Program-made: the position numbers and the translations under genes
Part shown: positions 1 to 24,611 of the stretch, in pieces
Layout: every line of letters begins with the position of its first letter
Position numbering within the stretch: the stretch's first letter is position 1
The notes under the pieces: model-generated
Told to the model about the DNA's origin: nothing
What the model saw: the letters and a program-made list of their open reading frames with translations, nothing else
Databases searched by the model: none
Virus record (IMG/VR): IMGVR_UViG_3300024232_000069
Location: 1 to 24,611 of that record
Direction: 5' to 3' (one strand)
DNA: 24,611 nucleotides
Origin: a virus
Taxonomy: Duplodnaviria > Caudoviricetes

Positions 1-2
1 CG

Positions 3-1475
3 ACGATCAAGGCAGCGCGCACAGCTGACTCGTTTCAGAACTTTATGTTTAACCTGGGCGTTGGTACGGATAACCCGACAAGCTCAGCGACCTATGGTTT
101 CAACCCGATCACGCGTACGCATACGCTACTCGAATGGATCCATCGAGGTTCATGGATTGGCGGCGTAGCGGTTGATCTGGTTGGCGATGATATGACGCGG
201 GCGGGGGTTGACTTTGTTTCAACAATGCAACCAGATGATGCCGAGCAACTGCAATCCGCCATCATGCGCCTCGGGATCTGGGAAGCCACTAACGATACAG
301 TTAAGTGGTCGCGTTTGTATGGCGGCTGCATCGCTGTCGCACTGATCGATGGACAGAACACTGAAACGCCATTGCGCATCGATACGGTTGGCAAAAACCA
401 ATTCAAAGGACTGATGGTTTTAGATCGCTGGATGGTAGACCCAACGCTCGAGGATCTCATTTCAGACTTCGGCCCGCAGCTTGGGCAGCCTAAATACTAC
501 CGTGTTAATACGGGAGCACCAGCGCTCAGGGGCTCGAAGGTCCACTATAGCAGGTGCATACGGTTGGAGGGCATACGCCTTCCCTACTGGCAGCGCATGG
601 CCGAGAACCTGTGGGGCCTATCGGTACTCGAGCGCTTGTATGATCGATTGATAGCGTTTGATAGCGCGACGCAGGGCGCCTCGCAACTCGTTTATCGGTC
701 ATATCTGCGCACGATCAAAGTTAAGGATCTCCGCGAGGGGATCGCAGCGGGCACTGAAGCGCAAGGCGGGATCTCGCGTTACTTTGATATGATGCGCCGT
801 TTTCAGGGGATTGAAGGCGTCACGCTTATCGATGCCGAGGACGACTTTCAAGCGCAATCGCATACAGCGTTTGGCGGGCTGTCAGACGCCTTGATCCAAT
901 TCGGACAGCAATTGTCAGGCGCTTTGCAAATCCCGCTGGTGCGACTGTTCGGACAGTCTCCCGCCGGGCTTAACAGTTCTGGCGACTCAGACCTACGCAC
1001 TTACTATGACGGGATTAAGCAACAGCAAGAGCGCACGCTGAGAGTGCCCTATGACTGGTTGTTTAGGGTGATCGCGCGCAGTGAAAGTATCAAGCTGCCA
1101 GAGAACTTTAACTTCGAGTTCAAGTCGTTGTATCAGCTAACGCCCGATCAGAAAGCGACAGTCGCGCAAACGCGTGGTGGCATCATCTTGCAGGCAGCTG
1201 TTGATGCGATCATTCCACGTTCGACCGCTTTGAAAGAACTGCGTCAGGTTGGACATGAAACAGGGACATTCACTAACATCACCGACGAGGACATCAAAGC
1301 AGCCGAGGATGAACCATTGCCGGGCAGCATCGAGGCGATGCAGCAACAGCAAGAGATGTTCGGTCAGCCCGGTGTCGCCCCTGAGAACAATCAACCCCAA
1401 GAGGGCATGGGCGGCGATCTCCCCGGGGAGCAAGAGCAACGTAGCGCGCAGCCGAGCTTGCGGAGGGTTGTTTAA
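3..1475 (+). CDS. Portal protein (DUF1073 family), 5'-truncated at window edge
   Basis: Frame stays open upstream of ATG45 (TIKAARTADSFQNFMFNLG), so the true start is outside the window. Motifs typical of DUF1073 portals (WSRLYGG, VLDRW, VHYSR, WGLSVL, IPLVRLFGQSPAGLNSSGDSDLRTYYD). First gene of a head operon. Confidence 0.9.
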   Translation, partial: TIKAARTADSFQNFMFNLGVGTDNPTSSATYGFNPITRTHTLLEWIHRGSWIGGVAVDLVGDDMTRAGVDFVSTMQPDDAEQLQSAIMRLGIWEATNDTVKWSRLYGGCIAVALIDGQNTETPLRIDTVGKNQFKGLMVLDRWMVDPTLEDLISDFGPQLGQPKYYRVNTGAPALRGSKVHYSRCIRLEGIRLPYWQRMAENLWGLSVLERLYDRLIAFDSATQGASQLVYRSYLRTIKVKDLREGIAAGTEAQGGISRYFDMMRRFQGIEGVTLIDAEDDFQAQSHTAFGGLSDALIQFGQQLSGALQIPLVRLFGQSPAGLNSSGDSDLRTYYDGIKQQQERTLRVPYDWLFRVIARSESIKLPENFNFEFKSLYQLTPDQKATVAQTRGGIILQAAVDAIIPRSTALKELRQVGHETGTFTNITDEDIKAAEDEPLPGSIEAMQQQQEMFGQPGVAPENNQPQEGMGGDLPGEQEQRSAQPSLRRVV

Positions 1476-1876
1476 TGAAACGCGTCACTCATATCCACGT
1501 GCATGATTACGGCGTGCCCGGTATGAAGAAGGGGCAGCATAAACAGGAGCCCGCGCACCCATCATCCGGGCACGCCATGTCATATGCTATTATGTCCGGC
1601 GCATTGAGTAAGCAGCACGAGCTACTTAAACGGCATAACGAACGGCTTGCCGCCGCTTCTAAAGCCAAGGCGGCTGGGTTCAAACCCGACCATCCCGACG
1701 GACCCTACGCGCCCCCGGCGTATCATCATAAGGTTGCCGCATCGCCAACCTCTTACACGCCCGAACAGCGCAAGCATTCGCATGAATATCATACAGCCCA
1801 AGGGGCACGACGCAAGGGTGAGGTTGGCGAAGCGCATCGTGCCGCCGCGGCAGCGATCAAGCCGCATCTTGAATAA
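1475..1876 (+). CDS. His-rich basic protein, candidate internal head protein
   Basis: 133 aa, coupled by TAATG overlaps to both the portal and the head morphogenesis gene. N-terminus MKRVTHIHVHDYGVPGMKKG. Function inferred. Confidence 0.65.
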   Translation: MKRVTHIHVHDYGVPGMKKGQHKQEPAHPSSGHAMSYAIMSGALSKQHELLKRHNERLAAASKAKAAGFKPDHPDGPYAPPAYHHKVAASPTSYTPEQRKHSHEYHTAQGARRKGEVGEAHRAAAAAIKPHLE

Positions 1877-2643
1877 TGCCGCCTAACTTTGCCGAGCGAG
1901 ATCGTTTAAGGTTGCTGCGTCGCCGCTTCGCTCGCGCACGCAGGGTCGAGGCATGGTATGGCATTCAACTGCGCAAGATCGCGCACCAGATCGGCTTGTT
2001 AACTGGCATCTACGATCCCGACGATTTAACTTCAACTAATAAGTTAGTCGATGCGCTGCGCCATTACGCCCGCATCATCTTACCCTGGGCACGCAATACG
2101 GCGACGCGCATGTTAGCCGACGTTTCAGCGCGCGACCAACAAATGTGGAATGACTTGGCGCGCCAGATGGGTATCAGCATCCGCACAGAGATCGCATCGG
2201 CGCCAACAGGCGATTTGATGCGCGGCTTATTACAAGAGCAAGTGGGGCTTATTACAAGCATCCCGCTTGATGCAGCATCTAGGGTACAGAAGCTCGCCGT
2301 TGAGGGGCTAACAGAGGGGTCCAGAGGGTCCACTATTCGGGATATGCTGCTTGCATCGGGGCAGGTCAGCAAGAGCAAAGCAACACTTATCGCACGCACG
2401 GAATCGGCGCGCGTCGCGTCCACGCTCATGCAAGCTCGTGCTGAGCATATCGGTTCAGAGGGTTATATCTGGCGCACGGTTAGGGATGCGGATGTGCGCC
2501 CTCGCCATCGCAAACTCGAGGGTAAGTATATCAAGTGGGACGACCCACCCGTGGCGGGGGAGAGCGGGGAGCGAGCGCACGCCGGACAGATATACAATTG
2601 CCGCTGTTTCGCTGAGCCAATACTCCCTTCGTTCAAAGGTTGA
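1876..2643 (+). CDS. Head morphogenesis protein (SPP1 gp7 / Mu gpF family)
   Basis: Motifs LIARTE, YIWRTVRDADVRPRH, HAGQIYNCRC; position after the portal. Confidence 0.9.
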   Translation: MPPNFAERDRLRLLRRRFARARRVEAWYGIQLRKIAHQIGLLTGIYDPDDLTSTNKLVDALRHYARIILPWARNTATRMLADVSARDQQMWNDLARQMGISIRTEIASAPTGDLMRGLLQEQVGLITSIPLDAASRVQKLAVEGLTEGSRGSTIRDMLLASGQVSKSKATLIARTESARVASTLMQARAEHIGSEGYIWRTVRDADVRPRHRKLEGKYIKWDDPPVAGESGERAHAGQIYNCRCFAEPILPSFKG

Positions 2644-2647
2644 AACG

Positions 2648-2848
2648 ATGCCCGAGGATATCGAACCGATACTACAGTTCTTCAACTATTTTCATCTGCC
2701 CCAACGTCTACAAGAAACTTCAGCGAAGTTTCATGCTCTGGCGTGGGAGATGGTTAAAACGTTGCCGCGCAACCCTGAGAGAACTGTCGCCCTTCGCAAG
2801 CTTCTCGAGGCGAAGGATGCGGCTGTGAGAGCACTGCTTTTCATGTAA
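2648..2848 (+). CDS. Small helical-hairpin phage protein, candidate Acb2/Tad1-like nucleotide sponge
   Basis: 66 aa from ATG2648 (AAAGGT upstream): MPEDIEPILQFFNYFHLP...LPRNPERTVALRKLLEAKDAAVRALL. I recognise this as a widespread phage family; the sponge assignment is inference. Confidence 0.7.
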   Translation: MPEDIEPILQFFNYFHLPQRLQETSAKFHALAWEMVKTLPRNPERTVALRKLLEAKDAAVRALLFM

Positions 2849-2871
2849 ACATGCGTTGAGGGAGGCATACG

Positions 2872-3276
2872 ATGTTGGTTCTGCCCAGCGATAGCCAACA
2901 GCTGCTGCTTAGCTGTAACTATGACGAGACAGGGCTTGCATGGGTCGACATTTTCGATAACCCATTGCTCGGCTGGATCGCAGATGAAACGGGTGCGGAA
3001 GAGGTCGCGCCAGTTGTCGTTGGGCTCTTGCCCCCCGCCAGCGTTGATACATCTCCGGTGCTCTCGCCGCGATGGGCGCATTGCGTGGTACCCAGCGTTT
3101 ACGTGCCCGATCTCTGGCGGGGTGACCTTAACTCCTTCTTCACGTGGTTGGCGACGAACAATGGCGCGCAGCGCCTGGTGCGCGGTAACTTCCGCAATCC
3201 AAACGTTGCCAATGCGATGATGTTTTGGGCTTCAAACAACATAGCGTTGTTTAACCCAGAGCCCTTCATAAGTTAA
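2872..3276 (+). CDS. Hypothetical protein
   Basis: 134 aa ORF with a strong RBS (GGGAGG) upstream of ATG, co-oriented with its neighbours. Confidence 0.7.
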   Translation: MLVLPSDSQQLLLSCNYDETGLAWVDIFDNPLLGWIADETGAEEVAPVVVGLLPPASVDTSPVLSPRWAHCVVPSVYVPDLWRGDLNSFFTWLATNNGAQRLVRGNFRNPNVANAMMFWASNNIALFNPEPFIS

Positions 3277-3279
3277 CGT

Positions 3280-3397
3280 CGGCAGGAGGAGAGCATGTAA
3301 CCGTTAAGCTCCGTTTGGACACAAATAAGCCAATTTCCTGTCGCCCTCACGACAGTGTCAAGCGACTCTCTCGGGATCCCCCCGGCTGTCGTGAGGG
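3280..3397 (+). other. Structured intergenic RNA element (three-way junction plus long hairpin)
   Basis: Stem 3280-3289/3334-3343 (G.U pairs valid on the + strand) encloses two hairpins, GAGC..GCTC and TTGG..CCAA. It is followed at once by a perfect 12-bp stem, 3344-3355/3386-3397. Confidence 0.45.
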
Positions 3398-3411
3398 TTG
3401 AGGATGCAGTA

Positions 3412-3762
3412 ATGATCGATATCGATGACAGCCCGCACCGTGACCAGTTAATGAGCGTGATAACGCAGGCTCTCGACGGAATCAGGGCGCGCCATGATGG
3501 CGTCACGGAAAGCTATGCGCGGGATGTGCGCATGATGCTGAACGACTGGCGCAGGTGGTGTGCACGGCAAGGGGTTTCGTTTCCACAAATGGCTGTCATG
3601 CCCCTGCTGAGCGCTAATACGCTCGCTGTGGTACGACGGGATCTGGACCGCCGATCACTCGAGGTCGCTTTGTGCAATCTCTTGACAGCCCACCCGATGC
3701 TTGACCCGCGCGAGCTTGCAACGGTCGCTAAGCGGGAGTTCCCTGGGTACAGCCCCATATAG
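3412..3762 (+). CDS. Hypothetical protein
   Basis: GAGGA 7 nt before ATG3412 (MIDIDDSPHRDQL...), 116 aa; the longer GTG3355 start lies inside the hairpin region. Confidence 0.6.
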   Translation: MIDIDDSPHRDQLMSVITQALDGIRARHDGVTESYARDVRMMLNDWRRWCARQGVSFPQMAVMPLLSANTLAVVRRDLDRRSLEVALCNLLTAHPMLDPRELATVAKREFPGYSPI

Positions 3763-3765
3763 CAA

Positions 3766-3793
3766 GGGTCCCAAGGCACAAGCCCTGAGACCC
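3766..3793 (-). terminator. Stem-loop ending the minus-strand island transcript
   Basis: Minus strand GGGTCTCAGGGC-TTGT-GCCTTGGGACCC is a 12-bp stem that pairs fully (two G.U) only on that strand, between convergent genes. The U-tract is weak. Confidence 0.5.
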
Positions 3794-3818
3794 CGTTCAA
3801 GCGTTTGTGAGCGATATG

Positions 3819-4022
3819 TTAGAGGCAGAAGCCGTGCGTCAATGTCTCGGGGCTCGCTGCGTCCAGGCTCTCGAAGCAGGATAGCAGATGAAAGAGGTTG
3901 TGATACTCATGCTCTGTGCTATCGTAGCGCTCGCGATGTGCTCGCTCTATGTCGGGGTTGTCGCGCAGTAGCTCTGTTAAAAGCTCGACCTGAGCTTGTG
4001 ACAACATGATTTGGTAAGCCAT
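3819..4022 (-). CDS. Hypothetical protein
   Basis: AAGGGAG RBS before ATG (MAYQIMLSQAQVELL...HGFCL), 67 aa, directly downstream of the 4028-4384 ORF. Confidence 0.65.
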   Translation of the reverse strand: MAYQIMLSQAQVELLTELLRDNPDIERAHRERYDSTEHEYHNLFHLLSCFESLDAASPETLTHGFCL

Positions 4023-4027
4023 ATCGA

Positions 4028-4384
4028 TTACTCCCTTGGGACGAGGCGCAACATGTCGCGCGTTACATAGCTCTCGCCGAGATTGTAAAAGGTCATGTAT
4101 TGGTTCGGCGGCCGTTGATAGCAGGACAGCGCCGCCTTGAATGGTGTATCGACCTTGTTCCATGTGACGCGCGTTGAGTAGAGCTTGCCGTTCTCGTCAC
4201 GTAGCACGATCGCCCAGAACGTGTCCTTACCTGTGATGGTATGTCCTGGCGCGAGGTTGACCCTTGGCATCGCGAACTCGTCGGGAATGGACTCCACGCA
4301 GCGATATCCGCAATCAGCGCAAACGTCGTCTGGCATCGGGCACCTGGCTATCGACGGCCGAATGTTGATTATGGCGCGTGCCAT
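4028..4384 (-). CDS. Hypothetical protein with N-terminal Cys cluster (CPMPDDVCADCGYRC)
   Basis: GGAG 8 nt before ATG4384 (MARAIINIRP...); alternative ATG at 4390. Confidence 0.65.
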   Translation of the reverse strand: MARAIINIRPSIARCPMPDDVCADCGYRCVESIPDEFAMPRVNLAPGHTITGKDTFWAIVLRDENGKLYSTRVTWNKVDTPFKAALSCYQRPPNQYMTFYNLGESYVTRDMLRLVPRE

Positions 4385-4403
4385 GTTCATAGCTCCAAAA
4401 TGA

Positions 4404-4435
4404 GAGATCGCGCTAGAGCATACCAGCGCGATCTC
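4404..4435 (-). promoter_or_regulatory. Intergenic stem-loop (stability, processing or attenuation)
   Basis: GAGATCGCGCT...AGCGCGATCTC, an 11-bp perfect stem (13 bp with a G.U pair on the minus strand), just upstream of the RBS of the 4384 ORF. Confidence 0.5.
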
Positions 4436-4446
4436 GGGTTGAGCGC

Positions 4447-4878
4447 TCAGCGCTTGCAAACGGTGGGGATGGCGAAGGGCAGACCTCTGCGGCGCAAGCT
4501 TGTTTCGTAGCCCGCGGTCTTGACCTGGAGCTTCGGGTGAGCGATTGGCGCGCGCATTTGATCGCAGAGATACGGACCGTTGGTATGCGCGAGCTTGCCG
4601 ACCTCGGTCTGGCTCTCAGGGATCATGGTCACGCGTGACCACTTGATCTTGTAGGACGGATCGACAGCGCGGATAGCGGCTGCGATCATGCGGCCGTTCT
4701 CGTAGCTCTTTTGGCAAACAACGTCGGCGGTCTCGTAATCGTGCGGGAAGGGCTTGCCCTGGTTGCCATCAAGCTGGCCGCGCCGAAACCAGGATATCCG
4801 CGCCATCCACTCTTGGGTGACGGGTCCGGGCTGGAGGCTCACGCTTTTAGCGAAGCTATTGATAATGCGTTCTGACAT
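4447..4878 (-). CDS. Hypothetical protein
   Basis: GAGGA RBS then ATG4878 (MSERIINSFAK...), 143 aa, behind promoter cassette 1. Confidence 0.7.
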   Translation of the reverse strand: MSERIINSFAKSVSLQPGPVTQEWMARISWFRRGQLDGNQGKPFPHDYETADVVCQKSYENGRMIAAAIRAVDPSYKIKWSRVTMIPESQTEVGKLAHTNGPYLCDQMRAPIAHPKLQVKTAGYETSLRRRGLPFAIPTVCKR

Positions 4879-4888
4879 GGTGAAAGTG

Positions 4889-4958
4889 TCCTCTTTGTTC
4901 GCGCGTTCTCGCGCAAGCGCTTGATAGGTGAGTGGGGCCGCTCTCGCAAGCATAAAAA
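4889..4958 (-). promoter_or_regulatory. Promoter / stem-loop / RBS cassette 1
   Basis: TTTTT-ATGC-TTGCGA-N17-TATCAA-GCGCTT-GCGCG(AGAA)CGCGC-GAACAAA-GAGGA. Confidence 0.7.
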
Positions 4959-4973
4959 GCGGCCCGGATCAGA

Positions 4974-5198
4974 TTATTCTTCGTCGTCGTATTCGTGGGT
5001 GCAGGTATCGAAGGTCTCGGTGACCTGAGTGCGCAATGCTGCGACCGCTCGGTGCATCTCGGCATGGTCCGCGAACTCATACATGCCGGTCTGGCGGTCA
5101 GCACCCGCGACCTCGTAATCGTAGTTCGCTGCGGGCCAGAGTTCGTCAGCGATAGCGGCGAGTCCGGCGGGAAGGGTAACAAGGTAGCGAATCGTCAT
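4974..5198 (-). CDS. Hypothetical protein with acidic C-terminus
   Basis: AGGAG RBS, 74 aa, ends HEYDDEE; behind cassette 2. Confidence 0.7.
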   Translation of the reverse strand: MTIRYLVTLPAGLAAIADELWPAANYDYEVAGADRQTGMYEFADHAEMHRAVAALRTQVTETFDTCTHEYDDEE

Positions 5199-5205
5199 TG
5201 AAGTT

Positions 5206-5274
5206 CTCCTGTTGTGCAGCGCTCTCGCTGCGAGCGCTTTATCTCATATACGCACCAACTTAGCAAGCACAAAA
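5206..5274 (-). promoter_or_regulatory. Promoter / stem-loop / RBS cassette 2
   Basis: TTTT-GTGC-TTGCTA-N17-GATAAA-GCGCTC-GCAGCG(AGAG)CGCTGC-ACAAC-AGGAG. Confidence 0.7.
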
Positions 5275-5321
5275 TTGTTGCTCAGTCGGCGAGGTCCTTG
5301 TTGCTAGAGGGGTAGGGGGGC

Positions 5322-5519
5322 TCAGCGCTTAGCGCGCTGAGCGATGTTAGCGGCTCGCGCAGCGCGCTCGGCAGCGAGCCGTAAGCGGTTGCGCAAGCGG
5401 GTTTCTTGGATCTCGGAGAGTTCGTCCCCTCGGCAGGGGGCGTGCGGAATGGCTCCGCAGTAAGGGCAGGTGGCGTAGGGATCTTGTACGTTGGGGTCGA
5501 TGTCGCAAGGCGTGGTCAT
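5322..5519 (-). CDS. Small zinc-finger-like protein
   Basis: GAGGA RBS, ATG5519, 65 aa; CPYCGAIPHAPC followed by an Arg/Ala-rich helix; behind cassette 3. Confidence 0.7.
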   Translation of the reverse strand: MTTPCDIDPNVQDPYATCPYCGAIPHAPCRGDELSEIQETRLRNRLRLAAERAARAANIAQRAKR

Positions 5520-5527
5520 CGTAGGGG

Positions 5528-5592
5528 TCCTCTTGGTTGCTCTCAACAAAGCGAGATATCGGTCATTCTGGTGCTTGTTGCAAGCGAAAAAA
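5528..5592 (-). promoter_or_regulatory. Promoter / stem-loop / RBS cassette 3
   Basis: TTTTTT-CGC-TTGCAA-N17-GATATC-TCGCTTT-GTTG(AGAG)CAAC-CAA-GAGGA. Confidence 0.7.
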
Positions 5593-5620
5593 GCCGCTCT
5601 TGGCAAAAAAGGTTACGCGG

Positions 5621-7075
5621 ATGCTATACTACACGGACGAGCAACTGGGACCCACGCGCAGCAAGACGCCCGAGGGGTATCTACTGTGCGAAGGCGTGCC
5701 GCTCGCTCGTACGGGCATCATGCTCTATATGGCCGGGGAAACGCCTGTTGAGCCCGCCCCCGGGGAGCGCGAGGTGCGGATCCATCGACAGCCGGAAGAG
5801 GTTTTCGATCCGCGCACGATCGCGAGCTATGTGGGCAAGCCATTAACGAACGACCATCCCGATGATGATGTAACGCCAAGCTCATGGCGCGATCTGGCTT
5901 GCGGCATCATCATGAACCCACGTAGGGGTGAGGGCGATCTACAGGACTGCTTGCTAGGGGATGTTCTGGCGACAGATCCATCTGTGATCGCGATGATTGA
6001 AAGAAACGAGAAGACCCACGTATCGGTTGGCTATGATGCCGATTACGAGGAGATCGCCCCGGGCGTTGGAGTGCAGAAGAACATCCGCGTTAATCATGTG
6101 GCGCTCGTTGAGGAAGGGCGCTGCGGCCCACGGTGCCAGATTGGTGATTCCAAACCAACGGAGAAAAAGAGAATGAGTTATCTCACCGCCGCTTTGCATC
6201 GTGCGTTTAAGGCGAAGGATGCAAAAGAACTCGATGCCATCGAGGAGGAAGTTAAAAAGGACAATCCCGAACTCGCGGAGAATAACATGGGTGCAGGCGA
6301 ACAACACGTACATGTGCATCTTGGCAGCGCTGATACCCCTGTCAAAGATGACGAGGAGACCGAGATGGCAGAAGGTGGTTCAACAGAGGAACGCCTCTCG
6401 CGGGTCGAGTCGCTGCTTGAAGCATTGCTCGATAGGATGAACGGCGGCGAGGGCGAGGATAGCAAGCCAAAAGATCGCAAGGGCAAAGATAAGAAGGACG
6501 AGGTGCCTGAGCAGTTCAAGAAAAAGGATGATGACGAGGACGCCGATAAAGAAGACAAGAAAAAGGATACCGACGACGCCATGGATGATGAAACGGTTAA
6601 AGCGCTTGGGTTTGAAGCCCCGCCCGGGACCGACGATCGGGCTGGCAAAGCGCGCGACAGCGCTTATCTCGCGGATGCTTGGCAACAGCATGTTGCATAT
6701 GCTGAGATAATCGCGCCCGGCGCTCGTATGCCAACATTTGACAGCGCGGCGCGCCCAGCTGTTACCCTTACCAAGCTCTGCGGCGCGCGCGTGCAACTTC
6801 TCGAGCACGCTTATTCATCGCAAGATAAGGCTCGCGCGATCATTGACGAGATCAACGGCAACCGCGTGCTCGATTTCAAACGTATGACCTGCGACTCAGC
6901 GCGCGTTATGATCGCCGCTGTCGCTGCCGAGATTGGCAAAGCGAACAATGCCGGAACAGGCTTTGGCGGTTGGTCAGCGCGGCAGGGTTCGTCGGGCGGA
7001 ACAGGCGTGAAGGGCAAGATCGTTACGCCAGCCGATCTTAACAAGATGGCACGCGAGATGTATAAGCGCGCGTGA
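5621..7075 (+). CDS. Prohead protease / scaffold protein (DUF2213 family)
   Basis: ATG5621 (MLYYTDEQLGPTRSKTPEGYLLCEGVPLARTG); motifs GKPLTNDHP, SVGYDADY, NHVALVEEGRCGPRCQIGDS; charged low-complexity scaffold C-terminal half. Confidence 0.9.
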   Translation: MLYYTDEQLGPTRSKTPEGYLLCEGVPLARTGIMLYMAGETPVEPAPGEREVRIHRQPEEVFDPRTIASYVGKPLTNDHPDDDVTPSSWRDLACGIIMNPRRGEGDLQDCLLGDVLATDPSVIAMIERNEKTHVSVGYDADYEEIAPGVGVQKNIRVNHVALVEEGRCGPRCQIGDSKPTEKKRMSYLTAALHRAFKAKDAKELDAIEEEVKKDNPELAENNMGAGEQHVHVHLGSADTPVKDDEETEMAEGGSTEERLSRVESLLEALLDRMNGGEGEDSKPKDRKGKDKKDEVPEQFKKKDDDEDADKEDKKKDTDDAMDDETVKALGFEAPPGTDDRAGKARDSAYLADAWQQHVAYAEIIAPGARMPTFDSAARPAVTLTKLCGARVQLLEHAYSSQDKARAIIDEINGNRVLDFKRMTCDSARVMIAAVAAEIGKANNAGTGFGGWSARQGSSGGTGVKGKIVTPADLNKMAREMYKRA

Positions 7076-7110
7076 AGTTTAACCTCAACCCCTGAAACGG
7101 AGTAACAACC

Positions 7111-7635
7111 TTGGTTGCAATTCTCTACAGGATGCAAGCGGGTTTCCCTGGTGATCCCAACCGCGCGCATCCGTTCTCCATTGAACCGTGCCTGGTTCAT
7201 GCGACAACGCCTCCAACAGCCTTTGGCCAGCCGGTTGTCATCGATGCGACAACTAACACGGTCCGCCCGATGGTCGCGGGCGATGTTTCCTCAACGGTGA
7301 TCTGGGGCATCACGGTGCGCCCATATCCCTTTCAAGCGCCGTTTGGGACGGCTTATGGCGGAGCTGCGTTTGGTGCTGCTACGCCCGCTCCGTTGAGCGC
7401 GATTGATGTCCTCCGTTCGGGTTACATCATGGGGATCTTAAACGCGGGTTCAGCAGCGGTTAAGAAGGGCTCGCCCGTTTTCGTCTGGACAGCTGTGACA
7501 TCTGGTAACCATATCCAGGGCGGGTTTGAATCGGCGGCGAATGCGGGCAATACCGCAGCCCTCGACCCAACGCGCTACATGTACAACGGTCCGGCCGACG
7601 CGCTCGGGAACGTTGAAATCATTTGCAACCCGTAA
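7111..7635 (+). CDS. Capsid decoration / cement protein
   Basis: TTG start with GGAG 8 nt upstream; LYRMxxGxPGD N-terminus, GITVRPYP, DVLRSGY; lies between protease and capsid genes. Confidence 0.8.
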   Translation: MVAILYRMQAGFPGDPNRAHPFSIEPCLVHATTPPTAFGQPVVIDATTNTVRPMVAGDVSSTVIWGITVRPYPFQAPFGTAYGGAAFGAATPAPLSAIDVLRSGYIMGILNAGSAAVKKGSPVFVWTAVTSGNHIQGGFESAANAGNTAALDPTRYMYNGPADALGNVEIICNP

Positions 7636-7651
7636 GTTAAACCAAAGTTAA
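7636..7651. promoter_or_regulatory. Consensus CtrA box TTAA-N7-TTAAC
   Basis: GTTAAACCAAAGTTAA; the reverse strand reads TTAA-CTTTGGT-TTAAC. Sits in the short intergenic gap immediately before the capsid RBS. Confidence 0.45.
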
Positions 7652-7666
7652 AAAGGACTGAAACAG

Positions 7667-8809
7667 ATGCCTGATGGTGGCCTGCATATTACCGGTAACG
7701 GGCGCTTCGTCGGCCGTCATCGGACGCGTGACAACTTCATGACGTTTGACAGCGCGACATCTTTCACGAGGGACAATGGCATCCCTGTGCACGCTGGGCA
7801 GCGCTTCGGACAATCCTATCGCACCCATGATGGACGCACCGTTGACTCAACCGGCGCGTTCTTGATTGGCGAACTCGAGCGGATGGACCAAGAGCTTCAC
7901 ATGCCCTTGGCGGAAGTTTCATATCTGCGTGATATCGAACTTCGTGAAGATGTGACAATCGCTGACGATGTCACGAGTTTTGCATTGTCTAACTTTGCAA
8001 GCTCCGGCGGTCTCGGTACCGGCGCTGGCATCGGCAATGGCAAGTCCTGGATCGGGCGAAACACAACCCAGATCCCTGGCATCAATCTCGATATCGCAAA
8101 GATCCCACATCCCTTGCGCCCGTGGGGCGAAGAGGTTAAGTGGACAATCTTTGAACTCGAGTCGGCGGCTAAGCTCGGGCGTCCCGTTGACGATCAGAAG
8201 CACGAGGGGTTGAAGCTCAAACATCAGATGGATGTGGACGAACAAGTTTACATCGGTGACCCGGGGTTTGGCGATCAAGGCTTGCTGAACCAATCGAGCG
8301 TTACGGTTACCAATTTGCCAAACGGTGCTGGTAGCTCGCCGAAGTGGGCTTTGAAAACTCCGGACGAGATCCTCGCGGATTTCAATGCTGCGCTGACAAC
8401 CGTCTGGGCTGCATCGGCGTGGGCGGTTATCCCCACGAAAGCTCTGATCCCACCAGCCCAATTTGGCTTCCTGTCGACGGCTAAGGTGAGCAATGCGGGT
8501 AACATCTCCGTGTTGAAATATATCGAGGAGAACAATATCCTGACAGCAGCTGGCAGGGGCAAGCTCGATATTCAGCCTTTGAAATGGTCGATCGGCGCGG
8601 GCGCCGGCGGCACGATTGGCACAACTGGCACCGTTGATCGCATGATGGTTTATACAAACGAGAAGAAGCGCGTGCGGTTCCCGATGACGCTTCTGCAGCG
8701 GACGCCAATTCAATACGATGCGATCTGGCATAAAACAACCTACTTCGGTCGGATCGGCGTTGTTGAATATGTGTACCCTGAAACGGCGGGGTATTTTGAC
8801 GGGCTTTGA
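7667..8809 (+). CDS. Major capsid protein (DUF2184 family, HK97 fold)
   Basis: TVDSTGAFLIGELERMDQ, FELESAAKLGRPVDDQK, MDVDEQVYIGD, DRMMVY, VRFPM, C-terminal VEYVYPETAGYFDGL. Confidence 0.93.
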   Translation: MPDGGLHITGNGRFVGRHRTRDNFMTFDSATSFTRDNGIPVHAGQRFGQSYRTHDGRTVDSTGAFLIGELERMDQELHMPLAEVSYLRDIELREDVTIADDVTSFALSNFASSGGLGTGAGIGNGKSWIGRNTTQIPGINLDIAKIPHPLRPWGEEVKWTIFELESAAKLGRPVDDQKHEGLKLKHQMDVDEQVYIGDPGFGDQGLLNQSSVTVTNLPNGAGSSPKWALKTPDEILADFNAALTTVWAASAWAVIPTKALIPPAQFGFLSTAKVSNAGNISVLKYIEENNILTAAGRGKLDIQPLKWSIGAGAGGTIGTTGTVDRMMVYTNEKKRVRFPMTLLQRTPIQYDAIWHKTTYFGRIGVVEYVYPETAGYFDGL

Positions 8810-8824
8810 TGCCTGCTAGATTAC

Positions 8825-8859
8825 AGCGATCGGCTCGCTTATGATCGGGGCCGATCGCT
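8825..8859 (+). terminator. Stem-loop after the major capsid gene
   Basis: AGCGATCGGC...GCCGATCGCT, a 10-bp perfect stem. No strong U-tract, so it may be a 3' stabiliser or partial terminator. Confidence 0.5.
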
Positions 8860-8880
8860 TGCACAAATGGAGATAATAGC

Positions 8881-9273
8881 ATGGCCCGCCGCCCAATCGA
8901 TCCCCCTGACAGAGAGTCTACGGATATGGCAGAGCACGAGCGTGAGCACGTAACGCTTCAAGAGGGCGCTACAGAGCCTGAGACGGTCCAGGAGCCGTTT
9001 ATCGATCCGGCCAACCAACCAGCATCTGTGCAGCTACGAACAAGCCCTGAGCCGCTTGTGGGACCTGGGCATGAGCCCGGCGCTCCGCTGCCGCCCTTGT
9101 CCGCGAAGACATCTCCCGATGAAGCAACCGTGCGCATGCGATTCCCGCATCCTGTTTTGTTAACCGACGATAACCACGTGCGGATCCTCTTCCCTGAAGG
9201 GCTGGTTGATGTGCCGGTGCACCTCGCCGATCATTGGTACCTCGGGGCGCATGGAGCGGTTAAGGAAACCTGA
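8881..9273 (+). CDS. Phage head-associated protein (STY1053-like C-terminal domain)
   Basis: GGAG RBS; disordered Pro/Glu-rich N-terminus, then LLTDD..FPEG..VP..LADHWYLGAH; usual position after the capsid gene. Confidence 0.7.
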   Translation: MARRPIDPPDRESTDMAEHEREHVTLQEGATEPETVQEPFIDPANQPASVQLRTSPEPLVGPGHEPGAPLPPLSAKTSPDEATVRMRFPHPVLLTDDNHVRILFPEGLVDVPVHLADHWYLGAHGAVKET

Positions 9274-9276
9274 GCC

Positions 9277-9831
9277 ATGAGTGCGACCTCCGCGACGTTC
9301 AGGGCGACGTTTCCGGAATTCAGCGATACGGTTAAGTATCCAAACGCGACCATTAACTTCTATCTACAGTTGGCTTACCTTGTGATGCCGCCCGCTCGCT
9401 GGGGCACCTTGCTCGATTATGGTGCGCAGCTATATGCAGCGCACAACATAGCCATCGAGGCTAAGGCGCAGCAAGAGGCGGCGGCGGGCGGCATCCCTGG
9501 TTCAACAACAGGACCAACAACCTCGCGTTCAGCGGGGCCAGTTAGCTATTCAACCGATGTTTCAGTCGCTGCGGAGCAAGGGGCTGGCTACTGGAACCTG
9601 ACAACTTATGGCATGCGGATCTACCGTTTAATTAAACTTGTTGGTATCGGCGGCATTCAACTTGGCGTGCCTTATGGCTATCCGTACGGGGGATGGTTTA
9701 CCGTGCCGACGCAGGTGCAGATTCAAGATGTTGTTTCATTTCTGAACACGCCCGTACTTGATGCAGCCGAAGGACAAACAATCCCGCCGGCCCCTGGAAC
9801 AGCTGACGGACAGCTACTCGAGGAGTGTTAA
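9277..9831 (+). CDS. Head-tail adaptor (DUF4054 family) with C-terminal extension
   Basis: FRATFPEFSD..YP, LYAAHNI, VSYS, YWNLTTYG, GIGGIQL. Confidence 0.87.
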   Translation: MSATSATFRATFPEFSDTVKYPNATINFYLQLAYLVMPPARWGTLLDYGAQLYAAHNIAIEAKAQQEAAAGGIPGSTTGPTTSRSAGPVSYSTDVSVAAEQGAGYWNLTTYGMRIYRLIKLVGIGGIQLGVPYGYPYGGWFTVPTQVQIQDVVSFLNTPVLDAAEGQTIPPAPGTADGQLLEEC

Positions 9832-9832
9832 G

Positions 9833-10408
9833 ATGTCAGGCTCAAATGTTTTAACAACGATTGAACTTCAAGTTGATTCTAATGGCAATCGCCGCAAGTT
9901 TTATGCGACGTGGGATGGCAATGCTTATGCGCTTTGCCAGGTACCCTTTGTTAACGGATTTCCTGTTACTAGTGCGATGCCTAATCCCGTTTCAGATCGG
10001 GCGCTTGGGCTCCCCGACGACATCGTTTGGCCGGGTACGGGTGATGGTAATGTTATCGGCATCTTAAAAGCGATCCAAGCTGCGATCGCCGATATTCAAG
10101 TGAGCACAGTTGTTCCCCCGATGACCTACCATGGTCCTTATTCTGGCTCGGTACAAACAGCTTCCGGGCTCTTGATCCCGCACGGTGCGTATTCAAGATC
10201 GCTCGTTATTCAAACTTTCCCTAACAGTTTAACCAACGTCTGGTTAAACCCAGGTGGGGGGCAAGCCTTCCCTAACCAGGGTATCATGGTGCAGGCTGCT
10301 GGCGGCTCTGTTTCCTTTGGCTCGGCGCAATTCCCCATTCCGACCAATGATATCATGGCGATTACCGATGGTGCTGGTCCACAGAACGTGCTAATTGTGG
10401 GAGGTTAA
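9833..10408 (+). CDS. Putative fibre / spike base structural protein
   Basis: GAGGAG RBS, ATG9833, 191 aa; G.P.D..W.G.GDG.VI.ILKAI segment and a C-terminal small beta-sandwich; no signal peptide. Confidence 0.65.
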   Translation: MSGSNVLTTIELQVDSNGNRRKFYATWDGNAYALCQVPFVNGFPVTSAMPNPVSDRALGLPDDIVWPGTGDGNVIGILKAIQAAIADIQVSTVVPPMTYHGPYSGSVQTASGLLIPHGAYSRSLVIQTFPNSLTNVWLNPGGGQAFPNQGIMVQAAGGSVSFGSAQFPIPTNDIMAITDGAGPQNVLIVGG

Positions 10409-10412
10409 AACA

Positions 10413-11894
10413 ATGCGGCGCTTGCTCGCGGCGACATCCGCCCTAACTTTGCTTTCAACCATCGCGTTCGCGCAACCAGCTCCGCCCCGCCCGCAGCCAC
10501 CGCAAGTGCTCTGGGGGCAAGCGGGTAATTGGAGCGCTACGCAGATATTCAACTCGACCTCTGGTGGTAACTTTAATTACCCAAATGTTGGCATGGGTAC
10601 TGCTTCAAATCCTGTTATGGTTTATGATCCAACGGGCGAGGTTTATATTAATTCAGTCTTTTCGAAGGTGCAACTGACAACGGGCGACAACAACAAAGAG
10701 ATGCTTGCCTTTATCTCGCAATTCTACATTGACCCCACGATCTACAATTATGGTCAGAACTCCCATAACTCAGCGGGCTACTTTTTCGCGCACGGAGCTA
10801 ACAAACTAGCGCTCGCGAACTGTACACAAGGTGTTAATTGTCCGGGCTCGATATATGCGATAACAGGGTTGGTCGCTGGTGCTTCAAACGATGGCACTGG
10901 TCCGGCGCGTAATGCTTATACCTTTGTGATCCATGCGCCTGATGTCCCGCCAACTGGTGGGTCGCTCGATTACTGGACGGGTATAGTTTTTCAAACGCCG
11001 CTCGGCGGTAAGGAAGCCTCTGCTTTCGCTGGAATCACGACGGCTAACGACGTGCCGAATGGTTTTGGCACCATTAACCCAATGGCGAATGTGCACGCGC
11101 GCGTTATCAATAGCACCGGTACCGCGACGGCGACCATCAATGGCAACGTTCTGACGTTAATGAGTAGACCAACGAACCCTTATGGCATCACACCGGCTTG
11201 CGATGTAAGCGGGGCGGGGGTTTCAGCGGGCAGCAAAGTTTATGGCTCGCAGCCATCCGATGGTTCCTATCCGATGTTGAACGTCACGCCCTCGCAGACC
11301 CTCGCGACGCCAACCTTGCTAACTTTCAATTGTAACCCATATCCCCTGATTATTCAGAGCTTTTATAACGCGGACCTTAACTTTATCTCGCAGAGCGGGG
11401 GCAACGTTCCGAATGCCACGATCTCCGCCCGCTTCGATGCTAACTCCTCGCACTTGCACTTCTTGTTAGGTGGTACAACAAGCGTTGTCATGGGCAAGAA
11501 TACTAGCGGGGGGCGCATCGGTATTGGCAATCTGGATACTTATCCGAACTTCACAGTTGATGCGGGAGGCGTTGTCGCTGCTTGGGGACCGGTTAGTCAG
11601 GGTCCGCGTTTCACGACCGATGGCGGGTGCGCTGAGGGATCGCGCGCTGGTGGTGCCTCGGCTGGCCGATTTGTCGTCGCTGCGTCAGCGCAATGTTCGG
11701 TTGTCGTAACCATGGCGGGCGGCGCGGCGCAGAACGCAGCGATTACGGAATGGGGCCATTGTGGTATAAATAACCGCACGCACCCCGGCGCGGCGAATGC
11801 CTTTGCGCTCACAGCAGCTACCGCGACAACCGCGACGTTCTCTGGAGTTCCTGTTAGTGGAGATACACTTGACTTTGCATGTACCGGCTTCTAA
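10413..11894 (+). CDS. Fibre/adhesin-like protein with Sec signal peptide
   Basis: GGAGG RBS, ATG10413; MRRLLAATSALTLLSTIAFA|Q; beta-rich in G/N/T/A; fibre-like GRIGIGN..PNFTVDAGG; 8 Cys in the mature part. Confidence 0.75.
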   Translation: MRRLLAATSALTLLSTIAFAQPAPPRPQPPQVLWGQAGNWSATQIFNSTSGGNFNYPNVGMGTASNPVMVYDPTGEVYINSVFSKVQLTTGDNNKEMLAFISQFYIDPTIYNYGQNSHNSAGYFFAHGANKLALANCTQGVNCPGSIYAITGLVAGASNDGTGPARNAYTFVIHAPDVPPTGGSLDYWTGIVFQTPLGGKEASAFAGITTANDVPNGFGTINPMANVHARVINSTGTATATINGNVLTLMSRPTNPYGITPACDVSGAGVSAGSKVYGSQPSDGSYPMLNVTPSQTLATPTLLTFNCNPYPLIIQSFYNADLNFISQSGGNVPNATISARFDANSSHLHFLLGGTTSVVMGKNTSGGRIGIGNLDTYPNFTVDAGGVVAAWGPVSQGPRFTTDGGCAEGSRAGGASAGRFVVAASAQCSVVVTMAGGAAQNAAITEWGHCGINNRTHPGAANAFALTAATATTATFSGVPVSGDTLDFACTGF

Positions 11895-12261
11895 AGCCCT
11901 TGCGTTATTGTTGCTTTTTACTCCCTGCACCGCGCGAGCGCAGCAACAGCAACCAGCACCATCTCAACAGCCGCCTCCGATCCCCGCGGCGATTCAAGCT
12001 TTGATCGATCTCCGCAAGGAAGCGGAGGACCGCGCCGCTTTTGCGATGCAGCGCGTTTACGTGCTACAGGAGCAAGTGAACAATATCACCAAAACGCCGA
12101 CTAAAGAAGTCGAAGAATTGAAACAGAATGTTAAGACCTTGGAGCGGGAAATCGAAAGTCTGAAGGCGGAGCGGATAGTTGAATCGAAGAACCTCGACGA
12201 TGCGCACGACATCATAACAAAGGGTTCGAATTGCCCCCAACCCTCGCAACCCAAGCCGTAG
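11869..12261 (+). CDS. Exported coiled-coil protein (start uncertain)
   Basis: GGAG 6 nt before TTG11869 (alternative TTG11875); KALALLLLFTPCTARA|QQQQP followed by a heptad-like helix. Confidence 0.65.
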   Translation: MTLHVPASKALALLLLFTPCTARAQQQQPAPSQQPPPIPAAIQALIDLRKEAEDRAAFAMQRVYVLQEQVNNITKTPTKEVEELKQNVKTLEREIESLKAERIVESKNLDDAHDIITKGSNCPQPSQPKP

Positions 12262-12273
12262 GAGTAGCGTTTC

Positions 12274-12528
12274 ATGAAATGGGTTCTAGCGTTAGGTCTC
12301 GCGCTCAGCGCTTCCCCGTGCTACGCGCAGACAGCATCGTGCTGGGATGGCAAGGCGAGGGCGGTTGTCGCTTGTTCCGATAGCCAAAAGGTCACCGTTA
12401 CCGATACTGTCGCCTATCTCGAGAAGCGCTTCAGGGAGATGGAGCAAGAGCTTATCAGCAAGACCACCGAGTTGAAAGCCGAGACCGCGAACGCGGACCT
12501 CGCGCGTGCGGCTTGCGCTAGCAAATAG
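12274..12528 (+). CDS. Small exported coiled-coil protein
   Basis: AGGAG RBS; MKWVLALGLALSASPCYA|Q; C-x10-C pair then a helical region. Confidence 0.75.
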   Translation: MKWVLALGLALSASPCYAQTASCWDGKARAVVACSDSQKVTVTDTVAYLEKRFREMEQELISKTTELKAETANADLARAACASK

Positions 12529-12542
12529 GGAGAGGTCCAGAC

Positions 12543-13994
12543 ATGCGGATTACTAACGCTCTGACGGGGCTAGCAGCGCTGTTGGTCGCCAGCCTGAGCT
12601 ATGCGCAAGCCCCGCCCTCTCCCCCGGCTGCTAGTACCGTCTGCGCGAATACGACGTTAGCTGTTACAGGATCGTCGGCACGCGTCGCGCTGCCGAGCAC
12701 GACAGCGACTTGCAAAGTTGTCACGCTCGTTAATGATGGTACGAGCGAGGTGTTTGTTAAGTTCGGCGATAATACTGTTACAGCGACAACAAACGATATC
12801 CCGATACCGGCTGGTGCCTCGCCCGCTATCTGGACAGCTGGCACATATGTCGCTGCGATCTCAGCGGGGGGCAGCAGCAACCTACGCGTTATACAAGGCA
12901 ATGGTCCGCTCGCGTTCAGAGGCGGTAGTGGCGGTTCAACAGCAGCCGCGATCACTCCGCTGTTTGGCATGGGTTATGATTCAGATTCGGTATGCTCTAG
13001 TACCGTGACGCTCGGTCGTGACATGCACTACCGCAATCTCACCCTCGCAGCTGGATGCAAACTTAACACGGCGAGCTTTCGCATCTTTGTTCAACAGGTG
13101 CTCGATATTTCAAACGCGCCCGTAGGTGCGATCACAAATTGGCAAAACGGTAATAACGCTTCAGGGGCGACAGGTGGTGCCAATACAGGCGCACAAACAG
13201 CACCGCTTCCTGTTTGGGGCCAACCAAACACGGGCGGAACTGGTACGGCGACAGTTGGCGGCAATGGTTCAACAATCGCGGCTGCATCGCTTGGTAATGG
13301 CGGTTCAAGCGGGATACCCGCTACAGGCGGGACATGCTCTAGCGCAGCCGGAACAGTGACAGCGACGCCTGTTGGTGGTACCAACCCTGGTGCAGCGCCG
13401 ATAGGTTTTAACACGATCAATTTAACTTATACCTATTTCATGGGGACCAACGCTAACGTGCAGCCGGTTTGGTTCGGCTTCGCTGGTAATGGCGGTTCAG
13501 CGGGCGGGGGAGACGGAACCGGCGCGGGCGGTGGCGGCGGTAGCGGTGGTCGGCCGACGATGGGCACAGCGATCTACGCTAACGTCATTAACCGCGGGAC
13601 AAATACTAACCAAGGGATTATCTCGGCTCGAGGCGGGGATGGTGGCAAGGGCGGGGATGCTGTTGGCGCTAATGCGTGCGGCGGCGGCGGTGGTGCGGCT
13701 GCGGGCGGCGGATTTGTTTATATAGTTGTTGGCTCATTAGCGGGCTCGCAGATAGTTAACGCGATTGACGTTTCAGGCGGCAAGGGCGGGGATGGCGGCA
13801 ATGGTCTTGGCACAGGGAAAGGCGGCAATGGTGGAGGCGGAGGTCGCACGGGCAATGTGCAGATACTCTTACTCGATCCGCCAGCCCTGCAACCCTCGAG
13901 TTCGTTTAACGTAGCTGGCACAGCGGGCGGGACAACAGCGACGGCAACAGGCGCGACGGGGGGAGCCGGCGCGAGCTTGTTTGTTAACCTGTGA
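12543..13994 (+). CDS. Glycine-rich fibre/spike-like protein with Sec signal peptide
   Basis: GGAGAGG RBS; MRITNALTGLAALLVASLSYA|Q; N-terminal beta-sandwich of about 95 aa, then a Gly-rich (GGxGGxGG) domain; 6 Cys in the mature part. Confidence 0.78.
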   Translation: MRITNALTGLAALLVASLSYAQAPPSPPAASTVCANTTLAVTGSSARVALPSTTATCKVVTLVNDGTSEVFVKFGDNTVTATTNDIPIPAGASPAIWTAGTYVAAISAGGSSNLRVIQGNGPLAFRGGSGGSTAAAITPLFGMGYDSDSVCSSTVTLGRDMHYRNLTLAAGCKLNTASFRIFVQQVLDISNAPVGAITNWQNGNNASGATGGANTGAQTAPLPVWGQPNTGGTGTATVGGNGSTIAAASLGNGGSSGIPATGGTCSSAAGTVTATPVGGTNPGAAPIGFNTINLTYTYFMGTNANVQPVWFGFAGNGGSAGGGDGTGAGGGGGSGGRPTMGTAIYANVINRGTNTNQGIISARGGDGGKGGDAVGANACGGGGGAAAGGGFVYIVVGSLAGSQIVNAIDVSGGKGGDGGNGLGTGKGGNGGGGGRTGNVQILLLDPPALQPSSSFNVAGTAGGTTATATGATGGAGASLFVNL

Positions 13995-14581
13995 GTAAAT
14001 CCTTCGTCCGTATTGAAAAAGATAATGTACCAGATTTAGCCAAGATCCTCGCTGACCTGGCGGATGTGATGGTGCTTGTTGGCATCCCGCAAGAGAACAC
14101 GCGCCGTCCTGGCGAACCCATCACAAATGCCGAGATTGGCTTCATCCATAACTTTGGCGCGCCGGAGGCGAACATCCCGCAGCGTGAGTTCATGGCGCCA
14201 GGAATACATGTGGTTCTCCCGCAGATCACAGACGGGCTGCGCACAGCTGCGCTCGCCGCCCTTGATGGTAATAAGTCTAACATGGAAGGCGCTCTGCACG
14301 CTGTTGGCATCGTCGCAGCGACATCGATCAAGAAAACAATCATCGCTGATATTCCCCCGCCGCTCGCGCCAGCAACAGTCGCGGCGCGCATCGCACGTCG
14401 AAAGTCTCCATCTTGGCGCGCCAAACGGAGGAAGCTTGTCGCGGCGAATGTGGCGGCGAATAAACCGCCCGGGGCTGGGATCTTCACAGCCTTGATCGAT
14501 ACCGCATCGCTTCTCAATTCGATAACGTATGTGATCGAGCGCGTACGCTCTGGTATCAGTACGGTAGCCAGGATGCCTTAA
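13991..14581 (+). CDS. Neck / virion morphogenesis protein
   Basis: GTGA overlap; VLVGIP, NAEIGFIHNFGAPEANIPQREF, PPLAPATV, LIDTASLLNSITYV. Confidence 0.8.
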   Translation: MSKSFVRIEKDNVPDLAKILADLADVMVLVGIPQENTRRPGEPITNAEIGFIHNFGAPEANIPQREFMAPGIHVVLPQITDGLRTAALAALDGNKSNMEGALHAVGIVAATSIKKTIIADIPPPLAPATVAARIARRKSPSWRAKRRKLVAANVAANKPPGAGIFTALIDTASLLNSITYVIERVRSGISTVARMP

Positions 14582-15001
14582 ATGGTTAAACCCTTACTTG
14601 ACGTAACCGAGGTCATCCTCGATCCGATGTTCGCGGATGGATTCTCCGTGCTGCGCCGACAACAGATGGTTAACGAGCACGGCGAGCCATTTACCTTGCT
14701 AACCAAAACGTTTACTGAAACAGACGGTTGCGTTGGCGTGATCTCGCCCTCAGCCGATAACTCGATGGTGCGCGCTGACGCTTATGAAGCGATGGGCAAC
14801 TCGATCCAGGTTATCACAAAGTTTAGGTTAAGAGGCATTTCAAAAGAGCAAGGTGACCAATATCTGCCAGATACAATCCTCTGGCGGTCTTGCTATTATG
14901 TCGTTCGCACGATAAATGACTTTGTCCGCTATGGGGCTGGCTTCATGGTGGCGGATTGTTTATTAACCGACTACGTGCCCGAGGTCGATCATGGCTCTTG
15001 A
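14582..15001 (+). CDS. Head closure / head-tail joining protein
   Basis: PLLDVTEVILDPMF, PDTILW, YGAGF; synteny. Confidence 0.72.
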   Translation: MVKPLLDVTEVILDPMFADGFSVLRRQQMVNEHGEPFTLLTKTFTETDGCVGVISPSADNSMVRADAYEAMGNSIQVITKFRLRGISKEQGDQYLPDTILWRSCYYVVRTINDFVRYGAGFMVADCLLTDYVPEVDHGS

Positions 15002-15596
15002 TGCAACGTCGTTCCAAATCCCCGGCGACTCAACGCAAGGTGGCGCCATTCGTCCGCTGCCATTGGGTCCCGCGCCGTTTGAAGGACAATCGCTCAACCA
15101 GTTCTTGCAAGCATGGTTGGTTGGCATAACGGGTATCGATCCAACGCTAATCAGACCGCGCTGGCAGCCCGAACCCGCTAACATCCCCGATGCTGGGCAG
15201 TATTGGGCGGCGTTTGGCATCACAGCGCGCAAGAACGATGCGTATGTGCAAATAATCCATGATCCCGCTGCCGATGATGGGCAAGGGGCGGACATCATGA
15301 TACGCCATGAAACGCTTGAAACGCTAACGAGCTTTTATGACCTTGGCGTGAATGGGCAGGCGGATTATTACGCGAGCTTGCTAAAGGATGGACTTCAGAT
15401 AAGGCAGAACCAAGAGCTTCTCGACCTCAATGGCTTCGCGCTTATTGAAGCGGGCGAGCTTATCGTCGCGCCGGTATTGTTTAAGGAACGTTGGCAGTAT
15501 CGGGTTGATTTGGCGATCAAGCTCCGTCGCGAGATCCGCCGCCTCTACCCGATCCGCTCGGTAGCCTCGTTGAGCCAAACCATAACCACGAACTAA
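14991..15596 (+). CDS. Tail / neck terminator protein
   Basis: GITGI...RPRWQPEP, WAAFGI, RHE, SFY, DGLQIRQN, WQYRVD; directly before the sheath gene. Confidence 0.78.
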   Translation: MALDATSFQIPGDSTQGGAIRPLPLGPAPFEGQSLNQFLQAWLVGITGIDPTLIRPRWQPEPANIPDAGQYWAAFGITARKNDAYVQIIHDPAADDGQGADIMIRHETLETLTSFYDLGVNGQADYYASLLKDGLQIRQNQELLDLNGFALIEAGELIVAPVLFKERWQYRVDLAIKLRREIRRLYPIRSVASLSQTITTN

Positions 15597-15609
15597 AGGA
15601 TGCCAGTGC

Positions 15610-17442
15610 ATGGCTACGCAGCAAGGTCAGCCCGTTTCAAATCTGGTTCACGTCCAGGTGCTCTTGGGTACGCCCGCGGCTCAGGGACAAAATGTGGATA
15701 CGATGTTGATCCTCGGCAATACGCCGAATGTGATCGATACCTCCCTACGCATGAAGACCTATTCAACCTTGAATGAGGTCGCCAATGATTTTGGCACAAC
15801 GGCGCCCGAATATCTCGCTGCGCAAGCTTGGTTCTCGCAGTCGCCCCAACCGATCACGCTTAACATCGGGTTCTGGGCGAAGGCGGCAGCGGGGGCGCAT
15901 TTGTCGGGGGCTCGGCTCTCGGCGGCACAGCAACAAATCGCGCAATGGAATCTCGTTACAGCTGGTGGGTTCTTCTACCTCCAGAACGGCGTCGCGCATT
16001 CCATCAGTGGGTTGAACTTCAGCTCCGCGGCAAATCTGAATGCCGTTGCTTCCGCCGTGCAGACAGCCATCCTAGCGGCGGGAGCGCCAGCGGGTTCAAC
16101 CGTTAAATGGGACAGCGACGATGCGCAGTTTGATATCGTCGCGGGGGATACAGGCGTCTTGTCGACGCTGTCCTATATGAGCCCACCAACCGCCTCGGGG
16201 AGTTTAACCTTCTCCGGACAGCCCGTACCAGCGACGGACAGCGTTACGCTTGGCGGCACAGCGATTGCTTTCGTTTCAGGACCGCCCGCCGCGGGGCAGG
16301 TGCAGCTTGGCGCTACGCTCGCTGCGACGTTGACGAATTTGTATAACTATTGCAGCGCCTCAACCGATGTTAACCTCGTGAAGTTCAAATATTACCCCTC
16401 GCCCGATGGCACGCATTTTTATCTGTCCGCGGCTGCACCTGGCGTAGCGGGCAATTCGTTGACTTTGACGAGAGCCGGCACGGTCATCACTGTTTCAGGC
16501 GCCACGCTAACAGGGGGCACAGGGACTGATATTTCAGCGATGATGATGGCTCAGCAAGCCAACGGCGCGACGATATCGCAGGGCATCGCTGCTGAAACGC
16601 CATTGTCGGCGGTTGTCTTGCTTGACGATATGTATTCAAATCAATGGTACGGACTGGCAGTGCTTGGAGCGAGCAATCCCGATCTTGTCGCCATCGCTGG
16701 TTATATTGAAGGGGCGAATATTAAACACTATCTAACCGTTACCGATATGGATCCCCTTGTTGTGCAGGCTGCTGAAACGTCAAGCTTGACCTATCAGCTA
16801 TCGCAGCTGAAGTATAACAAGTCAAGTGCACAATATAGCTCCAGCAATCCCTACGCCGGCATCAGTTATCTCGCTCGCATCTTGACAACGAACTGGGAGG
16901 GCAATAATACTGTCATCACAGAGATGTACAAGCAGGAGCCGGGTATCCTCGCTGAGAGCTTGTCGACATCCCAGTTGAAAAATATCACAGATAAAAATGG
17001 CAACGTTTTCGTTAACTATAACAACGATACGGCGATCATTCAGAACGGGACTTGCGCGAGCGGTCAGTATACGGATACCATCATTGGTGCTGACTGGTAC
17101 GCGATTCAACTTCAGACGGAGGTCTTCAATCTGCTTTATACAACGCCAACCAAGATCCCGCAGACCGATGCCGGTATGAACATGATCCATGCCGTACTCG
17201 ATGCGGTCTCAGCGCGAGCGGTTAACAACGGCTTCCTCGCGCCAGGTACTTGGCAGTTGCCCGGCTTCGGTACCCTCACCCTGGGGCAATATCTGAGTAA
17301 GGGGTACTACATCTTTCAACCTCCGATCGCGACCCAGCCAGCATCGTTGCGACAGACGCGCGTTTCAGTGCCGTTTCAGATCGCGGCGAAACTCGCTGGA
17401 GCGGTGCACACGGCGGACATCACTGTAACAATCAACCAGTAA
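15610..17442 (+). CDS. Contractile tail sheath protein (DUF3383 family)
   Basis: DFGTTAPEYLAA..WFSQSPQP, YKQEPG, NVFVNYNNDTAI, KIPQTDAG, NNGFLAPGTW, KLAGAVH. Confidence 0.92.
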   Translation: MATQQGQPVSNLVHVQVLLGTPAAQGQNVDTMLILGNTPNVIDTSLRMKTYSTLNEVANDFGTTAPEYLAAQAWFSQSPQPITLNIGFWAKAAAGAHLSGARLSAAQQQIAQWNLVTAGGFFYLQNGVAHSISGLNFSSAANLNAVASAVQTAILAAGAPAGSTVKWDSDDAQFDIVAGDTGVLSTLSYMSPPTASGSLTFSGQPVPATDSVTLGGTAIAFVSGPPAAGQVQLGATLAATLTNLYNYCSASTDVNLVKFKYYPSPDGTHFYLSAAAPGVAGNSLTLTRAGTVITVSGATLTGGTGTDISAMMMAQQANGATISQGIAAETPLSAVVLLDDMYSNQWYGLAVLGASNPDLVAIAGYIEGANIKHYLTVTDMDPLVVQAAETSSLTYQLSQLKYNKSSAQYSSSNPYAGISYLARILTTNWEGNNTVITEMYKQEPGILAESLSTSQLKNITDKNGNVFVNYNNDTAIIQNGTCASGQYTDTIIGADWYAIQLQTEVFNLLYTTPTKIPQTDAGMNMIHAVLDAVSARAVNNGFLAPGTWQLPGFGTLTLGQYLSKGYYIFQPPIATQPASLRQTRVSVPFQIAAKLAGAVHTADITVTINQ

Positions 17443-17454
17443 TAGGAGCGGGTG

Positions 17455-17913
17455 ATGCCCTTCCCATACACCTATTCGTTTGAATCTGTCAACGCAACGA
17501 TTACCGGACCGAACGGCACTTTCTCCATCGGTCAGGGGGCTGGCGTTGATGAAGCGGGTATCACGGTTGAAATGGCGGAACCAAAGAATACCCGCACAAC
17601 CGGCGCCGATGGGCTCTGGATGCACTCGCTACATGCGGGCAAATCGGGCAAGATCACCGTTCGCTTGTTGAAGAACTCACATACCAATCTCTTGCTGAAC
17701 GCGATGTACAATGGGGATACAAACAACCCCGCTGCGCACGGACAGAATACGATCACAATCAGCAACGTCCTATCGGGCGATGTTATCACCGGGCAGGGCT
17801 GCGCATTCGCTCAACAACCGACCATAACGTATTCGAAAGATGGCCAGCTTGTTGAATGGGCGTTTGACGTGGGTCGCATCGAGGAGACATTAGGCGCGGG
17901 GGCGGTGCTCTAA
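17455..17913 (+). CDS. Tail tube protein (DUF3277-like)
   Basis: AGGAG RBS; TYSF..V.ATITGP, GADG..MHSLHAGKSGKITVRLLK; follows the sheath gene. Confidence 0.88.
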   Translation: MPFPYTYSFESVNATITGPNGTFSIGQGAGVDEAGITVEMAEPKNTRTTGADGLWMHSLHAGKSGKITVRLLKNSHTNLLLNAMYNGDTNNPAAHGQNTITISNVLSGDVITGQGCAFAQQPTITYSKDGQLVEWAFDVGRIEETLGAGAVL

Positions 17914-17928
17914 TCAGGGAGCGACTGC

Positions 17929-18402
17929 GTGGAACTAGAGCTTAACGGCCACACTTATATCGTGGGCCAAATGAAATCGCGCCAACAGCGTAACGTGCTG
18001 CGACGTGTCCTCCCGCTCATTGTCGCCAGCAAGAGCTTACTGACGCAGGTCTCTCGCGCATTGGGCGAAATGGCGGACATGCCATCGGACACCAATGCAG
18101 AGGTCAGCAATGTCGACGAGCTATTTAATGCGGCAGGCCCGCTCGCTGAGGCCCTGTCATCGATGCCCGACGAGCAATTCGACTATATCTTTGACACGTG
18201 TCTAGCGGTCGTCCGACGGCGTGTAGCCGGGGGATTGGTCGACATCGTCATCGCATCGGGCGAGCTACGATTTGAAGACATCAAGCTGGCGGAGCAACTG
18301 CAGTTGATCTTTGCCGTGATAAAGGAGAATTACAGCGATTTTTTGGGCGGACTCCCTGGGTTATCGAGCGCAAGAGCCGCAGCGCTTCCGCCCGCAGCGT
18401 AG
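17929..18402 (+). CDS. Tail assembly chaperone (G-like)
   Basis: GTG start with GGGAG RBS; located between tube and tape measure; ends with ENYSDFL at a slippery site. Confidence 0.8.
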   Translation: MELELNGHTYIVGQMKSRQQRNVLRRVLPLIVASKSLLTQVSRALGEMADMPSDTNAEVSNVDELFNAAGPLAEALSSMPDEQFDYIFDTCLAVVRRRVAGGLVDIVIASGELRFEDIKLAEQLQLIFAVIKENYSDFLGGLPGLSSARAAALPPAA

Positions 18403-18587
18403 AGCTAGCATCGGCGCCAGATGGCGACGATTGGTATTACCGTCCGGTTGAAAGAGGGCTCTGTACTTACACGGAGCTTGTTTATGGTCCGATAACTTTG
18501 TATGATATCGCTGTTATGAATGACATCATCGATTTAACCGAGGAAAATCGTTTACGTTTAGAGGATGCAGCTAATGAGCGGAAGTAG
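18339..18587 (+). CDS. -1 frameshift extension of the tail chaperone (GT-like), missing from the ORF track
   Basis: Slippery heptamer T TTT TTG at 18339-18345. The -1 frame is open to TAG18587 and encodes ...PDGDDWYYRPVERGLCTYTELVYGPITLYDIAVMNDIIDLTEENR. Confidence 0.75.
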   Translation, partial: FFGRTPWVIERKSRSASARSVELASAPDGDDWYYRPVERGLCTYTELVYGPITLYDIAVMNDIIDLTEENRLRLEDAANERK

Positions 18588-20733
18588 TGGATCGTCAAGC
18601 AGCGGAGGCGGTCGGTCCACAATCCGTGACTTCCTCGTAGGACTTGGCGTCCAGGTTAATCAAACCGACATCCGAACATTCGTTTCAGCTGTCGATAGCA
18701 TGACTTTTGCTATCGTGAAATTTGAAACACGCCTCCTTGATCTAGCCGGACAACTTCAGCGTGCGCTAACGCAGGTCGCTGAAGCGCTGGAGCAAATGTA
18801 CTACACGGCTGACCGCGCGAACACGACCGTTTCAAATCTACGCGCGCTGCAATATGGCATGAGCCAAATCGGGCTCAGCGCGCAGGACGCCAACCAAGCA
18901 CTCGAGAGCTTGGCGATGTCCATGCGGATCAACCCTGGCAACGAAAGCTTGCTGCGGTACCTTGGCGTTCAAACCCGAGACATGAAAGGCAATATGCGTG
19001 ACACGTCTCTCGTAATGGGAGACTTTATCGCGCGCTTGAGTAAGATGCCCTTCTTCATCGCTGCGCAGTATGCAGAGATGTTTGGCATCAATGCGCGCAC
19101 CCTTTACATGCTCTTGCAAAACTATAGCGCTTTGCAAAAGGGCGAGGAGCGCCATAAGGATCTGGCGCGCCAGACAGGCGTTGATCTCGACCGCGCGGCT
19201 CGCGTATCGCATGACTTCATGACCGTGATCCGCGAGACCGGTGAAATTGTCTACCTTATGTGGGTTAAGGTTTCAACCGCCTTGATGGAGAAGCTCCGTC
19301 CTGGTTTGGTTGAGGTTAACAAGTGGCTGTTGAAACATGCAAAAGATATCGAGGGCGCCGCGCTTGCTATCGCTGGCATGTTTCAGGGCGTCATCAATGA
19401 TATTGTCGAGATATTTCCCTACATCGATGCGCTCATTAAAAATACGGTTGGTTGGAAAGCCGTATTCGAAGCCATTGGCGTTGTTATTCTATACCGCATC
19501 CTTGGGCCGATTGGCTTGGTCATCGCAGCGCTTGACTATGCTTACAACTTATATAAAGCCTGGAAATCTGATCCAGACAAGTTTATGAAGATCCCTGAGC
19601 ATCCCGAGACGGGCGGCGTTGAGCCTTACGACCCCTTCGACCCAAAGAATGAGGCGCGCTCGCGGGAGTACTGGGCTAAGAAATGGGAAGAGTTTCGCAA
19701 GCGTTATCTGCCCGGCGGTATCGACACGCGAATTCCTGAAGGTCCAGATACTGGCGCCCCGGGCGAAACAACGCCAGCTGAAACAGAGAAATATTATCAG
19801 CGGAGGGCTGAAGAGGCGCGCAAGAAGTGGGAGGAAATGCAGAAGTCCTGGGAGCAGTTTTTCAAAACAAATCCGGCTAACCCTAACCAAGCGATCCCGC
19901 AGAGCGGCACGGGTTTTGATCCATCGATGGTGCATCCCGCTGCCTATACAGTTGGTTCAACCTCTACCGCGAGCCTCGCTACAACCGATCCGCATTTCAT
20001 CGCCCAGGCGATGTTTTTAATCACGGCGATGTCGCGTATGTTGCGCGATGATATCGATTACTTTCTTCGTCAGATGTTTGATGGTTTCAAAGAGTTCATC
20101 CGTTGGGGTGCTAACCCGCAAAGTCAATTCCCGATGCCAATGCCAGGCGTCGCTCTCGCTGACGCGTTTAGTGGCTTGGTTCCGGCTAAGCTTGGCGGAC
20201 TAGATCCCCAGATTGAAGCAGAGGTTCGCCGCCAAGCGCGAGCTAAGGGTCTCGATGAAGAGCATATGGTCAATCTCGCTCGTGCAGAGGGCGGGGGCTT
20301 CGATAACGTATCGCCATCGGGCGCGATTGGCCCCATGCAACTCACGACAGGGACCGCGAACCAGTTAAATGTCGATCCGCATAACTGGATGCAAAACATT
20401 GAAGGGGGCATGCGTTACTTTGCCGAACAACTGAAACGGTTCGGCAGCTATGCGGCCGCGGACGCTGCTTACAATGCGGGTCCAGAGGGGCGCGGGGTCG
20501 CGCTGTTCGCACAAACGGGCGACCCTCGTTCATTGCCACTTGAAACGCAACGTTACATCATGGGAATAAACCGCATACAATCGCATCTTGGCGGGGCGCC
20601 GGTTGTTAATCAGCGCACAGAGATCCACGTACATGGCGGTGAGCCGCATGCGACAGCTAAAGAGGTCTCGCTTCAACAGGACCATGTTAATGCAGCACTT
20701 GTGCGTAATTTTAGAACGGCTGTGATAGCATGA
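18574..20733 (+). CDS. Tape measure protein with C-terminal SLT lytic transglycosylase domain
   Basis: GAGGA before ATG18574; TIRDFLVGLG N-terminus; helical body with a hydrophobic segment; SLT motifs AEGG, GAIGPMQL, NIEGGMRY, AAYNAG. Confidence 0.88.
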   Translation: MSGSSGSSSSGGGRSTIRDFLVGLGVQVNQTDIRTFVSAVDSMTFAIVKFETRLLDLAGQLQRALTQVAEALEQMYYTADRANTTVSNLRALQYGMSQIGLSAQDANQALESLAMSMRINPGNESLLRYLGVQTRDMKGNMRDTSLVMGDFIARLSKMPFFIAAQYAEMFGINARTLYMLLQNYSALQKGEERHKDLARQTGVDLDRAARVSHDFMTVIRETGEIVYLMWVKVSTALMEKLRPGLVEVNKWLLKHAKDIEGAALAIAGMFQGVINDIVEIFPYIDALIKNTVGWKAVFEAIGVVILYRILGPIGLVIAALDYAYNLYKAWKSDPDKFMKIPEHPETGGVEPYDPFDPKNEARSREYWAKKWEEFRKRYLPGGIDTRIPEGPDTGAPGETTPAETEKYYQRRAEEARKKWEEMQKSWEQFFKTNPANPNQAIPQSGTGFDPSMVHPAAYTVGSTSTASLATTDPHFIAQAMFLITAMSRMLRDDIDYFLRQMFDGFKEFIRWGANPQSQFPMPMPGVALADAFSGLVPAKLGGLDPQIEAEVRRQARAKGLDEEHMVNLARAEGGGFDNVSPSGAIGPMQLTTGTANQLNVDPHNWMQNIEGGMRYFAEQLKRFGSYAAADAAYNAGPEGRGVALFAQTGDPRSLPLETQRYIMGINRIQSHLGGAPVVNQRTEIHVHGGEPHATAKEVSLQQDHVNAALVRNFRTAVIA

Positions 20734-21578
20734 GTGGTATCTTATCTGGACTTTTCGCAACGGGCGGGCAGAGCATTGGCGCGCTCGTTTCAGGCGGCGG
20801 TGCGGCGATCATTCAAGGGATCGTCACGGGTTCAACGCGTCAGATCGTCTGGCCGATTGTCGATCAGTTAGGACCAACGATCACAGGTCTTGTGCAGTCC
20901 GCGGGCTTGGGTGGTGTGCTCAATACAATTGGCGATTTAGGGCTTGTTTCAGGTTTAGGTGGCTACGTCGCGATCCTCGAGGAGCACAACGATGAATTAG
21001 AGATCACCCAGCACCCCGTTCAACAGGGCGCTACGATCTCTGACCATGCGTACAAGCTACCAGCACGGTTGTCCATGCAAATCGGCTGGACGACGTCCTC
21101 TAGCTTGGCGAGCAAGGCGCCTAACCTGCTTGGCGCGCTGACCCAGCCAATCACGCCACTCGATATCGCGAGCTTGTTTACATCCGGCGGTTCAGACTTC
21201 TTTATCCGTCGGATATACTCACGCTTGCTGAGCCTCCAAGCGCAGCGCTCGATGGCGACAATCTACACGGGCAAGCGCGTTTACAATAACATGCTGCTGC
21301 AGTCGCTGTCGACAAGGACAGCCGCCGCGACCGAGCATTGCTTGATTGTTTCAGCATCGTTTCATGAAGTCATATTGGCAAAGGTGACAACCGTCACAGT
21401 GCCAACTAATCCCGATGCGCAGAAGCTCCCGCAGGATACCGGACCCATTGTTAATAATGGGCCCCAGCAACCCGCGCCGGCTCCCGAGTTTAACCCCGAT
21501 TCAGAGGTGATCCCGCCGCCTCCAGCGCCACCACCTGTTCCCCCACCAGCTACAGCGGAGGGAGGGATTGACGTATGA
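20730..21578 (+). CDS. Dit-like tail tube initiator / baseplate protein
   Basis: ATGA overlap; EEHNDELEITQHPVQQGATISDHAY, TGKRVYNNMLL. Confidence 0.82.
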   Translation: MSGILSGLFATGGQSIGALVSGGGAAIIQGIVTGSTRQIVWPIVDQLGPTITGLVQSAGLGGVLNTIGDLGLVSGLGGYVAILEEHNDELEITQHPVQQGATISDHAYKLPARLSMQIGWTTSSSLASKAPNLLGALTQPITPLDIASLFTSGGSDFFIRRIYSRLLSLQAQRSMATIYTGKRVYNNMLLQSLSTRTAAATEHCLIVSASFHEVILAKVTTVTVPTNPDAQKLPQDTGPIVNNGPQQPAPAPEFNPDSEVIPPPPAPPPVPPPATAEGGIDV

Positions 21579-21886
21579 GTACGGTTGTTATGATCCCTTT
21601 GTCTCCACAATCGCAAGCGCTCTCGATAACGCTAGCCGGTAAGACATATAACATGCTCGTGCGCTGGTGCCGGGTCGGTCAGATGTGGGTTCTCGATATC
21701 GCGGATGTCAATGATGTCGCGATCTTAAACGGCGTACCGCTTGTTACCGGAGCCGATCTGTTAGCGCAGTATCCCCATCTTAACTTTGGAGGTCAACTGC
21801 TCGTGCAAACCGCTCACGCGCCTTATGATATCCCAACGTACGCTAACCTGGGAATCGAGGGCCAACTGTACTTCCGCACAGGATGA
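21575..21886 (+). CDS. Baseplate plug-like protein
   Basis: IPL.P..Q...ITL, WVLDI, GVPLVTGADLLAQY, PTYANLG. Confidence 0.78.
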   Translation: MSTVVMIPLSPQSQALSITLAGKTYNMLVRWCRVGQMWVLDIADVNDVAILNGVPLVTGADLLAQYPHLNFGGQLLVQTAHAPYDIPTYANLGIEGQLYFRTG

Positions 21887-22848
21887 GCGGGCTCGCGCAA
21901 TCGCAATGGCTCCGTCAGGGCACATTGATTGTTGGCAAGACGGTAGATCCCGGCGCAGCGGAGCAACCCGCGCTTGACCTCTCAGAGCTTAAGTTTCATT
22001 TCAACATCCGACAGCAAGATGCGACAACGCCTAACACAGCGACGATCCGCGTTTATAATCTCGCTGAGCAAACCGCGCAGTTAATTCAAACAGAGTTTAG
22101 TCGCGTTGTCTTGCAAGCGGGCTACAAATATACAACAAGTGGCATCATCTTTGATGGTACAATTGTGCAGACGCGCAAGGGGCGCGAGCGCAACGTTGAC
22201 AGTTACCTAGATATCATGGCGGCTGAGGGAACCTTGCCGTATCAGTTCGCGGTGGTTAATAAAACATTGGCCCCTGGGTCAACACCAAAGGACCAGGCCA
22301 ATGCGATCTCCGAAGCCCTTAAACCCTACAACCTCACAATCGGGAATGATGCAGGCCTTGTGGGCGGCACTCTGCCAAGAGGTAAGGTTCTTTTTGGCAT
22401 GGCTTTGGCTCATCTGGACCAACTTACTGAAACCACCGGATCGACGTGGGTGATCCAGCGCGGGCAGATTAATGTCGTGCCGCTAACCGGTTACCTGGCT
22501 GGTGAAGCGGTGCAGTTAAACTCGAGTACTGGCTTGATTGGAACGCCTGAAGCGACGCAAGAGGGCATCAAACTTCAATGTCTAATCAACCCCAAGATCA
22601 GACTTGGTGGCCGTATCCAGATCAATAATCGTGACATAAACACCGTGATTAATCGTGGACCCCCGCTCGCGAGCCCTGTCAACCCTTTTGGTGGGGCTTT
22701 CGCATCAGTGACAGCGGACGGGTTTTATCGTGTGGTTGTTATCGAGTATGAAGGCGATTCGCGCGGCGAGCCCTGGTATCAAAACATCATCGCGCTCGCC
22801 ATCGATCAATCCGCGCCGGCTGACAAATCGGTTAAGATGTATCCATAG
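21883..22848 (+). CDS. Baseplate hub protein
   Basis: PNTATIRVYNL, LQAGY, IFDGTI, LPRGKV, TGLIGTP, CLINP, GDSRGEPWY. Confidence 0.85.
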   Translation: MSGLAQSQWLRQGTLIVGKTVDPGAAEQPALDLSELKFHFNIRQQDATTPNTATIRVYNLAEQTAQLIQTEFSRVVLQAGYKYTTSGIIFDGTIVQTRKGRERNVDSYLDIMAAEGTLPYQFAVVNKTLAPGSTPKDQANAISEALKPYNLTIGNDAGLVGGTLPRGKVLFGMALAHLDQLTETTGSTWVIQRGQINVVPLTGYLAGEAVQLNSSTGLIGTPEATQEGIKLQCLINPKIRLGGRIQINNRDINTVINRGPPLASPVNPFGGAFASVTADGFYRVVVIEYEGDSRGEPWYQNIIALAIDQSAPADKSVKMYP

Positions 22849-22857
22849 GAGGCTAAC

Positions 22858-23514
22858 ATCGATCAGAAGGAAAGATCGTCCGATTATGTAGCGGCTGTGA
22901 AGGTCGCGCTCGCTGGGATGCAGCGCAACCTATGGACAGCCCTCCCTGGTATCGTGCAGGCGTTCAACAGCGCTGATAATACGGTTGACGTACGGCCAGC
23001 TATCAAAGCTACTGTACTCAAGCTTGACCCCAAGAGTGGCGTCCAGAGCCCTGTTGAGACGGAACTCCCGCTCCTCATAAAAGTGCCCTTGCACCAGATA
23101 GCGGGCGGCTCGTTTGTCATCGATATTCAACCTTCGCCGGGCGACGAGGTTACCGTTTTGTTCGCGTCGCGCTGCATCGATGGCTGGTGGCAGTCGGGAG
23201 GGGTGCAGAGCCAGATTGAGCACCGCACGCACAATCTGTCGGATGGCATCGCGATCCCTGGACTGTTTAGCGCTCAGCGTGCGAACGGGCAGAACATGGG
23301 CGCGGCTGGATTGAAGATCCGTAGCCTCGATGGTTCAACGTTTATCCATATGCCAGGTGGCGGCAAAGTTAACATAACCGCTCCGGGTGGGGTAACCATA
23401 ACAGGCGACATTCACGCGACCGGCGCGATTACAAGCAACGGGCATGCGATTGACAGCACGCATAGACACAAAGATGTTCAACCAGGCGGCGGTCTCTCAG
23501 GGGTACCACAGTAA
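22858..23514 (+). CDS. Baseplate central spike (Gp138 / gpV-like), probable ATC start
   Basis: AGGAGG 5 nt before in-frame ATC; WTALPGIV, GDE...F..RCIDGWWQSGG, R.HNLSDG, C-terminal HRH iron-binding apex. Confidence 0.85.
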   Translation: MDQKERSSDYVAAVKVALAGMQRNLWTALPGIVQAFNSADNTVDVRPAIKATVLKLDPKSGVQSPVETELPLLIKVPLHQIAGGSFVIDIQPSPGDEVTVLFASRCIDGWWQSGGVQSQIEHRTHNLSDGIAIPGLFSAQRANGQNMGAAGLKIRSLDGSTFIHMPGGGKVNITAPGGVTITGDIHATGAITSNGHAIDSTHRHKDVQPGGGLSGVPQ

Positions 23515-23918
23515 TGCGGGTACGAGCGCTTGATCCAAACGGCGATATGACCTTTGGCTATAGTGGGCAAGCGTTTCTGATTAACTCGAGCGCGGCTGTA
23601 GCGCAGGGCGTTAAGACGCGTTTAGGGCTTTGGCAAGGTGAATGGTTTCTTGACCTAAACGAAGGCACGCCTTACCTTACGCAGGTTGTTGGGACGCATG
23701 GCATCAATCTGTACGACCAAGCGATTACAACGCGCATACTGGGGTCCACAGGCGTTCTCGCGCTGACAACCTATAGCAGCGACCTTGATCGTGTAACGCG
23801 TGCGCTGACCGTCCAGGCGGCTGTTAGCACGGTATTTGGGGATACGGTGCTGACGCGCTCGCTCTCAGCGATCCCCGCGGCTGTTCTACCCTCGAATGCC
23901 GCATCGCGCGTACGATAA
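23514..23918 (+). CDS. Baseplate wedge / sheath initiator (gp25 / Mu gp46-like)
   Basis: TAATG overlap; MRVRALD.NGD.TFG, AVAQ.VKTRL.LWQGEWFLD..EGTPY. Confidence 0.85.
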   Translation: MRVRALDPNGDMTFGYSGQAFLINSSAAVAQGVKTRLGLWQGEWFLDLNEGTPYLTQVVGTHGINLYDQAITTRILGSTGVLALTTYSSDLDRVTRALTVQAAVSTVFGDTVLTRSLSAIPAAVLPSNAASRVR

Positions 23919-23932
23919 AAATGTGGTGATGA

Positions 23933-24610
23933 ATGACCGATTATCCGCTGCCAACTTTAGGACCAACGATTAATCAAGCGGGCATCACAGCCCCCTCGTA
24001 CAACGATGTTTTGTTGTCATTGCAAGCGAGCTATCGCGCGATTTATGGATCAGATGTACTCCTCGATCCCGATACGCAAGATGGGCAATGGCTGGCGATA
24101 CAGGCTAAGGCGATCTCTGATTGTAACCAAGCTTGCATATTTGTATACAATCAATTCAGTCCAGCGACCTCGCAAGGCAATGGGCTATCATCGGTTGTTA
24201 AGATCAACGGCATATCGCGCCGCGTGCCGACTAATTCGATAGCGGTTGTTTCAATCGTCGGGCAAGCCGGCTCTCGGATCACAAATGGCCTGGTCGGGGA
24301 TAACCAGACAAAGACAACGCAATGGGCTCTACCAGCGATTGTTGATATTCCGGACGCTGGCACGATTGACGTTTCAGCGACTTGTACAACGGTTGGTGCT
24401 ATCGATGCAGCGCCCAATACGTTAACCGTGCTACTAACGCCAACAGCTGGTTGGCAGACAGTCAATAATGCCTCGAGCGCCAGCCTTGGGGAGCCCGTCG
24501 AGACAGACGCGCAGTTAAGGGTTCGGCAAGCTTCCTCAACGCAGCTATCGAGCAGTAGCGTGCTCGGTGGGATTGTTGGCCGCATCATTAGTTTGCCAGG
24601 CGTCACCGAT
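23933..24610 (+). CDS. Baseplate J-like wedge protein, 3'-truncated (missing from the ORF track)
   Basis: ATG23933: MTDYPLPTLGPTINQAGITAPSY...IYGSD...DGQW...FSPATSQG.GLSSVVKINGI.R...GWQTVNN...ETDAQLRVRQ; open to the window end. Confidence 0.9.
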   Translation, partial: MTDYPLPTLGPTINQAGITAPSYNDVLLSLQASYRAIYGSDVLLDPDTQDGQWLAIQAKAISDCNQACIFVYNQFSPATSQGNGLSSVVKINGISRRVPTNSIAVVSIVGQAGSRITNGLVGDNQTKTTQWALPAIVDIPDAGTIDVSATCTTVGAIDAAPNTLTVLLTPTAGWQTVNNASSASLGEPVETDAQLRVRQASSTQLSSSSVLGGIVGRIISLPGVTD

Positions 24611-24611
24611 T

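Follow-up and report, generated by a model that had tools for sequence, protein, structure and literature searches.

A late-operon cassette of four predicted exported proteins, a candidate head appendage, in an uncultured myophage

Inserted among the virion genes of an uncultured myophage are four consecutive genes (A to D) whose products are predicted to be exported and to fold outside the cytoplasm, as the initial annotation of this DNA had proposed for the periplasm. From sequence, this prediction is well supported by leaders kept in diverged homologues and by even cysteine counts in the leader-bearing members of a jelly-roll family to which gene D belongs. We put at about even the chance that this accessory late-operon cassette encodes four Sec-exported, disulfide-folded proteins that attach to the outside of finished heads at lysis, as an appendage binding the host surface.

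A leader-bearing cassette between adaptor and neck genes

The window, meaning the whole 24.6-kb stretch of DNA analysed here, comes from an uncultured virus record. Its genes cover the head, neck and contractile tail of a myophage as well as some of the baseplate, with Pfam matches to E217, Pam3 and XM1-type proteins. Its tape measure protein (18574-20733) has an SLT lytic transglycosylase domain (Pfam), and the usual tail-fibre site, past the baseplate wedge, falls outside the window. The cassette and its flanks are laid out as follows.

9277..9831, + strand: DUF4054 head-tail adaptor, upstream flank; Pfam PF13262 (E 8e-24), PHROG 302; leaderless
9833..10408, + strand: orf191, 191 aa, first gene of the insert; leaderless; no family match
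10413..11894, + strand: gene A, 493 aa; predicted 20-aa leader at 10413-10472, ending IAFA|Q; 8 mature Cys
11869..12261, + strand: gene B, 130 aa, TTG start; predicted 24-aa leader at 11869-11940, ending TARA|Q; 1 mature Cys
12274..12528, + strand: gene C, 84 aa; predicted 18-aa leader at 12274-12327, ending PCYA|Q; 3 mature Cys
12543..13994, + strand: gene D, 483 aa; predicted 21-aa leader at 12543-12605, ending LSYA|Q
12606..12920, + strand: N-terminal domain of gene D, small jelly-roll; eight-stranded model, family comparison
12939..13994, + strand: C-terminal glycine-rich module of gene D; confident model, homologues fused to fibre anchors
13991..14581, + strand: Neck1/tail-completion gene, downstream flank; PHROG 222 (E 6e-34); leaderless; 4-nt overlap with D

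Four leader genes thus lie on the + strand between the adaptor and Neck1, where they had been annotated, but the interval holds five genes in all, the first (orf191) leaderless. Intergenic gaps from orf191 through A, B, C and D to Neck1 are 4, -26, 12, 14 and -4 nt, and a purine-rich ribosome-binding-like motif is present at every cassette gene. Promoter and terminator scans, a weak test, gave chance-level results only, with no separate promoter-like site; given this and the tight packing, the cassette is likely co-transcribed with the virion genes. GC3 of genes A to D (0.54-0.71) overlaps core-gene values and so gives no sign of recent transfer.

Leaders were called with our own rule-based caller rather than a trained predictor, at a threshold of 4.5 that was fixed after the scores of the window ORFs were known, and Sec, Tat and lipoprotein signals are not told apart by it. 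The caller flagged 4 of the 34 + strand ORFs of the window, namely A, B, C and D, bearing out the earlier remark that no recognised structural gene of the window has such a leader. All four have a basic N-region, a hydrophobic core and small residues at -3 and -1, the rule-based pattern of a Sec/SPI signal. Core structural genes of relatives were flagged at a background rate of 44/1870, and half of these positives (22/44) were major capsid proteins with hydrophobic N-terminal extensions. In an E. coli control, 10 of 40 genes were flagged, comprising nine exported proteins (five by record annotation, four by recall) and one inner-membrane protein. By our own arithmetic, four flagged genes in a row would occur at the background rate with a chance of ~3e-7 per position, indicating that the run is not due to chance. 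In the capsids of L067, L068, L069, L072, L074 and L077, the caller's main source of false positives, a hydrophobic Ala-rich extension that is probably a propeptide precedes an RTRD-like motif.

The leader pattern is kept in the A, B and D families despite sequence drift, as an exported function had been expected to require. The one full-length homologue of A (60% identity) keeps all 8 Cys, and its leader retains the pattern with 7/20 positions identical; both proteins begin M-R-R, so the Tat route may be compatible with A. The leader of B is present only with the TTG 11869 start, inside the 3' end of A, which differs from the start given in the protein collection (GTG 11857); a homologue with 54% identity has a diverged leader and starts at the position matching TTG 11869. 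For C, whose C-terminal half appears helical by eye, we found only a near-identical variant and no diverged homologue. The body of B is coiled-coil-like, with weak coiled-coil matches only, below the cut-off. Both large proteins had been described as fibre- or spike-like; this is supported for D, the C-terminal module of which is common to phage fibres, and remains conjectural for A, which has no recognised fold and an Atlas structure model of low confidence. Searches of PHROGs, Pfam and NCBIfam gave no family match for A, C, D or orf191, and neither A nor D as a single query found related viral loci.

Two other assignments were considered and set aside. B and C were rejected as two-component spanins or lipoproteins: their leaders end in A-x-A|Q, no spanin family matched, and the lipobox reading fails because the leader Cys is preceded by proline, off the lipobox consensus. 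The C-terminal part of orf191 as a leaderless copy of the D jelly-roll was likewise unsupported (jelly-roll profile probability 0.8%).

Two virion-type domains in gene D

The N-terminal domain of D is modelled as an eight-stranded small jelly-roll (pLDDT 95.8). Its family comprises 522 proteins (representatives at 50% identity clustering), in which the domain mostly follows directly after a leader, and a leader was called in 118 of 149 homologues examined. Mature Cys counts in these 118 were even in 100, odd in 6 and zero in 12 (binomial p 4e-23), the parity that oxidative folding predicts; in the other 31 they were even in 13, odd in 7 and zero in 11 (Fisher p 9e-4 versus leader-bearing members). 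Cys positions vary across the family. The domain occurs in fusion with a wide range of unrelated payloads, which reach 1186 aa and include a GDSL esterase. Of 91 members scanned, two, both leader-bearing, have the S74 chaperone of phage spikes at the C-terminus.

Leaderless forms of the jelly-roll are ~100 aa long and lie in phage head or structural modules in 6/6 loci with readable context (L210, L213, L215, L219, L220 and L223), next to terminase, portal, major capsid or prohead protease genes or within a P22-like structural block. The Atlas clusters nearest to the domain consist of 96-104-aa proteins that are 71-100% viral. Sequence searches of the D domains against solved structures gave nothing significant. 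A fold search of the jelly-roll placed Ena (Bacillus endospore appendage) entries at the top, non-significantly and tied with unrelated jelly-rolls, and the spike base of the gene transfer agent RcGTA was absent among the listed fold matches. Neither D nor 12 jelly-roll family members matched NF048002, the model of the RcGTA-type spike base, against which ZHS_8 scores E 8e-20, and the jelly-roll profile compared with the NF048002 profile at a probability of 0.4%.

Residues 301-483 of D are 33% Gly, and the high-confidence model of the C-terminal module has a short beta-strand ladder followed by long ordered stretches devoid of helix or strand, which we infer from the model to be polyglycine II helices. 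The T-even phage protein gp38 is a polyglycine adhesin; no sequence or Foldseek match between D and gp38 was found, and the whole D model had no Foldseek match. Among the best 120 of 164 glycine-rich homologues, 19 of the 119 other than D had a leader and 100 were leaderless, and among 53 aligned members 10 carried an Mtd_N tail-fibre anchor. Of 70 genes in viral contigs that have the glycine-rich motif, one was called leader-bearing and 69 were not; an alignment search of viral loci found one related locus. Leader-bearing members of this family have no Cys parity (9 even, 9 odd), which counts against the disulfide argument.

Leaderless phage fibres, Mtd_N-anchored and others, share the module with D at about 35-48% identity over aligned columns. 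Since this adhesin-type module is elsewhere mostly leaderless and in some members Mtd_N-anchored, the usual cytoplasmic virion anchor appears to have been replaced in D by a leader and a jelly-roll. The leaderless phage counterparts of both D domains support the view that both are virion-type in nature. Viral contigs L090, L099, L114 and L148 each have two separate genes sharing the glycine-rich module motif.

Leader genes in the head-decoration slot of relatives

To place the cassette, we compared the surroundings of related capsid genes in 80 viral and 80 genomic loci. Among the 116 distinct relatives whose loci cover the interval from adaptor to neck, none carried leader genes there, indicating that the cassette is an accessory insert; the closest relative, L001, keeps an orf191 homologue and has a 55-aa hydrophobic ORF in place of the cassette. 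The proposed placement at the virion neck therefore stands as a position between the adaptor and Neck1, but the tie is not conserved, and nothing links the cassette to the neck in particular.

Leader genes are instead found between the MuF and prohead protease genes, where they occur in 22/29 relatives with capsid identity of at least 58% versus 2/79 below, counts that include roughly three positives resembling membrane proteins and from which the gene caller missed some slot genes. Three other slots have almost no leader genes. Cys counts are even in 26 of 32 leader-bearing proteins of the MuF-protease slot, many of which belong to a ~150-aa beta-rich family, mostly with two Cys, encoded directly before the protease (L005, L006, L010, L012, L018, L019, L031, L033, L039, L046 and L224; for example L046:7503-7955). 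This family had no family match, and a search of solved structures returned a weak YomS hit only (E 0.43). The D jelly-roll itself occurs in this slot, with a leader in L005 and L046 and leaderless in L223.

The cultured Edwardsiella phage vB_EpM_ZHS, which a quick tree places in the same well-supported clade as the window's group, has in this slot a leaderless RcGTA-type spike base (E 8e-20; PDB 6tb9), an annotated head fibre and a protein starting MIGLGL, a start that resembles the RcGTA head-fibre N-terminus quoted in PMC7296036. An RcGTA-family base thus occupies the slot that contains leader genes in the window's close relatives. No cultured phage carrying the cassette was found, and the nearest named records are metagenome bins with 58-67% capsid identity. 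Taken together, the comparative sequence evidence points more to the head than to the neck.

The window's own MuF-protease slot contains five or six small, moron-like ORFs on the minus strand (3819-5606), opposing the late operon. Near MuF, window 1475-1876 and L002:4063-4329 encode basic, His-rich small proteins with a THIHVH-like start, and similar motifs are also seen in the protease and among relatives.

A possible periplasmic route to the capsid and its alternatives

In the mechanism that we propose, the cassette would be expressed late and co-transcribed with the head and tail genes, A to D would be exported by the host Sec pathway with cleavage at A|Q, and host Dsb enzymes would form their disulfides in the periplasm. 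Once endolysin and spanins break the envelope, the compartments would mix and the proteins could dock on released particles, probably at the head rather than the neck. The jelly-roll of D would serve as docking base and its glycine-rich module as binding tip; A might be a second adhesin or a shaft, and B and C, at a guess, linkers or periplasmic chaperones. Somewhat more tentatively, we suggest that this represents a second, periplasmic assembly line, in which a small jelly-roll taken over from cytoplasmic head-decoration genes and fitted with a signal peptide forms a plug-in base that brings interchangeable, disulfide-folded adhesins and enzymes onto the capsid at lysis, and that the clade repeatedly swapped leaderless head spikes for exported ones.

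All of the export evidence would fit equally well if the proteins never entered the virion and were late effectors, either soluble or at the cell surface, with an origin in fibre genes, acting for example as receptor-masking or decoy adhesins against adsorption to debris, in a block to superinfection or in binding of the host capsule. The accessory nature of the cassette, the variability of its slot (exemplified by L001) and the fusion of the jelly-roll to unrelated payloads such as the esterase agree with such a role. We nevertheless regard it as unlikely, though worth serious consideration, because leaderless twins of both D domains are genes of phage structural modules and because, in relatives, leader genes are concentrated in the head-decoration slot; the lack of a separate promoter-like site weighs slightly in the same direction. 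The head appendage is favoured over a free effector mainly by the positional swap of a leaderless spike for leader genes in the MuF-protease slot.

Exported jelly-rolls might alternatively polymerise into disulfide-linked, Ena-like fibres of their own, tipped by D or A, that would tether particles or lysing cells to surfaces with no fixed capsid site. The sub-significant Ena matches, the variable Cys positions and the lack of a stand-alone leader-bearing jelly-roll in the window make this improbable. Export itself would be dispensed with if the leaders served assembly at the cytoplasmic face, as membrane anchors or as propeptides that are cleaved off, and A to D were ordinary cytoplasmic appendage proteins. 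Although the calls come from a rule-based caller that related capsid extensions also trip, the tripartite leaders with an A-x-A-like end, their free sequence drift and the strong even-Cys bias tied to the leader render this very improbable. Docking of exported proteins on the head thus remains our preferred reading.

Filamentous phage pIII and pVIII are virion proteins with signal peptides, and pIII domains are disulfide-folded in the periplasm. Filamentous virions form at the membrane, with no lysis, from pIII and pVIII that stay anchored in it, whereas the window phage is tailed and assembled in the cytoplasm. The RcGTA head spike (base Rcc01079 and head fibre Rcc01080; PMC7296036) is similar in having a small jelly-roll base and a flexible adhesin on the head; the D jelly-roll differs in lacking an NF048002 match and in being fused to its own payload, and the main text of PMC7296036 mentions no signal peptide. 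In architecture, the closest likeness in cells is to the Bdellovibrio MAT fibres, which, in the available part of PMC10769870, combine a signal peptide, a conserved ~130-aa beta-rich domain and variable phage-like adhesive tips, some S74-ended, but are chromosomal and belong to the predatory cell surface rather than to phage late genes. The Agrobacterium myophages Milano and 7-7-1 have disulfide-rich collars, decoration proteins and capsid fibres, and their core proteins are cross-linked; the main texts (PMC10491603, PMC12796354) refer to neither a signal peptide nor a periplasmic step. The core of the window phage is mostly Cys-poor (capsid 0, neck 0, sheath 2), and its leaders are on accessory genes only. 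According to the available part of PMC13576161, which does not mention signal peptides, phages likely use host DsbA or spontaneous oxidation for structural disulfides.

In titles and the opening lines of abstracts, a search mostly outside subscription journals, we found no account of a tailed phage whose virion appendage proteins are exported, and annotation tables may hold unremarked cases. As far as this literature goes, the export route is undescribed, and the phage appendage modules that it uses are known. The accepted view is that tailed virions are finished in the cytoplasm by the time of lysis. If exported proteins are added afterwards, phages could use host oxidative folding to obtain stable adhesins, and host recognition would be partly set at or after lysis. 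Such a route would also account for the large, unnamed jelly-roll family and for the presence of leader genes among the head genes of most close relatives. Should the proteins stay off the particle, they would still form an undescribed class of secreted, adhesin-like phage effectors.

Two further features of these loci are recorded here. Runs of leader-bearing, Cys-rich genes occur outside both examined slots at L029:14215-19035 and L040:558-3274. The 184-aa adaptor (9277-9831) has a C-terminal extension relative to its distant relatives, which measure 124-134 aa, and most close relatives are 145-195 aa long; the extension could be a docking arm.
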